NCBI GenBank assembly: GCA_963789265.1 | Contig: CAWBKB010000001.1 | Coordinates: 896,001 to 960,000 of the forward strand | Reading direction: 5' to 3' | Length of the DNA stretch: 64,000 bases | DNA from: an uncultured delta proteobacterium | GTDB taxonomy: Bacteria; Desulfobacterota; Desulfomonilia; Desulfomonilales; Desulfomonilaceae | In this document: one piece after another, positions 1-64,000 of the stretch | Position numbering within the stretch: the stretch's first letter is position 1 | Layout: every line of letters starts with the position of its first letter | The notes under the pieces: model-generated | The model's database searches: none | What the model was told of the DNA's origin: nothing | Seen by the model: the letters and a program-made list of their open reading frames with translations, nothing else | Made by a program: the position numbers and the translations under genes

Positions 1-795
1 TTGGACAGGCTTTATTGCTCCTTTGTTCAGATTTTGGAAGAACACATTGGGAATCGCGGTTATGACATGGAAGTGCTTGGAAACGGGTAGGTAATTAAGA
101 AGTCCAAAGAATACGAGAACATGGCACCAATAGACGACAACGTGCATGACATTTAGGGTCGGCACCGCGGTTCCGGACATGAACCAACTCGAAAGGGTCG
201 CGGCGGGAAACAAAGCTGCCACGCCGGTTTTGCCGCTTAGTTGTAGGGCACTTCCATCGAAAACCATGTCGGTAACCATGAGCGCGGCCACCAGTCCAAG
301 GATTACGTATGCCTCATTCTCGTGGCCACCCGTATGGTTATGAGCGTAGCGAGCGGGTCGGAATACGGCTCGCCGGATGATTGCTATAATGCACACGGCA
401 AAAACCATGAGGACTACGTAGTCCTTGAGAATCGCATAAGAGAAGCCCGCGGAGCCGGAGAGCAGCGGTAGGTGAAACTGTGGCGAGAAGCCGCGGCCTA
501 TGAGTGTGAGCGAACGCAGAGACAGGATCAGGAATCCGGCAAAAAGGAGTATATGGAGGATTCCCGCGCCCAGGTACCTGGGTTGTCGCCACTGGCCGAA
601 TCCGTAAACCAGCGTCAAGCGGATTCTTTCTGCAATGTCAGAGAAACGGGCATCGGGCATCCCCAGCCTGAGGAGCTTGATACGCCGAAACATCACGTAC
701 GAAAACATCGAGATTGCTGCGGCAAAGACGACAAAGGCCACAGCAGGGGCAGGGATGCCGGCTAGCGGAACATTGGCCGGCTCAAGGATGGTCAT
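1..795 (-). CDS. Membrane-anchored Fe-S oxidoreductase (FadF/HdrDE-like), N-terminal membrane domain; runs off the window
   Basis: Not in ORF track. Hand translation from ATG 795 (AGAGGT upstream) is open to position 1: MTILEPANVP...GFGQWRQPRY...AGILHILLFAGF...WCHVLVFFGLLNYLPVSKHFHVI. LNYLP.SKH.H is typical of FadF-like proteins. Confidence 0.75.
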   Translation of the reverse strand, partial: MTILEPANVPLAGIPAPAVAFVVFAAAISMFSYVMFRRIKLLRLGMPDARFSDIAERIRLTLVYGFGQWRQPRYLGAGILHILLFAGFLILSLRSLTLIGRGFSPQFHLPLLSGSAGFSYAILKDYVVLMVFAVCIIAIIRRAVFRPARYAHNHTGGHENEAYVILGLVAALMVTDMVFDGSALQLSGKTGVAALFPAATLSSWFMSGTAVPTLNVMHVVVYWCHVLVFFGLLNYLPVSKHFHVITAIPNVFFQNLNKGAIKPVQ

Positions 796-837
796 AGATA
801 CCTCTGCAACCTTTTCCGGAAAACTTACGAATCGTGA

Positions 838-1527
838 TCAACTGACGAGGACCGCCAGGATCTTTGCCGGCTTGTCTCCGTGGGCCTTGACCAGGTGCAT
901 GCTGGTGGAATCGTAGTAAATTGCGTCCCCCGGCCTCAGCACGTCGCGAGTGCCCTCCACCATGACTTCCATCTCGCCATCCAGGACGTAGATGAACTCC
1001 TGGCCGTCATGGGAAGATGGTTCGTCAGAGGCTGCCGGCTGGAGTGTGACGATAAACGGTTCCATCATCCGGTCCTTTTTGTCAGGTGCAAGGGATTCAT
1101 ACTCGTAACCGTGGCTGGCCTGTTTTGCCATTCCAAAACGACTGAACCTGCGCCGCTCGCCGGCTCGAACTATGGTGAACGCTTCTTCTCCGGTGGATAT
1201 CACATCCGACATCTTTAGTGACAGAGCTTTGCTCAGTCGAATTAACAGTCCCAGCGGCAGGAATGCTTCGCCTGCTTCCAGCCGGGCCAGAGCATCGACT
1301 TCGATACCGGTTTTCGCGGAAAGTTCGTCGATGGAGAACCCTCGCTTCTCGCGGACCGCACGTAACTTATGCCCGTGAGATATAGCCCTTTCGTCTTCCG
1401 CCCTTTCCTTGGCCGCGGCTACGGCGTGCGGGTCGGTTAGAAGGTCGTGCCCTTCTTTCTCCTCGCCATATCCTGATACGGCCTCGCTAAAGTCTTCATA
1501 AGAAGCTATGTTATTCCTGTCATCCAT
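838..1527 (-). CDS. XRE-family HTH regulator with C-terminal cupin domain
   Basis: HTH (KLRAVREKRGFSIDELSAKTGI) plus cupin (HDGQEFIYVLDG...GDAIYYDSTSMH). Start moved to ATG 1527 after GAAAGGA. Confidence 0.9.
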   Translation of the reverse strand: MDDRNNIASYEDFSEAVSGYGEEKEGHDLLTDPHAVAAAKERAEDERAISHGHKLRAVREKRGFSIDELSAKTGIEVDALARLEAGEAFLPLGLLIRLSKALSLKMSDVISTGEEAFTIVRAGERRRFSRFGMAKQASHGYEYESLAPDKKDRMMEPFIVTLQPAASDEPSSHDGQEFIYVLDGEMEVMVEGTRDVLRPGDAIYYDSTSMHLVKAHGDKPAKILAVLVS

Positions 1528-1558
1528 AATCGATCCTTTCAGGTCGCCCAATGTTGAA

Positions 1559-1909
1559 GAATGTGTCTCAACACCCTGGAACCGAACGAAATCGTAACAC
1601 GAATGCTCTCTTGTCCCGGCAATCCCGCGTTCCGCGGGACCGGGCTACTGTCACCAGTCCCTCCGAGACGCGTGCATTTAAGCCCCATCGGGGCGATAGA
1701 AAGTAGCCCGGCAATTCATTGCCGGGTGACCCACGAGCAATGATTCAGTTGTTCGTCCCCGAAGGGCGCTCGAAGGATTCATCCTTCGAGCGCCCTTCGG
1801 GGACGAACAAGGATCTCTTGGCCGTTCATTCCCGGCGATAAATCGCCGGGCTACTATGGTGCCGTCCCTCCGGGACGAAGAGGACTCGGAGCCAATTTTA
1901 ACGCCTATG
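1559..1909. mobile_element. ~350-bp palindrome-rich non-coding element (MITE/REP composite), copy 1
   Basis: Close reverse-complement copy at 16754-17105; partial copy inside 29996-30202. Central long hairpin GTCCCCGAAGGGCGCTCGAAGG...CCTTCGAGCGCCCTTCGGGGAC. Ends GAATGTGTCTCAACA and TTAACGCCTATG. Confidence 0.75.
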
Positions 1910-2018
1910 CCTCAAAATCCCCCTTTAAAAAGGGGACTCTAAGCGCTTATGGTCCGGCAAAGGTGCTCACAGCCTGAGGTGCCGGCGCAAACCTAGAGTC
2001 TATGTCACGTCACCTGTA

Positions 2019-3188
2019 TTACATCGATCTGCCTGGAACTCCTATGTTCCTGGCTATGACGATCCTCTGAACCTCCGAGGTGCCTTCGCCTATGTCGAGA
2101 AGCTTCTGGTTTCGGTAGTGTCTTTCAACAGCGTAGTCCTTCATGAGGCCGTATCCGCCATGAAGCTGCACAGCGTGGTTCGCGGCCCTGTAGTATGTTT
2201 CCGAGCAGACAAGCTTCGCCATGGCGCTGTATTTGGGATTCAATCTGTTATTATCTGCCAGCCAGCACGCCTTGTAAAGGAGCAGACGGGCCATTTCTAT
2301 TTCCGTGGCCATGTCCGCCAGCTTGAATGCATTTGCCTGGAAAGATCCTATGGGCCTGCCAAACTGCGTCCTTTTCCTGGAATAGTCGAGAGCCAACTCG
2401 AACGCCCCTTGGGCTCCGCCCAATCCCATAGCCGCAATAGATAGGCGGCCGCCGTCGAGGGTCTTGAGCATCTGATGGAAACCCTCACCTCGGCCCCCTA
2501 GAAGATTATCCTTTGGGACTCGGCAGTCTTGGAAAGTAAGCTGGCCTGTGTTGGAAGATCTCCAGCACATTTTGTCATGCATAGTTTCCGCACTAAATCC
2601 GCGGGTGCCGTTTTCGACCAGAATACAGCTCACTTCAGGCTTTCCCTCATCCGAGCGGTCCGTGACGCACTGAACCACGCAAATCGCGCTGATGTCAGTG
2701 GTCGAATTTGTAATGAAGATCTTGCTGCCATTAATTACCCATTCGTTTCCGTCGAGAACCGCACTGGTCCTGGAAGCGCCGGCATCCGAACCGGCATCGG
2801 GCTCGGTCAGACCGAATGAGGCCAGGATCTTCCCTTTACACAGGTCCGGAAGCCACTTCCTCTTTTGCTCTTCGGTGCCGAAATAATAGATGGGAGCGAT
2901 CCCCAGGGAATTACCTGCGGCTACAGTAGCTGCCTGAGACCCATCAATGCGCGCGATCTCTTCCACCATTATTATGTAGTTGAGGTAACCAACGTCGCTA
3001 CCGCCGTATTCTTCGGAAACAAAAGGGCCGAAGAAATCGAGTTCGCCCATCTTGCGGGTAAGGTCGTATGAAAATTCTTCTTTGTCGTCCAGTTCCTGGG
3101 CTACAGGCGCAATCTCCTTCTCGGCGAAGTCTCTAACGACCTTCCTGGTAAGCTCCGCATCTTTGGGAAGATCAAAGTTCAAGGACAT
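2019..3188 (-). CDS. Acyl-CoA dehydrogenase
   Basis: FGLTEPDAGSDA, NGSKIFITN, QFGRPI, QLHGGYG, IGEGTSEVQR motifs. Confidence 0.95.
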   Translation of the reverse strand: MSLNFDLPKDAELTRKVVRDFAEKEIAPVAQELDDKEEFSYDLTRKMGELDFFGPFVSEEYGGSDVGYLNYIIMVEEIARIDGSQAATVAAGNSLGIAPIYYFGTEEQKRKWLPDLCKGKILASFGLTEPDAGSDAGASRTSAVLDGNEWVINGSKIFITNSTTDISAICVVQCVTDRSDEGKPEVSCILVENGTRGFSAETMHDKMCWRSSNTGQLTFQDCRVPKDNLLGGRGEGFHQMLKTLDGGRLSIAAMGLGGAQGAFELALDYSRKRTQFGRPIGSFQANAFKLADMATEIEMARLLLYKACWLADNNRLNPKYSAMAKLVCSETYYRAANHAVQLHGGYGLMKDYAVERHYRNQKLLDIGEGTSEVQRIVIARNIGVPGRSM

Positions 3189-3519
3189 GCTTTAACCCCC
3201 GTTCACTCTGGAAGATACTATTCAGATTATGAAAGGTCCCGGAAGTCCGGCGACCAATCCGGAGTCATGCTACTACATGTCAACCGGGTTTGTCTGCTGA
3301 AAAGCAGTGTTCCGGAGTCGGAATCCATCGGGCATACGGACAACTGTGGATAAACTTTATTCTCAGTGTCGTGGAAAATGCCGGGCCTGCAATGTGCCCT
3401 ACGCGACCGGGTCATTTTCTGTTTCCGCGATCGCTTTTGAGAATCATCCTAGCCGGTTTTGATCTGCCGGAACTAATGAATACAGTATTTGTAACAAGGA
3501 GTGATAGAGGAGGAGCAAC

Positions 3520-4173
3520 ATGAATCTTCAAGAACAGCTCAACGTCATAAAGAGACGTTTTGAGTCCAGCGTGCCGCCTGCAACAGTAGCCATCATGCAC
3601 CACGCCACCGAGGAGATTCGGAACTCCGGCATTTTGGATCGCACATTGAAAGTTGGACAAAAAGCGCCTGAATTCGCTCTCCCCAACGTAAATGGCGAGA
3701 TAATCGCTTCAAAGGAATTGATTGCAAGGGGCCCGCTGGTGGCGGCTTTCTATAGAGGTGTGTGGTGACCGTATTGCAATGCGGAGCTGGAAGCTCTGGA
3801 AAACGTAAACCGAACCATTGCAGCCGAGGGAGCCACACTGGTGGCAATTTCACCCCAACTGCCGAAGTATTCCGGGATCACGGCCAGGAAACACAACCTC
3901 ACTTTCGACCTGCTGAGCGATGTCGGTAACAAGGTGGCCCGGAAGTTCGGACTAGTCTTTGAACTTCCTGATTATCTGCGCCGGCTTTATCTCGAACTCG
4001 GGACGGATCTGAAAAGGTACAACGGCGACGATTCCTGGACCCTGCCCATGCCGGGCACTTTTGTAATTGAAGAGAATTCGATAATCCGGCATGCGGAGGC
4101 GGACCCTGACTACACCATTCGGCCGGATCCAGAACACATCCTGGAAGTGCTCAAGAGGATCAGATTCCATTAG
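3520..4173 (+). CDS. Peroxiredoxin-like (AhpC/TSA family) selenoprotein, UxxC, 217 aa by Sec read-through of TGA 3766-3768
   Basis: ORFs 3520-3768 and 3841-4173 are in one frame. Junction reads FYRGVW-TGA-PYCNAEL, matching the family motif FYRGxWCPYC. RBS GAGGAGGAG; SECIS-like hairpin follows. Confidence 0.85.
3782..3798 (+). promoter_or_regulatory. Putative bacterial SECIS hairpin
   Basis: CGGAGC-TGGAA-GCTCTG; G-containing loop begins ~20 nt after the UGA. Confidence 0.6.
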
Positions 4174-4284
4174 CAGAGCATTCGACTGGCGTAAGACGTG
4201 GTGAATTTTTCATTTCTCGGGGTGAAGCGCGCCTTCGGTGCGGTGATGGGAGTTGTGAGAATCGTGGGATTGAGGCGCCCTCAA

Positions 4285-4360
4285 AGTCCCCATTTTCTAA
4301 AGGGGGATTTTCAGGGAGTTATACAAAATCCCCCTAACCCCCATTTAAGAAGGGGGAGCC
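4285..4360. repeat. REP-like purine/pyrimidine-tract repeat (AATCCCCCTAA..CCCC.TT....AAGGGGG)
   Basis: Related copies at ~1915-1940, 16575-16680 and 54680-54765. Confidence 0.6.
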
Positions 4361-4737
4361 CGCATCGGTCGCGATAACCTGATCCACCGAATTTAGCACC
4401 AGCGATGCGGTTCTCACGCGAAGCGTAGGGTCACCGCATCCTACAAGAAATTGGTACCTCCGGCCGATAGCGGTTGGTCCCCCAGCCTCAGGTGCCCACA
4501 CGAGTACCGTTCTCCATGCGCCAATTCGAAAAATTATTGACCATCCTGGTTGTAACTGTTACCTTTTTAAATCAAGGGACTCTACTTAAGCTAAATTGCT
4601 TTCTCCGCGTTCTCTGCGATCTCCGCGGTGAACCATTACTGTAACCCATAGTGCGGCCAATTTTGCGAGGGTCCGGCTTCGCCGTTTGAATGATCGTTAA
4701 TGTAATTGTGTTTTTTTATGTATGAGGTTTCCGCTCG

Positions 4738-6168
4738 ATGACCGCGGAAAGAGTTGCTTACACCGAAGAGCGTCGTCAACACTGGGATGCCGTTGCCCTA
4801 CAAATGGATCGCGGACCGGGATGGGGCCAATTCTACCATCAACGAGTGACGAAGATCTTTCAGACCGTTGTTCTCCCAGGACAGCGAATAATTGAATTTG
4901 GTTGTGCATACGCGGATCTTCTGGCGTCACTTGAAACTTCTGTGGGGGTTGGTGCAGACTTTTCCGCTGAAATGATTAAGTTCGCTTCGGCACGTCACCC
5001 CGAACTGCAATTTGTGAACGCGGACGTGCATGAATTGGATGTCAAAGAGACCTTCGATGTAATCATCTTATCTGATTTGGTGAACGATCTGTGGGATGTT
5101 CAACAAGTGTTTCAAACCGCTGCCACGCTTGCGGAACCACACACCAGGCTGATCATAAATACCTACAGCCGACTCTGGGAGCTTCCGTTGGCAATGACCG
5201 AGCGGCTACACCTGGCTCGGCCGACCTTGTATCAGAATTGGCTTACAGTAGAAGACATAACAAACCTTCTTAAGCTGACAAATTTTCAAGTCATCAGGCA
5301 TTGGAGCGAGATCCTCTGTCCCCTTAACATACCGATTCTTCAACCTTTCCTTAATAGGTTCCTGGTCAAGATGTGGCCGTTCAGACTAGGAGGTCTATCG
5401 AATTTTGTGATGGCACGCCCCGTTCCTAAGGATAACCCAGGCAAGAAAAAGCCGCTTGTTTCTGTCATTGTTCCGGCCAGGAACGAAGCCGGAAACATCG
5501 ATCGGATCTTCGAGCGGGTCCCCGAAATGGGCCAAGAGACGGAGCTTGTCTTCGTGGAAGGTCATTCGACCGACAACACGTACGAGGCAATTGAAAAGGC
5601 CATGAATTCCGGTTCGCACCGCAGGTGCAAACTGTTGAAACAGAGCGGCGCGGGAAAAGGAGATGCCGTGAGGTTAGGATTCGCTCAAGCCGAGGGCGAG
5701 ATCCTCATGATTCTCGACGCAGATCTGACCGTTCCTCCTGAAGACTTGCCCCGCTTTTATGAAGCGCTGGTCTCGGGAAGAGGTGAATTCATAAACGGGG
5801 TGAGGCTTGTCTATCCCATGGAAGACCGGGCAATGCGTTTTCCCAATTTGGTTGGCAACAAGCTCTTCAGCCTTGCTTTTCGCTGGACCCTGGGCCAACC
5901 TGTTAAAGATACTCTTTGCGGGACCAAGGTTCTGTGGAAAGCCCAGTACGAGATCATCGCCGCCAATCGGTCATACTTCGGATACTCGGACCCGTTTGGA
6001 GATTTTGATCTTATACTTGGAGCCGCGCGGTTGAACCTCCATATACTCGATTTGCCCATACGGTATCGCGAACGTCGGTACGGGGCAACGAACATCCAAC
6101 GCTGGCGACATGGATTGTTGCTGCTTAGGATGGCATTGGTGTCTGCACTACGACTTAAATTTGTGTGA
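4738..6168 (+). CDS. SAM-dependent methyltransferase domain fused to GT2 (DPM1-like) glycosyltransferase
   Basis: IIEFGCAYADL (SAM motif-like); VSVIVPARNE, GKGDAV, ILDADL (DxD), DTLCGTK. Confidence 0.85.
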   Translation: MTAERVAYTEERRQHWDAVALQMDRGPGWGQFYHQRVTKIFQTVVLPGQRIIEFGCAYADLLASLETSVGVGADFSAEMIKFASARHPELQFVNADVHELDVKETFDVIILSDLVNDLWDVQQVFQTAATLAEPHTRLIINTYSRLWELPLAMTERLHLARPTLYQNWLTVEDITNLLKLTNFQVIRHWSEILCPLNIPILQPFLNRFLVKMWPFRLGGLSNFVMARPVPKDNPGKKKPLVSVIVPARNEAGNIDRIFERVPEMGQETELVFVEGHSTDNTYEAIEKAMNSGSHRRCKLLKQSGAGKGDAVRLGFAQAEGEILMILDADLTVPPEDLPRFYEALVSGRGEFINGVRLVYPMEDRAMRFPNLVGNKLFSLAFRWTLGQPVKDTLCGTKVLWKAQYEIIAANRSYFGYSDPFGDFDLILGAARLNLHILDLPIRYRERRYGATNIQRWRHGLLLLRMALVSALRLKFV

Positions 6169-6186
6169 GGCTGTCGGGTCAAGGCC

Positions 6187-6973
6187 ATGATAAAAGAACT
6201 GCTTACCCATCCGCTCGCACGAGGACTGGACCTGGACGATCCCACAACAACTGAAGTGCGTCGTCGGATAATACAGACAAAAGGATATTCTGGGGCAAAT
6301 CTATCGCGACTGGTACAGGGCGGTCCTGGCGGCCTTGCCTCGGACAGATGGCCCAGTGTTGGAATTGGGTTCCGGCGCGGGATTCCTCAGGGATTTGTTT
6401 CCCGATCTGATAACGTCGGATATTCTTCGCATTAACGACTTGTCTCTTGTGCTGGACGGTACCGAGATGCCATTCGCTGCCGGTTCGCTCCGAGCAATCG
6501 TTATGATAGATGTCCTGCACCACATTTGCCGGCCCAGGCATTTCATCAGAGAAGCGGCCCGTTGTGTGAAGCCCTGTGGAAGGCTGGTGATGATTGAACC
6601 CTGGGTCACTAACTGGTCAAGGCTCGTGTATTCGCGTCTCCACCACGAACCCTTTGATCCGGAATCCGGAGAGTGGGAGTTCCGGGCGAAAGGGCCTTTG
6701 TCGGGAGCTAACGGGGCCCTCCCGTGGATAATTTTCCGGCGGGATCGGTCGCAGTTCGCGGCAGAATTTCCTCAATGGCAAGTTACGGATATCAAACCAC
6801 AAATGCCGATCAGTTATCTCCTGTCCGGAGGAATCTCGTTGAGGGGATTTGCACCGGCGAGAACTTTCAAGGCGATCAAGCGTATCGAAGGCATCTTGGA
6901 GCCGTGGATGGACAAATTGGCCATGTTCGCTCAAATGACATTGGAACGGCTCGACGTTGAAATTGACCAATAG
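6187..6973 (+). CDS. Class I SAM-dependent methyltransferase split by a +1 frameshift near 6285
   Basis: N-terminus ...RRIIQTKG continues in the next frame as ILGQIYRDWYRAVLAALPRTDGPVLELGSGAG...IDVLHH. Confidence 0.75.
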
Positions 6974-7230
6974 TCCACCGCGGAGAACGCAGAGATCGCG
7001 GAGAATTTTGGTTTCGATGCGTGTCTATGCGATGCAGCACGGCAAATTTTAGCCAGTGGCAGGGAAAGAAATTCAAGATTGACTATACGCTCCGGCGACC
7101 CACATGACGCTGAATAAGATATCTTTTTTCTCTGCGTTCTCGGTGCATCCCGCGACTCGCGGGACGGTGAATCATGATTGCCCTATGGATCGTCACGAAA
7201 TTGAAAATGGTGGGGAAGGAGAATTGCAAC

Positions 7231-10200
7231 GTGAATAATCCCGCTGAATTACAGGATCCTCGTTTCGTAGAGATCTCTGGAGGCCGGCCAGGCACCCTGC
7301 GGCCCCTTTTTTCGATTCTCGCACTTTGTCTGATTTTCCTGGCATTTCTCGCTTTCGCTTTCGCTTTGCAGCACAAGGGCTTTAATTCAGCGATGGTATA
7401 TGACGGCGCTGCTCTGATTCACAACAACGCGGCCAAGTTCGCCGAACACGATCCCGGAAAAATCATGAGGCTGGTCCCGGTAAGGCCACTGTTTATGCTG
7501 AGCCTCTACTACAATTATGTATTGGCAGGAATGGAACCGTACTATTTTCGGATCGGGAATATGCTCGTAGTCGCTGCCGGCGGCCTGGTTCTGGTGTTGC
7601 TGTGTATGATCGTTTTCGAAATTCCAGCTCTGGGGTTGCCGGGGACGAGGTTATACAAACAGGGTGTGAGTGTTTTCCTCGGTTTGCTGTTTGTCGCCCA
7701 TCCCTTACAGAACTTTGTCGTTCTGTACGAATGGCAGCGAGAAGCCAGCATGGCTTACTTTTTTTACTTTTCGACCCTTGCCATGTATCTGGCAGTGCGT
7801 TCAGGCCGCTTCCGCCATACGGTCCCGGCTTACATCCTCACGGCTATACTCTTTCTGGTCGGACTATTGAGCAAGGAGAATCTGGCCACAGTCCCCGTGG
7901 TATTCGGTTTGGCAGAAGTAACACTGTTTCGCCAAACTCTTAGGGACTTGCTCAAGAGGGCGCTGGTAGTAGCCTCGATAACGGTCCCTTCCATAATCGC
8001 TTACATATTGGCAACCGGGTATTTGCACGGGCAAGCAGGCGCACACACCTGGGGAATTGCCAGCCGTCTTTCCGATTATTACAAATTCAGCGGGCAGACC
8101 TTTCCGCAAGTGGCGCTAACCGAAGCTCGGATCATCTTTTCCTATCTTTCGATGATTATAGCTCCCTTCTTATTCCCACCGGAATTTATCAGGGCGGAAA
8201 CAATTTCTACCTCGCTGCTGCATCCTCCTGCCACTTTAGCCGCCTGCGCGGCAATAGTTGCTTTGGTCGGCATTAGCACAGTGTGGTTACGAAAAAGACC
8301 GCTGATTGCGTTCGGCATTCTCTTCTATCTTATAGTCTTAATCCCTGAATGTCTCTTGATCCCGCAATACCTGTTCTTCGGTTACAGGGCGATCCTGCCG
8401 ATGGCGGGGGTACTGCTTATAGTCGGGGCAATAACACTCCCTCTCCTCGAATGGGGCAGATCGAATTTGTCCGCGACGACCTTCAGATCCGCTTTGGCCC
8501 TGGCCTCAATTATTCCGGTCGCCTGCCTTGGCGCGGTAACATTTCCTCAAGCTAAGAGCTGGAGCGCTCTCCAGTTTTGGAAAAGCCCGGCGTCTCAGTT
8601 GCCGAACTATTCCGAGAACGTCGAAACCGTCCCTTTTCTGGACATCACTGTTAATTACATGTCCAACCTGCTTGTATCAAAGAATTATTCCGAAGCGATA
8701 AACCTCTTCGGAAAAGTCAGCCAGACTAATATCCAGCCTGAAATGTCTTCACCAAAGCCGGGGGCCACGGTTTACAAACCTGAGCAAATCAACCAGGCCG
8801 CGGCGAAGTTCGTAGAAAAATTTAAAGGAAGACCTCATAGAACTTCTGCGGCTCTACTCGCGCTCGGCGGGGCACTCACATCCACGGGGAATTTGTCCGA
8901 GGCGATGACGGCATACAGGAAAGCCATCCAGGTCGATCCTTACAATAAGAATGCCCTTATGAATCTTGCCGGCCTTTTGTCTCAGACGGGAAAACCGCAG
9001 GAGGCCGTACATCAGTACATTAAAGTCATCTGCTTGGACCCTAAATCCGTGCCGGCGCATTACGGGCTGGGTCTCGCTTTGCAAAGGGCAGGCCGCCGCG
9101 ACGACGCTATAAAGCTGTACCGCAGAGCGATAGAGATTGATCGTCGCTCGGTGATCGCCTACAACCTGCTGGGGCAAGCGCTTAAAGAATCCGGGAAGTT
9201 GCACGAGGCGATACGACAATACAGAAAAGCCATCCGGATCGATCCCAAGTCTGCTGATTCTCACCACAATCTTGGAATGGCGCTGGCCAACTCCGGCAAC
9301 GCTTCCGAAGCGATAAAAGAATATCGCAAGGCCCTTGAGATTAACCCCAAGCTACAGAGTGCACATTGTAACCTGGGCCTTGCTCTGGAATACGCGGGGA
9401 ACATTTCCGAGGCGATGAAGGAGTACACCAGAGCGATCGAGATAGACACCCACTACGGTATTGCACACAATCTTTTGGGCGGAGCGCTCCGTAAATCAGG
9501 GAAGTTGCAGGAGGCAATAGATGAGTTCACAAAGGCGGTAGAGCTTGATCCAGGTTCTCCCATTTTGCACTGCAATCTTGGCATGGCGTTGGCTAATGTC
9601 GGAAGAGGCACTTATGCGATAAAGGAATACCGAAAGGCCCTCGGCATTAATCCTCGGATGGTGGCCGCGCATATCAACCTCGGGCTGGCACTGGAGCACT
9701 CCGGTCGGCTTGCAGAGGCCATGAAGGAATACGAGAGGACCATAGCGATCTCTCCCCGTTTTGCCATAGCGTACAAGGTTCTTGGCAGCGCCCTGGACAG
9801 AGCAGGAAATCACACGCTGGCGCTGGAGTACCTTAAAGTCGCGGCCAAACTGAACCCGAGCTTGCTTAACGGTGATTATCGTGTGGCTCACGACTTGTTG
9901 AAGAATGGGAAGGTAGCTGCTGCGATAGTAAGCTTCCAAAGAATTGTGGAACAGAACCCCGACCTTGCCGCGGCCCAGGCAAATTTGGGTCTCGCTCTGC
10001 TGAGAGACGGGCGAACCAGCGAGGCTATAACGGCCCTCGAAAAGGCCGTGGCGCTCAACAAGGACAATGCTGATACTTTCTACACACTTGGGCTTGCATT
10101 TGCAAAAGTTAACAGAATCTCTGAAGCGATAGATAGTCTTAAGGCTGCGCTGGTCGTAAACCCTCGTCACACAAATGCGAAGCAATATCTCGAACATTTG

Positions 10201-10263
10201 ATGAGCCGAAACAGGCAGGCCGAAAGGCCCGTGGTCTCGCCGGGCTCACAGGCGATCAATTGA
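7231..10263 (+). CDS. TMTC-like membrane protein: GT-C-type multi-pass N-terminal domain plus about a dozen TPRs
   Basis: ~10 hydrophobic segments with RPL, LLFVAHP, LLSKE motifs; repeated AHxNLGxAL...EAIKEYRKAL TPRs. Probable GTG start 7231 after AAGGAG (ORF track 7174). Confidence 0.8.
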   Translation: MNNPAELQDPRFVEISGGRPGTLRPLFSILALCLIFLAFLAFAFALQHKGFNSAMVYDGAALIHNNAAKFAEHDPGKIMRLVPVRPLFMLSLYYNYVLAGMEPYYFRIGNMLVVAAGGLVLVLLCMIVFEIPALGLPGTRLYKQGVSVFLGLLFVAHPLQNFVVLYEWQREASMAYFFYFSTLAMYLAVRSGRFRHTVPAYILTAILFLVGLLSKENLATVPVVFGLAEVTLFRQTLRDLLKRALVVASITVPSIIAYILATGYLHGQAGAHTWGIASRLSDYYKFSGQTFPQVALTEARIIFSYLSMIIAPFLFPPEFIRAETISTSLLHPPATLAACAAIVALVGISTVWLRKRPLIAFGILFYLIVLIPECLLIPQYLFFGYRAILPMAGVLLIVGAITLPLLEWGRSNLSATTFRSALALASIIPVACLGAVTFPQAKSWSALQFWKSPASQLPNYSENVETVPFLDITVNYMSNLLVSKNYSEAINLFGKVSQTNIQPEMSSPKPGATVYKPEQINQAAAKFVEKFKGRPHRTSAALLALGGALTSTGNLSEAMTAYRKAIQVDPYNKNALMNLAGLLSQTGKPQEAVHQYIKVICLDPKSVPAHYGLGLALQRAGRRDDAIKLYRRAIEIDRRSVIAYNLLGQALKESGKLHEAIRQYRKAIRIDPKSADSHHNLGMALANSGNASEAIKEYRKALEINPKLQSAHCNLGLALEYAGNISEAMKEYTRAIEIDTHYGIAHNLLGGALRKSGKLQEAIDEFTKAVELDPGSPILHCNLGMALANVGRGTYAIKEYRKALGINPRMVAAHINLGLALEHSGRLAEAMKEYERTIAISPRFAIAYKVLGSALDRAGNHTLALEYLKVAAKLNPSLLNGDYRVAHDLLKNGKVAAAIVSFQRIVEQNPDLAAAQANLGLALLRDGRTSEAITALEKAVALNKDNADTFYTLGLAFAKVNRISEAIDSLKAALVVNPRHTNAKQYLEHLMSRNRQAERPVVSPGSQAIN

Positions 10264-10732
10264 CCGGGTCCTCGATCGGCGCTATGGCTCTGGTAGCTGT
10301 CTATAACATACAGTAATTTTGCTTGACACTTCATGTTAGCTTACCCTAATATGAATTAAGTTGAGTTTTAGGAAGATATTATGCTTGGACTGTACTCAGA
10401 TTTGGTGCGGTCGCGAAAATTAATGTTGCACATTTGCTGGTTTCGGACAGATCGTAACGACAAAATCATGGTAAAGGGAGAGTGAGTGTAATGGACACTC
10501 TCAACCGAGGCTGGTTCGGCCGGACGGTTCATTAATCGGGTCCAAAACTATCGCTTCTTTACGCTCGTTGCCTTATGTCGCAACCGAGAAGTAGCGGGAA
10601 GTGGGGTTTGGGATATCCGGGTATCGTGACAATTTGGAGTAGCCGAAATCTGAACCGAGGGTTCGGACTGGGTTCCATCTTCATTGTTTGCATCCTCCCG
10701 TTCGGGGACGAATCTTTATGGAGGGCCGCGAA

Positions 10733-12442
10733 ATGATAAGACGTGAGTATGGTTGGGGAATGGGGATTCTCTTAGCAGTGGCTTTAGTCAGTTGTTTTAG
10801 TTTGCCGCGATCTTGGGCAGCGGACCCAAAGGGGGAGGCGCTTCTTACCCAAGAAGTGGGTAAAATCGAGCGAACTCAAGGTGCAACCATGGTAAGGCGG
10901 GCCGGCGAAACCGAATTCGGCCTTCTCACCAGTGGGGACCCCGTATTCGTTCAGGACACTATTGGTACAGATCCAACTGACAAGAATGCCAAGATCTGGT
11001 GGCGACACCCTGCACCCGCGAAGATGGACGCTTCACTCGGTCCCGACTCGTTGCTCGGTTTTGTTGCCTACGGCGAGGAGGGGCCGGTTTCGTCTTTCGT
11101 CGGCGCTGTGTCGAAGGGGATGGTCCGGTTCATAAGGAAACTCCCGGCAACAGATCCTGCCTCCTCTTTCACGATCATGACCCCGACGGCTCTCGTTCAG
11201 GTTGTCCCCGCTGATCGAGCCGCTGACTACGTAGTGTCGGTGATAGACGACAATCACACCGCCGTCACCGTGATTTGGGGAGTAGTTGTGGTAAAAAACG
11301 TATCTGACCAGCTCACCCAGGAACGACAGTTAACTTCGTGCCAAATGGTTATCGTCGAAAAAGATAAAGACCCTTCCGAGGTCATGGGAGTTGGGTCTGA
11401 CACCTTAAGAGAATTAATTCAGCTTACGACGATCCCCCATACGTTGCCTACGGATGTCCCGTCTTGCGAACCGCCGGCCCAACCTGTGCCCCCGGAAGAG
11501 TACATCCCGCCTGAATTTCCCGAGGTGATTGAGGGCTATCCCGGAGAAGAATACGGGCCCCCAGGCTTTATTCCCGTCCCGGTTCCATTTCCTCCTCACA
11601 CTTGGGACACGACCGATACGACGGATACAACTATAACGGAGACTACCGGCACGCTCGACACCACTCCGACTATATTTACTCCGATAACTCTGATAACTCC
11701 GATAACTACTATTGACACCACCAACACTCTATTGACCCTTATCACGCCGCTCACATTCGACACGATAAATACGATGTACACCATCCCGACGCTGCTCACC
11801 CTTGATACGATAAACACTATTCCCACCGGCTTAACGTTCAACACTCTCTTCACCTTGCCGACTATCTATACGTTCGATACCGCCATCACGCAGATTCCCA
11901 CTGTCCTGACTCTTGACACTTTCATGACGCTCAATACTCTTGTCACGTTCGACACTTCCAACACGCAAATCCCCACACTGATCACGTTCAACACAATCTA
12001 TACGAGTATCCCAACATTCTTCACGCAAGGTCCGATCGACACGACCTATACAGGCCCGATCGGGCCAGTGACGCTAGACACCACGACAACTGTTCCCACA
12101 GTTTCTACGCTGACTACAATACCCACGGTTAGTACCGCCACGACATTATCTACTTCAATATCCACAGTCTATACAGGCTATCCCACTTTTTCCACCGGGG
12201 GAGGGACGAGTGGCACCGGCCAGCCGTTCATCCAGACCTTCCACACTTATTCAACAGGCGGAGGTGTCAGCACCATGCATACTTTCCAAACCTTTTCGAC
12301 TGGAAAAGGTGAGGGCAACACCGGCCGTCGTTACTATCGTCCCAAGTCTAAGGGAGAAAGCGGACAGAACTTGATGCAGGAATTTAACAAACAGAACCAG
12401 GAGCAACCGCAGATGCAGAAACATGAATTTCACCGACGGTAG
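10733..12442 (+). CDS. Secreted FecR-domain protein with Pro-rich linker and long Thr-x-x repeat tail
   Basis: Signal-peptide-like N-terminus; FecR-like core (GDPVFVQDTIGT...FTIMTPTA...TAVTVIWG); T-x-x periodic region ~11600-12300; RBS GGAGG. Confidence 0.75.
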   Translation: MIRREYGWGMGILLAVALVSCFSLPRSWAADPKGEALLTQEVGKIERTQGATMVRRAGETEFGLLTSGDPVFVQDTIGTDPTDKNAKIWWRHPAPAKMDASLGPDSLLGFVAYGEEGPVSSFVGAVSKGMVRFIRKLPATDPASSFTIMTPTALVQVVPADRAADYVVSVIDDNHTAVTVIWGVVVVKNVSDQLTQERQLTSCQMVIVEKDKDPSEVMGVGSDTLRELIQLTTIPHTLPTDVPSCEPPAQPVPPEEYIPPEFPEVIEGYPGEEYGPPGFIPVPVPFPPHTWDTTDTTDTTITETTGTLDTTPTIFTPITLITPITTIDTTNTLLTLITPLTFDTINTMYTIPTLLTLDTINTIPTGLTFNTLFTLPTIYTFDTAITQIPTVLTLDTFMTLNTLVTFDTSNTQIPTLITFNTIYTSIPTFFTQGPIDTTYTGPIGPVTLDTTTTVPTVSTLTTIPTVSTATTLSTSISTVYTGYPTFSTGGGTSGTGQPFIQTFHTYSTGGGVSTMHTFQTFSTGKGEGNTGRRYYRPKSKGESGQNLMQEFNKQNQEQPQMQKHEFHRR

Positions 12443-12577
12443 CGGGTCTGACGAACCGGGGAAACCACGAACGATAAAGAGGTCTGAGACCTCGTCAGAT
12501 TGGGGCAGTCACACCAACCCGGAAGGCGCAGATTTTCCGGAAGAATGACTGCCCTATCTTTTTCGGGTGACCTATCC

Positions 12578-13729
12578 TCAGTACCGCAATATGGCCGCGA
12601 CGCGCCTGTCATCAGGCACATTTTCCGGCTCTACGGCATAAACCGATCCGCCGTTGAGCAAGGTCCGGATGGCTGCGAAATCGAGAAGATCTTCGTCGCC
12701 GGGTTCGGCTGTATCATGCAAACGCACCGAGTCGGTATCGCCGTCGAAAGATCCCCATCGTTGCACGCCGAGCGCCACAAACAACACCTCCACTCGGCCG
12801 TGATAAGCGCCCCTAACGATATCTTCGAGGTCCTTGGATGTTCTGCCAGTTCCTGCCAACCTGTTGTACAAGCCGACCGCATCCTGTTGCGCCTTCTGGA
12901 AGTAGGGCTCAATGATGCTCCAGGCTTGCTCATGTAACTGCTGGGCAGTAAGGCCTTCAGGATTCCCGGGAATGCCTTGATCCAACAAATTCCCATAAGT
13001 GTTGGCTTCTTTGTAGATAGGGAATAGATAATCGACCGCGGCCAGCACCAAGGGGGCGTGCTCGTTCCCTATCAATTCGTGTAGACCTTTGTCTACTTGC
13101 CGAAGGAACTGAAGTATGTTCTCTTTGGGATCATCCGTCCCGCCACCGTGGCCATGAAAGGCAGGGGCTCCCTTTCCGGCCCCGCCTTGGGGGAAGGCCG
13201 GCCACTGGATCTGTTTTTCAGGAGTGTCCGGCCGCAAGGCTTCTTCTAAACTTCGAGGCACTCCATTTAGATCTACGTCATCGACGCTGTAACGGGTTCC
13301 TTGCAGAAGTCTCACCTGGTTTTGACTCAGGGCCAAAATGTAAAACCTCCCATCACCGCTAAGGAGAGGAAGCATCGGCTTCAAATGGAACCGATCTGAA
13401 ACAACCACTAACTCTTCGAATCGGATTGGAAGGTTATATTGTAAGTAGCCTCCAGAGGAAAAGAACACTGCCAGTCCATCGCTCTGATGTGACCAGAACA
13501 GATTGTCCTGAATCAGTGCTTGCGCCGGCTGGAGCAGGTCCTTTGCCTGAGGAGCGCGAAGTCCGTTCCGGATCAACTTCTCCTCGGCTACCTTGAGTAA
13601 GTTCTTGAAACGGATGCGATCCTGTTGGGTCTCCGGTCCGACCCTGTGAGAAGGCAGAAAAACCGACACGCAAGGACTTTCGCGTCTCTCCATCAACGTC
13701 CTTAATTCGCTCGTGCTCAAAAGGCTCAT
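12578..13729 (-). CDS. Bacterial archaeo-eukaryotic release factor-like protein (baeRF3/7 type)
   Basis: PCVSVFLPSHR...QDRIRFKNLL, DRFHLKPML, FHGHG, GRVEVLFV, C-terminal VAAILRY. Confidence 0.8.
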   Translation of the reverse strand: MSLLSTSELRTLMERRESPCVSVFLPSHRVGPETQQDRIRFKNLLKVAEEKLIRNGLRAPQAKDLLQPAQALIQDNLFWSHQSDGLAVFFSSGGYLQYNLPIRFEELVVVSDRFHLKPMLPLLSGDGRFYILALSQNQVRLLQGTRYSVDDVDLNGVPRSLEEALRPDTPEKQIQWPAFPQGGAGKGAPAFHGHGGGTDDPKENILQFLRQVDKGLHELIGNEHAPLVLAAVDYLFPIYKEANTYGNLLDQGIPGNPEGLTAQQLHEQAWSIIEPYFQKAQQDAVGLYNRLAGTGRTSKDLEDIVRGAYHGRVEVLFVALGVQRWGSFDGDTDSVRLHDTAEPGDEDLLDFAAIRTLLNGGSVYAVEPENVPDDRRVAAILRY

Positions 13730-13841
13730 GCTTCATGCCCCTTTCTTGGATGGAAGACCAGTCAATTCCAATTGCCCGAGTTGCGCCATCTGTGGCTCTC
13801 GTGTGGGCACCTGTGGGCTCCTAATGAAGGCACGTCCCAGA

Positions 13842-14114
13842 CTATGAGCCCGTACCTTCAATCGAGCCCTTGACCGTTTCCCCCGCGGCTTCTCCCTCAG
13901 GACACGAGGAGCACAATTCACCTTCGGGGCCCGGTCGCACCAGACCCCGCCGCACCGCCTCGCGGTTCGCTATCAAAACGCTCATTTCCTCGTCATATTT
14001 TGCTTTCTGTTCCGGACCGGCCTCTTCCATGGCAGCTTCAAATTGAGCTATTTGAGCGTCACACTGCTCTACCACGGATTCCACTCTACGTTCGTATTCT
14101 CCTTCGTTTTCCAA
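13842..14114 (-). CDS. Small acidic coiled-coil hypothetical protein
   Basis: TTG start after AAAGGGGG; YERRVESVVEQCDAQIAQFEA; sigma70-like promoter upstream. Confidence 0.5.
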   Translation of the reverse strand: MENEGEYERRVESVVEQCDAQIAQFEAAMEEAGPEQKAKYDEEMSVLIANREAVRRGLVRPGPEGELCSSCPEGEAAGETVKGSIEGTGS

Positions 14115-14232
14115 TTTAAGTTCCCCCTTTGCAGTTTCACAAATCGAGCGATTTCGATGTGTAACAATTCCCGCGTCATCTTTGACGCCACCTCTAGTCT
14201 CAATGCCAATGGACAACACCACTACTTCTTAT

Positions 14233-14261
14233 AATTTAGCCTTGGACAAGGTTCATGTCAA
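14233..14261 (-). promoter_or_regulatory. Sigma70-like promoter
   Basis: TTGACA-17 nt-TAAATT on the minus strand. Confidence 0.5.
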
Positions 14262-14400
14262 AAACATGTAACAATTAACCGCGGAGAACGCAGAAACCGC
14301 AAAGAATTCGGTATTCTTCGGCACGTCTGTGCGATGCAGCATGACGAGTCGCGGTCTCTGGCGCTAAGTCTGTCCGCCGCCATTTAGAGAGGCGGGCTGA

Positions 14401-14638
14401 TACCGATTCGCTTTCAAACAAGTGACACAGTGTTTTTAGTGGGGCAGGCATCTTGCCTGTCGCCATGCCCTCGTACGCGGGCATCAATGGTAGGGGCAGA
14501 CCTATGTGTCTGCCCTGAGCGGACACGCGGGTCCGCCCCTACATGCCCGGATCGAAGTCCGGGGTGACGCATGGCAGGCAGGACGCCTGCCCCACCATGT
14601 CCTCGCGGGGATTGTCACTTGTTTGATGGCGCACTGGG
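14401..14638. mobile_element. MITE-like element carrying REP-like hairpins
   Basis: Imperfect terminal inverted repeats (TCAAACAAGTGAC / GTCACTTGTTTGA). Internal GTAGGGGCAGACC...GTCCGCCCCTAC unit recurs inverted at ~54880-54960. Confidence 0.55.
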
Positions 14639-14806
14639 CTGAGAAGGCTTTACCTTGTCAATCGAGGTACTGCCTGGATTAGTCGGTTAATCGTCGTTCA
14701 CTAGAAACGCAGCATTCTTGATAGAGTTTAAGTGACCCCTGTCTAAACAGGGGTCGAGCAACATTCTGTCACGCCGGCCTCGACATGGCCAAGCTTCTCC
14801 TCTGAC

Positions 14807-15793
14807 TTATTGGCCTTCAAACAGACGGCGGGGATTGTCTTCAATGATGGTTTTGATCTGATCGTCGCTTGCCCCTCCTTTTTTCAGGGCAGGGATGATG
14901 TTATTGAACAAGTGAGTGGGGTGCCAATTGGCGACAAATTGTAACGCAGGCTCCGGCAACTGAGGCGGCCGGCCCAACCACGTGCAAATCGTGTCATGAG
15001 AAATCAGGAGCCGGTCGGTATAACCCTTGGCAATCAGGTCGAGCATAACGGCATACCGATCTGCATCTCTGGGGCAGCCCACGAGGACCTCCAGGCCCAT
15101 GCGGTCCCAGGAAACGTACACTCCCTGATCGAGCGCCCTGACTTGATATGCGACATCAAGGTTGTCGCTCATGTGACCAACCTGGATGCGTTTGGGGTTC
15201 GCTCCGGCCGCGATGAGAAACTCTGCCTGCTCCGGCCCCATAGTTCCTTCCTGGGTATGGGTGATGATAGGAACGTTTGTTTCTTTCTGGACCCGAGCAG
15301 CCGCGCCCAGCATTAGCTTCTCATAATCGGTGATGCATCCCTTGCTGGTGCCCACTTTGATGACGCCGGCTTTGATCCCGGACCCCCGAATGCCCACCGT
15401 TACCTCCTTCATGAAAAGTTCGTAAATCTCATCTCTCACATCTCCCAACATGGAGCGGAATTTCCAGTACGCAGCAGCTCCTTCCCCTTCGAAGTAATAC
15501 CCGGTGGAACAGACGATGTTCACTTCGGATTTTTCCGAGATTTCTTTCAGCACGTCAACGTTTCTGCCGCAGTCGGCGGGGGTCGCGTCAACGTAAGTCC
15601 CCAGACCAAGACCCTTGAGTTGTTGGAGAAGCGCGACACCTGTCTCGACTATGGCCAGATGATTAAAGGGAGCCATAGTCTGGTCACCTTCCCAGCCCGG
15701 GTACCCAAACACCATGTGTTCGTGAACCAAGGTCACACCCAACTCCTCGGGAGAGATCCGCCCCAGGACGGTATTGATTTTGGCTGCTCCCAT
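14807..15793 (-). CDS. Phosphotriesterase-family (amidohydrolase superfamily) protein
   Basis: LGVTLVHEH, VCSTGYY, GVIKVG, ITHT, GHM, LISHD metal-ligand motifs. Confidence 0.9.
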   Translation of the reverse strand: MGAAKINTVLGRISPEELGVTLVHEHMVFGYPGWEGDQTMAPFNHLAIVETGVALLQQLKGLGLGTYVDATPADCGRNVDVLKEISEKSEVNIVCSTGYYFEGEGAAAYWKFRSMLGDVRDEIYELFMKEVTVGIRGSGIKAGVIKVGTSKGCITDYEKLMLGAAARVQKETNVPIITHTQEGTMGPEQAEFLIAAGANPKRIQVGHMSDNLDVAYQVRALDQGVYVSWDRMGLEVLVGCPRDADRYAVMLDLIAKGYTDRLLISHDTICTWLGRPPQLPEPALQFVANWHPTHLFNNIIPALKKGGASDDQIKTIIEDNPRRLFEGQ

Positions 15794-16107
15794 CGGTCTT
15801 CCTCCTTTACTTCAGTTTTCTGATACTTTGCCCGTTCCTGTTCCTGCAGTCGGCGCCACGGTATCATACCAGTTCCGATCTTGGGCAGCCACTCAACGAA
15901 CTCGATCAGGGGGGTACTTTTACGCCGACATCTGCTCCTTCGACCATTTGACGATCCGCTCGGCTGTGACCTTGATCATTCGCCGGGCCACAAGTATACG
16001 ATTATGTGTGGGCCGATGCTTCTATTGCATGCTACAATCGCGCCTGGTATAATTGTTTAAAGGTTTAATGGATACAAAAAATACTGCAAAGGAGGAGGAG
16101 CACTAAA

Positions 16108-16503
16108 ATGAGCAAAGTCGGAGAATTGTACCAGAGTGCTGATTGGAAAACCGAGAAACATGTCCCGGTAATCGAATGCCCGGACGCAGTAGCTGCCGAT
16201 GAAATGTTTGAAGTGGCAGTAGCATTGGGAAAGGAAGTGTCACACCCTAACACTACAGAACATCATATCAGGTGGATTCAGCTTACTTTTAAGGCTGAAG
16301 GGGAAAAGTTTTCCTACCAAATAGGGAATTTCGAGTTTACCGCCCACGGAGAGTCGGCTGATGGGCCCAACACGGGTGCGGTCTATACCGATCATTCGGT
16401 GAAGGCGAGATTCAAGACAAAGAAACCCGGGGAATTGTTCGCCACTTCATTCTGTAACATTCATGGGTTGTGGGAGAGTTCCAAAGCCATCAAGATCAAG
16501 TAG
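16108..16503 (+). CDS. sor: Class II superoxide reductase (neelaredoxin)
   Basis: EKHVP, HPNTTEHHIRW, FCNIHGLW. Confidence 0.9.
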   Translation: MSKVGELYQSADWKTEKHVPVIECPDAVAADEMFEVAVALGKEVSHPNTTEHHIRWIQLTFKAEGEKFSYQIGNFEFTAHGESADGPNTGAVYTDHSVKARFKTKKPGELFATSFCNIHGLWESSKAIKIK

Positions 16504-16753
16504 CCCGGCTCGCATGATGCCCACGTTCTTCACTCTGGAAGCCCACCGAAACTGAACTCAAGAACACGTCCTCTAAATCCCCTCTAACCCTCCCTTTAAC
16601 AAAGGGGGGGAAGGGGGGGATTTGGGGATAACTAATTGAAAATCCCCCTAAATCCCCCTTTACAAAAGAGGGACTTTGAAAGCCCGTCAGTCGTCTGAAT
16701 TGCTCAAGACCAAGCAGCGAACTCTAGTTTAACGCCTATGGGGGGAAGGGGGG

Positions 16754-17105
16754 CATAGTCGTTAAAATAGGCTCCAGGTCCTCTTCGTCCCGAAGGGACG
16801 GCACCATAATAGCCCGGTGATTTATCGCCGGGAATGAACGGTCGAGAGATCCTTCTTCGTCCCTGAAGGGCGCTCGAAGGTTTTCATCCTTCGAGCGCCC
16901 TTCAGGGACGAAGAACTGAATCATTGCTCATGGGTCACCCGGCAATGAATTGCCGGGCTACTTTCTATCGCCCCTATGGGGTTCAAATGCAAGGGTCCCG
17001 GAGGGACGGCAGATAGTAGCCCGGTCCCGCGCAGAACGCGGGATTGCCGGGAAAAGGAGCATCGTGCTACGAATTTCGCTCATGGTTTGATTTTTAGACA
17101 GTTTC
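16754..17105. mobile_element. ~350-bp MITE/REP composite, copy 2 (inverted relative to 1559-1909)
   Basis: Reverse-complement match to copy 1; ends CATAGTCGTTAA and TTTTTAGACAGTTTC. Confidence 0.75.
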
Positions 17106-17159
17106 GGGACGCCGGCGCTACCGTCCAATTGGCACCGTATTTATTAAAAGCTGCACTTA

Positions 17160-17279
<120 letters not shown>

Positions 17280-17501
17280 TTAGCCCAGGTATTCGGGCAC
17301 CTTTTCCTACGTTTTATGTTTAACAAGCTAGTATAATATAGCGTAAACACGATTTGTTTTGACATATAGGTCCTGTCCGTGCTAATGTTGCGCATGCATT
17401 TGTGTGGATGCACTCCGCTGGAATTTTTCTGCAAGCGGCGCAGAGTCGAAAGGCTCCGAAGCCTCGGACGGTCAGTGCTGGCGGCACTGGAGAGAGTTGA
17501 T

Positions 17502-18426
17502 ATGAAATTTTCATTCGCAAGATATAGTGTCCCGATAATAGCGTGTTGGTTCCTCATAAACGCTGGCGGGCCGACCTGGGGGGCCGAGGCGGCCAACATC
17601 ACTTCCGTGCAAGTAGCGCCCGATCTCAAGCAGATAACGATCAGGTGCGACGGTCCCATCGGTAGACACTCAGCCTTTGTCATCCGACAGCCTTTCAGGC
17701 TCGTGGTTGATCTGGAATCCACAGGTTTAGGCAATATTCCTCGCAGGATCAGTGTGGCACGGAATCCTGTGAGTGAAATACGTATCGGATATGCCAATTC
17801 GCGTGCGCGAGTAGTTGTGGATTTCGGCGGGCATCCCGTTCCGTCGTTCAAGATTTACAAACAAAACAATAGTCTGGTAGTGAATCTCGGGATCGGGGCA
17901 GCTATGTCGCAGGCGAGCCCGGCACGTAAGCCTGCCGTAGATTTGCGGAAGGCTCCGCCCCAACCCAAAGTTACGGCGGCCGGTCCAGCCGCTCGAAAGG
18001 CTGACAGTTCAGCGGTTTCCGGTGAAAAGCGCGCGCGTCACAGACGATCTGGTTTTCGTGGAGTTGGCTGACAAAAACGACCCGAAGCGCACCTATAGAC
18101 TGGCAATAGATTTGGATGTGAACAAGTTGCAGGTTCGGAAGGCTACGATCAGTGATTCTCGGGGCCACTCGAGACGGTTCGACCTTGCCCCGGACAATTC
18201 AGGTGCTGAGATTTCCATGCAGCCGATGAGGACCGGCGGGGGACCACGCAGGACGGCGGGTCCTACTGCCGCGCCATCGAGAAATCACCCCAAATTCAGA
18301 TGGGGCATTCAGTCCGGAGCAGACGCAAGGGCGGCAGAAGCGAACTATCATGCCAACGGGCCCTTACGCGTCGAGACTTTTCGGCCCCGGCCGATCCACT
18401 CGGCAAAGATCGACGAGGAGGGGTAA
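17502..18426 (+). CDS. AMIN-domain exported protein with a +1 frameshift near 18020
   Basis: Signal peptide and AMIN motifs (PFRLVVDL, IRIG, RVVVDF). ORF 18022-18426 continues it (SAVS / VKSARV). Confidence 0.7.
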
Positions 18427-18582
18427 ATTCGATTGCTTGCACCGGGGAAGTCCTGCTATTATCACGAGTGACGCAGTCGGGGGAACTGCGGATGTCATCC
18501 ACACGGCTTCCAGCCGATACGTTTCAAATGCTCAAACCCAATGCCAACGAAGCTCGACGAGCCCTATGAGGAGGTCGGAACT

Positions 18583-20250
18583 ATGGAGAAACAGGTACGA
18601 AAGATCGCCAAGACCGCGTCTGCTTATCCCTATCCCCTGCTAATCAAACAGTTGCTTCACACGCCGATTCTGTACGCTCCCGATCAAGAGATTGTCTATC
18701 GTGACACGCTGCGTTTCTCATACCGAGACCTGTACAGCAGGATAAATCGGCTCGCTTCCGGGCTTGCCGCTCTGGGGGTCGGCCCCGGAGACACAGTTGC
18801 GGTCCTGGATTGGGATTCTCACCGTTACCTCGAGTGTTTCTTTGCCATACCTATGATGGGGGCTATTATCCACACTGTTAACATTCGCTTGTCTCCGGAG
18901 CAGATGCTCTACACGATGAATCACGCCGAAGATGATGTGGTCCTGGTCCACGAGGATTTCCTGCCCATACTGGAGAGCATTTCAAACCAACTTGCCACTG
19001 TTAAGAAATACATAATCTTCAAGGAGGGGGATGAGAAGCCGGCAACTTCGCTGCCCATAGCTGCGGAATATGAAGAACTGTTGGCACAGTCTTCCGATTC
19101 GTTCGACTTTCCCGAATTCGACGAGGATACGCAGGCTTCAACTTTTTACACAACCGGGACGACCGGTGATCCCAAAGGCGTCTACTACAGTCATCGTCAA
19201 CTGGTGCTGCACACCTTGGGCGCCGCGGTTGCTGCAGCCGGCTACACGGCCCCGGGAAGATTTCAGTCTGGTGACGTGTACATGCCTATCACGCCGATGT
19301 TTCACGTTCACGCCTGGGGGTTCCCTTTTGTTGCAACCATGCTGGGCGCAAAACACGTGTATCCGGGCAGGTACGAACCGGCCATGCTCCTTAAACTCCT
19401 TAAAGACGAGAAAGTCACCTTCTCGCACTGCGTCCCCACCATCCTCCACATGATCCTCTCGAGCCCCGCGGCCAAGGATGTGGACCTAAGGGGCTGGAAG
19501 GTGGTAATAGGCGGAGCCGCTTTCCCAAGAGGGCTGGCAAACGCCGCGATGGAGCGAGGAATCGAGGTCTACGCAGGGTATGGTATGTCAGAGACGTGCC
19601 CGGTCCTGACCATCGCCAACCTCAAGCCTCACATGATGGCATGGGACGCCGAACGGCAAGTTGACATACGAACCAAGACCGGAATGCCGATTCCTCTGGT
19701 CAATCTGGATATCGTTGACGTGGCCACGGGCAAGTCTGTGCCTAGAGACGGGAAGACCACCGGCGAGATTGTAGTGCGCACCCCCTGGCTCACGCAGGGA
19801 TACTTCAAGGACCCCCAAAAATCGGAGGAACTCTGGCAAGGGGGATGGCTCCATACCGGTGATGTCGCCAACATGGAAGAGACCGGGTACGTCCAGATTA
19901 CCGACCGCCTCAAGGATGTTATCAAGACTGGAGGCGAATGGATTTCGTCCTTGCTTCTGGAGAGTTTGATCAGTCAGCATCAGGCGGTTTCCGAAGTTGC
20001 CGTCATAGGCGTGCCGGACGACAAATGGGGAGAACGGCCTATGGCAATGGTGGTGCCGAAGCCGGAGTTCATGAGTGCCATATCCGCGGACGAACTCCGG
20101 GAATTTATGCACAAGTTTGTAGCGGAAGGCCAGATCTCAAAATGGGGAGTTCCCGACGCGTTTGTCATGGTGGATCAGATTCCTAAGACCAGCGTGGGCA
20201 AGATCGATAAGAAAGTAATAAAGAGGGGCGTAGCCGAGGGCTTATACTAA
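18583..20250 (+). CDS. Medium/long-chain fatty acid-CoA ligase
   Basis: [49 protein letters not shown] before ATG 18583. Confidence 0.92.
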
Positions 20251-20380
20251 AGCAATTGCCTAATATGATGTCCTCTCATGCATCCGATGCATAGGTTTTG
20301 AAGAGGTTGCCGTAGGGAGCGGGTTTCAAACCCGCCCTTGCGCTCCTACCGTACAACTACAGACAAGGTGAAGGGAGAGT

Positions 20381-21358
20381 ATGATAGCCAAGAACAGTGG
20401 CAAACTGACACTTGTCACGGGCGGAGCCGGTTTTATCGGGAGCCACATAGTCGCGGGCCTGCTTGATCGAGGCGATGCGGTCCGCGTCTTCGACAACTTG
20501 AGTACGGGTAAGAGAGAAAATCTCGAAAACCTGTGCAATGGGCGTTGGAAAGTCCATCGAGACTTTGAATTCATAGAAGGGGACATTCGGGACACCGCAG
20601 CATTGGACAAAAGCGTAGCAGGGGTCGATGCAATTCTCCATCAGGCCGCCTTGGGAAGTGTTCCTCGGTCCGTGAAAGATCCGGCCACGACGCAGTGCGT
20701 CAATGCGGATGGAACCCTTAACGTCTTCTGGGCTTCCTGCAAAAATCAAGTTTCCCGTGTGGTATATGCCTCTTCTTCGGCCGTGTATGGCGACAGCCAA
20801 ATTCTGCCTAAACGCGAAGGGACGGAAGGTTTTCCGCTATCCCCTTATGCGCTGACAAAAAGGAACAACGAAGAATACGGGCGCCTTTTCAAGGACCTCT
20901 ACGATTTCGAAACCATAGGACTCCGTTATTTCAACGTGTACGGTCCCAGGCAAGATCCGCAGTCGCAATACGCGGCGGTAATTCCACGCTTCATAAGCGC
21001 TCTGCTTTCCGGGAATCAGCCGGTTATCTACGGCAGCGGCCGTCAAAGCCGTGACTTTACCTATGTGAAAGACGTGGTAAAGGCGAATCTTCTCGCACTG
21101 GAGGCTCCTCCGGCCGTGTGTGGCGAGGCTTACAATATAGGTCGCGGGGACCGGGCAGACCTGCTCACCCTGCTCGATACCCTGCAAAGTCTTTTGGGTA
21201 CCAGTATTGAAGCTAAATTTGATCCGCCTCGGCCGGGCGATGTCATGCATTCTTCCGCGGACACTTCCCGGGCTAGTGAGAAGTTGGGCTTTAATGCTGC
21301 CTACGATTTGCGCAGCGGTTTGGAGCAGAGTATCGAGTGGTACAAGAACAACCTTTGA
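20381..21358 (+). CDS. NAD-dependent UDP-sugar 4-epimerase (WbpP/TviC-like extended SDR)
   Basis: TGGAGFIG, HQAALGSVPRS, YALTK, LRYFNVYGPRQ. Confidence 0.9.
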   Translation: MIAKNSGKLTLVTGGAGFIGSHIVAGLLDRGDAVRVFDNLSTGKRENLENLCNGRWKVHRDFEFIEGDIRDTAALDKSVAGVDAILHQAALGSVPRSVKDPATTQCVNADGTLNVFWASCKNQVSRVVYASSSAVYGDSQILPKREGTEGFPLSPYALTKRNNEEYGRLFKDLYDFETIGLRYFNVYGPRQDPQSQYAAVIPRFISALLSGNQPVIYGSGRQSRDFTYVKDVVKANLLALEAPPAVCGEAYNIGRGDRADLLTLLDTLQSLLGTSIEAKFDPPRPGDVMHSSADTSRASEKLGFNAAYDLRSGLEQSIEWYKNNL

Positions 21359-21383
21359 TACTGATTCATGTCAGTTGGCGGTA

Positions 21384-21618
21384 TAGTCGTTGCCAAAAGT
21401 TTTGTCCGTTTTGCCCTGCGTTTCGCCAGGTCGCCCTGGGCTTCTATCCCGCGGTAGCGCCGGTGTCCCTGCCGGTGACTAATAAATAACCGGCATCCCG
21501 CGTCTCGTGGGACCGGTCCTACGGCGCGCTGTGGGAATGACAGCAAAGGGCTCCTCGCCAACTCTTCAAAATTCTATTCATCATATGGACAAAAGGACAT
21601 CATTTTGGGCAACCGCTA
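21384..21618. mobile_element. MITE with TA flanks
   Basis: Imperfect TIRs TAGTCGTTGCCAAAAGTTTTGTCC / GGACATCATTTTGGGCAACCGCTA with TA on both sides; related ends at ~32337 and ~41995. Confidence 0.55.
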
Positions 21619-21649
21619 TAGAGCCGGAGAGGCACGCTGGATGGACTGC

Positions 21650-21725
21650 AAGAAAAGAAAACCCGGAGCGGGGTCAGGAAGGAGCGCCGGGTTTTCGACC
21701 AAGCCCAGCCTCACGGCTGGTAGGT
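21650..21725 (-). ncRNA. Candidate small RNA (~75 nt)
   Basis: Own promoter; hairpin CCAGCC-GTGA-GGCTGG; terminator-like stem GAAAACCCGG...CCGGGTTTTC followed by TTTTCTT; loop contains CTCCTTCCT. Confidence 0.5.
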
Positions 21726-21731
21726 TTTGTT

Positions 21732-21761
21732 ATGATAACACAGACATAACAAAAATGTCAA
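21732..21761 (-). promoter_or_regulatory. Sigma70-like promoter with extended -10
   Basis: TTGACA-18 nt-TATCAT, with TG one base upstream of the -10. Confidence 0.55.
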
Positions 21762-22206
21762 TGATGTCTTTTTGATAAAGTGTGCATTCCTTGCGTCTGT
21801 CTAATGAAAGCCCGCTCGTGCAGTACATAAAAAAAGAGTCCGACCCTAACCCCTATACCCTCTGCCGGACCCTAATACATGCCGGAACCAAAACATCCCG
21901 GACAACTGAATTGAAGATAAATGAACGCACACAAAATACACACCTGCATGCTTTTTGTCAAACTATAAACTACTTTAAGACACTTAGCTCAATAATCTCA
22001 AAAGGTGCGATCATCATCTTAATACTGTTTCTCGGATATTAAGAGGAATCACGTACATGCCTTCCGGCCGGTTAGGGCCCGGCATGCAGGGCCGTGCTGC
22101 CGGCCTCGGAAGCGGTTCCGCGTCTTAGAGGGGTTTTATTTGGAAATCATCCGCAGACATGATATGAATTACGCCTCGTCATTCCTCTTTGCAGGAGGGC
22201 CCTCTT

Positions 22207-23085
22207 GTGAGAACTTTCCAGTATCTCAAGCCTACCTCTCTGGCAGAAGCTCTGGATCTCTTGAAAACATGCGGAGACAAAGCCAAGGTGATCGTGGGCG
22301 GAACCGATCTCATGATTCAGTGGAAAAAGAAACTCGTATCGCCTGATTGTCTCATCTCTCTGAGGAACGTGCCGGAGCTTAATTTCATCAATTTCGACGG
22401 CAAGTTGAGAATCGGAAGCGCTACCACTCATAGATCGCTGGAGCTGTCTCCGGAGATTCGCAAGTGGTTCCCGGTGATCTCGGACGCAGTAAGCGGACTG
22501 GGTTCGGTTCAGGTGAGAAACTCCGCCACCATAGGCGGAAACCTCTGCAACGCCGCGCCTTCGGCAGATACAGCCCCCCCTATGCTGGTCCTCGAGGCTG
22601 AGGTCAAAATCGCTTCTCCAGCCGGAGAGAGATTAGTCTCTATCGAAAAATTTTCCACTGGGCCCGGCAGGACCGTCCTTCAATCCGGGGAGATTGTCAG
22701 CGAGTTCTCCATCCCCCAGCCGCTTCCCAATACCGGCATGGCTTACACAAAACACACTCGGCGAAAAGCTATGGACCTTCCCATTCTGGGGGTGGCCGCG
22801 TTGATTTCCTTCAATGACGACTTGAAAACGTGTGCAGGAGCGCGAATCGCGCTGGGCGTGGCCGCTCCCACCCCCATGAGAGCCAGGAAAGCTGAAGCCT
22901 TCCTTGAGGGGAAAAGGATCAATGAGACTGTTTTGGCGGAAGCGGGAGAGATGGCCGCGTCCGAAGCGAGCCCGCGAACTACCATTCGAGGTTCCGAATG
23001 GTACCGCCGAGATATGATCCGAGTGCTGGTCAAACGCACCGGCATGGTTTGCCTGCAGAGAGCGAAAGGAGACGGCAAACAATGA
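22207..23085 (+). CDS. Xanthine dehydrogenase family FAD-binding subunit (CoxM/CutM-like)
   Basis: GGTDL, QVRNSATIGGNLCNAAPSAD; GTG start after AGGAGG. Confidence 0.9.
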   Translation: MRTFQYLKPTSLAEALDLLKTCGDKAKVIVGGTDLMIQWKKKLVSPDCLISLRNVPELNFINFDGKLRIGSATTHRSLELSPEIRKWFPVISDAVSGLGSVQVRNSATIGGNLCNAAPSADTAPPMLVLEAEVKIASPAGERLVSIEKFSTGPGRTVLQSGEIVSEFSIPQPLPNTGMAYTKHTRRKAMDLPILGVAALISFNDDLKTCAGARIALGVAAPTPMRARKAEAFLEGKRINETVLAEAGEMAASEASPRTTIRGSEWYRRDMIRVLVKRTGMVCLQRAKGDGKQ

Positions 23086-23558
23086 AGCAGACTCTAAGGT
23101 TCGCGGTAAACGGTCACGCGGTGGAAGTTGAGACTCAGCCGCACTGGCCTCTCTTGCGAGTGCTGCGTGACGAGTTGGACCTGATGGGCGTCAAGCAGGG
23201 ATGCGGCGAAGGCGAATGCGGCGCGTGCACAGTCCTGGTCAATGGCGCCCCGGTGAATAGTTGCATATACCCGGCATTGGAAGCTGAAGGCAAAGAAGTG
23301 CTGACAATTGAAGGTTTGCTCGGCAAGAACAACGAACTCCATCCCATACAGCAGGCATTTCTGGAAAAGGCCGGCGTTCAATGCGGCTTCTGCACTCCCG
23401 GCATGATCATGTCCGCGAAAGCCCTGCTTGACAAGAACCTTAACCCCACAGAAGACGAAATAAGACACGCAATAGCAGGAAACATGTGCCGGTGCACCGG
23501 TTACGTCCAAATAGTCGAGTCCGTGATGCTCGCGGCTGAGATAATGTCAAAGCGGTAA
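23082..23558 (+). CDS. Xanthine dehydrogenase family 2x[2Fe-2S] subunit
   Basis: GCGEGECGACTV, QCGFCTPG, CRCTGY. Confidence 0.92.
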   Translation: MKQTLRFAVNGHAVEVETQPHWPLLRVLRDELDLMGVKQGCGEGECGACTVLVNGAPVNSCIYPALEAEGKEVLTIEGLLGKNNELHPIQQAFLEKAGVQCGFCTPGMIMSAKALLDKNLNPTEDEIRHAIAGNMCRCTGYVQIVESVMLAAEIMSKR

Positions 23559-23561
23559 GAT

Positions 23562-23880
23562 TGGGGGAACCTTCTTTGTAAAGAAGGTTCCCCCAAACCC
23601 CCTCCAAGAAACTTTTAACATTTTGTTGGGATGGCCACCTCGCCTGCGAAGGCGAGGTGGCCATCCCAACAAAGGTTGGAAGCTTCTGGCAGCGGTTCAG
23701 GATAGGACCTCTTCACGAGCAAGGCCACCAATCTCACCCCTTTGAGGGACCATTTAAGTGCGGTAGGACATGCAGCAAAGGTTAAGATTCGGCAGTCCGG
23801 TCGTACTAGGAGCCGAAAAATAGAAGTTTTTGGGGAGGGGTCCGGGGAGGGACTTTTTACAAAAAGTCCCTCCCCGGCAA
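23562..23880. repeat. Cluster of REP-like palindromes inside the molybdoenzyme operon
   Basis: GGGGAACCTTCTT-TGT-AAAGAAGGTTCCCC; TTGTTGGGATGGCCACCTCGCCT...AGGCGAGGTGGCCATCCCAACAA; CCGGGGAGGGACTTTTT-AC-AAAAAGTCCCTCCCCGG. Confidence 0.7.
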
Positions 23881-23932
23881 TTCTCTAAGAAATTCATAAG
23901 TTTTTGCACCGCCTTTAGGCGAGGAGTTGAAA

Positions 23933-26311
23933 ATGGGAGAGTTATTTGTAGGGAAGTCATATCCGAGGATGGACCGGGACAAGGTCACAGGTAGAGCGGC
24001 ATACATAACCGATATTCGCCTGCCTCGAATGCTCCACGGAAAGATCCTCTACAGCACGCGGCCTCACGCGCGGATCAAGAGCATAGACACTTCCAAGGCC
24101 GAACAATTGCACGGGGTCAGGGCGGTCTTGACGGGTTTCAACACGCCCGATGTGAGGGTTGGCTTCCTCGGCGATCAGACTCCTCTGAAAAAGGACAAGG
24201 TGCGACAGTTCAGGGATGAGGTCGCCGCTGTGGCCGCGATCGACGAAGACATCGCGGAGGAGGCTATCAGTCTTATCAAGGTTGAGTATGAGGACCTCCC
24301 CGCGGTTTTCGATCCCATTGAGGCTATGAAAAAGGACGCGCCGCTTGTCCACGAATTCGATGCAAGAGGCAAGCCGCGACGAAGCAACATTCTACCATTG
24401 CCTTGGAAATTGGCTGCCGGCGATGTGGACAAGGCTCGAGATGAATCGGCCTTCGTGGTCAAGGACACTTTTTCCACACAGTGGGTTCATCAGACCTGCA
24501 TGGGCACGAGCGGCGGCATTGCCGAGTTCGATGTGAACAACAATCTGATTTTCAGAAGCGTCACCAATGTTCCATTCGGCGGCAAGGACCGTCTCGACAT
24601 GTTCCTGCGAAACATAGGTATCAAAGGAAGCACTCGGATATTGACTCCTTATGTGGGCGGAAGTTTCGGCAGCAAGCTTGACACGGATGTATACGAATTC
24701 ATTCTGGTGCTGCTCGCGTGGGAGACTAAATGCCCGGTGAAGATCGTATTCAGCCGAAACGAGGAGTTTGTTGCAAGCCCGCCCAGGCAGCCGACAATCG
24801 CCACGGTGGAGCAGGGGTGTGACAAGGATGGCCGGTTGACCTTCAGGAAGGTCGATATGATTCTGGATAACGGCGCTTACACTTCATGGGGCGCCACAAC
24901 GCCGTCCGTGATGATGCTGCCTGTTTCGTCTCTGTATCGTGTGCCAAATGTGCAGTACCAGGCAACCTGTGTGTATACCAACAATATCTATGCGCAGGCT
25001 ATGAGAGGTTACGGCAATCCGCAGGCCACGTTTGTGGTCGAGCAGTCCATGGATCAATTGGCAGAAGAGGCGAAGATCGACCCGATGGAGTTTCGAGCCA
25101 TTAATGCGAACGAACCGTACGAAACATCGCCCATGGGCCTGAAGATCACGACCTGCCCTATGAAAGAGTGCCTGAATGAGGTCAAACAGCGCTTGGACTG
25201 GTCCACGAAACACGGCAAGAAGAACGGCCGCGGAGTCGGCGTTGCTTCGTTTCTTCATGTGGGTGGAGGCGCGCGAGTTTACCTGTCCGACGCGCAGGGA
25301 ATAATTCTCAAGGTTGATGATGATGCCAAACTTTCCGTTATCACGGGCGGCACCGATCAGGGTCAGGGGTCTGAGACCATTATCCGACAGATGGTTGCGG
25401 AGGCCACTGGCTTCCGGCCTGAGGACGTGTCCATCTTTCTCGGCGATACCGAGGTATGCCCTTGGGACGTCGGAACTCACGCCAGTCGCCATGCCTTTAT
25501 AACGGGGCACGCGATCCTGCTCGCGGGGCAAGATCTGAAGCGCAAGGTCCTGGAGCTTGCGGCCAAGTGGATGCAGACGCTCATAGAGCAGGATTTCCAG
25601 AAGAAGGCCCGAAGAGACCCGGATTTCAAGCCGCCGGAATTGGATTACAGCATTCTTGCCGATCCGTACAACTTGGACCTCCAGAACAGCACGATTTTCC
25701 TGAAAAGCGACCCGGACAATGCGTATTTTCGCATGCCCGCGGCACGGATACTCCGAAAAGCCCACATGGTCGGAACTGGAAAAGGGGAGATGGTAGTGTC
25801 CGAAGCCTTCTACGACCCGCCCAACGAGATGCTTGACCGGGAAGGGAAGGGGAACCTTTCGTGCTGTTACACCTTTGGCGCTCACGGCGTGGAAGTGGAA
25901 GTGGACACTGAAACCGGCCAGGTGACCATACAGAATTACGTGGCAGCGCACGACGTGGGCCGAGCTATCAATCCCATGCTGGTAAAAGGGCAGATCTACG
26001 GCGCAACAATCATGGGCGCGGGTTACGGCTTAACTGAGGAGATCCAGGTGAACCACGGCCGTGTAATGAATGCCAACCTTCTCGACTACAAGATCCTTAC
26101 AGCCAAGGACAAGATCCCCATTGACGCTGTCATCATCGAGCCCATCGAGCCCACCGGCCCGTTCGGCGCTAAGGGTATCGGAGAGCCCGCGTGCGTCCCG
26201 AGCGCTCCAGCCATCGCGAACGCGATTTATGACGCTGTGGGAATAAGGATAAAGGATTTGCCTATAACACCGGAGAAGATTTTGAAGGCGTTGAAAGAGA
26301 AGCGGAAATAA
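23933..26311 (+). CDS. Xanthine dehydrogenase family molybdopterin-binding subunit (substrate unknown)
   Basis: DKVTGRAAY, VGGSFGSK, AMRGYGNPQ, DQGQG, AKGIGE. Confidence 0.9.
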   Translation: MGELFVGKSYPRMDRDKVTGRAAYITDIRLPRMLHGKILYSTRPHARIKSIDTSKAEQLHGVRAVLTGFNTPDVRVGFLGDQTPLKKDKVRQFRDEVAAVAAIDEDIAEEAISLIKVEYEDLPAVFDPIEAMKKDAPLVHEFDARGKPRRSNILPLPWKLAAGDVDKARDESAFVVKDTFSTQWVHQTCMGTSGGIAEFDVNNNLIFRSVTNVPFGGKDRLDMFLRNIGIKGSTRILTPYVGGSFGSKLDTDVYEFILVLLAWETKCPVKIVFSRNEEFVASPPRQPTIATVEQGCDKDGRLTFRKVDMILDNGAYTSWGATTPSVMMLPVSSLYRVPNVQYQATCVYTNNIYAQAMRGYGNPQATFVVEQSMDQLAEEAKIDPMEFRAINANEPYETSPMGLKITTCPMKECLNEVKQRLDWSTKHGKKNGRGVGVASFLHVGGGARVYLSDAQGIILKVDDDAKLSVITGGTDQGQGSETIIRQMVAEATGFRPEDVSIFLGDTEVCPWDVGTHASRHAFITGHAILLAGQDLKRKVLELAAKWMQTLIEQDFQKKARRDPDFKPPELDYSILADPYNLDLQNSTIFLKSDPDNAYFRMPAARILRKAHMVGTGKGEMVVSEAFYDPPNEMLDREGKGNLSCCYTFGAHGVEVEVDTETGQVTIQNYVAAHDVGRAINPMLVKGQIYGATIMGAGYGLTEEIQVNHGRVMNANLLDYKILTAKDKIPIDAVIIEPIEPTGPFGAKGIGEPACVPSAPAIANAIYDAVGIRIKDLPITPEKILKALKEKRK

Positions 26312-26488
26312 AAGCCTTTTTTGTCACCTACTTGGACACCTTAGCCGGTTCCATTGAGACCGAGGAGGTGCGGTGAAAGAAGTGAACCACATAGAGAGTG
26401 AGAAAAAAGCCGATGATGCGGTTCCCCCGCGACCCCTGGGGCCTCCACATCCTATCGCGAGTTCTAAGGCCCTCGATCGTGAGATCAC

Positions 26489-27862
26489 ATGCTCCATGAC
26501 GCTTTTATAAGCCACGCATCCGAAGATAAGGATGCGTTCGTCCGCCCCCTGGCGAACGCATTGCGTGCCCAAAATGTTGCGGTGTGGTTTGACGAATTTG
26601 AGCTAAAGGTTGGTAGCTCCCTTCGCCGATCCATAGATTTGGGTCTATCGAGATCCCGATTTGGTATTCTGATTCTAAGCAAGGCATTCTTCGGAAGACG
26701 TTGGCCAGAATGGGAACTGGACGGCTTGGTGCAGCGTCAGATGTCGGCATCTGAACCAGTCCTTCTTCCGATCTGGCTGGATGTGACCTACGAAGATGTT
26801 CTAGGGTTTTCGCCTTCCTTGGCCGATAAGTATGCCTTGCGTGCAGAACAGGGACTTGATCGAATCGTACCTCAACTGCTGGAAGTGATAAAACCTCAGG
26901 GATCTTCTCTCGTTGTGGCTCGAGACCGTCTGGTTGAACTGGGCTATGATCCGCCTGTGGTCACGGATGACTGGTGGCACAATGCTATAGAGAAATGCGC
27001 TTCCCATCCTATGGATGAACACTGGGGGTTCCCGTTACCATCCGGAGGTCAAACCGCACAAGAAAGAGGAGAAAGAATAGCCTGGGCTGCTTTACAGTTG
27101 CATTGGCAGAAGAATTCCGCGTTTGAGAGGATGACGCAGATAACACGCCCCGGCGAGGTACACGATTTTATTGGGCGTATGCCAGGCTTAGCTGAAGCCT
27201 GCTTCGAGTACCCCGACTATTTAGCCTCCTATGTTCCTCAGCTCACACTGCCTGGATTTGGTGGTATCTTTGAAGAAGTATTCAATAGCTGGCTTCATCA
27301 TTCCCGAATGGTGCAGGAGAAGGAAAGACAGAGCGGTTCCTCGACGGGAAGAGCTCTTACCGTGGACGGTCATGTCCCTCTTTGCGATCTTCCTATAGCC
27401 CTTCACGACCCGTCTCTTGGGAATTACCAACCGGACGTACTCGCCTGTCTTTTTGTTCAAGGCGAACTTATGGGTCCACCGGTGAAGGTCTACGATTACA
27501 TTGACTATGCCTTGTGGCTCTTGTCGCATGCCAGCAAGTGGCTGCCTGCAGGCGTCAGGGGTTTCCTTCTAACGGGAATGAAAGAATGGGCAGTATGGCC
27601 CTGGTCAGGGTACGAAAATGACTCTGACTTTCCACGCAACAATTCTACGGGTAGTCTGCAGAACGATTTGATGCGAAGCAAGGGCTACAGTACTTTCAAA
27701 CTCAGTAAGAAAGGGCGTCGAGACTTAAACAATCGGGTTGAGCACTCTATCAATATACTCCAATTACCGGAGGAGGTTTCTGTGCTCAGTGAGCTATTCC
27801 TTACCAACGGTTTTGTACAGGCTTGGTTCAGACGCCGGGGAAGGCAAAAAAGGAGCACCTGA
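26489..27862 (+). CDS. TIR-domain protein with uncharacterised C-terminal region
   Basis: DAFISHASEDK...VWFDEF...SIDLGL...WPEWELDGL in the first ~135 aa. Confidence 0.85.
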   Translation: MLHDAFISHASEDKDAFVRPLANALRAQNVAVWFDEFELKVGSSLRRSIDLGLSRSRFGILILSKAFFGRRWPEWELDGLVQRQMSASEPVLLPIWLDVTYEDVLGFSPSLADKYALRAEQGLDRIVPQLLEVIKPQGSSLVVARDRLVELGYDPPVVTDDWWHNAIEKCASHPMDEHWGFPLPSGGQTAQERGERIAWAALQLHWQKNSAFERMTQITRPGEVHDFIGRMPGLAEACFEYPDYLASYVPQLTLPGFGGIFEEVFNSWLHHSRMVQEKERQSGSSTGRALTVDGHVPLCDLPIALHDPSLGNYQPDVLACLFVQGELMGPPVKVYDYIDYALWLLSHASKWLPAGVRGFLLTGMKEWAVWPWSGYENDSDFPRNNSTGSLQNDLMRSKGYSTFKLSKKGRRDLNNRVEHSINILQLPEEVSVLSELFLTNGFVQAWFRRRGRQKRST

Positions 27863-27916
27863 TATAATGGATTGGTCTCTGGCTCCAGATCATGGGGACG
27901 AAACTACAGTCTGATT

Positions 27917-28087
27917 TTAGACTGCCGGAAGGGGAAATTCCTCCAGATACAACTCCGTCGCTTCTTTCAAGTTTTCTACAGCCTCGTCCAAGGTATATCC
28001 CTGGCTCACAGTGCCTACTTCAGGGCACTCCGCGACAAACAAGTCATCTTCTTTGTGAAGAACTGCGGTAAGTGTTCGCTCAGACAT
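27917..28087 (-). CDS. hicB: HicB-like antitoxin, short; no HicA seen
   Basis: TAVLHKEDDLFVAECPEVGTVSQGYTLDEAVENLKEATELYLE; RBS AGGAG. Confidence 0.8.
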   Translation of the reverse strand: MSERTLTAVLHKEDDLFVAECPEVGTVSQGYTLDEAVENLKEATELYLEEFPLPAV

Positions 28088-28282
28088 GGCATTCACTCCT
28101 GCACTTATCATAGTCTTAGCCGGGCTCAGTTTCAATCTTTGAGGAGCGAAATTCAGTCAAGACCATGCGAATCCCGCTTTTCGGGGCACGGTTCACGTTG
28201 TGACGATATCCACTGACTTGATCTCAGAATCCAAACCGCTTATCTTCTTATCGTAGCGCAGATCAAAGAGGGGATTAGGCCC

Positions 28283-28534
28283 GTGACCTGGCAGCAACGA
28301 ATCATCATTGACCCCGCAATTCTTGTCGGGAAGCCGGTGGTAAAGGGAACACCCCTTGCCGTGAAGTCTATTGTCGAGCTTTTCGCCGAGGGCTGGTCGG
28401 AGCAAGACATTTTGGACAACTACCCGGGTTTGACCGGAGAGGACATAAAGGCCTGCTTGAGCTATGATAGGGATTGCGGCAGCCAGAGAGAGTCCATTGG
28501 CGGTAGTTACGGCTATGGAGGTTCGGCATGCTGA
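28283..28534 (+). CDS. DUF433 antitoxin-like protein
   Basis: RIIIDPAILVGKPVVKGT...ILDNYPGLTGEDIKACLSY. Confidence 0.8.
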   Translation: MTWQQRIIIDPAILVGKPVVKGTPLAVKSIVELFAEGWSEQDILDNYPGLTGEDIKACLSYDRDCGSQRESIGGSYGYGGSAC

Positions 28535-28773
28535 AGAGCTACGAAGCAGTTTACGAAGACGGCAAATTGCGATGGATTCGGGAGCAGCCGGCCTCCAAGA
28601 AAATGAGAGTTATAGTGACGGTTCTAGAGGAAGAAAATGATCTAGAAGCCGCTACAGCCCGAAAAACTTTGTTTGAACGTACCAGAGGGTGCGTCAGCCC
28701 CGGAAAATCCATTGAAGAAATTGATGCCGACATCCGGAAAATGCGGGCCGAATGGGAAAGGGAATGGGATTAA
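28528..28773 (+). CDS. Antitoxin (AF2212/DUF104-like)
   Basis: MLKSYEAVYEDGKL N-terminus; TAATG-coupled to the PIN gene. Confidence 0.7.
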   Translation: MLKSYEAVYEDGKLRWIREQPASKKMRVIVTVLEEENDLEAATARKTLFERTRGCVSPGKSIEEIDADIRKMRAEWEREWD

Positions 28774-29165
28774 TGAACCGGGGATGCGTGTTTGACTCAA
28801 ACATCCTCATTTATCACGTTAACGGCAATCTTGACGCGACAGCCGAACGAGTCGTTTTCGATTTGCTTGAACGACCGGTCTATATCTCAGTGATTTCGAA
28901 GATTGAGGTACTTGGATGGCGCGGACATTCCGATGAGTCAAGTAATATAACTGAGGGCCTGTTGAGAGCCCTGATTGAGATAGGATTGGACGAACCCAAA
29001 GTGCAATCCACCATCAATCTTAGACGCCATTACCCAGTGAAACTGCCGGACGCCATTATTGCCGCGTCGGCCATGTGTCTCGGTCTTCCGCTTGTAACTC
29101 GGAACGTCGAGGATTTTGGAAAAGTGGATGGGCTGGATTTGATTAACCCTTTTAAAGGCGGGTGA
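28773..29165 (+). CDS. vapC: VapC-family PIN-domain toxin
   Basis: FDSNILI, ISVISKIE, KLPDAIIAASA, LVTRNVEDF. Confidence 0.88.
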   Translation: MNRGCVFDSNILIYHVNGNLDATAERVVFDLLERPVYISVISKIEVLGWRGHSDESSNITEGLLRALIEIGLDEPKVQSTINLRRHYPVKLPDAIIAASAMCLGLPLVTRNVEDFGKVDGLDLINPFKGG

Positions 29166-29191
29166 ATGTGAGGCCGGACGTCACGATCAGG

Positions 29192-29401
29192 CTAATTGGG
29201 TCTGCCTGCAAACACGAGACAAGCTTCAATATCTTTCGGCTCAAGCCAGTCATACCCTTCAAGAATGTCTTCAGGAGTGTCCCCGGCATCAAGCATTTCA
29301 AGGACGTGCTCCACGGCCAACCGATGTCCTCTTATGATGGGCTTACCACCGAAGATTTCGGGATTCCTTGTGATGCGCTCCAAAAGGTGGTCTTTGTCCA
29401 T
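29192..29401 (-). CDS. DUF433 antitoxin-like protein
   Basis: RITRNPEIFGGKPIIRGHRLAVEHVL...DIEACLVFA. Confidence 0.8.
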   Translation of the reverse strand: MDKDHLLERITRNPEIFGGKPIIRGHRLAVEHVLEMLDAGDTPEDILEGYDWLEPKDIEACLVFAGRPN

Positions 29402-29433
29402 GTGGGCCTCCCGGAATTAATAGACCTGATTCC

Positions 29434-29505
29434 CTAATGCATGCAAGATAATTGTTCTGATCTCTGTTTGCGGCAGACAGTTCCCTGTCGAGGGTCTTTC
29501 TTCAT
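29434..29505 (-). pseudogene. Probable remnant of a HEPN (DUF86) partner
   Basis: ATGA overlap with the MNT stop; starts MKKDPR like DUF86 N-termini, then diverges and stops after 23 codons. Confidence 0.45.
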
Positions 29506-29795
29506 AGAGGCTTGGCCTCCTTCAGAATGCGCCTTCGCAGAAGCCAGTAAATCCCTTTCTCGCTGACTACGTCGACTTTGCGCCCGAGCAGATCTCGCAA
29601 GTCCAATAGAAGCTCTCCAACATCGAACAAACTCCTGTCGGGCTCCATGTCAACCAGGAAGTCTATGTCACTCGTTTCATCGGCTTCCCCGCGTGCGACC
29701 GACCCGAAGACCCTGACATTCCGAGCCCCGTGGTTCGCGGCTATGCGTAAGATCTCTTCACGCTTTTCTTTTAGAAGCTCATCAACGCTCAACAC
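29502..29795 (-). CDS. Minimal nucleotidyltransferase (MNT) antitoxin
   Basis: VRVFGSVARGE...SDIDFLVD...LLGRKVDVV. Confidence 0.88.
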   Translation of the reverse strand: MLSVDELLKEKREEILRIAANHGARNVRVFGSVARGEADETSDIDFLVDMEPDRSLFDVGELLLDLRDLLGRKVDVVSEKGIYWLLRRRILKEAKPL

Positions 29796-29901
29796 GATTT
29801 CCTCAATTCCTGATTCGGAATCAAACGGACCCGTCAACCATGACACATTGTAAGCAATGTTAGATTTTATCGAGTAGGTCAAGCACAAAAGTAATTAATT
29901 A

Positions 29902-30234
29902 GTATGCATACAGTTACAGCCAGAATTCGCGGGCGGCTTCGTGGGGTGGGCTTTCTAGCCCGCCATTGAACAGGGATTTCCCCGGCAAGCTGGAAGAAAC
30001 TGTCTCAAAACTATTGTGGTGTCCAACATCGTGCCACGATGTCAGCCCGGCGCTAAAGCACCGGTCTACTTTCTATCGCCCCGATGGGGCTTAAATGCAA
30101 GCGTTCCGGAGGGACCGCAGATAGTAGCCCGGTAATTCATTGCCGGGAAAAGGGAGCATCGTGCTACGAATTTCGTTCATGCTATGGTTTTGAGACACTT
30201 TCGGAAAGCCTGCCCCACAAGACTGAATGGTAAC
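29902..30234. mobile_element. MITE (12-bp imperfect TIR, 8-bp TSD) interrupted by a nested MITE
   Basis: Ends GTATGCATACAG / CTGAATGGTAAC; TSD ATTAATTA at 29894-29901 and 30235-30242; uninterrupted copy at 57883-58004. Confidence 0.85.
29996..30202. mobile_element. Nested MITE (15-bp TIR, 4-bp TSD)
   Basis: GAAACTGTCTCAAAA / TTTTGAGACACTTTC (14/15 match); TSD GGAA at 29992-29995 and 30203-30206. Confidence 0.85.
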
Positions 30235-30339
30235 ATTAATTAGCTCGCGTGGGACGGAGCGAACAAAGCAAACACCCTCTGTCAGGATGGGAAATGCCAA
30301 TACCGGTTTCGAAGGTGATTCCCTTTGATTACCGCACAA

Positions 30340-31638
30340 TCAGCCCGGAATCGGGAAAACAAACTGTGACGTGGTTTTAATTTCCGGGTGCTGCTTGTTA
30401 TAGCAGATACCAAGCTCCCAGGGCCATTTTCTGCCTGGAGCCCACTGGCCGGCGACCAGCGGAGTCTCGCTACAGTGGTCTTTCCGGAATTTGATAGGCC
30501 CAACCAAGGTAGCCAGATTCGTTTCAGCGAGGGCTTCTCGTATTTTGCTCTTATCCAAGGTTTGGGCACGCTTCAGAGCATCGAGAGCGATCTCTAATGA
30601 CGCGTAGGTAAACCCCAGGGGCATCGTCCATTGTTTTCCCGTTTCCTTAGCCCAGGCTTCGCCCAACTCCATCGACGTTTCTCCTGTGATAGACGATCTG
30701 TAGGGATGGTATGGACTCCACCACAACTCCGAAATCAGGCCCTCAGGCAAATTGCCGGGCAGGGCATTCAGTGCTCCCGGGAATTCCGTGGCCTTGGATA
30801 CCGCTACCATCTTAGGCAAAAGCCCGTCCTGCCTCGCCTGACGCCAAAAGTTCGCCCAATCGGGAGGAATAGGCACACCGCCTATTATTTCAACCTTTTC
30901 TCGTTTGAAGAGGCTGATCATGTCAGTAAAGTCGGGAGTCCAATAGCTGAATCTTCCGGGGTCCACAACCTTGTACCCTCTGCCGGTAAGCTTCTTACCG
31001 AACACTTCCGCCCACGCTTTGCCGTCGGGATCGTTGGGCCACAATGCGCCAAAGACCTTGCTCGTCTTGTCCGCATACTCATCCCACATCCCGATAAAGA
31101 GATCGCTCAGAGAGTCCACTGACCAAAACGCATGGTAACACCACTCGTAAGGTCCTCCAGAAAGCCACGATTCGAGTGGAACATCCGCGGACACGCATGG
31201 AACGTGATATTTGTCGCAGACTTTGCTGACCGGGTTCACAGTATCCGGAGTGTGCAGGACGACCATTAGGTCGATCTTGTCTTTGAGAATGAGATCTGTT
31301 GCAACCTTAGCGGCCCTCTCGGGATCGCTCTGGGTGTCAACCAGCTTAACCTGCACCGGGAGCGATTTGTTCAATTCCTTGATGAAAATGCCCCCCTTTT
31401 TGTTCACCACAGAGATCGCGCGTTCATCGGCCCACGGCGAAACCGCGCCGAATTCGGAAATCATGCCGGTGGATGGGTTGGGGTGGCCGATGAGAATGTG
31501 GCCGCGGGCTTCGGCAGCCGCCGGCCTCACGTCCAGGAACGTCCCTGCCGCCCCCAGCACAAGGCCGGCTGCGCCGGCCTTCTTCAGAAACTCTCGTCGT
31601 GTGATTCTCTTATCCGCTTTCTTGATCTCCATAGTCAT
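30340..31638 (-). CDS. Tat-exported ABC substrate-binding protein (LivJ/PBP1-like), orphan
   Basis: ITRREFLK twin-arginine signal; VDTQSDP, WPNDPDG; no permease or ATPase adjacent. Confidence 0.85.
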   Translation of the reverse strand: MTMEIKKADKRITRREFLKKAGAAGLVLGAAGTFLDVRPAAAEARGHILIGHPNPSTGMISEFGAVSPWADERAISVVNKKGGIFIKELNKSLPVQVKLVDTQSDPERAAKVATDLILKDKIDLMVVLHTPDTVNPVSKVCDKYHVPCVSADVPLESWLSGGPYEWCYHAFWSVDSLSDLFIGMWDEYADKTSKVFGALWPNDPDGKAWAEVFGKKLTGRGYKVVDPGRFSYWTPDFTDMISLFKREKVEIIGGVPIPPDWANFWRQARQDGLLPKMVAVSKATEFPGALNALPGNLPEGLISELWWSPYHPYRSSITGETSMELGEAWAKETGKQWTMPLGFTYASLEIALDALKRAQTLDKSKIREALAETNLATLVGPIKFRKDHCSETPLVAGQWAPGRKWPWELGICYNKQHPEIKTTSQFVFPIPG

Positions 31639-32490
31639 TTTAAAACCTCTCCCAGAAGGCTTTCCGTGTGGGATCTTCAGAGACCGACGTCTCGTTTTTT
31701 ACGGTCTTCAGTTGTGTACCGTGCCAGGAAGGCTTGGTGCTACTTCATGTGCCGACCCTTTCCACGCGAAGATCAGGGACCTGTTTGATATGTTCACAGT
31801 CCTCTGTTTGGTCGGCGCAGCGATACCTGCTGGGTCTCAGCCCCATATCCAGATCAACCGGTAACGAGTCATGCTCTTCTCCCGCACTGAGGTCTATGCT
31901 TGACCAAAGCGCTGTATGAGAGTTCTACAGGTCCGCAAGCTGCTCGATTACAGCGCACAACTTCTCCTTACTTCTTACCGATGTTGTAGGTTTTGGAGCT
32001 TGAATTGGACTTACCGTGACAAGACTGCGTGTATCTCAAGGGCTTTGAGCCCGAATTCGGCAGATTTCGCATTCGGCGAGCAGGTTTTCCGGGAAACGCT
32101 GCGACGAAGAATTGTAATCCCGAAAAGCGGCTATCACTCCTTTCAGTTCGCTGAACATCGATGCTGGGTGCAGCGATATTCAACGAATAGACGCAACTAG
32201 TCAAGTCATAAAAACTTATCAAAGTATAAGTCAAACTTATGGCGTGACCGACAGAGAGTTCCGTTAGGGTCATCATGGGCCTAATGACCGGGACACGCCG
32301 ATAAGTAAAGGGATATAACCTGTAATCTCTTCTCGATAGCGATTTTCAAAAGTAATCACGGAAAAGGAATGATTTGGTGGCGACGCCCCGCGCGGATCGT
32401 GGGGCTGCCCGTCCATCAGCGACAGGCTGCTAGCACCAGGCCCGAAGCGCCATCTGGTTGTACCGTAATATTACTGTCGAAGTCACTCCT

Positions 32491-34767
32491 CTACAATTCC
32501 ACACCGAGGCGTTCCCAAACCGATTCTCCCTCTTCGATACCCACCGGTTTCAGGTGCCGATAGGTGGTGAACAGAAAATAGAGCAGCGGCAAGACTCCGA
32601 AGATGATGACAATCAGGTCGGGCACAACACGGAAGGTGGTCAGCGTCATAACAATGGGTCTTTCAAAAAACGAAGCATCCTTGGCCACCCACAACGCCTG
32701 AGAGAAGCACGTCCACACCTGGAGCAATCCCACCGGAAACAGGGTCGCTGCCATCATGAGTAACAAGCCGCCGTTGAACCCCCAAAATGACATCTTGAGC
32801 ATGCGATTGTTCCAATGGTCCTTGTCCACCATGCCTCTCCAGGAAAACAACAGCAAGGCTATGGAGAGCATTCCGTACACTCCGAACAAGGCTCCGTGTG
32901 CATGGTTGACTGTTAGATATGTCCCGTGCTCGTAGTAGTTGGCAAGTGGAAGATTGTTCAAGAAGCCAAAGACACCGGCGCCGAGGAAGTTCCAGAACGA
33001 TGAGGCTCCCAGGAAGAACAGAGGCCATTTGTACGGGAATGCCTCTCCTTTTCGACGGACCTCCCTATATTCGATCAGGCCGCGAACCACAAGTCCCAAT
33101 AGCGGGATCGGCTCAAGGGATGAAAATACCGATCCTATTGCAAGCCAGAGGGAAGGTTGGCCGAACCAGAAGAAGTGGTGAGCCGTACCGAGAATCCCAC
33201 CCAAAAAGACGAGAGCAATTGTGAAGTAGGCCACTGTGAGAGCTGCTTTTGCGGTGGCCAATCCCATTGTCACCAGCAGCAAGGCGATTACCGCTATGCC
33301 AAAAAACTCAAAGATGCTTTCAACCCATATATGAACCACAAACCATCGCCAGTAATCGGCGAGGGTTAAATGAGTTCCTCTCCCGTACAGAAGGCCAAAT
33401 CCAAAAAATGCGACAACTAGGACAGCACTGATAACGTACAAAACGATGAGTGCATTGAAATCGTCCTTGTGCCCCAGTTTGAAGTGATGCCTGATAGGGC
33501 GGTACACGATGAAAAGCCATGCAATGAGGCCGATGTAAAGAATGATCTGCCACGCCCGGCCAAGCTCCAGATATTCCCAGCCCTGATGGCCGAACCAGAA
33601 CCACCAATCGCCAAGAAGATGCTTGATTCCCGCAACTTCTCCCAGGAGACTCCCACCAGCTACGATGAGGATCGCGGCAAAAAGTAGCTGAACCAAGGTC
33701 CCTTGACGTCTGGGCTCTATCCCGCCAATCACAGGAGCAATATATATTGCTGAGGCAATCCAGGTGGTTAGTATCCAGAATATAGCCAACTGGAGGTGCC
33801 ACGTCTTGGCCCAATTGTATGGCATCCACTTTGCCACTATCTGGAGGTAAAAGCTCGCCGGATGAACGGTGTAGTGCGCCAGAAGTCCGCCCATGCAGGT
33901 CTGTGCAAGGAATAGAAGGACAACCACGAGAAAGTATTTCGCGGCTTTGTGCTGGCTGGAAGTCAAAGGCATGTCAATCAGCCGGTCGCCCAAGGGAACC
34001 CCTTTGGCCGCTCCGTACCACAGGCCGTAGTAGTGGACAAAGAAAACGAAGATCCCTGCCACTATGAGGAAGGATAGGAGCCCACCAAGCGTCCACAGGT
34101 AGGTTGAAGTGGTAGGGACGTTGCCCACGCTTCGGTCTGCCGGCCAATTGTTGGTGTACGTGTATTTCGTACCAGGTCGATTTGTTGAGGCAACCCACGC
34201 TGTCCAGAAGAAGAAGCGCCCTATTTCAAGCCTCTGCTTCTGTGAGTCGATTGTGTGGGGCAAGAATCCGTACCGTTTTTCCCCGTTCTTGAACGTATCT
34301 TCCCAGTGGCGCTCAACAGCTTTGAGCCCTGAGACCTGAGCATCGGTAAGGGTCAGTGTGTCGCTCGCAGGGTCATAGCGATTCTGTCTGATTTCGTGGA
34401 TGGCTTTGACGCCAACCAGGTCCTTTTGGAGGTCGTCCAACTCGGAATAGGGTTTTCCATAATCTTTTTGGGCAATGGAACCCCTTACTTCTTCGCTGAT
34501 TAAATGCAGGCTGGCAGCCGAGAATTCAGGTCCTCTCTGGGTGCCGTGTCCCCACACCATACCCTGATCCATAAGGCCGTAGCTCTGAAAGACATCTTGC
34601 CCCTCAAGGATGTCCTGTTTGGTGAATAATACCGCGCCGTCCGGTCCCACAACTTTTCCGGGATAGGGGGCGAGTTGGTGAATCGTAGTCAGCCCGCCAA
34701 TGATAAGAATGGTCAGAGTAATAACAAAGCACAAAATAGCGGCCCATTTGAGCCCTCGTAGTGACAT
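32491..34767 (-). CDS. norZ: Quinol-dependent nitric oxide reductase (qNOR)
   Basis: WGHG, YTNNWP, TWHLQ, WFVVHIWVE, GTAHH, SSLEP, HAHGALFGVYG; start ATG 34767 after GAGGAGGA. Confidence 0.92.
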   Translation of the reverse strand: MSLRGLKWAAILCFVITLTILIIGGLTTIHQLAPYPGKVVGPDGAVLFTKQDILEGQDVFQSYGLMDQGMVWGHGTQRGPEFSAASLHLISEEVRGSIAQKDYGKPYSELDDLQKDLVGVKAIHEIRQNRYDPASDTLTLTDAQVSGLKAVERHWEDTFKNGEKRYGFLPHTIDSQKQRLEIGRFFFWTAWVASTNRPGTKYTYTNNWPADRSVGNVPTTSTYLWTLGGLLSFLIVAGIFVFFVHYYGLWYGAAKGVPLGDRLIDMPLTSSQHKAAKYFLVVVLLFLAQTCMGGLLAHYTVHPASFYLQIVAKWMPYNWAKTWHLQLAIFWILTTWIASAIYIAPVIGGIEPRRQGTLVQLLFAAILIVAGGSLLGEVAGIKHLLGDWWFWFGHQGWEYLELGRAWQIILYIGLIAWLFIVYRPIRHHFKLGHKDDFNALIVLYVISAVLVVAFFGFGLLYGRGTHLTLADYWRWFVVHIWVESIFEFFGIAVIALLLVTMGLATAKAALTVAYFTIALVFLGGILGTAHHFFWFGQPSLWLAIGSVFSSLEPIPLLGLVVRGLIEYREVRRKGEAFPYKWPLFFLGASSFWNFLGAGVFGFLNNLPLANYYEHGTYLTVNHAHGALFGVYGMLSIALLLFSWRGMVDKDHWNNRMLKMSFWGFNGGLLLMMAATLFPVGLLQVWTCFSQALWVAKDASFFERPIVMTLTTFRVVPDLIVIIFGVLPLLYFLFTTYRHLKPVGIEEGESVWERLGVEL

Positions 34768-34893
34768 CGGCATCCTCCTCCATACTGACTCTAATCCCCT
34801 GGCGGGAGCGACCGCCGGATACGTCCCGCGGACCGGAAATGCGACCGAAGCCACTGTCATGCAAGCGGTCGAGCCTTCACTTTTGACAGGTGA

Positions 34894-36576
34894 TCATTTT
34901 TCCTCGTTCTTAGCGGCCTTGACCTGGTCCATCCTCCGTAGTTCTTTGCGGAGGATCTTTCCTACCGCGCTCTTTGGCAGCTCTTTAACGAATTCCACGT
35001 ATTTGGGAACCTTGTACTTGACCAGATTTTCCTTGCAATAGTCGATAATTTCAATTGGTGTGGCCGTTTCCCCTTCCTTAAGAACAATGTATGCCTTGAT
35101 GCGCTCACCGGAATAAGCGTCGGGAACGCCTATGGCACAGGCTTCCAGGACCTTTGGATGAGAGAACAGCACCTCGTCCACATCCCTCGGATAGATATTG
35201 AAGCCTCCCGAGATTATCATATCCTTCTTGCGGTCCACGATACTGAAGTAGCCTTCTTCATCCACGATCGCGATGTCTCCCGTCAGGAGCCAGCCGTCTC
35301 TCAGGGTTATTGCCGTCTCGTCCGGGCGATTTATATACCCTTTCATGATCTGCGGACCCTTTAGACAAAGTTCCCCAGCTTCGCCCGAGGTCGTGATTTC
35401 TTTATTGTAATCGTCCACATCCACCAACTTGGCCTCAGTGTTGGATACCGGTAGGCCTATCGTGCCGGGCTTCGTCTTTGCGCCGTACGGATTGATGTGT
35501 GTCACGGGCGAAGTTTCGGTAAGGCCGTAACCTTCGCAAATCTGCGCACCGGTGAGCCTCTCGAAGCTCCTTAAAGTTTCCAGCGGAAGCGGAGCCCCGC
35601 CGGAAAAACACCCTTTGAGAGACTTTAGACTGTACTTCTTGAGCTGGGGGAAGTTGATCATTCCGTTGTACAGCGTAGGAACTGCCGGCATGAACGTGGC
35701 CTTGTACCTGTCTATGGCATCCAAAATCGTCTTGGGTTCCGGCTTGGGGATCAAGACGTCCGCGTATGCTTTATAGATCCCAATGTTCATGGCGGAGGTC
35801 ATTCCGAAGGAATGGAAGAACGGCAGGCAGCCGACCACGATCTCGCCCCCCGGCTCGAAATCTGGAAACCACGCCGCAGATTGCTGAACATTACATGACA
35901 GATTTGCATGGGTCAGCTCGACGCCTTTTGACACACCGGTCGTACCGCCTGTATATAGCAGCACGGCAGTGCTCTCCCATTTCAGCTTCGGGGGATCGGT
36001 AACAGGCGGATACTTCTTGATGAGGTCCATGAATTCGAGCACATCGGTAGCCGCGGGGGTCTTGAGGTGCATACTTTTTTTGACAAATGGAAAGAGTTGC
36101 TTGAGAGGAAAGGGCAGGAAATCTCGGATGTGGCAAGAAATTATCTTCTTTATCCCAGTCTTCTGCCTCAAATTGATCATCCGCGGGAGCAGGACATCCA
36201 GGCAAACCAGAAACGTAGACCCAGAATCATTATATTGGTGCTCCAGCTCCCGGTCCGTGTAAAGAGGGTTGTTCATCGCGACGACCGCGCCCGCGCGAAA
36301 CGTTCCGTAAATCGCGACCACCGTCTGGACGAGATTAGGGAGGAGTAGGGCCACCTTATCGCCCGGACTCACTCCCAGAGCTATCAGTCCGGACGCAAAT
36401 CTGGACACCATGTCGTCCAGTTGTCGGAAAGTCACGGTAGTCCCCTCGAACAGAAGCCCCGGGTTGTCGGGAAAACTCTGGGCTGTTCGCGCGAGTGCTT
36501 CCGACAGCGTTATTTTCTCGAAGTCGATCTCGGCAGGAACGTCATGGTGGTAGTATTTCAGCCACGTCTTTTCCAT
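34894..36576 (-). CDS. fadD: Long-chain fatty acid-CoA ligase
   Basis: YTGGTTGVSKG, EGYGLTE, LTGD, DRKKDMII, KSAVGK. Confidence 0.9.
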   Translation of the reverse strand: MEKTWLKYYHHDVPAEIDFEKITLSEALARTAQSFPDNPGLLFEGTTVTFRQLDDMVSRFASGLIALGVSPGDKVALLLPNLVQTVVAIYGTFRAGAVVAMNNPLYTDRELEHQYNDSGSTFLVCLDVLLPRMINLRQKTGIKKIISCHIRDFLPFPLKQLFPFVKKSMHLKTPAATDVLEFMDLIKKYPPVTDPPKLKWESTAVLLYTGGTTGVSKGVELTHANLSCNVQQSAAWFPDFEPGGEIVVGCLPFFHSFGMTSAMNIGIYKAYADVLIPKPEPKTILDAIDRYKATFMPAVPTLYNGMINFPQLKKYSLKSLKGCFSGGAPLPLETLRSFERLTGAQICEGYGLTETSPVTHINPYGAKTKPGTIGLPVSNTEAKLVDVDDYNKEITTSGEAGELCLKGPQIMKGYINRPDETAITLRDGWLLTGDIAIVDEEGYFSIVDRKKDMIISGGFNIYPRDVDEVLFSHPKVLEACAIGVPDAYSGERIKAYIVLKEGETATPIEIIDYCKENLVKYKVPKYVEFVKELPKSAVGKILRKELRRMDQVKAAKNEEK

Positions 36577-36831
36577 TGAAATGCTCCTCTTTAGCTCTGT
36601 ACGAGCGAAATAATAGGTCTAATTGACACAGAATGAAGAACTCCTTAACAGTATTCTTACACATACGCATGTAGATCCCCAAATAAAAAAATGGGTCCTC
36701 GAAGGTGCTCCAAGACGAATATCTTGCGAGACGGCATCGTGGTCGGGTACTCAAGGTTCCCCTTCATCGGATGCAAAAAAACGCATTTGTGGAAGCGTCC
36801 AGGGTTTGGTAGCGTCTTCTTGGAGCAAGGG

Positions 36832-37398
36832 ATGATATACTCCGGCATTATGTTCAAAATAATTCTTCGCGAAATCTTGGTCCTGCTGCTGTCCTTGGCC
36901 GTGTTTCCCGCGGCTGTGGTCCTGCTCCTGATTTTCAGTGATTCCCTTGACATCGGGCTATCCTTCTTAGCGCAGGAATACGGACTTTTGGGGGGGATGG
37001 GCCCGGGCGGCAGCGTGGTTGCCCTATGGGTCAAATGGTTCGCCCCATATCTGGTGTTGCAAGCCATCCGTGGATTTCTTTGGTCACAACGCAGCCTCAA
37101 CGGTAGAAGATGGGCGAATCTCTATTTCTCAGCGTTGACTGCATCCGTGGCAGCATGGTCGGTGTGGAGGATGTGGGACCTGTTCTATTTCATGTACGCT
37201 CTGGGAGATATGCCCGCCCAACTGATGCAATTCTTTCAAATGGAAGCCCGTGATATTCTGACATTCATCGGGTGTGTCATTCTCGTTGTATATTGCTTCA
37301 GCATCTTTCTCCACCCGGAAAGAAAGCGAAACCGTTCGATTGGCCAACCTAAAGATGCGCCTGGCAATTTCCGATCAGAGCGTGACCGTGGAAGTTGA
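36832..37398 (+). CDS. Hypothetical membrane protein (~4 TM)
   Basis: Hydrophobic segments; GGAG before ATG 36832. Confidence 0.6.
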   Translation: MIYSGIMFKIILREILVLLLSLAVFPAAVVLLLIFSDSLDIGLSFLAQEYGLLGGMGPGGSVVALWVKWFAPYLVLQAIRGFLWSQRSLNGRRWANLYFSALTASVAAWSVWRMWDLFYFMYALGDMPAQLMQFFQMEARDILTFIGCVILVVYCFSIFLHPERKRNRSIGQPKDAPGNFRSERDRGS

Positions 37399-37478
37399 GC
37401 CATCCGCGTAAAAGCGTGGCGCGAGGCATTGCGGAATCTAGCATTCGCAGCGCGCCGAGTCGTGGATCGCTCCGAGTT

Positions 37479-38114
37479 CTAGGCCGGCTTTACGAAATTT
37501 ATCGTAAAGGCCCACCAGTTGCCGTACTGGTGTTTCAGATGAAAACCGGCGGCTTCAGCTAAAGCGCGGACAGTATCGCGTGCCTGATAGTGAGGGTCAG
37601 GGAATATCTCTGTGATGGACAGCACTCCCCCCGGTTTCAGCAAGTCGTAAATTTCACGAAGCGCGGCTTCGCGGTCGGGAATCTCGCCCAGGACTGTCAC
37701 CAACAAAGCCAGGTCGAAGGCGTTGGATTCCACATTCCCCTGACCGATGCCACCCAAGACGGTACGGATGTTGGTTAGGCCGGATGCCGCGATTCGAGTT
37801 CCCAGTTTTCGCAGCATCGCCTCCTGAACGTCGAGGGCTACGACTTCACCTTCCGGCCCCAATTGACGGGCCACGGGAATAGTCAGGCGGCCGGGCCCAC
37901 ATCCTGCATCGAGCACACGCATGCCCGGCTTCAGATCAAGCAATTCCAGTTGTGGGTGACTGGTCCTCACGCCTCCGGTGATCGGGTTTTCCAGCAGCCA
38001 AGCCAACCATACAGGGCAAGGCAAAAAACGGCGCCTTGACGCGTAACGCCACCACAGGCTGATTCCCACCAGACCGATGATTACGACTGCAACGATGAGC
38101 GCTGCGATTTTCAT
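37479..38114 (-). CDS. Class I SAM-dependent methyltransferase with N-terminal anchor
   Basis: VLDAGCGPG, LKPGG. Confidence 0.85.
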   Translation of the reverse strand: MKIAALIVAVVIIGLVGISLWWRYASRRRFLPCPVWLAWLLENPITGGVRTSHPQLELLDLKPGMRVLDAGCGPGRLTIPVARQLGPEGEVVALDVQEAMLRKLGTRIAASGLTNIRTVLGGIGQGNVESNAFDLALLVTVLGEIPDREAALREIYDLLKPGGVLSITEIFPDPHYQARDTVRALAEAAGFHLKHQYGNWWAFTINFVKPA

Positions 38115-38155
38115 CTGTGTTTTCGAATGCTATTTCGCGCTTGATTGACGGAACT

Positions 38156-40288
38156 TCAAAGAATCTTCATCTTTTCGTTAATCAATTTAAGCATGGCAAC
38201 GTTATCGGTATGGCCTGTCTGCTTCGCCACTATTTTGCCGCGGATGGGCCGTCCCAACAGATAAAAATCTCCTATGATATCTAATATCTTATGGCGAACG
38301 AACTCATCAGGAAATCTGAGGGGTGGGTTCACGACTTTCTCCTCGTCCAGAAGCACCACGTTGGAAAGCCTTCCCCCACTGGCAAGCCCCATCTCATCCA
38401 TCATGCGCATATCCTTCACAAATCCGAAGGTCCGAGCGGGCGCGATCTCACGTTTGAAGTCCTCCGAGCCGACGCAGCGGTAAACCATGCTCATCTTGCC
38501 TATAGGTTTAGGATAATCGAGGATATATTCAATCTCGAAGAAATCTGAAGGCTCAACCCTAATGCTCTTGGTGTTACCCGGCGGCCGAGGGAGTTCCATG
38601 GGCTCGCCGATGACGATCTCCTCAACTGTCTCGTCCTGGGTGATGATTTCCGCGCTCTCCACTAGATTACAGAACTCGAGGGCCGAACCATCCATGATCG
38701 GTACTTCACCGGATATCTTCACGAGCACGTTTGTCAGGCCGTAGATATGAAAAACGGCCATAAGGTGCTCAATGGTGCGGGCGGCTAAGCCGTCACGACG
38801 CAGACACGTCGATAGTTCAGTTGACTCCACATTGCTCAGAACAGCCGGCAAGGTCCCGCCCGAGTTGATATGTCCGAACAAAATACCGCTAAAAGGAGGC
38901 AGCGGAGAAATGGTCAGACCGGTCTTAACTCCGGAGTGGAGCCCTTGGCCGTACTTAACCACCCGGCCTCTGAGCGTCTTTTGTTGATGGAACGGGCTGA
39001 GCCCGGGAGTCAACTTCGAGCGTGGCCGGCGGGTCGTTCCGATCAAAGGAGCGCGGTCCGGAATCGACTGTTCCGCGGACACTTGGTCAGAGGTACCTAA
39101 TGAAGTGGGAGAATGCGTGGAATCCCGAGAAGTTTCCCGTTCCCCGGGAATGAGCAGGTCGCCGGCGGTGATTCGAGGCCCGGGCGCAGTCATTACCACG
39201 TGCTCAATGAGGATCTTCAGTTCCTTCACATTCCCCGGCCACGAATACGAAAGAAGGCGCTCCATTGCGTCGTCATCCGTGCCGTTGATGTTTCTATCGA
39301 ACTCTTCAATCGCTTCCTTGAGAAAGTGATTTACAAACAAGGGGATGTCTTCGGCGCGTTCGCTAAGTGTGGGGAGTCTGATGATCCGCTGGGCAAGTCT
39401 GTCCGCGAGATCAGGCGGGAAATCGTCATCCCTAACAAGAGTTTCAGCATCTATCGTGGAGGTCGAAATTATCCGAAATCGAGAAGCTCCTCGGGAGCCG
39501 GCCCAGGTGTCCGGCCCGAAGTGATCCCGAAGAATTTTGTCCAGAGGCTCCCTCAGACGCTTGTCGAGGCGGTCTATTCTCACGAGGAGCAGCGTTCCGC
39601 GCGCCGCTTGCAGCATCTTTCCGGTTCTCTGATTGTTAGAGCCGTTGCTTTTGCCAATAAGTATATCCCGGATATTGTCGGGGCCAAGATCGGGGCAGCG
39701 AACCTTGACGAGGCTGTGCCGGTCCTTGCCTTCCAAATAATGAATGGTCCTTGCCAAGAACTCCTTGCCCGTACCCTTGTCACCCGTTAGCCATACGGCC
39801 CCGCCTTCCGTAGCAGCGTTTTCAAGGGCTCGCCTGAGCGCCGCGGCCTTGGAAGAGGCACCTATCAGTTGACTGGGACTCGACCCATTCCCCTGTCCCG
39901 AGCGTTTCGCAGACGAGCGGCTCGAAATAGCCGTTTGGACAAGATGGAGCACGTCTTCCAGGTTGAGAGGCTTTTCCAGATAGTCGGTGGCACCAAGCTT
40001 GATTGCTTTTACAGCAGTTTCGATGGTGCCATGGCCGCTCATCATGATGACCGAGCACTTTGGGTCGATCCTCTTGATGGCCTTCAAGGTCTGCATACCG
40101 TCGATTCCCGGGATCCATATATCGAGGAAGACCACATCAGGGGAGTCGCTTTGAACGACGTGCAGTGCTTCCTGGCCGTCGCGAACCTTGATCAGCTCAT
40201 GCCCCTCATCGGCAAGGATCGCTCCTAGCGAATCAAGGATCTCCTGCTGGTCGTCAACTATGAGTACTCTTCCCTTATTCATAATCAT
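38156..40288 (-). CDS. lpxC: Fusion: receiver domain + degenerate sigma54-type AAA+ domain + LpxC (UDP-3-O-acyl-GlcNAc deacetylase)
   Basis: REC (VLIVDD, FLDIW, MMSGHG, LEKP); AAA+ remnants (GDKGTGKE, WPGNVKEL); LpxC (QKTL...GQGLHSG, TIEHLMA, IAPARTFG, RHKILDIIGD, GH). Confidence 0.9.
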   Translation of the reverse strand: MIMNKGRVLIVDDQQEILDSLGAILADEGHELIKVRDGQEALHVVQSDSPDVVFLDIWIPGIDGMQTLKAIKRIDPKCSVIMMSGHGTIETAVKAIKLGATDYLEKPLNLEDVLHLVQTAISSRSSAKRSGQGNGSSPSQLIGASSKAAALRRALENAATEGGAVWLTGDKGTGKEFLARTIHYLEGKDRHSLVKVRCPDLGPDNIRDILIGKSNGSNNQRTGKMLQAARGTLLLVRIDRLDKRLREPLDKILRDHFGPDTWAGSRGASRFRIISTSTIDAETLVRDDDFPPDLADRLAQRIIRLPTLSERAEDIPLFVNHFLKEAIEEFDRNINGTDDDAMERLLSYSWPGNVKELKILIEHVVMTAPGPRITAGDLLIPGERETSRDSTHSPTSLGTSDQVSAEQSIPDRAPLIGTTRRPRSKLTPGLSPFHQQKTLRGRVVKYGQGLHSGVKTGLTISPLPPFSGILFGHINSGGTLPAVLSNVESTELSTCLRRDGLAARTIEHLMAVFHIYGLTNVLVKISGEVPIMDGSALEFCNLVESAEIITQDETVEEIVIGEPMELPRPPGNTKSIRVEPSDFFEIEYILDYPKPIGKMSMVYRCVGSEDFKREIAPARTFGFVKDMRMMDEMGLASGGRLSNVVLLDEEKVVNPPLRFPDEFVRHKILDIIGDFYLLGRPIRGKIVAKQTGHTDNVAMLKLINEKMKIL

Positions 40289-40571
40289 CGAATATTAGCT
40301 TTACGGAGTCCTTCAGGCAACCCCAAAATAGAGATGGACCGGAAATAAACTCTTGTTCATCTGTTATCTTCACCGCTGAGATCGCAGAGCACGCTGAGGA
40401 ACCCGTTTGTAACTTTCTGTAACTCAAGGGTCGTGTCGTATGTGGCGCTGCGATATTTGAAAATCTTTATCGGCGGGCCAGGGTATCCAAATGCTTATGG
40501 GTCTTGTGCAAGCCATTCTTCTTCTCCGCAATCTCAGCGGTGAAGCCATTTTCCCCGATGACCGGTCGCGA

Positions 40572-40913
40572 TCATTGAGATCGAGTGGTCAAAGAGTCGG
40601 CAGTTTCGCTCTTAGACGGGGCCATGGCTTGTGCCGACGATGTGTACGCCAGGAGATGCTCAAACCGCCGAGAATCCCCGATCGGAAAATGCGACGCGCC
40701 GGCGTTGGGCATGATTAGCGACGTCGTTGCCGCGGATACGGCGTACGCCCCTCGTGCCTTGGTGCCCGCAAACTCGGCGGCAACGACCACAAGCTTGGGA
40801 TCGAAGGCCCCACCTGCACGCCGGATAAATTGCCGGATTTCAGATCGAAAGCAGCCACCCCACAAGACTGCACATCCTAGTATACAAAGACACGTGACAA
40901 TGATTCTTCTCAT
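40572..40913 (-). CDS. Hypothetical exported protein
   Basis: MRRIIVTCLCILGCAVLWGGC signal-like N-terminus; no family recognised. Confidence 0.4.
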   Translation of the reverse strand: MRRIIVTCLCILGCAVLWGGCFRSEIRQFIRRAGGAFDPKLVVVAAEFAGTKARGAYAVSAATTSLIMPNAGASHFPIGDSRRFEHLLAYTSSAQAMAPSKSETADSLTTRSQ

Positions 40914-41258
40914 GAGCTTCTCCCGGAGATTGACTCTTGGGCCGGATTTTGAGGTCAATCCCGGACAGTCTTATACATTGTATGTACTTTATTATCAAGA
41001 TATTATGATGATAATGTCATGTAATTAAGAGATACCCAGGCCGGTCTTCTCTGAGCGTACCACAAAAAGCTACAACAATTGCAAATAGTTCTGTCCGATC
41101 TGCCTCGTGATGCGGCGATGACCGGGGCGAATGCCATTCGCCATCACTTGACAACCGAAGACTCCATGACCAAAAAAAGACCAGAGTTTAACTCAAAAGG
41201 TAAATCCAGCCCCGTATCGGGGAATATCACCATATCAGGAAAAAAAGGAGGCGCGACC

Positions 41259-41732
41259 ATGTTCGAATTGAAACCGTGGAGACGCAAAGAAGGAGAGACC
41301 GGTGCCATCGACGCTCCTGTGCTCTTCCGCCGCGAATTTGATGACCTTATCGAAAGATTTTTTGATAGGGAGCCGATGATTTCGCAAGGTCTCTTCACTC
41401 GGGGCTTTGCGCCGGCCATTGACGTCTACGAGACGGACAACGATATCGTGGTACAAGCTGAGATTCCCGGTATGGAACCGAACGATTTGGACGTGAATTT
41501 AGCTGGAGATGTCCTGACTATCAAGGGCGAAAAGAAAGGGGAGCACGAAGAGAGAGGTGAGAATTTCCACCGAATCGAGCGATCTTACGGCAGTTTTTCG
41601 CGCTCGATTTCCCTGCCCTGTGAGGTCGAGCAGGACCGGGTGGACGCGAGCTACAAAAACGGCGTCCTTCATCTGACGCTTCCCAAGAGTGAAAACTGCA
41701 AGAAGAGAGCCGTCAAGATAACCGTCCATTAA
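41259..41732 (+). CDS. Hsp20/alpha-crystallin small heat-shock protein
   Basis: PAIDVYET, AEIPG, ERSYGSFSR, ASYKNGVL; RBS AAAGGAGG. Confidence 0.93.
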   Translation: MFELKPWRRKEGETGAIDAPVLFRREFDDLIERFFDREPMISQGLFTRGFAPAIDVYETDNDIVVQAEIPGMEPNDLDVNLAGDVLTIKGEKKGEHEERGENFHRIERSYGSFSRSISLPCEVEQDRVDASYKNGVLHLTLPKSENCKKRAVKITVH

Positions 41733-41764
41733 TTGACAACTGATTGACAATTGTAAATTGGCGG

Positions 41765-41807
41765 ACTCTGCAAGTCGTGCGACCGCGCGGTTGCAGAGTT
41801 TTGTTTT
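41765..41807 (+). terminator. Intrinsic terminator after hsp20
   Basis: ACTCTGCAA...TTGCAGAGT followed by TTTGTTTT. Confidence 0.6.
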
Positions 41808-41994
41808 GGCTGACTTGAGGTTGCGAGATTCTTTGATTTTTGAAAATCAGGAATAATTGCAGTTCGACTTCAAGCAAGTGACAAAGAGCCCTTGGTAGGG
41901 TGGTAATGCCCGCCTATAGTGCGTCATGCTCGCGTACGCGGGCATCCAGCACCGGCCTCCGTGCCGGTGAAGACTTCTCTCGAGAGTCGCTCTA

Positions 41995-42160
<166 letters not shown>

Positions 42161-42252
42161 AAGAGCAAAAAAAACTTGTGGTTCCTTGGGACTACCCATA
42201 TCATTCCAAATCATCTCCTTCTTAAGGCTCTTCTAACGAAGGAATTGTCCCT

Positions 42253-45200
42253 ATGCCCAACTTGGATCTGAAAACTACCAACAAAGCCATCAAGGACTAC
42301 TACTCCGGCCTTGCTGAATTCGACAAGCACGGCGTCAAACATGAGATGGCTGTGCGGAGTGCGTTCCAGAGATTATTGGAGCACTGCAGCAGAAAAGTCG
42401 GATGGACGTTCGTGGGAGAATACAAATACCATCGTAAAGACCGTCGTCCAGTAAGCATCGACGGCGGCATGGTAGATGCTTTCACCGTTCCGCAAGGCTT
42501 CTGGGAAGCCAAAGACTCGCAAGACGACCTTGGCAAGGAGGTACAAAATAAATTCTCAATCGGGTATCCGCAAGACAACATCATTTTTCAAGAACCCAGG
42601 AGGGCCATTCTGTGGCAGGGCGGCCGCGAGATTTGCGATCTGGACATTACAAGAGCCGACGCGCTGGTCTACGTAGTTCAAGAGCTGTTCACATACAGGG
42701 ACCAGACGCAAAGTGATTGGGAACAAGCTGTTGCGGATTTCAAACCTCATATTCCAGACGTCGCAAGAAAGGTCGTTGAACTCATCGAAATAGAGCGCAA
42801 GGAAAACCGGGGTTTCATCAAGGCATTCGATACCTTTGCGACCGTTTGCAGGTCCTCTGTGAACCCCAATCTCTCGGATTCCGCGGTTGAAGAAATGCTG
42901 GTCCAACACTTGCTCACAGAGCGGATCTTCCGCAAGGTATTTCACAACTCTGATTTTACCGGCAGGAACATCATTGCCCATGAGATCGAACGAGTGATTC
43001 AATCGCTCACTTCGAGAAAATTCAGCAGGGAGGAGTTTCTCAAGCCGCTGGATCGCTTCTACGTTGCATTGGAGCGCAGAGCTGAATCCTTGGATGATTA
43101 TGCCCAGCAGCAGACGTTCTTAAACACGGTTTATGAAAAATTCTTTCAAGGGTTCGCGATCAAGCAGGCGGATACCCACGGGATCGTTTACACACCGCAG
43201 CCGATTGTTAATTTTATGGTCCGGTCCGTGGAAGAGATCCTGAAGCAGGAGTTCGGCAAGAGCCTCAGCGATGAGGGCGTCCACATAATTGATCCTTTTG
43301 TGGGAACCGGCAACTTTATTACACGCATCATGCGGGAGATCAAAAAGACTGCACTGCCTCACAAGTATGCAAATGAACTGCACTGCAACGAGGTCATGCT
43401 GCTCCCCTATTACATAGCGTCCATGAACATCGAACATGAGTATTATGAGCGAACCGGTGAATACAAACCGTTTGAGGGCATTTGCCTCGTGGACACGTTC
43501 GAGCTTGCCGAAGACAAGCAGTTGTCGCTCATGTTCACGCAGGAAAACACTGAGCGGGTGGAGAAGCTTAGAAAGACCAAGCTGTTCGTGATCATAGGAA
43601 ATCCGCCGTACAACGCCTGGCAGGTGAATGAAAACGACAACAACAAGAATCGCAAATACAAGACGATGGATAAACGTGTGGCTGACACATACTCCAGGGA
43701 TGGCACAGCTACCAACAAGAGCGCTCTATCAGATCCGTATGTAAAGGCCCTTCGGTGGGCCTCGGATAAGATTCTGGAAAATGGTGAGGGTGTGGTCGCT
43801 TTTGTTTCCAATGACAGTTTTGTGGACACTCTGGCGTTTGATGGGATGCGGAGACATTTAGCGGCCGACTTCGATCGCATCTATGTACTTGACCTTGGCG
43901 GCAACGTCCGAAAGAACCCGAAGATTTCGGGGACAACCCACAATGTGTTCGGCATACAAGTCGGGGTCAGCATCAATCTTCTGGTCAAACTACGGGACCC
44001 CAACAGCAGAGGACGTATCTTCTATTTCCGCATGGACGAAAATTGGAGAAAGGACGCTAAATTTGCCCTTCTTGATCAGAGCGAGACATGTTCAGGTGTG
44101 AAGTGGCAGGAGATAGTCCCGAAGGGCAAGTACACGTGGCTGACCGAAGGATTGAGAAATGACTTTGAAACCTTCTTGCCTCTTGGAACAAAGAAAGCGA
44201 AAGCAGGTACAGGAGAGGCCATATTCGGCCTTTTCAGTTCCGGATTGCAGACCAATCGCGACACGTGGGCCTACAACTTTGATACTAAAGCACTTGAAGC
44301 CAATATGCGGATAACTATCACAGCCTACAACGAACAGCTACTTAAGTGGTCGAATCACCATCCAAAAGGCGATATAGACGACTTCGTCGTGAGCGATGAC
44401 ACGAGAATTAGTTGGAGTAGCAGCCTCAAGAGTTACTTGTTGCAGCTCATTGCCGTTGAATATGATAGTTCCAAGATTCGAGATGGAATCTATAGGCCGT
44501 TTGTGCGCTCAAGCGTCTATTTCGATAGGCATTTCAATCATCGTCGCTACCAACTACCTCGGATTTTCCCAAAACCCGCCGCTGAATCCGAGAACTGTAC
44601 TATATGCCTCACCGACAGGGGATCTGAAAAACCGTTCGTGGCTCTGATGACCAACTATCTGACAGACCTTCATCTTGTTGGAGCTGGTTGCAGCACGCAG
44701 TGCTTCCCATTTTACACGTACGACCAAGATGGCTCCAACCGCCGCGAAAATGTCACCGACTGGGCTGTTGAGCAGTTTTCTGCGGCTCTGGGTTCTGGAG
44801 TGAAAAGGATGAAGATCTTCCACTACATCTACGGCCTTCTCCATTCGCCGGAATACCGAGAAAAATACCAGTCCAACCTCAAAAGAGATCTTCCACGGAT
44901 ACCATTGCCCAAGACCATCGAACAATTCCACGCGTTCGCATCCGCGGGCGAACGCTTGGCGGATCTCCATGTCAATTATGAATCCCAGAAGGAATACCCT
45001 CTTGAGAATATAGAGAATCCTGACAAGCCTCTTAACTGGCGGGTCGAGAAAATGAAGCTCACCAAGGACAAGACGGCCATTGTCTACAATAACTTCCTGA
45101 CGCTTGCCGGCATACCGTCCGAAGCCTTCGAGTACAAATTGGGCAATCGCTCAGCCTTAGAATGGATAATTGACAGATATCAGGTTCGCCGGGACAAGAG

Positions 45201-45324
45201 GAGCGGCATCGTCAACGACCCTAACCGAGCCGACGACCAGCAGTACATCGTGAAGCTGATTGGGAAGATTATTACGGTGAGTCTGGAAACGATGAAGGTC
45301 ATTAATTCTTTGCCAAGCATGTAG
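42253..45324 (+). CDS. Single-chain restriction-modification enzyme: nuclease-like N-terminus, N6-adenine MTase, Type ISP-like C-terminal specificity domain; no helicase
   Basis: IDG...WEAK (PD-(D/E)xK-like); GIVYTP, DPFVGTG, GNPPY; YRPF...YKLGNRSALEWIIDRYQ. Confidence 0.85.
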   Translation: MPNLDLKTTNKAIKDYYSGLAEFDKHGVKHEMAVRSAFQRLLEHCSRKVGWTFVGEYKYHRKDRRPVSIDGGMVDAFTVPQGFWEAKDSQDDLGKEVQNKFSIGYPQDNIIFQEPRRAILWQGGREICDLDITRADALVYVVQELFTYRDQTQSDWEQAVADFKPHIPDVARKVVELIEIERKENRGFIKAFDTFATVCRSSVNPNLSDSAVEEMLVQHLLTERIFRKVFHNSDFTGRNIIAHEIERVIQSLTSRKFSREEFLKPLDRFYVALERRAESLDDYAQQQTFLNTVYEKFFQGFAIKQADTHGIVYTPQPIVNFMVRSVEEILKQEFGKSLSDEGVHIIDPFVGTGNFITRIMREIKKTALPHKYANELHCNEVMLLPYYIASMNIEHEYYERTGEYKPFEGICLVDTFELAEDKQLSLMFTQENTERVEKLRKTKLFVIIGNPPYNAWQVNENDNNKNRKYKTMDKRVADTYSRDGTATNKSALSDPYVKALRWASDKILENGEGVVAFVSNDSFVDTLAFDGMRRHLAADFDRIYVLDLGGNVRKNPKISGTTHNVFGIQVGVSINLLVKLRDPNSRGRIFYFRMDENWRKDAKFALLDQSETCSGVKWQEIVPKGKYTWLTEGLRNDFETFLPLGTKKAKAGTGEAIFGLFSSGLQTNRDTWAYNFDTKALEANMRITITAYNEQLLKWSNHHPKGDIDDFVVSDDTRISWSSSLKSYLLQLIAVEYDSSKIRDGIYRPFVRSSVYFDRHFNHRRYQLPRIFPKPAAESENCTICLTDRGSEKPFVALMTNYLTDLHLVGAGCSTQCFPFYTYDQDGSNRRENVTDWAVEQFSAALGSGVKRMKIFHYIYGLLHSPEYREKYQSNLKRDLPRIPLPKTIEQFHAFASAGERLADLHVNYESQKEYPLENIENPDKPLNWRVEKMKLTKDKTAIVYNNFLTLAGIPSEAFEYKLGNRSALEWIIDRYQVRRDKRSGIVNDPNRADDQQYIVKLIGKIITVSLETMKVINSLPSM

Positions 45325-45394
45325 GATTACAGCTAGAGTCGGTCGCTAAGAGGCGCCCATGCCATGGAAACTAGCATAATGCTGAGGTGCAATA

Positions 45395-46222
45395 ATGATT
45401 CCAAACTCAGTGTGGCCCGAACTTCTGGGAATTCCTGAAAGCGAGTGGGATGGCGCAGATGTTTGGGAGAAGATTTCCAAGGCTCTGGACATGCTGAGCA
45501 ATCCCGAGCCTATCATCAATCGGTGCTTCGACAAGATGCAGGAGTACCTTCACGCGGAGCTAGTTCAGTATGGATTCTATGTGCCACTGTCAGTTTTCCC
45601 GTCGGGCTCAATACCTGATCTTGCCAATTTATTTGCCAGTGGAGACCCGACGCTCGTCAAGGGATTCCTAGCTGAGCGACTACGAGAGGAATTGGGAAAA
45701 GAGCATATTTTCAGTTTAAGAAAGAGGTGGGACAGGAATCGATTCTTTAGTAAGAGAAAACACATACTGGATGCTGGGCTCGATGCACATCTGAAAGGTG
45801 ATTTTGTGTCGTCGATTCCCGTCTTGCTTCCTCATTTGGAAGGGATTGTGTTTGAATTCTTGTACGAATCACAGGTGTTCAAGAAGAAGTCACTTAAACG
45901 GAACGGCGTAGATGCTCTTAGTATGATGAAAAAGGTGTTAGTTCAAGAAGACTTGGTCTTTACGAGGTGGGACAAGAAGCAATTCCAAGAATTTGTGACG
46001 GACAAAGGCATATATGATAACAAGGAAGACAAGGATATCTTCTTGAACAGGGGCGCTATACTTCACGGTGAATGCTTGAATTATAATAATGAAGAATGGT
46101 CGGCTCAACTCATCTATTTCTTAGATTTTTTGAATGTGCTCACATCGCACAAGTGGGACCGAGTAACCCTACCCGATCGGAGTGAGACAATCCAACTGAG
46201 AAAAACGGTAGACAGAGAATAA
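45395..46222 (+). CDS. Hypothetical protein with HEPN-like RxxxxH motif
   Basis: LLPHLEGIV...FLNRGAILHGE; AT-richer than flanking genes. Confidence 0.65.
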   Translation: MIPNSVWPELLGIPESEWDGADVWEKISKALDMLSNPEPIINRCFDKMQEYLHAELVQYGFYVPLSVFPSGSIPDLANLFASGDPTLVKGFLAERLREELGKEHIFSLRKRWDRNRFFSKRKHILDAGLDAHLKGDFVSSIPVLLPHLEGIVFEFLYESQVFKKKSLKRNGVDALSMMKKVLVQEDLVFTRWDKKQFQEFVTDKGIYDNKEDKDIFLNRGAILHGECLNYNNEEWSAQLIYFLDFLNVLTSHKWDRVTLPDRSETIQLRKTVDRE

Positions 46223-46387
46223 GCTGATTGAAGTGTACCCCTCTGTCAAGAAGTCATTGCGGGCTTGTTCGGGGAAACGGTACAGATTCAGGAGGACATT
46301 GGTGTCTATCACAAATAAACATTTCTCCCATAATTCGGAGAATTCCTGTCCAGTAGGCTGATAATAAGCGACAAACTTTTCTCGCAT
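46169..46387 (-). pseudogene. Truncated PIN-like (DUF4935-type) gene
   Basis: ELWEKCLFVIDTNVLLNLYRF N-terminus only. Confidence 0.65.
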
Positions 46388-46486
46388 GCGTCACCGCCAG
46401 GAAAAAAGTGGAACAGATCAGCAGAAAACTCGTACCATATATTGTTTATTGCATTGATTGTACAGGCTACTTTTCAGGACTCCCCC

Positions 46487-46612
46487 TCACCTGATAGATT
46501 TGACATCAGGTGACTCAACGTCGAAAACACGGGAAGGTTCCATTTCGCCGCGCATGATTGCTCCGGCTTGACGCAAGCTTTCCAGCAGTTCTTTGAACAT
46601 GTCTTCCTTCAT
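46487..46612 (-). pseudogene. Truncated NadS/HigA-like antitoxin lacking the HTH
   Basis: Hand translation MKEDMFKELLESLRQAGAIMRGEMEPSRVFDVESPDVKSIR*. Confidence 0.6.
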
Positions 46613-46736
46613 GACAATTCCTTTTCCGCTGCCTATAGCTGCCATACGTCATTGGTGTGCCCATTGTCAAGATCCGAGAAGGTTCCATGAGATTTCCCCG
46701 TTATCATTCACTTACGCGGGGAATTTCTTCGTCTTT

Positions 46737-46816
46737 TGTCATTGCGAGGAGCGGTGCGACGAAGCAATCTAAGCAACATTCAAAAGAACAGATTGCTTCG
46801 CTTCGCTCGCAATGAC
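46737..46816. repeat. REP-like inverted doublet
   Basis: GTCATTGCGAGGAGC...GAAGCAATCT / AGATTGCTTCGCTTCGCTCGCAATGAC. Confidence 0.65.
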
Positions 46817-46992
46817 AATTTTCACCGCTCGTAAGCGAATGGTCACGTTAGGCGCGAAGTCTTCCTTCCAGAAAGAGTTTGGACCTCGCCGGGAGATGAG
46901 GTATGCTTAGAAATTGACACAAGGCTCGCAGCAGGAGCACAGTCCTGTTTTCGATACGGACAATAACATGAAATGTGAAAGAGGGGAGGTCC

Positions 46993-47871
46993 ATGGGAGT
47001 ATCTGAAAAGACTGTTGACGGGTTTCGATTTCTTCCACCTAGTCTGGCCGCGTGGATAGAACATTTAATTCCTGACGAAGGCTTCAAGAGAAGTATTCCT
47101 TTTACTCCGCTTTCCAAGCCCCTGAGTGAGGCGACTCTGACCCTGATCACCAGCGCGGGGATCAGCCTGAAGACCGATCCGCCTTTTGATATGGAAAGGG
47201 AAAAGAGAGAGCCCACCCGTGGAGATAGATCTTTCAGGGCTATCAGGCGAGATGCGACGGCAGCGGATATCAATGCGAATCACCTTCACATCAACACATC
47301 ATACATCCTGCAGGACATCAACGTGATGTTGCCGTTGGCACACGTGGCAGAGTTTGAGCGGGAAGGCATTATCGGCCGCCTTGCTCCCTCCGCGTATTCT
47401 TTCTACGGTTTTCAATGGGAGAGCACTGACTTCTTAACAGAAGCTATAGAGCCTATGTGTAAGAAAATGCGGGAAGAAGGGGTCGATGCCGTGATCCTCA
47501 CACCGGCTTGACCTTTCTGTTGCCAGTCCGTGGGACTGGCCGCAAGATACATTGAAGAAGCCGGTTTTTCTACCGTGGTGCTTACCCCCACCCCGGAATT
47601 CCACAGGATTATTGGTGTTCCCCGAACCGCGGCCATCGAATATCCGTACGGACGGCCGGTGGGACAGGTTGGAGATAAGGACGGGCAGCGTGCGGTGCTG
47701 CTTGCAACACTGTCCGTACTCGAAAAGGCGAATAAACCGGGCGAGACTGTGCATCTGCCTTTCACATGGCCTGAACAACCCAAAGATGCCAAATGGCAAC
47801 CCTCGGAGATGAGCCCCCTCATTAAGCTATACCTGGATGATATTAAGGCAGCGCGGAAAGCGAAAGGGTAG
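46993..47871 (+). CDS. GrdB/PrdB-family selenoprotein B-like protein, UxxC, 292 aa by Sec read-through of TGA 47509-47511
   Basis: ORFs 46975-47511 and 47530-47871 are in one frame. Junction VDAVILTPA-TGA-PFCCQSVGLAARYIEEAG; LITSAG, DINVMLP, VPR, PYGRPVG motifs; RBS GGAGGT. Confidence 0.88.
47522..47540 (+). promoter_or_regulatory. Putative bacterial SECIS hairpin
   Basis: GCCAGTCC-GTG-GGACTGGC perfect 8-bp stem; G-starting loop ~19 nt after the UGA. Confidence 0.7.
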
Positions 47872-48012
47872 TGCATTATCGGCGCCGCTGCCGAGGCCCT
47901 AGACGAGGCTTTGCAAGACGGTGAAGTAACGCCTCTTGAAGATTTTATCAGAGAATTGGATCTTGAGAAAGACTGTGGCTTATAGGGGCCACATCGTCTC
48001 GCCGACCAAATT

Positions 48013-49122
48013 TCATTCCAGCCTTCTACGAAACAACCATCCAGCCGCTGCCAGCGTAAAGACTGCAATTAGAGCCATCGGCCATGTCTCGTGCCAGACA
48101 GCCGAGGCGCTGAAATCTTTCATGAAGATACCTCGAGTGATTACCAGGAAGTAGCGCAGGGGCATTGCCAGACTGACCGGCTGGAGCCAGTTGGGTATGT
48201 TCTCCACAGGAGTTGCAAATCCGGATAGAAGGTTTGCAGGAACCATGAAAACAAAAGATCCGAGAATCGCTTGCTGCTGTGTCATGGACAGCGAGGAAAT
48301 AAACAGGCCTATCCCGCTTACCGCCAGAAGAAATACAGTCATGCTGACATATAGTAGCACCAACGAACCGGTTAGCGGGATGCGGAAAAGAAGGACCGAT
48401 GCAACGACGATCAGGGTGCCCTCGAACAGCCCAAAGATCACCGCAGGAATGGTCTTGCCAACGAGTATCTCAATGGGTTGTAGAGGTGATACCAGCAACT
48501 GATCGAAAGTGCCGAGTTCTCGTTCCCGTGCCACCGTCAGGGACGTCAGGAGCAGAGAGATGAGCATCGGCAGAATGGCACAGAGACTGGGTACTGTGAA
48601 CCATTGATAATCGAGATTCGGATTGTAGCGATTTCGGATGACCAGTTTCGCGGGCAGCGCAGCCTCGCCGACTTTTGCCGCCCAATCGCTGCTGAACTGA
48701 TCTACTATCTGAGACGCATACACTTGAACGATTTGAGCGGAATTTGACTTCCGACCGTCGAGGATAAATTGCAATTGAGCAGTCTTCCCTGCTTCCACAA
48801 GACGGGAAAAATTCTCGGGAATTTGGATCACCATTTGCACTTCTTGGGCATCCATAAGCGGGCGAATCTGTTGAACGCCTCTCAGGTAGTATATGTTTGT
48901 GAACGTTTTCGATCCTCTGAAGCGTTGCACAAGTTCGTGGGCTGCTCCGCCTCCATCTTTGTCCAGGATACCTATAGAAACATTCTTCACCTCGAGAGTG
49001 ACGGCATAGGAAAAGACTATCAGTTGTATAAGCAGCGGCCCAATGAGCACAAATCTGCTCTTCTTATCGCTCCAGATCGTGATCAATTCCTTGACGGTCA
49101 AGTAGTACAAGCGTCTCAACAT
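48013..49122 (-). CDS. ybhR: ABC-2 permease YbhR
   Basis: ILDGRKSNSA, RYNPNL, ARERELGTFDQLLVSPL; operon order. Confidence 0.85.
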   Translation of the reverse strand: MLRRLYYLTVKELITIWSDKKSRFVLIGPLLIQLIVFSYAVTLEVKNVSIGILDKDGGGAAHELVQRFRGSKTFTNIYYLRGVQQIRPLMDAQEVQMVIQIPENFSRLVEAGKTAQLQFILDGRKSNSAQIVQVYASQIVDQFSSDWAAKVGEAALPAKLVIRNRYNPNLDYQWFTVPSLCAILPMLISLLLTSLTVARERELGTFDQLLVSPLQPIEILVGKTIPAVIFGLFEGTLIVVASVLLFRIPLTGSLVLLYVSMTVFLLAVSGIGLFISSLSMTQQQAILGSFVFMVPANLLSGFATPVENIPNWLQPVSLAMPLRYFLVITRGIFMKDFSASAVWHETWPMALIAVFTLAAAGWLFRRRLE

Positions 49123-49125
49123 GAG

Positions 49126-50277
49126 CTAATCCAATCTCTTTACGCTCTTGAGCCAAGTGAAGGCGAAATAGGCCAGGCCGAAGCCGAGCAAAGCGAGAAC
49201 ATTAGGCCAAATAAGCGCCCCAATGTTGCCCGCCAGGAAGAGCGTTTGCAAACAAGACACGAAATACCGCGCCGGAAGGGCGTACGGTTAGCATTCGGAT
49301 CGGCCACGGCATGCTTGCGATGTCGAATACAAATCCGGACAAAATGAAAGCAGGAAGAAAAGAAGCGATCAAAGCAGCTTGAGACGCGACAAACTGCGTC
49401 TTCCCCACAGTTGAAATAAGAAGGCCCATGCCGAGCACGGCCCAGAGAAATGCCGCTGTAACGAGCGCCAGGACCAAGTATGAACCCCTGAACGGCACGG
49501 CGAACGCGACGACAGCAATGAAGACACACACCGCCATTGAACCCATTCCCAGTACCGAAATACGGCACGAACTTGCCGATAAGCAGTTCGGATATCGTAA
49601 CAGGAGTGGCCATCAACGCTTCCATCGTTCCACGTTCCCATTCGCGGGCAATTACCAGAGCAGTCAAAAGCGTGCCGATGACAGCCATGATCGTGGCCAT
49701 TGATCCGGGAACGAGAAAATTGCGGCTCTCCAATTCCTCATTGAACCAAACGCGGGGCTGTATATCGACCAGCGGCTTGAACGAAGCCCCTCGATCCAAA
49801 GACTGCTGGTTGAGCCACGTCTGGAAGGCTCCTTGTACGTAGCCTCCCACGAGGTTCGCCGTGTTCGGTTCGCTTCCGTCCGTGATGACTTGAATGGGAG
49901 CAAATCCCTCTACACGATTTGTCAGCCGGGAGAAATCAGAAGGAATATCAATAATGGCGCGAATATTGCCCAGAGCGAGGTCACGCTCGAAAACTCTCCT
50001 ATCGCAGCGCGATGAGCACATCAAAGTAACGAGAATTTGCAAACGATTTGACAAAGCTCTGGATCTCGGGTGTCGAGTCCTCGATAACAAGTCCTACTTT
50101 GACGTGCGTTAGATCCAGCGACACGCCGTAGCCAAAAAGAAACAATAGGATCGCGGGAAGCACGAATGCGATAAGTATACTACTCGGATCCCGTACAACC
50201 TGCCGGAATTCCTTTCTGAAAAGCGCTCTCAACCGGCGGAGCTGTGCCTGTCTATCGGTGAGTTGCCCGTCCTTCAT
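49126..50277 (-). CDS. ybhS: ABC-2 permease YbhS with three +1 frameshifts (~50005, ~49553, ~49285); error or pseudogene
   Basis: Pieces join as KEFRQVVRDPSS.../DRRVFERDL...AREWERGTME.../MGSMAV...WPIRML/YALPARYFVSCLQ...KRLD*. Confidence 0.8.
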
Positions 50278-52010
50278 GCCGCCTCTCCTCTTTCTCGGTC
50301 AAACTTCCGAATAAGCGCGATGAAGGCATCCTCCATTGTCGGCTCCGGCTCTTCTTCACTTCGAACTGATTCCTTCAAGTCGTCCGGTGAGCCCGTGGCT
50401 ATTATTTGCCCTCTATAGATGAGACCGATGCGGTCACAATACTCGGCCTCGTCCATGAAATGTGTAGTCACCATAACGGTGACGCCTCTCTCGATCAGGC
50501 CGTTAATATGTGCCCAGAATTCGCGGCGGGTGATTGGATCGACCCCAGAAGTCGGTTCGTCAAGAAACAATACCGGCGGGTCGTGCATGACCGCACAGCC
50601 CAGCGCCAAACGTTGTTTGAAGCCTGGGGGGAGTTCCCCTGCGGGTTTGTCCAGATACGACTCCAAAGCAAAAATCTCGATGACGTCTTGGACCGCTTCC
50701 GCGCGCCGCTTACCGAATAACCCGTACACTCCTGAGAAGAAGTCCAAGTTCTGGCGTACGGTGATGTTTCCATAGAGGGAAAACTTTTGGGCCATATATC
50801 CGATTCGCGCTCGAGCTTCGCTCGAAGCCGCCTGTAGATCGAGACCGGTTACGCGCGCGATCCCGTTGGATGGCTTCAACAGCCCGCAAAGCATTCGAAA
50901 TGTTGTCGATTTGCCTGCGCCGTTTGGTCCCAGTAAGCCGAAGATCTCCCCACGCTGGGCCGAGAACGTGATGTTGTTTACCGCCGTAAAGGTGCCGAAT
51001 TTCTTGGTCAAGTCTTTAGCTTCGACCATTGCTTCCTGCTTCCCCCGAAGCACTTCCTCCCTTTTTGAAAGCTCCGATCTGCCACCCGGTCCACCCCCGA
51101 GTATGTCGATGAACGCATCTTCGAATCGTGGCGCCACGGGAACCAGCTTCGCAGGCTCCTCCAGGCGCAAAAGCTCGGAGCCGGACCTCCCTTGTCCGTC
51201 TGCGGTTACGAGCCTGACGTATCGCCCTTGGATTACCCCGTCGATGATCCCATCCGTTTCGAGGGCTTGCGTCAGGAGTCGCCGTCGATTTCCTTCGAAG
51301 CCCTGCACCTGAAAAGTGCGCCCCGATACCCAACCAGTCAGTTCCTTGGGAGATCCCCCGAATAGGAGCTTGCCTTCGTGGAGCAGCAGGGCATGTTCGC
51401 ATTTTTCGGCTTCATCAAGGTATGCAGTGCTCCAAATCACCCCTATCCCTTGGCCCACAAGTTCCTGGACCATTTGCCAGAGTTCTCGGCGGGAAATCGG
51501 GTCAACGCCAACGCTCGGCTCGTCCAGAAGAAGCAGATCCGGTTTCCGGACCAGTGCGCAGGCGAGCCCCAGCTTCTGCTTCATTCCGCCCGACAGGGCG
51601 CCGGCGAGGCGGTCCGTGAATTCGGCAAGGTCGGTAAATTTGAGCAGGCGCTCGAAAGTCTCTTCCTTTTCTCGCTCCTCAACTCCGCGCAAGTCCGCAT
51701 ACAGACTCAGATTTTCGATCACGCTGAGGTCCTCGTACAGGCCGAATTTTTGCGGCATGTATCCGATTCGCCGATGAATCTGGTCGGCCTCCCGTGAGGT
51801 ATCAAACCCAAGAGCTGTCACCGATCCGGAAGTCGGCAACAGCAGACCTGCAATTAGCCTGATCAGAGTGGTCTTCCCCGCGCCGTCTGCTCCCACAAGC
51901 CCGGTGACTTCGGAGGGGTATACGGACGCGGTCACGTTATCGACCGCCGGGTGCCCTTCATGCTGAAAGACGTAGGTCAATTGATTAATTGAGACGATGC
52001 CGTCCGTCAT
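50274..52010 (-). CDS. ybhF: Dual-domain ABC ATPase YbhF
   Basis: GADGAGKT and GPNGAGKST; LSGGMKQK; two DEP motifs. Confidence 0.9.
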   Translation of the reverse strand: MTDGIVSINQLTYVFQHEGHPAVDNVTASVYPSEVTGLVGADGAGKTTLIRLIAGLLLPTSGSVTALGFDTSREADQIHRRIGYMPQKFGLYEDLSVIENLSLYADLRGVEEREKEETFERLLKFTDLAEFTDRLAGALSGGMKQKLGLACALVRKPDLLLLDEPSVGVDPISRRELWQMVQELVGQGIGVIWSTAYLDEAEKCEHALLLHEGKLLFGGSPKELTGWVSGRTFQVQGFEGNRRRLLTQALETDGIIDGVIQGRYVRLVTADGQGRSGSELLRLEEPAKLVPVAPRFEDAFIDILGGGPGGRSELSKREEVLRGKQEAMVEAKDLTKKFGTFTAVNNITFSAQRGEIFGLLGPNGAGKSTTFRMLCGLLKPSNGIARVTGLDLQAASSEARARIGYMAQKFSLYGNITVRQNLDFFSGVYGLFGKRRAEAVQDVIEIFALESYLDKPAGELPPGFKQRLALGCAVMHDPPVLFLDEPTSGVDPITRREFWAHINGLIERGVTVMVTTHFMDEAEYCDRIGLIYRGQIIATGSPDDLKESVRSEEEPEPTMEDAFIALIRKFDRERGEAA

Positions 52011-53025
52011 TGCTAACTCGATGCTCAGCCGGAATTTTCGGCTTCAGTTCTAGCTTTACCGTCACAGGCATTCCCTGTTGAAATCCGTGATTTCGGTCGC
52101 TTACAATCACGCGCAGCCGATAGACCAGATCGGTGCGCAGGTTAGTTGTCTCCACATTTTTCGGGGTGAACTCCGCTACAGGTGAGATGAAGCCGATCTG
52201 GCCGTGGTAAGGCTTTGCCGGTCGCGTGTCGGTATAGATTTCAGCGGGCATACCCGGATAAATTCGCCCCAGATCTTTCTCGGGCACATACGTTCGGATC
52301 CAAACCGGGGAGAGCAGTTGCAAGGTGTAGACAGTTTGCCCGGCTGCAACAATAGCGCCCGGCTCGCGTACTCGAGTGAGAATTATGCCGTCGGTTGGAG
52401 CCAGAATCTCCGTGTCCTGCAAATTGATCTCGGCTTGTTCGAGGCGGGCCTTTGCCGCATCCAGATTTGCTCGTGCTTCCTGAATATCTTCGTCGCGGAA
52501 ACCGGCTAGCTCGAGCGCCAGGTCGGCCTTAGAGAGTTGATCCTCAGCTTGCGCCGCGTCGCGGTCGGCCAAGGTGTCATCGAACTGCTGCTTGGAAATC
52601 GAGCCCGATTTCGCCAAACCCAGCCGGCGCTCGTATAGGCGCTGAGCATTTTTCAGCCGTACATCCTTTTCGTGAGCCGTGGCCCGTGCCCGTTCAATTT
52701 CTTCCGGTCGGTTGCCTCTTTCCATCTTTGCAAAAGTGGCCTGTATAGCATTCATCTGGGCCATGGAATTGCTGACATCCGCCTTGAAAGTGTCTTTATC
52801 CAGGATAGCGATAACCTGGCCTTGCTTCACCCGATCGCCTTCTTCGAATCTCATCTCCCGAATACGTCCGGCGACCCGAAATCCCAGGTCAACCTGACGG
52901 ATATCTACATTTCCGTAAATTACGAGTTCGTTGGACTTCTTGTGGCCCCAAGTGGCGTATCCGGCCCAACTCGCCACTCCCAACAGGAGCGCTCCTATGA
53001 TGAACAACGGCAATTTCTTATTCAT
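51985..53025 (-). CDS. ybhG: HlyD-family membrane fusion protein YbhG
   Basis: YGNVDIRQVDLGFRV, AEFTPKNVET, LRTDLVYR. Confidence 0.9.
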   Translation of the reverse strand: MNKKLPLFIIGALLLGVASWAGYATWGHKKSNELVIYGNVDIRQVDLGFRVAGRIREMRFEEGDRVKQGQVIAILDKDTFKADVSNSMAQMNAIQATFAKMERGNRPEEIERARATAHEKDVRLKNAQRLYERRLGLAKSGSISKQQFDDTLADRDAAQAEDQLSKADLALELAGFRDEDIQEARANLDAAKARLEQAEINLQDTEILAPTDGIILTRVREPGAIVAAGQTVYTLQLLSPVWIRTYVPEKDLGRIYPGMPAEIYTDTRPAKPYHGQIGFISPVAEFTPKNVETTNLRTDLVYRLRVIVSDRNHGFQQGMPVTVKLELKPKIPAEHRVSNDGRHRLN

Positions 53026-53027
53026 TC

Positions 53028-53744
53028 TTACGTCCCCTGTTCATGGCGGCCGTCATCCCAAGGTTCCGGCATACCAAGAATGGCACTCGCTTGTTTCACG
53101 ACTGCGATCCGCACACCATCTATTTCTTTCCGGGAATAACCTTCCCAATGCAGTGTGCGGATGATAGCTTCACACGATGTTCGAAATATGAGGACCTGCC
53201 CGACAATGGCAATTGCTCGCAGCATGACTTCAGGATCATTGGGCTGTCGATCCAGGATGCGAGCTGCCAGTGTCAAATTAATCTGAATAAGGGGTTGCAT
53301 CAGTCCTTCATAAATGATGTCAAAAGCTTTTGTCGGCTCCATTTGCTCCCGGAGTATGATCCCTGCCCAACTCTTGGCCTCCGGCACGCCGAGGATCGTC
53401 AAGACCATGATATTCAGGAGTCTGGATAACATGGCGAAACACTCGGGCTTGGAGCAGCTCGTCTTCTGCAATGCCTCATTGATTTCAGCTACGGCTGGAC
53501 GATATGCTGCGCTTGCCTGTTCGACAATGTGGCGGACCACCGCGTGGTAAAGTCCCTCTTTGCTTTTGAAGTGATACGGAATGGAGGCAAGATTTACACC
53601 CGCGCGGTCTGCCAACATGCGAGTGGTCGTGGCTTCAAAGTTATAGCGGCCAAAGACTTCCAGGCCGGTCCTGATAAGCTTTTCTCGTGTCCGCTCCCCG
53701 GTCATGCCCTTACGAGTTTCCTGTTCCAGTTTCCTCGGAGTCAT
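53028..53744 (-). CDS. cecR: TetR-family regulator CecR/YbiH-like
   Basis: TetR HTH (TTRMLADRAGVNLASIPYHFKSKEGLY); ILREQMEPT; upstream of ybhG. Confidence 0.8.
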   Translation of the reverse strand: MTPRKLEQETRKGMTGERTREKLIRTGLEVFGRYNFEATTTRMLADRAGVNLASIPYHFKSKEGLYHAVVRHIVEQASAAYRPAVAEINEALQKTSCSKPECFAMLSRLLNIMVLTILGVPEAKSWAGIILREQMEPTKAFDIIYEGLMQPLIQINLTLAARILDRQPNDPEVMLRAIAIVGQVLIFRTSCEAIIRTLHWEGYSRKEIDGVRIAVVKQASAILGMPEPWDDGRHEQGT

Positions 53745-54156
53745 GCTATCCCCTTTCCACTCAGTCGCTTAGGCTACTTTAATCATTCGTCTGAACAAGT
53801 CAATCGTATGAATTAATATTGTCCCCCACGGGAATGGGAGAAAACCCTCGCCTTCAGACGAAGACTTCAGGTACGTTACAACCGGGTCGAAGTGAGGCAC
53901 AAGATGCAAAGATGCGGTAGGATGCTGGTGAGTCCAGCGGCACGCGGGACGAACCGCATCGTTTGCGTTTTTTCTCGATTGATGCGGTTCTCCCGCGCAG
54001 AACGCGGGCTCACCGGCATCCTACGCCGATATCGACTCCGGTCCTTTGGCGGCAGCGACCGCCGGATTCATCCGGTGGAGCGAAAATGCCGCCGAAGCCA
54101 CCGCCTTCAGGCGGTGGAGCCTTCTCCCAACGACTTAAGGAAAGGAGGAAACCACA

Positions 54157-54546
54157 ATGTCCGATGATAGATACCAGCGAGGATGGGAAAAACTAAAAGA
54201 AGTTGACGGGGAAGCGGGCGAGCGAGTCATGGAGAGTCTTAAAGACATCGCGCCCGACTTGGCTCGATATATTATCGAATTTGCATTCGGGGACATGTAC
54301 AGCCGCCCGGCTCTGGACTTGAAGTCTCGAGAAATTGCAGTAGTAGCCTCGTTGACAGCGCTTGGCAACGCCAGGCCCCAACTGAAAGTTCACATTCACG
54401 GCGCTCTCAATGTTGGTTGCTCGCGCCAAGAAGTCATCGAAGTTATTATGCAAATGGCCGTGTACGCCGGATTCCCGGCAGCCTTGAACGGAATGTTCGC
54501 AGCCAAGGAAGTCTTTCAGGAGCGGGACGAGAAAGGACTGAGTTGA
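54157..54546 (+). CDS. Carboxymuconolactone decarboxylase family protein
   Basis: [39 protein letters not shown]. Confidence 0.88.
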
Positions 54547-54653
54547 TCGGTCGTAAATAGTTTTCTTCGGGCGGTCCGATGTTTATAATCCCGACCGATC
54601 GACGTGACGGTCGTTTCGCTGCCATTCCCGCGCACACGGTCCAGCGTTTCGCG

Positions 54654-54833
54654 CACAGGCGTTAAGTTAACGATTTATTCCCCCCTTTCGTAAAGGGGGG
54701 CCAGGGGGGATTTTTGGATAATTCATTGAAAATCCCCCTAAATCCCCCTCTAGAAAAGGGGGACTTTGATCGCCCTCGCGGCCTGCATTCTCCTCTTGAA
54801 AAGGAACGAAATTGCCTTAAATTAACGCCTATG
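54654..54833. mobile_element. MITE with 17-bp TIR and 11-bp TSD (IS4-family-like ends)
   Basis: CACAGGCGTTAAGTTAA / TTAAATTAACGCCTATG; TSD AGCGTTTCGCG at 54643-54653 and 54834-54844. Confidence 0.85.
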
Positions 54834-55035
54834 AGCGTTTCGCGAGACAGTAGGACCGGCCTCCACGCGGGACGCGGGATCACCCCGGACTTCGATCCGG
54901 GCTATGTAGGGGCGGACCCGCGTGTCCGCCCGGGGCAGACACATGGGTCTGCCCCTACAGCGGTTGCCGGCGTACGTTGGCATGACGACATGTAGGGGCG
55001 GGATTGAAACCCGCGCCGTACCAGAAAGCACGGTG

Positions 55036-55614
55036 TCACCGGCCTGAAAGCGTATCGCTATCAGCTTTCCCCAATGCAAGCAGCGCCGATCTGCTCCTTG
55101 GAATCTCGGGCTTGCCAACAACCTTAAAGCCCGCGTCTGAGGCCATGGCAACAGTGCGTTGGAATTCCTCTTCGGATACACGCGCGTTGGGCTCCGAGAT
55201 AAGCAATTTGCCCGTGGGCTTCAGAACGCTCCTGATCTGAGAAAAGAGGCTGCCCGCGTCCGGGACCTCGTGGACAACGTATAATGCGAGACACAGGTCA
55301 ATGGGGTCGGAAATGCCTATGCTGGTCGGCTCGCACACCTTTGTGACGATTCGACCGGACACCCCGGCTTTGTCAGCTCGCCTGGTCAGAGCCTTGAGCA
55401 TCTTCTCTTGAACATCAACGGCTATTACTCTGCCGCTCTCACCGACCATACGGGCCACCGGGATTGTGAAAAAACCCATTCCCGGTCCCAATTCCAGGAC
55501 GGTCATCCCTTTGCTTACGTGTGGCGACAGGATCTTGTCAGGATTTTGCAACCAGCGACGTATTGGACTTACCAATAAGTATCCGATCCACCACGGACAC
55601 ACATGTTCTGCCAT
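55036..55614 (-). CDS. Class I SAM-dependent methyltransferase
   Basis: HVCPWW, VLELGPGMG, VVHEV, LKPTG. Confidence 0.85.
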   Translation of the reverse strand: MAEHVCPWWIGYLLVSPIRRWLQNPDKILSPHVSKGMTVLELGPGMGFFTIPVARMVGESGRVIAVDVQEKMLKALTRRADKAGVSGRIVTKVCEPTSIGISDPIDLCLALYVVHEVPDAGSLFSQIRSVLKPTGKLLISEPNARVSEEEFQRTVAMASDAGFKVVGKPEIPRSRSALLALGKADSDTLSGR

Positions 55615-55646
55615 GTCATGCTTCCTTAATAACAGTCTGCCCGGAC

Positions 55647-57572
55647 TCAGACCGGCTCAGCAGCGAGCCCGGCTTTGCCGCCATTGTCGGCACCCTTTGC
55701 GTAGCTACCCAAGATCTTAAGAAATTCTGTTTTTCCCTTCAACTCTTCAAGCAATGGTCGGTACTGCGGGTCCTGAATATCAACCTCTATGTCAGCATAA
55801 AAGAGATACTCCCAAGGTTTGCCGAAGATCGGACGGGATTCGAGTTTGACCAGATTGATCTGCCTCTCCGCCAGGACCTTCAAGGTTTCATATAGACTCC
55901 CCGGGCGATCGCTCACAGAGTAGATCAGAGAAGACTTGTTCTTGGCACCGTCAAGGAAGTCACTGGCAGAAATTACCACAAATCGGGAAAAGTTTCTGGG
56001 ACTCGTTTCAATCCCTTCCCGCAAGAGTGTCATGCCATAGAGCTTCGCAGCATCTTTTCCGGCAATGGCCGCCTCCTCCGGGTCGTTGTTTTCTTTTACA
56101 CGAAGAACCGCGGTTGCGGTGTCCTGACAAGCTACCAGATCCCAACCCGGGTAATCTTTGAGAAACTCCTTGCACTGCCTGAACACCTGGGGATGGGAAT
56201 AAACCCGTTTGATCTTATCGAGAGCTGTGTCGGAATGGCCCACGAGGTTGTGCTCTATACGCAACGTCATCTCGCCGACGATACGAAGGTCGTATTCCAG
56301 AAGTAGATCGTAGTTCTCGTGTATGCTTCCTGTAAGAGAATTCTCCACGGGCACGATGCCCAGTGTGGCGTCTCCATTCTGTACAGCCTCAAAGACCTCT
56401 CTGAACAAGGGACAATTCTGGTGAGGAACCTCGGCGCCGAAGAATTGCACGCATGCCTTGTGACTATGAGACCCGGGGACCCCTGCATAGACCACCTTAC
56501 TGGGCTGGGTTCCCGGTTCCAACGGCTTCGTCATTTTCTTTGCCTTTTCCAGGTAGTTGAAATCCAGTTGTTTCCCCACAACCGGCGCTATCACGTGGAG
56601 ATGGCGCATGAGCTGTTTGAATTGTTCCGGGTAAAGGCTCTGAGGCCCGTCGGAAAGTGCCTTGTCCGGCTCCGTATGGACCTCGATAATAAGACCGTCA
56701 GCCCCGGCCGCGATGGCAGCACGAGCCATCGGGCTGACCTTCTCGCGAATTCCCGTCGCATGGCTCGGGTCAATGATGATGGGCAGGTGCGTCAAGGACT
56801 TGATAACGGGGACAGCCGTGAGATCCAATGTGTTGCGCGTGAAGCCTTCAAAGGTCCGGATCCCGCGCTCGCACAAAATTACCTGGTCATTTCCCTCGGA
56901 TAAAATGTACTCCGCAGACATCAACCACTCTTCAATGGTTGCGGCGAGCCCCCGTTTTAGAAGAACCGGCTTGCCCATGCGCCCGACGCATTTCAGGAGC
57001 TCAAAATTTTGCATGTTTCGGGCCCCGACTTGAACCACGTCCACGTATTTGATCATCAGATCCGCCTGGCTCGGCGAAGTCATTTCCGTAACGATTCCCA
57101 ACCCGGTTTCGGATCGCACCTCGGCCAGGATCTTGAGCCCTTCCTCTCCCATGCCCTGGAAAGAATACGGTGAAGTTCTCGGCTTGAAAGCCCCGCCACG
57201 GAACAAGACGGCCCCGTGTTGGCGCACCGATCTGGCGATTTCTAGAGTGCGTGAGCGTTCTTCCACGGCGCATGGACCGGCAATGACAACCAGTCGATCT
57301 CCGCCGACGGCCACCGGCCCCACTCGGATCACTGAAGGCTCCGGGTGCAGCTCTCGGCCTACAAGCTTGTACGGTTTGGAAATGGGCACGACCTTTGTGA
57401 CGCCCGGAAGCGTTTCAAAGTAGCGCAAATCCTTGTGGTTTGTCCCGACGACGCCGAGAATGGTCTCCTCCACGCCTTTGATTTCCCTGACGAGATAGTC
57501 ATCGGAGACCAGAACTTGCTTTAGTCCCTCAATCTCGCCCTCTGTAATTCCTTTACGCAGAACCAAGATCAC
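55647..57572 (-). CDS. aroF-pheA: Class I-beta DAHP synthase fused to prephenate dehydratase + ACT domain
   Basis: IAGPCAVE, RGGAFKPRTSPYSFQG, GARNMQNF, CERGIRTF, DPSH; then PVENSLTG, SHPQ, NFSRF, LESRP; GTG start after AAGGAGGA. Confidence 0.92.
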   Translation of the reverse strand: MILVLRKGITEGEIEGLKQVLVSDDYLVREIKGVEETILGVVGTNHKDLRYFETLPGVTKVVPISKPYKLVGRELHPEPSVIRVGPVAVGGDRLVVIAGPCAVEERSRTLEIARSVRQHGAVLFRGGAFKPRTSPYSFQGMGEEGLKILAEVRSETGLGIVTEMTSPSQADLMIKYVDVVQVGARNMQNFELLKCVGRMGKPVLLKRGLAATIEEWLMSAEYILSEGNDQVILCERGIRTFEGFTRNTLDLTAVPVIKSLTHLPIIIDPSHATGIREKVSPMARAAIAAGADGLIIEVHTEPDKALSDGPQSLYPEQFKQLMRHLHVIAPVVGKQLDFNYLEKAKKMTKPLEPGTQPSKVVYAGVPGSHSHKACVQFFGAEVPHQNCPLFREVFEAVQNGDATLGIVPVENSLTGSIHENYDLLLEYDLRIVGEMTLRIEHNLVGHSDTALDKIKRVYSHPQVFRQCKEFLKDYPGWDLVACQDTATAVLRVKENNDPEEAAIAGKDAAKLYGMTLLREGIETSPRNFSRFVVISASDFLDGAKNKSSLIYSVSDRPGSLYETLKVLAERQINLVKLESRPIFGKPWEYLFYADIEVDIQDPQYRPLLEELKGKTEFLKILGSYAKGADNGGKAGLAAEPV

Positions 57573-57612
57573 GACGTCCTCCTTGTCTTTTGGCTTATGC
57601 TCGACACATAAC

Positions 57613-57640
57613 AAAAAACCCCAAGGAGTTATCCTCGGGG
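57613..57640 (-). terminator. Attenuator terminator
   Basis: CCCCGAGGA-TAAC-TCCTTGGGG followed by TTTTTT on the minus strand. Confidence 0.8.
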
Positions 57641-57702
57641 TCCCTTAATAAGAAACCCCGGGAGGATCTGCGATCCACCCGGGGTTTTCCGATTCGGTGG
57701 TC

Positions 57703-57810
57703 TTACCCAGGTGGATCCGGACTAAAGAAGCTAAAAAAGCTAAAAAAGGAGCCACCTTGGAATCTTGTCTCGGCTTCGTTTATGACTTCAATAATGATAG
57801 CTCGTATCAT
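57703..57810 (-). CDS. Phe-rich attenuator leader peptide (35 aa)
   Basis: AGGAG + ATG; MIRAIIIEVINEAETRFQGGSFFSFFSFFSPDPPG* (7 Phe); directly upstream of alternative hairpins and aroF-pheA. Confidence 0.85.
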   Translation of the reverse strand: MIRAIIIEVINEAETRFQGGSFFSFFSFFSPDPPG

Positions 57811-57834
57811 CACATACTCCTAATGCTGTATGAG

Positions 57835-57863
57835 AACCTATCCGACTTCGCTTCTCATGTCAA
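57835..57863 (-). promoter_or_regulatory. Sigma70-like promoter of the leader/aroF-pheA unit
   Basis: TTGACA-17 nt-TAGGTT. Confidence 0.5.
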
Positions 57864-57882
57864 TATAATTCCGCGGCTGGAG

Positions 57883-58004
57883 ATAACCATTCAGTCTTGT
57901 GGGGCAGGCTTTCCAGCCTGCCGAAAAAACCCCTGTTCAATGGCGGGCTAGAAAGCCCACCCCACGAAACCACCAGCAAATTCCGGCTGTAACTGAATGC
58001 ATAC
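57883..58004. mobile_element. 122-bp MITE with 8-bp TSD
   Basis: Ends ATAACCATTCAG / CTGAATGCATAC; TSD GGCTGGAG at 57875-57882 and 58005-58012; inverted copy of 29902-30234 without the nested insert. Confidence 0.85.
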
Positions 58005-58240
58005 GGCTGGAGGTAGTCACTCAATTACTTGGGGAAACAACCGGAACTTCGTCATTGTGAGGAGTGAAATCACAAGGTAATGCTATTAGTAGGATCGGCA
58101 TCCTGCCGGTCATGCGTGACGAAAACAAGGCTAATCGTCGACCTCAAATAAAAGATTTCAAGCCTAGGCAAGGTTTGCGTGACAATTTCCCGAGAATCAT
58201 GGTATAGTCGCAAAAAAGTAAAAATTCACTGGGATGAATA

Positions 58241-60886
58241 ATGAAAGCTAAGAAGCCACCGGGCACTGGTGACTTTGAAGGAACCCAGTCGATCTCCATC
58301 GACTTTGAAACACTTCTCACCGAGGATTTGAGCTCGTCGGGCAGCTTTTATGTCCATGGGATCCAGACAACATCGCTTGGTAGGTTATTGCAAGCCCTAC
58401 CGATCCCTGCCCTTTTGATTGATAGGCGGTACCGCATAATTTTTGCAAATCAGGCTTGTGCGAGGATTAGCCGAGCATACGAAAAGGCGATCGGAGGGGC
58501 GATTTCCGCACTGGGGGCCGATCCCGATACAGCGCGAGAAATCCAAGTTATCGCAGAAGAGGTTCTGTCAACCAGAAAACCTCAGATTCATCAGGCAATG
58601 CTTGGAATCGAGAAAGGCAGAATCTGGGGCCGGATGTACTTTCGATCTCTCCGGATTGCTGAGGAGAGATTAATACTTCTCCTCGTTGAAGATCTAAGCC
58701 TGGAAAAGACACAACTTGCTCTGAGCCAAAGGCGCAGGGATCAGTTGGTGAGAGAAATTGCAGAGCGAAAGTTAGCGGAAAAGGCTCTAAAACAAACCGA
58801 AACGCTGTTAAGAAGCATATTGGCCACGTCTCCCATTGGGATAGGCGTGACTGAAGATAGGATCATGAAATGGGCAAATGAAGCCTGGTATGAAATGTTC
58901 GGATTCGAAAGCGAAGACGAAGTGGTGGGACAGAGCGCCAGAATTGTCTATCCGTCCGATGCAGAGTATGAGCGGGTTGGGGAACTACTCTATCAAAGCT
59001 TGCATACCGGACAGGTCACCTCCGTGGATACAACCTTCAGACGAAAAGACGGATCTCTTTTTGACGGTCACATAAGGATGAAGTCCTTTGACTCTCCCAA
59101 TCGCGCTCAGACTACGGTTGCAGCTATTTCCGACATTTCGGAAAGAAAGCGTGCCGAACAATCGCTCAAGGAGAGCGAAGAAAGGTTCCGTGCGGTTGTT
59201 GAAGATCAGACCGAATTGATCTGCCGGTTGTCGCCCGATCAAAAGTTCCAATTTGTAAATACGGCTTTCTGCCGCTATTTCGATCTCGGGCATGACGACT
59301 TGGTTGAGAGGGGTTTGATGTCGCTTGTCCCAAATAAATGTCGCGAGGAGGTAGAAAGCCATTTTGCGTCCCTGAATCGGGAAAACCCGGTCTCCTCGTA
59401 TGAGATTCAGATTCCAACGCCCGGCGGGGAACGTCGCAGGTTGAAGTGGATAAGCAGGGCATTGTTTGACAACCAGGGAGAATTAACCGGGTTCCAATTT
59501 GTGGGGCACGACATCACCGATCAAAGGAGGGCCGAGGAGGCTCTTCGCCAAAGCGAAGGACGGTTCAGGGCAATCTTTGAAGGAGCAGAAGACTATATTT
59601 TTCTGAAGGATCGCTCATTGCGATACATTGATGTTAATCCCGCGGCAGAAAAGCTTCTCGGCCTCCCGGCCTCTCAAATCGTTGGTTCGACATACAAAGA
59701 CCTATTCAGTGATGAAGATGCAGCCTACCTCAGAGAAGCAGACATGCGGGTGCTACAGGGGGACACCGTACAGGAAGAGCATACCATCAAGATTAATGGA
59801 ATTCCCACTTCCTTGCTTGAAATGAGAGTCCCACTCAGGAACGAAACGGGTGAAATCGTGGGTGTTATCACCATAGCCCACGACATTACCGACCGCAAGA
59901 GGGCGGAAGTTTCTTCTGAACCGACAGGAGAATATCCGTCAAAGGCCATGAAAGAGACGCTAAAGAGTGCGCTTTTGGCCGCGAAGCGAAATGCCACTGT
60001 TTTGCTGACCGGCGAAAGCGGAAGTGGAAAAGATTATCTTGCGCAGTACATACATAACCACTCCGATCGTGCAAGCGGCCCATATTTTGCCGTCAATTGT
60101 GCTGCAATAGTTCCCCAACTTGCTGAATCCGAACTCTTCGGTCACGAAAAGGGCTCGTTTACCGGGGCAGTCGGTCGAAAACGAGGCCTTTTGGAATTGG
60201 CGGAAGGCGGAACGCTCCTACTGAACGAGATCGGAGAACTTTCACTCCCCTTGCAGGCAAAGCTGCTGACGTTCCTGGACACTCGAAGATTTACCCGTGT
60301 GGGAGGTGAGAAAGAAATTACGGTCAATGCCAGGCTTATTGCAGCGACGAATAGGAACCTGGCGAAAGAAGTTGAAGCCAGACGGTTCAGGCAGGATCTA
60401 TTCTTCAGAATCAATGTAATGTCTATCGAGGTCCCGCCACTCCGGGAAAGGCTGAAAGACATACCAGTGCTTATCCGCGAGATCCTGTCCAGGCTTCGTA
60501 GTGAGCTTCAGATTCATGAGGTCCCGGCCATTTCCTCTTCAGCCGTGCATGCGCTCAAAAGATATCACTGGCCCGGCAACGTGAGGGAACTGCGTAACGT
60601 CCTGGAAAGGGCCCTAATACTCTCACACGGAAAAGAACTGAATCTGGCTGCTTTGGGACTTCATGATGTCCGGGATTCGCTCCCTGAGCATGAAAAGACA
60701 TCCTTCGCGGTGTCGTTCCCTTGCCGTCAGTCGCTGAACGAAATTACTCAGGATTTGAAGCGGTTTCCAGTGAATGAGGCGCTGCGCCTGACCGGGGGCA
60801 GCAGGCAAGATGCAGCCCGGCTCCTGGGGATTTCCCGTTATTCACTCAAGCATTATATGAAAACACTTGGTTACAATGGGGAGTGA
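58241..60886 (+). CDS. Multi-PAS sigma54-dependent enhancer-binding protein
   Basis: PAS/PAC repeats (DISERK, DITDQR, DITDRK); GESGSGKD, ESELFGHEKGSFTGA, WPGNVREL; Fis-type HTH. Confidence 0.9.
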   Translation: MKAKKPPGTGDFEGTQSISIDFETLLTEDLSSSGSFYVHGIQTTSLGRLLQALPIPALLIDRRYRIIFANQACARISRAYEKAIGGAISALGADPDTAREIQVIAEEVLSTRKPQIHQAMLGIEKGRIWGRMYFRSLRIAEERLILLLVEDLSLEKTQLALSQRRRDQLVREIAERKLAEKALKQTETLLRSILATSPIGIGVTEDRIMKWANEAWYEMFGFESEDEVVGQSARIVYPSDAEYERVGELLYQSLHTGQVTSVDTTFRRKDGSLFDGHIRMKSFDSPNRAQTTVAAISDISERKRAEQSLKESEERFRAVVEDQTELICRLSPDQKFQFVNTAFCRYFDLGHDDLVERGLMSLVPNKCREEVESHFASLNRENPVSSYEIQIPTPGGERRRLKWISRALFDNQGELTGFQFVGHDITDQRRAEEALRQSEGRFRAIFEGAEDYIFLKDRSLRYIDVNPAAEKLLGLPASQIVGSTYKDLFSDEDAAYLREADMRVLQGDTVQEEHTIKINGIPTSLLEMRVPLRNETGEIVGVITIAHDITDRKRAEVSSEPTGEYPSKAMKETLKSALLAAKRNATVLLTGESGSGKDYLAQYIHNHSDRASGPYFAVNCAAIVPQLAESELFGHEKGSFTGAVGRKRGLLELAEGGTLLLNEIGELSLPLQAKLLTFLDTRRFTRVGGEKEITVNARLIAATNRNLAKEVEARRFRQDLFFRINVMSIEVPPLRERLKDIPVLIREILSRLRSELQIHEVPAISSSAVHALKRYHWPGNVRELRNVLERALILSHGKELNLAALGLHDVRDSLPEHEKTSFAVSFPCRQSLNEITQDLKRFPVNEALRLTGGSRQDAARLLGISRYSLKHYMKTLGYNGE

Positions 60887-60969
60887 TCTTCGTGCGGTTC
60901 CGCAAATGAATCATGCATTCGGGAAGAGACGGGCGGAATTGCTATCCCGCCCATCCATGCGGAGCCTCG

Positions 60970-61440
60970 TTATTGGCAACGGAACATCGGGTCAGGCATC
61001 TGTTTGCCCCACTGCGCCTCGGAGGGCTTCTTGGCGCCCGACTCACAGGCATTTGCAAAAGCTCGCGGCTCTTCTTTGTTTACCGCGGGATGGCTCTGCT
61101 CAAACATTGCATGAGGATTGGATCCTGCCCTGGTATGGGCGTCCGCGGGGCACGGGTAATCCAAACCCGGCTGATGAGGAGGGTCGCCAAACGGGTCAGG
61201 CATGGCCATTCCGCACTGTTCTTCAGACAGTTTCTTTGCACCCGATTCTATCGGATTGGCAAATGCCGCAGGTTCTTCTTTGTTTACAGCGGGATGGCTC
61301 TGCTCAAATGTTGCATGGGGATTAGATCCCATTCTGTTGTGAACATCCGCAGCTTCGGACCTGCGCTCGAAATTCATCTCCTCTTTTCTTTCCAGGCCAA
61401 ATTTTCCGGTTATGCTATCTATGATATCTCTGAAGCTCAT
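60970..61440 (-). CDS. Hydrophilic hypothetical protein with a 68-aa-period internal duplication
   Basis: Two copies of GSNPHAxFEQSHPAVNKEEPxAFANxxESGAKKxSExQxGxxMPDP, 204 nt apart; RBS GAAGGAGA. Confidence 0.65.
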   Translation of the reverse strand: MSFRDIIDSITGKFGLERKEEMNFERRSEAADVHNRMGSNPHATFEQSHPAVNKEEPAAFANPIESGAKKLSEEQCGMAMPDPFGDPPHQPGLDYPCPADAHTRAGSNPHAMFEQSHPAVNKEEPRAFANACESGAKKPSEAQWGKQMPDPMFRCQ

Positions 61441-61512
61441 AACAATTTCTCCTTCTAGCAACTGTATTCAGGATCGGACGGAAGTCTCACCTTGTTCGAA
61501 ATTCTCCTTACC

Positions 61513-61528
61513 AGCTATCTGGTTGCCA
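61513..61528 (-). promoter_or_regulatory. Possible sigma54 -24/-12 promoter
   Basis: TGGCAACCAGATAGCT (GG-N10-GC). Confidence 0.4.
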
Positions 61529-61589
61529 CGTACTTAGTCACCCGAACGCTCAATTGCAAGAACAGGATTGCAAAAAAAACCTCACATTG

Positions 61590-63845
61590 TCATGCAGGCA
61601 GCTTGACGGCGGATTCTTGTTGGTTCAAGGGAAGCCATACCGTGAACGTGGTTCCGCTCTCGTCTGAATGAACCGATATCGATCCATTGTGGGCCTCAAT
61701 AATTTTCTTGGATACTGTTAAGCCTATTCCGGTACCGTAATTTTTGGTCGTAAAGAACGGGCTAAAGATTCTCTGTACATCTTCCGCTTTGATCACGGAG
61801 CCATGATTCCGGACCTTGAATTCAAAGTAACTTTCTGCTTCCAGTGCAGCGGCTTCGCGCGCCTTACTGCCGGGCCTTGAAATCCCTGTTTCTACGTGTA
61901 GTGTTTCTCCACATGGTGATGCATCCATTGCATTAGAAATGAGATTACGTACCACCTGCTCGAAGCGGTCCGGATCCAAGAAAACCTCACCAACCTCGCT
62001 GCGGAGAGTAACAGCCAGTTTAAGACTCTTTTCCTCAATTACTTCCTTATAGAGTTCCAGGACCTTTTCAACAATGCGGGCAGGGTCGGCCATCTCCTTG
62101 GTTATGGTCTCACGCCTCGTGTAATCGATCAAAGCGTTGAGTATCTTTTCCAACCTTTGGATTTCGGAGCTTATTATCCGGACCGCGTGCCCTTTGCCTG
62201 CATCGCTGCTAATGTCGCACGAATCCAGTTGCCTGGCTATTCGCCGAGCAAAACCACCGATTATTGTCAGCGGCTGTCGGAGTTCATGCGCCACCTCGGC
62301 CGTGTGCTCTGCAATGGCTCGTGCTTTTCTTGATTCTACAATGTGGGCGTAGAGATCGTCGATTATTCGTATTTTTTCCAGCAACTGTTCCCGAGACTCC
62401 CGCAATTGCTCCTGCAACCTTCTTCTCCGGGTAATATCCCTCATGACCCCTTCGTAATGGATGTTGCCATTCCCGTCATGACCAAGCGTCTTGCACCGAA
62501 TTCGAGCGAATTTCTTTTCCCCATCCGCGTCCAGTAGTCTTATTTCCTCATCCCATATAGAATCCTGAGCCAATCGGGAGATAGACTCAATTTTTCCTCT
62601 CTCCTGGGGTACCACGTAGGATTCAAGCGGAGTGTCCAGAATTTCCCGTAGGGGCCGCCTCAGAAATTCCTCCGCCGGAGTATTAAGGTACGTGAATCGT
62701 CCCTTATCATCAAGAATGAAGATAACATCCGGGACCTCTTCCACAAGCGTGTGGAAAAGTTGTTCTGAAGTCCGCAACATTTCTTCTATCCGCGTGCGTT
62801 CGTTAATTTCCCGTTTCAAGTCTTCATTCAAGTGGAGAAGCTCCGCTGTCCGCTCCGCCACGCGTGACTCCAATTCCTCGTAGGCTCTTTTCAATTTCTC
62901 ATTTTTCTGCTGACGTTCGGTAATGTCCCGGATGATGGCGGTAAAGAACACACCTTGTTGTGTCTTCGAAGCTGAAATGGAGACTTCTGCCGGGAATTCC
63001 GTGCCGTCTTTTCTAAGGCCGACTACTTCACGCACTCGTTTGGAATAATATAAGCTGCCGGACGCAATTGCCCTTTGCATCGCGCGTTCGTGTAAGGCAC
63101 GGAAGCGTTCGGGCATTAAGATGGTTACAGGACGATTCAAAACTTCTTCGACTGTATAGCCGAAGGTGCTAGCGGCCGCCGTGTTCCACCATGTAACGTT
63201 GCCAAGGTCGTCGGCGCCGATAATGGGATCGTTAGCCGTCTCCAGGACGGATAGAAGTCGTTCGTTACTTTCAAGCAGGGCCTTTTCCGCTTGCTTTGCT
63301 TGGGCAACCTTCCTAAGGAGAATGCTGTTGACCTCTCTCAGTCTGCCGATCCCCCGATCCCGGCGTTCCTCCTCGTCCAATGTGCGCTGGGTGATATCCT
63401 CAATTATGTGCAGCCTGTAGGAAGTTTGGCCTCGTTCGTCCCGAATGGGGGAAGCCGTAAGATTGATCCATAAGATCCTTCCGTCTTTCTTTATGTAGCG
63501 CATTTCCGCCGTATAGTGAGGAATTTCACCTCTGAACAGGCCGTTGGAGCGCTCAATATCCCTCTCAATGTCACTCGGGTGGACGATTCCGAAAAAGGTG
63601 AGTTTGGTGAGTTCGGCTTCCGTGAAACCCAACATTCGGCAAAGGCTGGGATTGGCGGCAACGATCCGGTGATCCCGGCGCACGACGGCAACGCCGAAAG
63701 GGGTGGCATTAAACAATCGACGGAAAGCTTCCACCTGCAACTCATTTTGAAGATCGGCCGCCGAGGCTTCGTTCCGGGCAGCACTATCGGCTCGGTCAGT
63801 CGACCGGGCATACTGCTTATATTGCATCTCGTCTAGCTCTTCCAT
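61590..63845 (-). CDS. Cytoplasmic multi-PAS sensor histidine kinase
   Basis: Three PAS domains; AHELRQPL H-box; NLISNA, FFTTK, GTGIGL. Confidence 0.92.
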   Translation of the reverse strand: MEELDEMQYKQYARSTDRADSAARNEASAADLQNELQVEAFRRLFNATPFGVAVVRRDHRIVAANPSLCRMLGFTEAELTKLTFFGIVHPSDIERDIERSNGLFRGEIPHYTAEMRYIKKDGRILWINLTASPIRDERGQTSYRLHIIEDITQRTLDEEERRDRGIGRLREVNSILLRKVAQAKQAEKALLESNERLLSVLETANDPIIGADDLGNVTWWNTAAASTFGYTVEEVLNRPVTILMPERFRALHERAMQRAIASGSLYYSKRVREVVGLRKDGTEFPAEVSISASKTQQGVFFTAIIRDITERQQKNEKLKRAYEELESRVAERTAELLHLNEDLKREINERTRIEEMLRTSEQLFHTLVEEVPDVIFILDDKGRFTYLNTPAEEFLRRPLREILDTPLESYVVPQERGKIESISRLAQDSIWDEEIRLLDADGEKKFARIRCKTLGHDGNGNIHYEGVMRDITRRRRLQEQLRESREQLLEKIRIIDDLYAHIVESRKARAIAEHTAEVAHELRQPLTIIGGFARRIARQLDSCDISSDAGKGHAVRIISSEIQRLEKILNALIDYTRRETITKEMADPARIVEKVLELYKEVIEEKSLKLAVTLRSEVGEVFLDPDRFEQVVRNLISNAMDASPCGETLHVETGISRPGSKAREAAALEAESYFEFKVRNHGSVIKAEDVQRIFSPFFTTKNYGTGIGLTVSKKIIEAHNGSISVHSDESGTTFTVWLPLNQQESAVKLPA

Positions 63846-63860
63846 ATAGAGCCTCCTGTA

Positions 63861-64000
63861 TCATCCGTGTTCGGCCATGAGCTGAGGAGATTTGAGATGA
63901 CGCACAAACCACTGCCGAGCAAGGATTGCTACCTTGTCCAGAGCACCCGGTTCCTCGAATAGATGAGTGGCCCCGTGTACGATTCGAGCTTCTTCTCAGC
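63861..64000 (-). CDS. C-terminus of a dienelactone-hydrolase-like alpha/beta hydrolase (partial; -1 indel near 63983)
   Basis: Hand translation EKKL(E)IVHGATHLFEEPGALDKVAILARQWF...HG*. Confidence 0.7.

Follow-up and report, generated by a model that had tools for sequence, protein, structure and literature searches.

A threonine-periodic tail on a FecR-like protein and the adjacent GT-C/TPR glycosyltransferase gene: a candidate enzyme–substrate pair in Desulfomonilaceae

What is the function of a protein tail in which Thr recurs at every third residue over long stretches, and why does the gene of a sugar transferase lie directly beside it? This question is raised by a locus within the window, i.e., the 64,000-nucleotide stretch of DNA from an uncultured Desulfomonilaceae bacterium that was analyzed as a whole. 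A Thr-periodic tail combined with an adjacent gene for a membrane sugar transferase of the protein-glycosylating type makes the pair look like an enzyme and its substrate. All coordinates given herein refer to the window, and all features described are on the + strand.

Architecture of the Thr-tail protein

The Thr-tail protein consists of 569 residues and is encoded at 10733-12442, within an enclosing ORF of 10688-12442. The start at ATG 10733 agrees with the MIRREYGWG start of the homologues, and a GGAGG sequence ends 8 nt before it. The 469-nt gap 5' of the gene contains a weak promoter-like site (TTGACA-18-TAATAT, 10323..10352). Since six such sites were found around the gene compared with 6.6 expected from shuffles, this site is not above chance; the counts of a terminator scan of the same region likewise do not exceed those of shuffles.

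The protein is built from four parts: a FecR-like β-domain (aa 40-237; 10850..11443; AF2 pLDDT 80-90), a Pro-rich linker that also contains many Glu residues (aa 246-288; 11468..11596), a tail of ~240 residues (aa 290-528; 11600..12316), and a short Gln/Lys/Arg-rich end (aa 529-569; 12317..12442, including the stop codon). The Thr-tail orthologues likewise end in a Q- or R-rich stretch, and AF2 places a low-confidence helix at aa 544-568. As read from the sequence, the N terminus (aa 1-29; 10733..10819) resembles a signal peptide that ends between SWA and ADP. This pattern recurs in homologues, and AF2 models a helix at aa 2-29. From this segment, we infer that the protein is probably exported. 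A lipoprotein reading of the LVSC sequence within the signal peptide was dropped because distant homologues that lack the Cys still keep the cleavage-like WA site.

The first-pass annotation had assigned a FecR domain to the protein, an assignment that holds for fold and descent but not for the Pfam family model. Pfam returns no family at E<=10 for either the whole protein or its N-terminal half, and PF04773 (FecR), searched over the whole genome, matches at another locus only. In NCBIfam, the sole match is Lsa33 (E 0.21), and when solved structures were searched by sequence, neither the protein nor alignment A1 retrieved more than chance-level rows. Homology is nevertheless found transitively: among the 56 N-domain homologues scanned (of 103 found), 13 pass the PF04773 cut-off of 24 bits and 18 reach E<=1e-3. 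The AF2 model of the N-domain matches PupR (6ovk_R) in Foldseek at E 4.4e-7. By VIA, aa 72-233 align with 6ovk_R over 139 residues (Z 16.8, rmsd 2.4 Å) and with BDI_1681 (4m0n) at Z 15.2; the rmsd to the two FecR-type structures is 2.4-2.5 Å, and the next, unrelated rows have a Z of at most 6.6. The domain is followed by a conserved TTIPxTLPxxVPSC motif, and C203 and C245 are invariant in the homologue alignment. The fold is hence that of the FecR/PupR anti-sigma regulators (PF04773). Unlike these, the Thr-tail protein has neither a cytoplasmic anti-sigma domain nor a membrane helix beyond the signal peptide, and no STN/DUF4974 domain was detected in it.

Periodicity of the tail and its conservation

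The tail mostly consists of T-hydrophobic-x triads with D, N, or P at each sixth residue. Thr accounts for 84 of its 239 residues, and the spacers are L/F/I/V and D/N/S/P. A gap of three residues separates successive Thr in 50 of 83 cases (shuffle mean 12.3, SD 3.2, maximum 26), and the longest in-register run comprises 21 Thr (aa 326-386; shuffle mean 4.8, maximum 14), with 20,000 shuffles in either comparison. Thr at every third residue over more than 45 triads had been described previously from a tail sequence that is quoted in exact translation. The periodicity stands, but not as a single register: the Thr fall into six blocks of 6, 8, 21, 8, 4, and 10, broken by one-residue slips such as TQIP and TSIP. 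A looser, longer period laid over the Thr lattice is borne out as well. D/N/P pairs at lag 6 number 14 versus a mean of 6.4, a value reached in 0 of 2000 shuffles that preserve the Thr lattice, and [IL]P-T occurs at aa 350, 362, 374, and 386, then at 411 and 424. As the first-pass annotation had stated, the tail is not a recent DNA tandem repeat. Tandem Repeats Finder reports only two 9-bp micro-arrays of 2-3 copies, and the Thr codons are mixed (ACT 26, ACG 26, ACC 19, and ACA 13).

Conservation among relatives agrees with the earlier view that the pattern is maintained at the protein level. In the comparison with relative L038, Thr is retained at 72 of 77 aligned positions, through a different codon at 56 of these, at an overall identity of 64%; these figures are somewhat generous, since alignments of low-complexity sequence favor Thr–Thr pairing. 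In other genera, in-register runs reach 43-56 Thr (shuffle maxima <=13). The spacing of three is conserved over at least six genera despite the turnover of the spacers, which are hydrophobic or Asp in g1 and change to Pro, or to Arg/Lys with Pro, elsewhere. The genus of the window organism has the hydrophobic form, other genera Pro or Arg. In orthologues, runs of 40-56 triads have Pro at each third or sixth residue. Loss of the periodicity among homologues is only partial: period 3 is retained by close orthologues and by several distant ones, two clades show periods of 2 and 4, and the paralogues carry Cys-rich repeats. In the FecR-like protein family as a whole, tails occur in Thr-rich, Cys-rich, and Gly-rich forms, and some relatives show a TFTFT-type alternation. 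A homologue search with the tail alone retrieved just P0002 and P0003, both of the same protein family, and Protein Atlas gave no usable match for the tail.

The tail appears to be extended and to lack a fixed fold. In the full-length AF2 model, built on a 15-sequence alignment, its pLDDT is ~21-25, and no strands are formed over aa 246-540; together with the Pro at position 3 of most orthologues, this fits an extended chain. The solenoid that had been suggested as one form of the tail finds no support in this model or in the Pro-rich orthologues. A left-handed β-helix, for which the hexapeptide pattern is [LIV]-G-x-x-[STAV]-x, was considered because of the six-residue period and rejected: the positions misfit the pattern by eye, and AF2 gives no such fold.

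The upstream enzyme and its linkage to Thr tails

The gene directly upstream (7174-10263) codes for a protein of 1029 residues, in which a membrane domain with ~11 hydrophobic helices (aa 1-530; 7174..8763) is followed by a C-terminal domain of ~10 TPRs (8764..10263; Pfam TPR_11 1.4e-82, TPR_1 6.6e-80, and others). Sequence profiles see only the latter. Pfam finds nothing on aa 1-519, the whole-genome search (E<=10) with TMTC_DUF1736 (PF08409) and PMT_2 (PF13231) does not match the gene, and the profile of alignment A2 against solved structures retrieves TPR proteins only and nothing on the membrane domain. The Pfam domains listed for the 113 relatives found are likewise TPR families only. As a lead only, Protein Atlas places the membrane domain in a TMTC_DUF1736 cluster at 0.96, and many homologues in JGI are named "protein O-mannosyl-transferase."

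The membrane domain becomes recognizable by its predicted structure (AF2 pLDDT 91.8, pTM 0.89). The best Foldseek matches are Pmt4 (9i5k_A on top, E 2.8e-4), AglB, ArnT, STT3, and PglB. VIA yields 55 chains at Z>=8; AglB, STT3, ALG12, ArnT, Pmt4, Pmt1-2, and PglB align over 320-345 residues at Z 17-21, with 21.0 for AglB (3waj), 20.8 for STT3, 19.4 for ArnT (5f15), 19.2 for Pmt4 (9i5k_A), and 18.9 for Pmt1-Pmt2. All 50 VIA rows are, we take it, GT-C-type membrane proteins, i.e., transferases of lipid-linked sugars and the PIGU subunit of GPI transamidase. Judging by the model, the upstream protein is hence a GT-C-fold glycosyltransferase with C-terminal TPRs. D77, R104, K234, and R405 are invariant in 41 sequences. 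D77 follows right after the first hydrophobic helix (aa 48-69), which fits the conserved acidic residue expected in the first extracytoplasmic loop of GT-C enzymes, and K234-E235-N-L-A-T follows the fifth. From the helix count and the topology of TMTC and TfpW, the TPR domain would be expected to face the periplasm.

Further upstream, two genes may belong to the supply of the sugar donor. One (4738..6168) is a fusion of a methyltransferase (aa 46-187) and a GT2 glycosyltransferase (aa 242-371), matched by Glycos_transf_2 at 8.9e-23 and by methyltransferase families in Pfam; the other (6335..6973) is a small methyltransferase (Methyltransf_11, 1.5e-8). They are present in 9 and 8, respectively, of 18 Thr-tail loci. 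The best NCBIfam matches of the fusion are AglJ, the ArnC-type PRK10714, a dolichyl-phosphate hexose transferase, and PgfS, none of which comes near its cut-off (AglJ 98.8 bits versus 325, ArnC-type 44.9 versus 529, PgfS 36.7 versus 500). The product is a candidate polyprenyl-phosphate sugar synthase that would provide a lipid-linked donor.

The association of the enzyme with Thr tails extends well beyond the window. Among the testable Thr-tail loci from eight genera, 18 of 20 have a GT-C/TPR homologue as the immediate upstream neighbor on the same strand (17 of 19, plus L005), with membrane-domain identities of 43-86%. The two exceptions carry GT4 and GT2 glycosyltransferase genes directly upstream (L033) or a primase/D5-like gene typical of an inserted element (L047). 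Upstream of Cys-rich-tail paralogues, the homologue was found in 0 of 20 cases, 16 of which had enough upstream sequence for a full test. Thr-tail and Cys-tail copies coexist in three genomes (G057, G069, and G039). The FecR-like copies retrieved from genera g2 and g4 have Cys tails. In these genera, 0 of 8 and 0 of 14 genomes, respectively, contain the GT-C/TPR family at E<=1e-30, and 8 of 8 and 7 of 14 encode the FecR-like domain. On the tree, the linked Thr-tail copies form three well-supported clades and one single row, the N-domains of these clades being only ~40-50% identical to each other. The clades may have a single origin, with 2-3 changes on a tree whose backbone is unresolved; the 18 loci are thus not 18 independent events. 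The GT-C/TPR family has only 1-7 copies per genome. A Thr-rich neighbor beside every paralogue was considered and rejected: among the 620 ORFs of >=100 aa at 20 further paralogue loci, just 2 have >=15 Thr in a 60-aa window; both are short and doubtful, and neither is a convincing neighbor. Hence, pairing with a Thr-rich substrate is not a general rule of the family. The gene linkage is a functional tie, but the direction from enzyme to substrate is not given by linkage alone.

A proposed glycosylated stalk and its alternatives

The best explanation, to which we assign a probability of roughly 0.55, is that the tail is an extended stalk whose periodic Thr are O-glycosylated by the adjacent GT-C/TPR enzyme. 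A heavily O-glycosylated stalk had already been suggested from the tail sequence. It has become likelier with an upstream GT-C/TPR gene that is linked to Thr tails only. The analysis itself establishes that the Thr spacing is periodic and conserved, how the two proteins are folded as modeled, and that their genes are linked; export, the sugar donor, glycosylation, and the biological role of the stalk are putative. According to the mechanism proposed, the GT2 domain of the upstream fusion would load a sugar onto undecaprenyl phosphate, the methyltransferases may modify it, and flipping would then bring the lipid-linked sugar to the periplasmic face. There, the TPR domain would hold the extended, repetitive tail during transfer, and the GT-C domain would move the sugar to the Thr hydroxyls by means of the invariant Asp that follows the first membrane helix. 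This would yield a stiff, densely glycosylated stalk or spacer bearing the FecR-like domain. Against this explanation, the hydrophobic spacers in the genus of the window organism are unusual for known O-glycosylated linkers.

A bolder version, which we consider unlikely, is that glycosylation reads the register. Herein, the TPR superhelix would thread the tail and present each third residue to the GT-C active site, and the product would be a gene-encoded periodic glycopolymer, all of whose sugars line the same face of a polyproline-II-like chain; it would be the bacterial equivalent of antifreeze glycoproteins or mucin rods. If so, the other faces of the chain would be free to be hydrophobic, as in this genus, or basic, as in others, and the spacing of three would be the footprint of the step length of the enzyme.

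Glycosylation of the tail has to be weighed against the rather less probable case that the tail is an unmodified low-complexity spacer, and that the enzyme glycosylates a lipid, a polysaccharide, or another protein, with the FecR-like protein serving it as a partner, regulator, or scaffold rather than as a substrate. GT-C enzymes also act on lipids and polysaccharides (ArnT and Emb), and such enzymes with nonprotein acceptors are among the best fold matches here (ArnT at Z 19.4; AftD, Emb, and ALG enzymes). The absence of Thr-rich neighbors from the 20 other paralogue loci and the great plasticity of the tails in the family, which range from Thr-rich to Cys-rich and Gly-rich, also fit a spacer, as do FecR-type domains, known as periplasmic signaling or partner-binding modules as far as the title of the PupR structure conveys. 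Against this, linkage tracks the type of tail and not the FecR-like domain, as the Cys-tail paralogues, which have the same N-domain (0 of 20 with the enzyme upstream), demonstrate. Moreover, Thr is retained at 72 of 77 positions versus 64% identity overall (L038), and the spacing outlasts a total change of spacer chemistry, which a mere spacer would not need. If the tail is unglycosylated after all, the strict spacing across changing spacers would itself call for a structural explanation.

A structural alternative is a self-associating β-rich element, such as a solenoid, a cross-β fiber, or a trimeric rod, with packed Thr ladders and hydrophobic residues and no need for glycosylation. We regard this as improbable. 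The composition is rich in β-formers (T 84, I 23, L 20, F 15, V 8, and Y 7 of 239), the D/N/P at each sixth position resemble turns, and the TFTFT-type alternation of some relatives would suit strands. This reading is weakened by the full-length model, in which the tail has a pLDDT of ~21-25 and contains no strands, and Pro at every third or sixth residue, as in the orthologues over their 40-56 triads, misfits the hydrogen bonding of a regular sheet. Frequent one-residue register slips and length changes speak against packing too, and the strict linkage to a glycosyltransferase would be left unexplained. It is highly improbable that the frame of the tail is not translated at all, due to a miscalled ORF or an assembly artefact. 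This idea draws on the frameshift just before the tail in the assembly of the closest relative (L005) and on an 85-aa Val-rich antisense ORF that overlaps the tail. Once the frameshift is followed, the L005 tail reads through intact, which is what a sequencing error would produce, and the antisense ORF is a mirror of the ACN codons. In addition, more than 20 genomes conserve the tail frame as an open one, the tail runs into a conserved Q/R-rich end, and synonymous change is abundant at the Thr codons (56 of the 72 that kept Thr).

Comparison with known systems

PMT O-mannosyltransferases act on Ser/Thr-rich unfolded stretches of exported proteins, and they are alike in fold: Pmt4 (9i5k_A) is the top Foldseek match, with VIA Z values of 19.2 for Pmt4 and 18.9 for Pmt1-Pmt2. 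Unlike in the PMTs, the MIR domain is replaced by TPRs in the enzyme described here, PMT_2 is not matched, and sequence identity is 11-12%. The eukaryotic TMTC1-4 O-mannosyltransferases share the architecture of a ~11-helix GT-C domain followed by TPRs, as well as the invariant Asp in the first outer loop (PMC7801869). Of the motifs M1-M7 given in Table 4 of that paper (DD, SHKSYRP, RxD, KE(T/Q)xxT, DW, PxxP, and ERxxY), M4 is matched by KENLAT as judged by eye on alignment A2, without aligned TMTC sequences. M1 is met by its first Asp only (YDG, with Gly in place of the second Asp), M2 by RP only (R104-P105), and M7 by its Arg only (R405 in YRAILP); M3, M5, and M6 were not identified in the same way. 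The enzyme here is not matched by TMTC_DUF1736 or PMT_2, its sugar donor would be undecaprenyl-linked, and the TMTC substrates are folded cadherin domains (PMC7801869).

A precedent in gene arrangement is TfpW of the Pseudomonas aeruginosa group IV pili, a GT-C enzyme that spans the membrane in 11 helices, has its TPR domain in the periplasm, and is encoded next to the gene of its substrate, pilA (bioRxiv 10.1101/2020.04.19.049825). The enzyme gene is likewise adjacent and on the same strand in 18 of 20 Thr-tail loci, where the neighbor would be the acceptor. The gene order is reversed, with the enzyme upstream here, and the TfpW substrate is a folded pilin that receives D-arabinofuranose oligomers at a few sites, whereas the FecR-like protein here would offer a periodic Thr tail of 240 residues. 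In streptococci, GtrB (GT-A) and PgtC2 (GT-C) glucosylate Ser/Thr-rich disordered regions; as in the proposal made here, in this system and in PgfS/PgfM1, the sugar is first coupled to undecaprenyl phosphate by a GT-A/GT2 enzyme and then passed by a GT-C enzyme to Ser/Thr-rich disordered regions outside the cytoplasm (PMC12041528). PgfS is among the subthreshold NCBIfam matches of the GT2 domain in the window. The GtrB-PgtC2 type is a general Gram-positive system with many substrates and irregular poly-Ser/Thr tracts, and its GT-C enzyme is of the YfhO type without TPRs; here, there is a single linked substrate with a strict three-residue spacing.

The tail itself is reminiscent of the (Ala-Ala-Thr)n antifreeze glycoproteins of fish, which carry Thr at each third residue over tens of repeats. 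Each of these Thr is glycosylated, and the chain is flexible or polyproline-II-like; here, glycosylation is putative. Unlike their small Ala/Pro spacers, those of the tail are bulky hydrophobic residues and Asp/Asn, or Pro or Arg in other genera. Furthermore, the Thr tail is a domain of a larger protein and belongs to an anaerobic Desulfomonilaceae bacterium, with no hint of a role related to ice.

Bacterial GT-C/TPR proteins of TMTC-like architecture are numerous, and almost none has a known substrate in the literature searched, which includes no paper on this protein family. The locus is a concrete, testable enzyme–substrate candidate with an unusually simple and regular acceptor. If the pairing is real, it would be a model for how TPR domains of GT-C enzymes select acceptors, with a bearing on the human TMTC enzymes, and a natural bacterial example of a strictly periodic O-glycoprotein. 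It would also provide a sequence rule, Thr at each third residue beside a GT-C/TPR gene, for finding further pairs. Taken together, the locus can be compared with the TfpW–pilin, PMT/TMTC, and GtrB-PgtC2 systems, and what is new is the linkage of a GT-C/TPR gene to a periodic Thr tail.

The Thr-tail protein and its periodicity

The gene of the Thr-tail protein P0001 lies within an ORF at 10688-12442 (+), as found by ORF scan. It starts at the ATG at 10733, which agrees with the N terminus of the homologues (MIRREYGWG...) and has a GGAGG eight bases before it, so that P0001 comprises 569 residues. Five parts can be read from the sequence and the alignment of homologues A1: a signal-peptide-like N terminus (aa 1-29, ...SWA/ADP), a conserved domain terminating in TTIPxTLPxxVPSC (aa ~40-237), a Pro/Glu linker (aa 246-288), the Thr-rich tail (aa 290-528, nt 11600-12316), and a Gln/Lys/Arg-rich end following the tail.

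P0001 gives no significant match in Pfam or NCBIfam, and a whole-genome search with PF04773 (FecR) matches a different locus only. AF2 (15 sequences) predicts an all-β domain for aa 40-235 with a pLDDT of 80-90. Its best Foldseek matches are the C-terminal signaling domain of PupR (6ovk_R, E 4.4e-7) and the anti-sigma factor BDI_1681 (4m0n), for which VIA yields Z values of 16.8 (139 residues, 2.4 Å) and 15.2, respectively, the next rows being ≤6.6. The FecR domain named in the first-pass annotation is thus upheld for the fold, not for family membership by the Pfam model, and the predicted domain can fairly be described as a divergent member of the FecR-like fold. An exhaustive phmmer search with this N-domain retrieves 103 representative proteins (E≤1e-3) among 1.84 billion; of 56 that were scanned with Pfam, 13 score above the FecR cut-off and 18 have E≤1e-3. 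The domain is present in 53 of 70 genomes of the order. In P0102, it is joined to multihaem cytochrome c motifs and in P0035 to ankyrin repeats.

The tail sequence quoted in the first-pass annotation agrees exactly with the translated P0001, and the periodicity it described is confirmed as an observation by gap counts and by runs compared with shuffles. Thr accounts for 84 of the 239 tail residues. Successive Thr are spaced by a gap of 3 in 50 of 83 pairs (mean 12.3 and maximum 26 in 20,000 shuffles), and the longest run in one register comprises 21 Thr (aa 326-386; maximum 14 in 20,000 shuffles). The triads occupy several registers—blocks of 6, 8, 21, 8, 4, and 10—parted by one-residue slips. 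Among the 50 clean triads, position 2 is L, F, I, or V in most, and position 3 is D/N/S/P alternating with hydrophobic residues. At lag 6, D/N/P are repeated 14 times (mean 6.4), and 0 of 2000 shuffles keeping the Thr lattice reach ≥14. The motif [IL]P-T at aa 350, 362, 374, and 386 corresponds to the looser 12-residue period reported before. As also claimed, the tail is not a recent DNA tandem repeat: Tandem Repeats Finder detects only two 9-bp micro-repeats in its DNA, and all four Thr codons are in use and mixed.

At the codon level, the gene was compared with five congeneric relatives. Thr is kept at 72 of 77 aligned positions in L038 (56 via a different codon; overall identity 64%) and at 79 of 85 in L005 (31 via a different codon), figures that are upper estimates since low-complexity alignment favors Thr-Thr pairs. 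The direction is clear despite this bias and places the tail Thr under purifying selection, in agreement with the earlier proposal that the periodicity is maintained at the protein level. The Thr-tail architecture is open in many genomes, and an untranslated tail frame is extremely improbable. In the assembly of L005, the closest relative, the Thr-tail gene has a frameshift near 8783, immediately before the linker; the tail is intact in another frame, so that a sequencing error seems likelier than decay. GT-C/TPR genes are likewise in pieces in several related assemblies (L039, L041, L043). A Val-rich antisense ORF of 85 aa over the tail (11596-11853, −) mirrors the ACN Thr codons and is not considered a gene.

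Tails across the FecR-like family

Searched alone, the tail retrieves only P0002 and P0003, both members of the same family, and no usable match in the Protein Atlas. Tails within this family are Thr-rich, Cys-rich with CXCXC repeats (Pfam CXCXC matches in P0026 and P0037), or Gly-rich (P0040, P0049). In 40 loci fetched for comparison of tails and neighbors, in-register Thr runs amount to 30 in L038 (same genus as the window), 43 in L026 and L027, 51 in L028 and L034, and 56 in L033 (at most 13 in shuffles). Genus g1, to which the window belongs, has hydrophobic spacers and Asp; g15 combines hydrophobic residues and Pro, g26 has Lys/Phe/Val and Pro, g23 and g24 have Arg/Phe/Pro, and the tail of g20 is (T-R-F-T-I-P)n. 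Clades g11 and g16 exhibit (T-G)n and x-P-T-x units, i.e., periods 2 and 4 in place of 3, and L040 of the window's own genus is of the T-x-T type for the most part. Period 3 thus occurs beyond this window, in close and in several distant orthologues, and Cys-rich repeats take the place of the Thr tail in paralogues. Since the spacers turn over completely and some clades use period 2 or 4, the conserved feature is Thr at a short fixed spacing, usually 3. The window's tail is a Pro-poor, hydrophobic/acidic variant.

The Cys-rich-tail paralogues (P0008-P0016, L007-L019, L042-L065) share the FecR-like domain; their long tails contain CPCP and CXCXC repeats with 8-14% Cys and finish in a Gly-rich and basic portion. 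Tandem copies of the Thr-tail gene occur in L037 (two copies), L041 (three), and L045 (two), with tails diverged between copies; in some genomes, such copies stand 3′ of a single GT-C/TPR gene.

The GT-C/TPR gene and its linkage to the tail type

Upstream of the Thr-tail gene, 7174-10263 (+) encodes a protein of 1029 residues, consisting of a hydrophobic N-terminal half and approximately ten TPRs (Pfam). Pfam gives no match for the hydrophobic half, and whole-genome searches with PMT_2 and TMTC_DUF1736 do not match the gene. Many of the 113 homologues found for it are named "protein O-mannosyl-transferase" by JGI, their listed Pfam domains being TPR families only. For the membrane domain, the Protein Atlas offers leads alone, namely clusters of TMTC_DUF1736 and PMT_2 at 0.96. 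The AF2 model of aa 1-530 (41 sequences) has a pLDDT of 91.8 and a pTM of 0.89, and the leading Foldseek matches are Pmt4, AglB, ArnT, STT3, PglB, and Pmt1-Pmt2. VIA yields Z values of 21.0 for AglB (332 residues, 4.9 Å), 20.8 for yeast STT3, 20.0 for ALG12, 19.4 for ArnT, 19.2 for Pmt4, and 18.9 for Pmt1-Pmt2, with 55 chains at Z≥8. For helical membrane proteins, Z below ~13 may reflect a common arrangement; because the values are well above this and the match list is uniform, the predicted membrane fold is assigned as GT-C. D77, right after the first hydrophobic helix, is invariant in the 41-sequence alignment. K234-E235-N-L-A-T agrees with the motif KE(T/Q)xxT, and R104-P105 and R405 have counterparts, among the TMTC motifs in Table 4 of PMC7801869. 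Since the remaining motifs of that table were not identified, the protein is described as TMTC-like in architecture and not as a TMTC family member.

Pfam assigns two genes further upstream, one (4738-6168, +) as a methyltransferase-GT2 fusion and the other (6335-6973, +) as a methyltransferase. In NCBIfam, the GT2 domain comes closest to polyprenyl-phosphate sugar synthases (AglJ, ArnC-type, dolichyl-phosphate hexose transferase, PgfS), with every score far under cut-off. Convergent with the Thr-tail gene is a bacterial archaeo-eukaryotic release factor-like (baeRF) gene (12578-13729, −), common to L005 only; its best NCBIfam match, a ribosome hibernation factor family, is under cut-off.

GT-C-domain homologues were sought in the neighborhood of all FecR-like copies, both in the window and in the 40 loci (tblastn, E≤1e-8). 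From 21 Thr-tail loci, L040 and L045 were set aside with the gene <1 kb from the contig start, and 17 of the 19 testable loci have a GT-C/TPR gene directly upstream on the same strand (43-78% identity). In loci with a single copy, ~2 kb separate the end of the GT-C match from the Thr-tail gene, a distance that the TPR half would account for; the distance is larger in tandem-copy loci. Including L005, which also has the gene, the total is 18 of 20, spanning eight genera (g1, g11, g15, g16, g17, g20, g24, g26). The exceptions are L033 (g23), where GT4 and GT2 genes occupy that position, and L047 (g11), with an upstream primase/D5-like gene typical of inserted elements. The latter gene (12817-15054, +) contains PriCT_1, D5_N, and DUF5906, and a serpin gene lies downstream of the Thr-tail copy. 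At the same threshold, 0 of 20 Cys-tail copies (16 fully testable, four with only 0.5-3.3 kb of upstream sequence) have a GT-C/TPR gene upstream on the same strand; a 35%-identical GT-C homologue lies 7.5 kb off on the other strand in L055. Genomes G057, G069, and G039 each contain both Thr-tail and Cys-tail copies and serve as internal controls. Where it is present, the GT-C/TPR family numbers 1-7 copies per genome; at E≤1e-30, it is found in 0/8 genomes of g2, 0/2 of g3, 0/14 of g4, and 0/3 of g19, and the FecR-like copies fetched from g2 and g4 have Cys tails.

All-against-all ORF clustering of 18 Thr-tail loci recovers GT-C/TPR in 17, GT2-methyltransferase in nine, methyltransferase in eight, and a P0231-type protein in seven. 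P0231 (L028, 11114-12553, +) is a polytopic membrane protein with no Pfam or NCBIfam match. Genes of its type (~480-680 aa) immediately follow the Thr-tail gene in L028, L029, L031, L033, L036, L041, and L043, are absent from the window's locus, and could encode a second lipid-linked-sugar transferase. Elsewhere in the window's own genome, L066 (G000:C7:40000-59900) contains five GT-C/TPR-like ORFs (544-736 aa), one being the paralogue with 35% identity to the enzyme in the window, around a 197-aa ORF (9739-10332, −) with a type IV prepilin-like N terminus and an S/T-rich end; it may be a TfpW-type pilin glycosylation cluster.

In a tree of 43 N-domains, leaving out truncated copies or those missing the anchor motif (L027, L047, the 549-aa copy in L041, the 273-aa copy in L043), Thr-tail copies fall into three well-supported clades and the single row L044, on an unresolved backbone. 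The tail label requires 2-3 changes on this tree, and the linkage may thus go back to a single ancestral arrangement or to a few. It shows that the pair has been kept over a long time, between N-domains that are ~40-50% identical, while other neighbors come and go; it does not show 18 independent events.

Proposed glycosylation of the tail and known systems

The most economical reading, with a probability of roughly 55%, is an enzyme-substrate pair in which the GT-C/TPR enzyme O-glycosylates the periodic Thr of the exported tail. Gene linkage points to the Thr-tail protein as the putative acceptor. The protein would be exported and its extended tail held by the periplasmic TPR domain, and the GT-C domain would move a sugar from an undecaprenyl-phosphate carrier onto the periodic Thr. 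This carrier-linked sugar is possibly the product of the GT2 fusion, perhaps methylated.

The tail might instead be an unmodified spacer whose neighbor enzyme acts on something else, a reading that we regard as unlikely while giving it some weight. In 20 other loci with GT-C/TPR paralogues, no Thr-rich neighbor is convincing (2/620 ORFs flagged, both short), which counts against generalizing the pairing of such an enzyme with a Thr-rich protein. That the tail forms a self-associating β-rich structure is rather improbable; the full-length AF2 model contains no strands in the tail, at a pLDDT of ~21-25.

FecR-like folds, GT-C plus TPR enzymes, and O-glycosylated Ser/Thr-rich regions are already-known kinds. 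Two points are new: Thr follow a strict three-residue lattice that persists through tens of repeats and from genus to genus although the spacers change, and this lattice is tied to a dedicated bacterial enzyme of TMTC-like architecture, from a family with almost no assigned substrates. Literature listings, with subscription journals lying outside them, contain no paper on this protein family. The comparison with the (Ala-Ala-Thr)n antifreeze glycoproteins of fish, made in the first-pass annotation, holds for the Thr spacing and for nothing beyond it. In streptococci, Ser/Thr-rich disordered regions are glucosylated by GtrB and the GT-C enzyme PgtC2 (PMC12041528), and the PMT and TMTC enzymes described in PMC7801869 form the eukaryotic parallel. 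The GT-C enzyme TfpW has 11 membrane helices, its TPR domain lies in the periplasm, and its gene stands beside pilA, whose product it O-glycosylates (bioRxiv 10.1101/2020.04.19.049825).

Follow-up and report, generated by a model that had tools for sequence, protein, structure and literature searches.

What becomes of a response regulator whose output domain is an enzyme of lipid A synthesis? The question is raised by an open reading frame in the stretch of DNA analysed here (hereafter, the window: 64,000 nucleotides of assembly GCA_963789265.1, contig CAWBKB010000001.1, positions 896,001 to 960,000, from an uncultured bacterium of the Desulfomonilaceae), in which LpxC, the committing enzyme of lipid A synthesis, stands behind a receiver domain and a degenerate sigma54-type AAA+ module.

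Domains and reading frame of the fusion

Read from its first ATG the ORF encodes 710 aa (Table 1). Because the homologs begin MNKGR and the database copy of the protein (P0002) counts 708 aa, we place the start at the second ATG (40282), which is probably the true one and likewise gives 708 aa. The domains follow each other in the order receiver (REC), sigma54-type AAA+ with its lid, a variable linker of ~55 aa and a complete LpxC. As regards the neighbouring genes, a class I SAM methyltransferase gene was not found at the corresponding position in 16 related loci, which places it outside the conserved system, while the convergent ORF for a small protein, which appears membrane-like from its hydrophobic N-terminal sequence, is a conserved neighbour of the fusion (11 of 16 family loci).

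Table 1. Coordinates of the fusion, its parts, the adjacent genes and the NtrY-type kinase (window positions unless stated otherwise).
Feature	Residues	Position	Strand	Remarks
Whole ORF: REC, predicted inactive AAA+ and LpxC		38156..40288	-	stop codon included
Receiver (REC)	8-117	39938..40267	-	Pfam Response_reg (PF00072), 104.7 bits; cut-off 30.2
Phosphoacceptor codon	D56	40121-40123	-	
Sigma54-type AAA+ core	141-300	39389..39868	-	Pfam Sigma54_activat, 63 bits
Walker A	169-176	39761-39784	-	
Degenerate Walker B region	233-240	39569-39592	-	
AAA+ lid	310-378	39155..39361	-	Pfam AAA_lid_14, 72.9 bits
Variable linker	381-434	38987..39148	-	S, P, T or R at 29/54 residues
LpxC domain	436-703	38180..38983	-	Pfam LpxC (PF03331), 264.5 bits; cut-off 27
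Class I SAM methyltransferase gene		37479..38114	-	41 nt downstream of the fusion, same strand
Small protein ORF, convergent		36691..37398	+	no family match
NtrY-type membrane histidine kinase		G000 contig C1:2193137-2195335		outside the window

The LpxC part covers positions 1-266 of the 268 in its Pfam profile and also passes the lpxC model TIGR00325 (214.4 bits against a cut-off of 187.25). Its motifs tiEH, ARTFGF, HKILDxIGD and GH are identical in the aligned LpxC of P. aeruginosa, and E507, H508, T620, H666, K667, D670, D674 and H693, which we take to be the metal ligands (His, His, Asp), the general-base Glu, the catalytic His, and the Thr and Lys of the active site, show 97% conservation or more across 97 LpxC domains. 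The domain is a predicted deacetylase for UDP-3-O-acyl-GlcNAc, and finds indirect support in the source genome (G000), where the fusion is the only LpxC match and LpxB, LpxK and LpxD are present. Within the window's family LpxC was found in 21 of 24 genomes, 20 of which have it as one copy only, within the fusion locus.

The phospho-site of the receiver comprises D12, D13, D56 (in FLDIW), S84 and K106-P107. In an alignment of 118 relatives D56, S84 and K106 are invariant (118/118), and D12 and D13 are kept in 115, the other three rows being gaps. The receiver also has the lowest dN/dS of the whole protein (0.018 and 0.028, compared with 0.07-0.08 for LpxC).

The AAA+ module, whose score against the Sigma54_activat family is a weak one, has a different record. 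Its Walker A (GDKGTGKE) follows the pattern GxxGxGKE, invariant in the 118 relatives. The acidic pair of Walker B is missing from all of them (118/118), its place being taken by V, I, L or rarer residues followed by R or G (here LLLVRIDRL); the arginine-finger positions are not conserved among the same relatives, and the sensor II Arg is replaced by Lys in 118/118 (GNVKELK, K355). The GAFTGA loop is missing from the fusion when it is aligned to NtrC4 and NtrC1. Neither GAFTGA nor the canonical Asp-Glu pair occurs in any of 18 fusion representatives, and 16 canonical proteins (2 NtrX and 14 paralogs from the source genome) have the Asp-Glu pair together with GAFTGA or a close variant. A search of the fusion (P0001) for a Fis-type HTH gave no HTH_8 match down to E = 1; the HTH is retained in the relatives P0132, P0133 and P0135, and in the first two of these it is located between the AAA+ lid and LpxC. 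Purifying selection acts on the AAA+ core (dN/dS 0.128 and 0.147) and on the lid (about 0.07). Judged from these motifs, the module is predicted to be dead for ATP hydrolysis and sigma54 contact, yet it is kept by selection, and the strict conservation of the P-loop suggests that it may still bind nucleotide as a structural or sensing ligand.

The linker is poorly conserved (mean pairwise identity 0.16; dN/dS 0.57-0.62). ATG codons are absent from it, and none of its GTG/TTG codons (residues 403, 415 and 426) is preceded by an SD-like sequence. Short-read contigs from a soil metagenome, a sample that may be the assembly's own source, span it (38951-39197) with 0 differences and 0 gaps. The single-frame ORF is independently supported, because full-length homologs are intact: the best 120 clusters all have the fusion architecture, and 118 of these measure 650-760 aa.

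An earlier note on this DNA had described a single 710-aa ORF with an NtrX-like receiver keeping its phosphoacceptor, an AAA+ domain without GAFTGA, Walker B pair or HTH, and a complete LpxC (TIEH, HKILD, catalytic GH) with no obvious start of its own. Alignments, motif tables and profile matches agree with it on each of these points, and every motif that it named (DD, FLDIW, KP, the degenerate LLLVRIDRL, TIEH, HKILD and GH) is present.

Distribution, descent and the NtrY-type kinase

The fusion is near-universal in the window's family and occurs in 33 of the 141 sampled genomes of its phylum. Other carriers belong to Nitrospinota, Acidobacteriota, Binatia, Thermodesulfovibrionia and Entotheonellia, in which the AAA+ is often missing; of the 33 fused genes from the phylum sample, 23 lack it too, REC being the constant regulatory part. 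In the LpxC tree the 48 fused LpxC domains all group together, and the LpxC of the window falls with fused LpxCs of other phyla and not with that of the sister family, so that a simple origin of the fusion from the neighbouring operon in the window's lineage does not hold. Signature positions of the fused clade are T456, G457, K524, C540, Y592, L646 and T691.

In the sister family, whose genes are unfused, lpxC lies directly upstream of ntrY (16/16 genomes) and a canonical ntrX directly downstream of it (14/16). The receivers of the sister-family NtrX and of the fusion are reciprocal best matches: among 71 and 75 receiver matches of the sister NtrX in G000, the fusion came out best (118 vs 102 and 105 vs 95.5 bits). 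These margins, 16 and 9.5 bits, are modest. When REC and AAA+ of the sister NtrX are taken together, ordinary G000 paralogs score 396 bits and the fusion 214 bits. A quick version of the REC-AAA+ tree set all fusions apart from the canonical regulators (SH-aLRT 100) and did not identify the donor of the fused module. The best NCBIfam match of the N-terminal part is the NtrX model NF051870 (247.9 bits, below its cut-off of 600), and among solved structures the N-terminal 400 residues match Brucella NtrX best (5M7N, 190.8 bits). The HTH kept by P0132 and P0133, and the reciprocal best match between the receivers of the fusion and of the sister NtrX, support descent from a complete NtrX/NtrC-type regulator, in line with the earlier suggestion of a repurposed transcription activator. 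An NtrY-like gene was found near only 2 of 47 unfused LpxC loci, and near none of the 6 low-scoring unfused LpxC loci of the phylum sample. Upstream of the sister family's unfused lpxC no correctly placed sigma54 promoter (<=2 mismatches) was found, and the total counts of such sites are those of chance (7 vs 4.8 expected; 3 vs 6.0 expected).

G000 holds one clear NtrY ortholog (632 bits; next best, 120), whose domains (NtrY_N, HAMP, PAS, HisKA and HATPase) are those of an NtrY-type kinase, the NtrY_N match being below the Pfam cut-off (19.8 vs 23.2 bits). The gene is flanked by Zincin_1 and Sua5, with no response regulator alongside, and this orphan context is shared by 21 of 21 family genomes; five out of five further fusion carriers likewise have an orphan NtrY. 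As kinase and fusion are 1.26 Mb apart in G000, their pairing is drawn from orthology and from the gene order of other lineages, in which the gene directly upstream of the fusion is ntrY (12 of 33 loci across several phyla, and 8 of 30 in the phylum sample). Open frames of 1378, 1423 and 1007 aa, considered as kinase-receiver-LpxC triple fusions, were rejected, the kinase being in another reading frame.

Proposed control of LpxC and its alternatives

We reason, with a probability of roughly three in four, that the fusion is a response regulator with LpxC as its output, through which an NtrX-derived regulator would control LpxC post-translationally. The arrangement suggests that a membrane sensor kinase may switch lipid A synthesis directly, and not through gene expression. 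The earlier note had put forward two-component control of lipid A synthesis and had proposed to look for the architecture in other genomes, for further lpxC copies and for an NtrY-like kinase. The first is widespread in several phyla, the fusion is the sole LpxC of G000 and of most of its relatives, and a single orphan NtrY accompanies it, all of which speak for the proposal; gating of the activity by phosphorylation is the part that we infer, together with phosphotransfer from NtrY and any effect on LpxC.

According to this scheme, an NtrX/NtrC-type sigma54 activator would have been fused head to tail onto LpxC, after which the DNA-binding domain would have been lost and the AAA+ would have lost ATP hydrolysis and sigma54 contact. 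The likely input in G000 would be the single NtrY-type membrane histidine kinase, and phosphorylation of D56 would alter the output of LpxC after translation and set the flux into lipid A. Post-translational control would thus replace the transcriptional control of lpxC that Desulfovibrio exerts through a dedicated kinase/sigma54-regulator pair.

As to how the receiver might act, CheB offers an analogy: its receiver is flexibly linked to the catalytic domain and, when unphosphorylated, restrains the enzyme. As the mechanism that we favour, though giving it a minority chance, we envisage that the unphosphorylated receiver may restrain the flexibly tethered LpxC in the same manner, and that phosphorylation-driven dimerisation may release or re-arrange it; the receiver would dock on LpxC, with the dead AAA+ scaffold assisting in the window's lineage. 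That the linker is long and nearly neutral argues against a rigid allosteric coupling through the chain. The fusion resembles CheB in being a receiver linked to a catalytic domain, but its output is a lipid A metallo-amidase and not a chemotaxis or second-messenger enzyme, a dead AAA+ stands in between in the window's lineage, and the two have no sequence relationship outside the receiver.

Rather more doubtful is the wider proposal that NtrY and receiver-LpxC constitute an old, dedicated circuit of lipid A homeostasis in at least five phyla. The membrane kinase NtrY would sense either how the envelope stands or an inner-membrane intermediate of lipid A/LPS, and the committed enzyme would be tuned within seconds by phosphorylation; where the AAA+ ring is present (the long forms), it would have been retained, though dead, as a nucleotide-binding assembly platform through which phosphorylation of the receiver leads to an oligomeric on/off state of LpxC. 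If this holds, the circuit would be a functional counterpart of the enterobacterial FtsH/LapB/YejM system.

Phosphorylation could instead set the amount of LpxC and not its catalysis, with the receiver and AAA+ serving as a conditional degron or as an adaptor handle for FtsH, Lon or Clp, an explanation that we consider unlikely. LpxC is under proteolytic control in enterobacteria, and in some alphaproteobacteria Lon may exert such control (PMC12444477, in the parts drawn on here), G000 has two FtsH genes, and the long, disordered-looking linker could be a site for the initiation of degradation. It would also fit that no LapB-type adaptor was detected in G000, where the only match to Zn_ribbon_LapB (PF18073) is RadA, but this search tells little, as the 28-position model also matches Gram-positive controls. 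The same logic of degradation would have to hold for the short REC-LpxC forms, whose linkers are quite different. Control of this kind would keep the proteolytic logic of E. coli and put it under a kinase.

The chances are smaller still that the N-terminal module is a non-signalling scaffold (structural, or for oligomerisation or localisation) behind which LpxC is constitutively active. Pseudo-receivers are known from other systems, the catalytic motifs of the AAA+ are lost, and the kinase gene is not adjacent to the fusion in the source genome. Such a scaffold would, however, hardly be expected to have invariant phosphorylation residues within the slowest-evolving part of the protein, or a cognate-type kinase gene directly upstream in 20 of 63 fusion loci, or a kinase ortholog that, in those family genomes in which it was found, is kept as a single strong match.

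Hardly credible at all is the explanation that the ORF results from an assembly error or belongs to a gene in decay, the real state being a regulator remnant and lpxC as two genes: a two-frame locus does exist in three genomes of the same genus (G002, +1 nt at aa 391; G004, -1 nt at aa 36 and +1 nt at aa 412; G006, +1 nt at aa 150), and two of these indels are located in the linker, but they are single bases, differ from genome to genome, fall in part inside REC and AAA+ and leave the protein sequence conserved on both sides, while other lineages have the fusion in one frame (32 of 33 loci from several phyla, 30 of 30 in the phylum sample), and the architecture of the best 120 homolog clusters, the linker devoid of ATG and of SD-preceded GTG or TTG, and the exact linker match in the soil contigs (with the same reservation as to their source) likewise stand against it.

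Known systems and the meaning of the fusion

In Desulfovibrio, a related lineage, a histidine kinase and an NtrC-family regulator (DVU2931/DVU2934; Dde_3000/Dde_3003) have lpxC as their sole mapped target. In the parts of the published work drawn on here, lpxC is the single target of D. vulgaris DVU2934 (PMC3333781), and in D. alaskensis G20 the signal passes from the kinase Dde_3000 to Dde_3003, a predicted sigma54 activator with lpxC as its one apparent target; lpxC rises upon loss of the kinase (PMC4045070). In Syntrophobacter fumaroxidans lpxC lies directly upstream of the orthologous regulator operon (PMC3333781, PMC4045070), the gene order found in the sister family. The control in Desulfovibrio is described as transcriptional, with a predicted sigma54-dependent activator, a sigma54 promoter at lpxC and a regulator that binds DNA upstream, whereas the regulator of the fusion, compared by published description, shares one polypeptide with the enzyme, carries no DNA-binding domain and is predicted to lack sigma54 contact and ATP hydrolysis.

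The NtrYX system of alphaproteobacteria (R. sphaeroides, C. crescentus and Brucella), according to the same kind of partial account, influences lpxC and LPS levels, and in R. sphaeroides and C. crescentus it brings lpxC transcripts down (PMC12444477, PMC7240162), the effect of NtrX on lpxC being indirect in R. sphaeroides. Brucella NtrX (5M7N) resembles the fusion in lacking GAFTGA in the alignment, but alphaproteobacterial NtrX keeps Walker B and the DNA-binding domain and regulates dozens of genes, whereas in the fusion the enzyme takes the place of the HTH. Enterobacterial FtsH/LapB, for its part, achieves a regulated degradation of LpxC through a C-terminal degron and adaptors, without phosphorylation. 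Another natural LpxC fusion, the bifunctional LpxC/FabZ (its model NF009667 is a partial match of the fusion), joins two lipid-synthesis enzymes at the LpxC C-terminus, whereas the one described here carries a signalling module at the N-terminus.

The earlier note knew of no characterised example, and we too found no description of a receiver-LpxC fusion in the literature; the words 'fusion' and 'fused' occur 0 times in a 2025 review (PMC12444477), which, in the parts drawn on here, presents the regulation of LpxC outside a few proteobacteria as poorly understood. The fusion is common (roughly one in four of the genomes sampled from the phylum, plus several other phyla), and its forms make up a natural series, from whole regulator plus enzyme to receiver plus enzyme, of a transcription factor absorbed by its own target. 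For experiments the series is a graded set of constructs, one of them from the cultured Desulfomonile tiedjei. Lipid A synthesis is controlled at LpxC, which has also long been a target for antibiotics, and a receiver fused to it would place outer-membrane synthesis under direct control by phosphorylation.

Architecture and integrity of the fused protein

LpxC is encoded here as the C-terminal part of a single ORF on the minus strand (40288 to 38156; 710 codons from the first ATG), behind a receiver (REC), a sigma54-type AAA+ domain and its lid. The Pfam and NCBIfam assignments confirmed the earlier note's description of one REC-AAA+-LpxC frame lacking an HTH (none being reported by Pfam down to E = 1). 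The lpxC equivalog of NCBIfam scored above its cut-off (214.4 vs 187.25 bits), while over the N-terminal part the top NCBIfam model was NtrX (247.9 bits, below its cut-off of 600) and the nearest solved structure was Brucella NtrX (5M7N, 190.8 bits). Since relatives begin with MNKGR and the database copy of the protein (P0002) has 708 aa, translation probably begins at the second ATG, at 40282. As for an internal start, the linker is devoid of ATG, and no SD-like sequence precedes any of its three GTG/TTG codons.

Features of the fused protein, its neighbourhood and the kinase locus of the source genome (G000, contig C1)
Feature	Position	Strand	Remarks
Receiver domain	residues 8-117	-	Pfam, 104.7 bits
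Sigma54-interaction AAA+ domain	residues 141-300	-	Pfam, only 63 bits
AAA+ lid	residues 310-378	-	Pfam
Complete LpxC domain	residues 436-703	-	Pfam, 264.5 bits; profile positions 1-266 of 268
Protein with N-terminal TIR domain	26489-27862	+	457 aa
PIN-domain protein	28752-29165	+	near TIR gene
Nitric oxide reductase, NorB-like	32491-34860	-	789 aa; fused cytochrome c-like domain
Convergent ORF, small protein	36691-37398	+	unmatched in Pfam and NCBIfam; membrane-like to judge from hydrophobic N-terminal sequence
Class I SAM methyltransferase	37479-38114	-	between fusion and conserved convergent ORF
Type ISP restriction-modification enzyme	42253-45324	+	1023 aa; ISP_coupler, N6_Mtase, Type_ISP_C
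Orphan ntrY	C1:2193137-2195335		1.26 Mb from fusion; flanked by Zincin_1 gene and sua5, no regulator
Zincin_1 (PF06262) gene	C1:2195332-2196021 (L027:10333-11022)	-	4-base overlap with orphan ntrY start

The full architecture was common to all 120 best clusters (59-88% identity) in a search of 5.8 billion proteins, several being assigned by their sources to Desulfomonilaceae or Desulfomonile tiedjei; fused homologues thus exist in other genomes. A stop or indel in the linker, regarded beforehand as fatal to the fusion, was not seen in soil-metagenome contigs matching 38951-39197 (record 4; 0 differences), from a sample that may be the assembly's own source. The locus lies in two frames in three same-genus genomes, with single-base indels that differ per genome (aa 391; aa 36 and 412; aa 150) and protein sequence conserved on either side of each, which we read as assembly errors or recent damage. 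The secA of the source genome appears as two overlapping ORFs (L027:15066-17709, minus strand; C1 about 2200065-2202708), one carrying SecA_DEAD and PP_bind and the other P-loop_SecA, SecA_SW and SEC-C; this suggests a frameshift in that assembly, and is relevant to judging indels elsewhere in it.

Of 16 family loci, 11 have the convergent ORF as the fusion's immediate downstream neighbour, and an acyl-CoA synthetase gene (34894-36576 in the window) usually comes next. The SAM methyltransferase gene looks like a recent insertion, as a check of 16 related loci turned up none at this site, and the TIR and PIN genes possibly belong to defence or toxin-antitoxin systems.

State of the domains and copy number

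The EH, ARTFGF, HKILDxIGD and GH motifs proved identical to those of P. aeruginosa LpxC in the alignment, in line with the complete, Zn-ligand-bearing LpxC initially reported, and the residues that we take to be its metal ligands and catalytic residues (E507, H508, T620, H666, K667, D670, D674, H693) were conserved at 97% or above in 97 LpxC domains, fused and unfused. The receiver indeed keeps its phosphoacceptor: D56, together with S84 and K106, was unchanged in 118 of 118 full-length relatives, and D12 and D13 were present in 115 (the remaining three rows being gaps). In the AAA+ domain of the same relatives, Walker A (GxxGxGKE) was invariant and sensor II was Lys in 118/118; in every one, V/I/L (or a rarer residue) and then R/G stood in place of the Walker B acidic pair, the expected GAFTGA site was a variable loop and the arginine-finger positions showed no conservation. 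The loss of the Walker B pair, first noticed in the window, extends to all these relatives. As a feature conserved in the dead ATPase site, D239, after the lost pair, was invariant and followed by R or K in 118/118 (window residues 236-240; 39569-39583, minus strand).

Measured against two close relatives, dN/dS rose from 0.018 and 0.028 in the receiver through approximately 0.07 in the lid, 0.070 and 0.081 in LpxC and 0.128 and 0.147 in the AAA+ core to 0.62 and 0.57 in the linker, where 29 of 54 residues are S, P, T or R. Together with the lost motifs, these values indicate that the AAA+ module is catalytically dead yet still under selection, that no other part of the protein is as constrained as the receiver and that the linker can change almost freely.

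The source genome (6.06 Mb, 95.6% complete) has one LpxC match, the window fusion, and single matches for LpxB, LpxK and LpxD. Within the family, LpxC was present in 21 of 24 genomes (the three without a match being 73-86% complete), and in 20 of these 21 the fusion locus holds the single copy, which answers the earlier note's question of whether the fusion is the only lpxC; the other (G019, ~6% contaminated) has one additional stand-alone copy. One genome of the phylum (G071) contains both an unfused LpxC and a REC-LpxC fusion (C33:20147-20956 and C11:39479-40309; locus L158), at 369 bits with a 330-aa open frame and 249 bits with a 442-aa open frame, respectively, and is thus a natural setting in which to study the contribution of the fused copy.

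Distribution, origin and the NtrY kinase

Fusions ranked top in a search of 1.84 billion cluster representatives, and the source names of these fusions include Nitrospinota, Candidatus Entotheonellia and 'Deltaproteobacteria'. The 42 representatives scanned comprised 12 REC-AAA+-lid-LpxC (long form), 22 REC-LpxC (short form), 5 N-terminally truncated proteins, 2 in which, in addition, a Fis-type HTH separates the lid from LpxC (P0132, P0133) and 1 REC-HTH-LpxC (P0135). In P0138, a 505-aa REC-LpxC without a Pfam HTH call, linker residues ~180-225 resemble a Fis-type HTH remnant, which fits a stepwise loss of regulator parts. None of 18 long-form representatives had GAFTGA or the canonical Walker B Asp-Glu (P0122 has Asp-Asp), 17 lacked the sensor I Asn and 16 kept GxxGxGK, whereas the contrast set (2 NtrX proteins and 14 paralogs from the source genome) was canonical or nearly so. 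A species-genome scan recovered 33 fusion loci (32 in one frame) from Nitrospina/Nitrospinaceae, Desulfomonile, Syntrophobacter(aceae), Desulfocapsaceae, Thermoanaerobaculia, Holophagae, Terriglobia, Binatia and Thermodesulfovibrionia. Of 141 genomes sampled evenly from the window's phylum, 137 had LpxC, receiver-fused in 33 (10 with the AAA+ module, 23 without); all 30 retrieved candidates were confirmed as fusions.

In a midpoint-rooted FastTree phylogeny (a fast rather than thorough method) of 97 LpxC domains, with unfused members picked by genome scan and not hand-chosen, all 48 fused sequences fell on one side of a split (SH-like support 99) and all 49 unfused ones, including those of the sister family (another family of Desulfomonilia), on the other; long and short forms were interleaved. 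The window LpxC shared a median identity of 50.6% with other fused LpxCs and 38-39% with unfused ones. The split and the identities fit a fusion that arose once, spread among phyla and shed the AAA+ module repeatedly, and they argue against its having formed locally from the operon of the sister family, although the fused grouping could reflect faster evolution after fusion. Gene order differs as well (unfused lpxC-ntrY-ntrX vs fused ntrY-[ntrX::lpxC]); as a speculation, tandem operon duplication and subsequent deletion would turn the former into the latter.

In the sister family, a stand-alone lpxC immediately precedes the gene of an NtrY-type kinase (NtrY_N, HAMP, PAS, HisKA, HATPase) in 16/16 genomes (overlapping it by 14 bases in one of them, G025), and a canonical regulator directly follows the kinase in 14 (the other two end at a contig edge). 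This regulator has GAFTGA or GSFTGA, Walker B DE and, by eye, an HTH-looking C-terminal tail. The unfused arrangement also occurs in a 'Deltaproteobacteria' MAG and a Thermoanaerobaculia MAG (L082, L088), but in only 2 of 47 unfused loci overall.

The co-occurring NtrY-like kinase that had been suggested as a check was found in the source genome as one clear, orphan ortholog (632 bits, 44% identity, full length; next kinase 120 bits), with an NtrY_N score of 19.8 bits (below the 23.2 cut-off; 34.6 in the sister family). Its context was kept in 21/21 family genomes examined (pth in 21, Zincin_1 in 20, sua5 in 19), and in none was a response-regulator gene directly beside ntrY. As the Zincin_1 gene precedes ntrY in those 20, it may share a transcript with the kinase gene and be tied to it in function. 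An NtrY-like gene was directly upstream on the same strand at 12 of 33 fusion loci in the species-genome scan and 8 of 30 in the phylum sample; five more carriers without an adjacent kinase have one NtrY ortholog each elsewhere (405-704 bits), with no receiver gene in its 1.2-1.5 kb flanks. Fused LpxC never occurred together with ntrY followed by a canonical ntrX among the genomes checked.

By receiver alone, two sister-family NtrX proteins best matched the fusion among 71 and 75 matches in the source genome (118 vs 102 bits for the runner-up, and 105 vs 95.5 bits). In reverse, with the fusion as query and fusions themselves set aside, the top match in each sister genome was an NtrC-type regulator, by coordinates the ntrY-adjacent NtrX in 14 of 16; the REC plus AAA+ orthology comparison is blurred by AAA+ decay.

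Proposed control of LpxC and known systems

The proposal that a transcription activator was repurposed to place LpxC under two-component control is supported by this comparative evidence of architecture, intact sites, sole-copy status, conservation and kinase linkage, and we infer that NtrY would transfer phosphate to the receiver, with a consequent effect on LpxC. The receiver may drive a CheB-like docking and release or a dimerisation mechanism, which we favour over rigid chain allostery because some forms lack the AAA+ module and because the linkers, besides being long, vary and evolve near-neutrally. The AAA+ module, kept under selection with an invariant P-loop, would probably add assembly or nucleotide binding in the window lineage. 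Regulated degradation in place of receiver-gated activity is a live possibility. Seven positions fixed in fused LpxC and different in unfused LpxC (T456, G457, K524, C540, Y592, L646, T691; K524 being Glu in 78% of the unfused) are candidates for mutagenesis.

Control could be positive or negative: sigma54 activators switch genes on, yet in D. alaskensis lpxC went up after kinase loss (PMC4045070). The closest precedent is a Desulfovibrio kinase/regulator pair with lpxC as its only target (PMC3333781, PMC4045070); alphaproteobacterial NtrYX alters lpxC transcript and LPS levels (PMC7240162, PMC12444477). No description of a receiver-LpxC protein was found in the literature searched (most subscription journals being outside its coverage), and the words 'fusion' and 'fused' are both absent from the main text of a 2025 review on lipid A regulation. 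Enzymatic outputs are already known among response regulators; LpxC as such an output is unreported and physiologically central.
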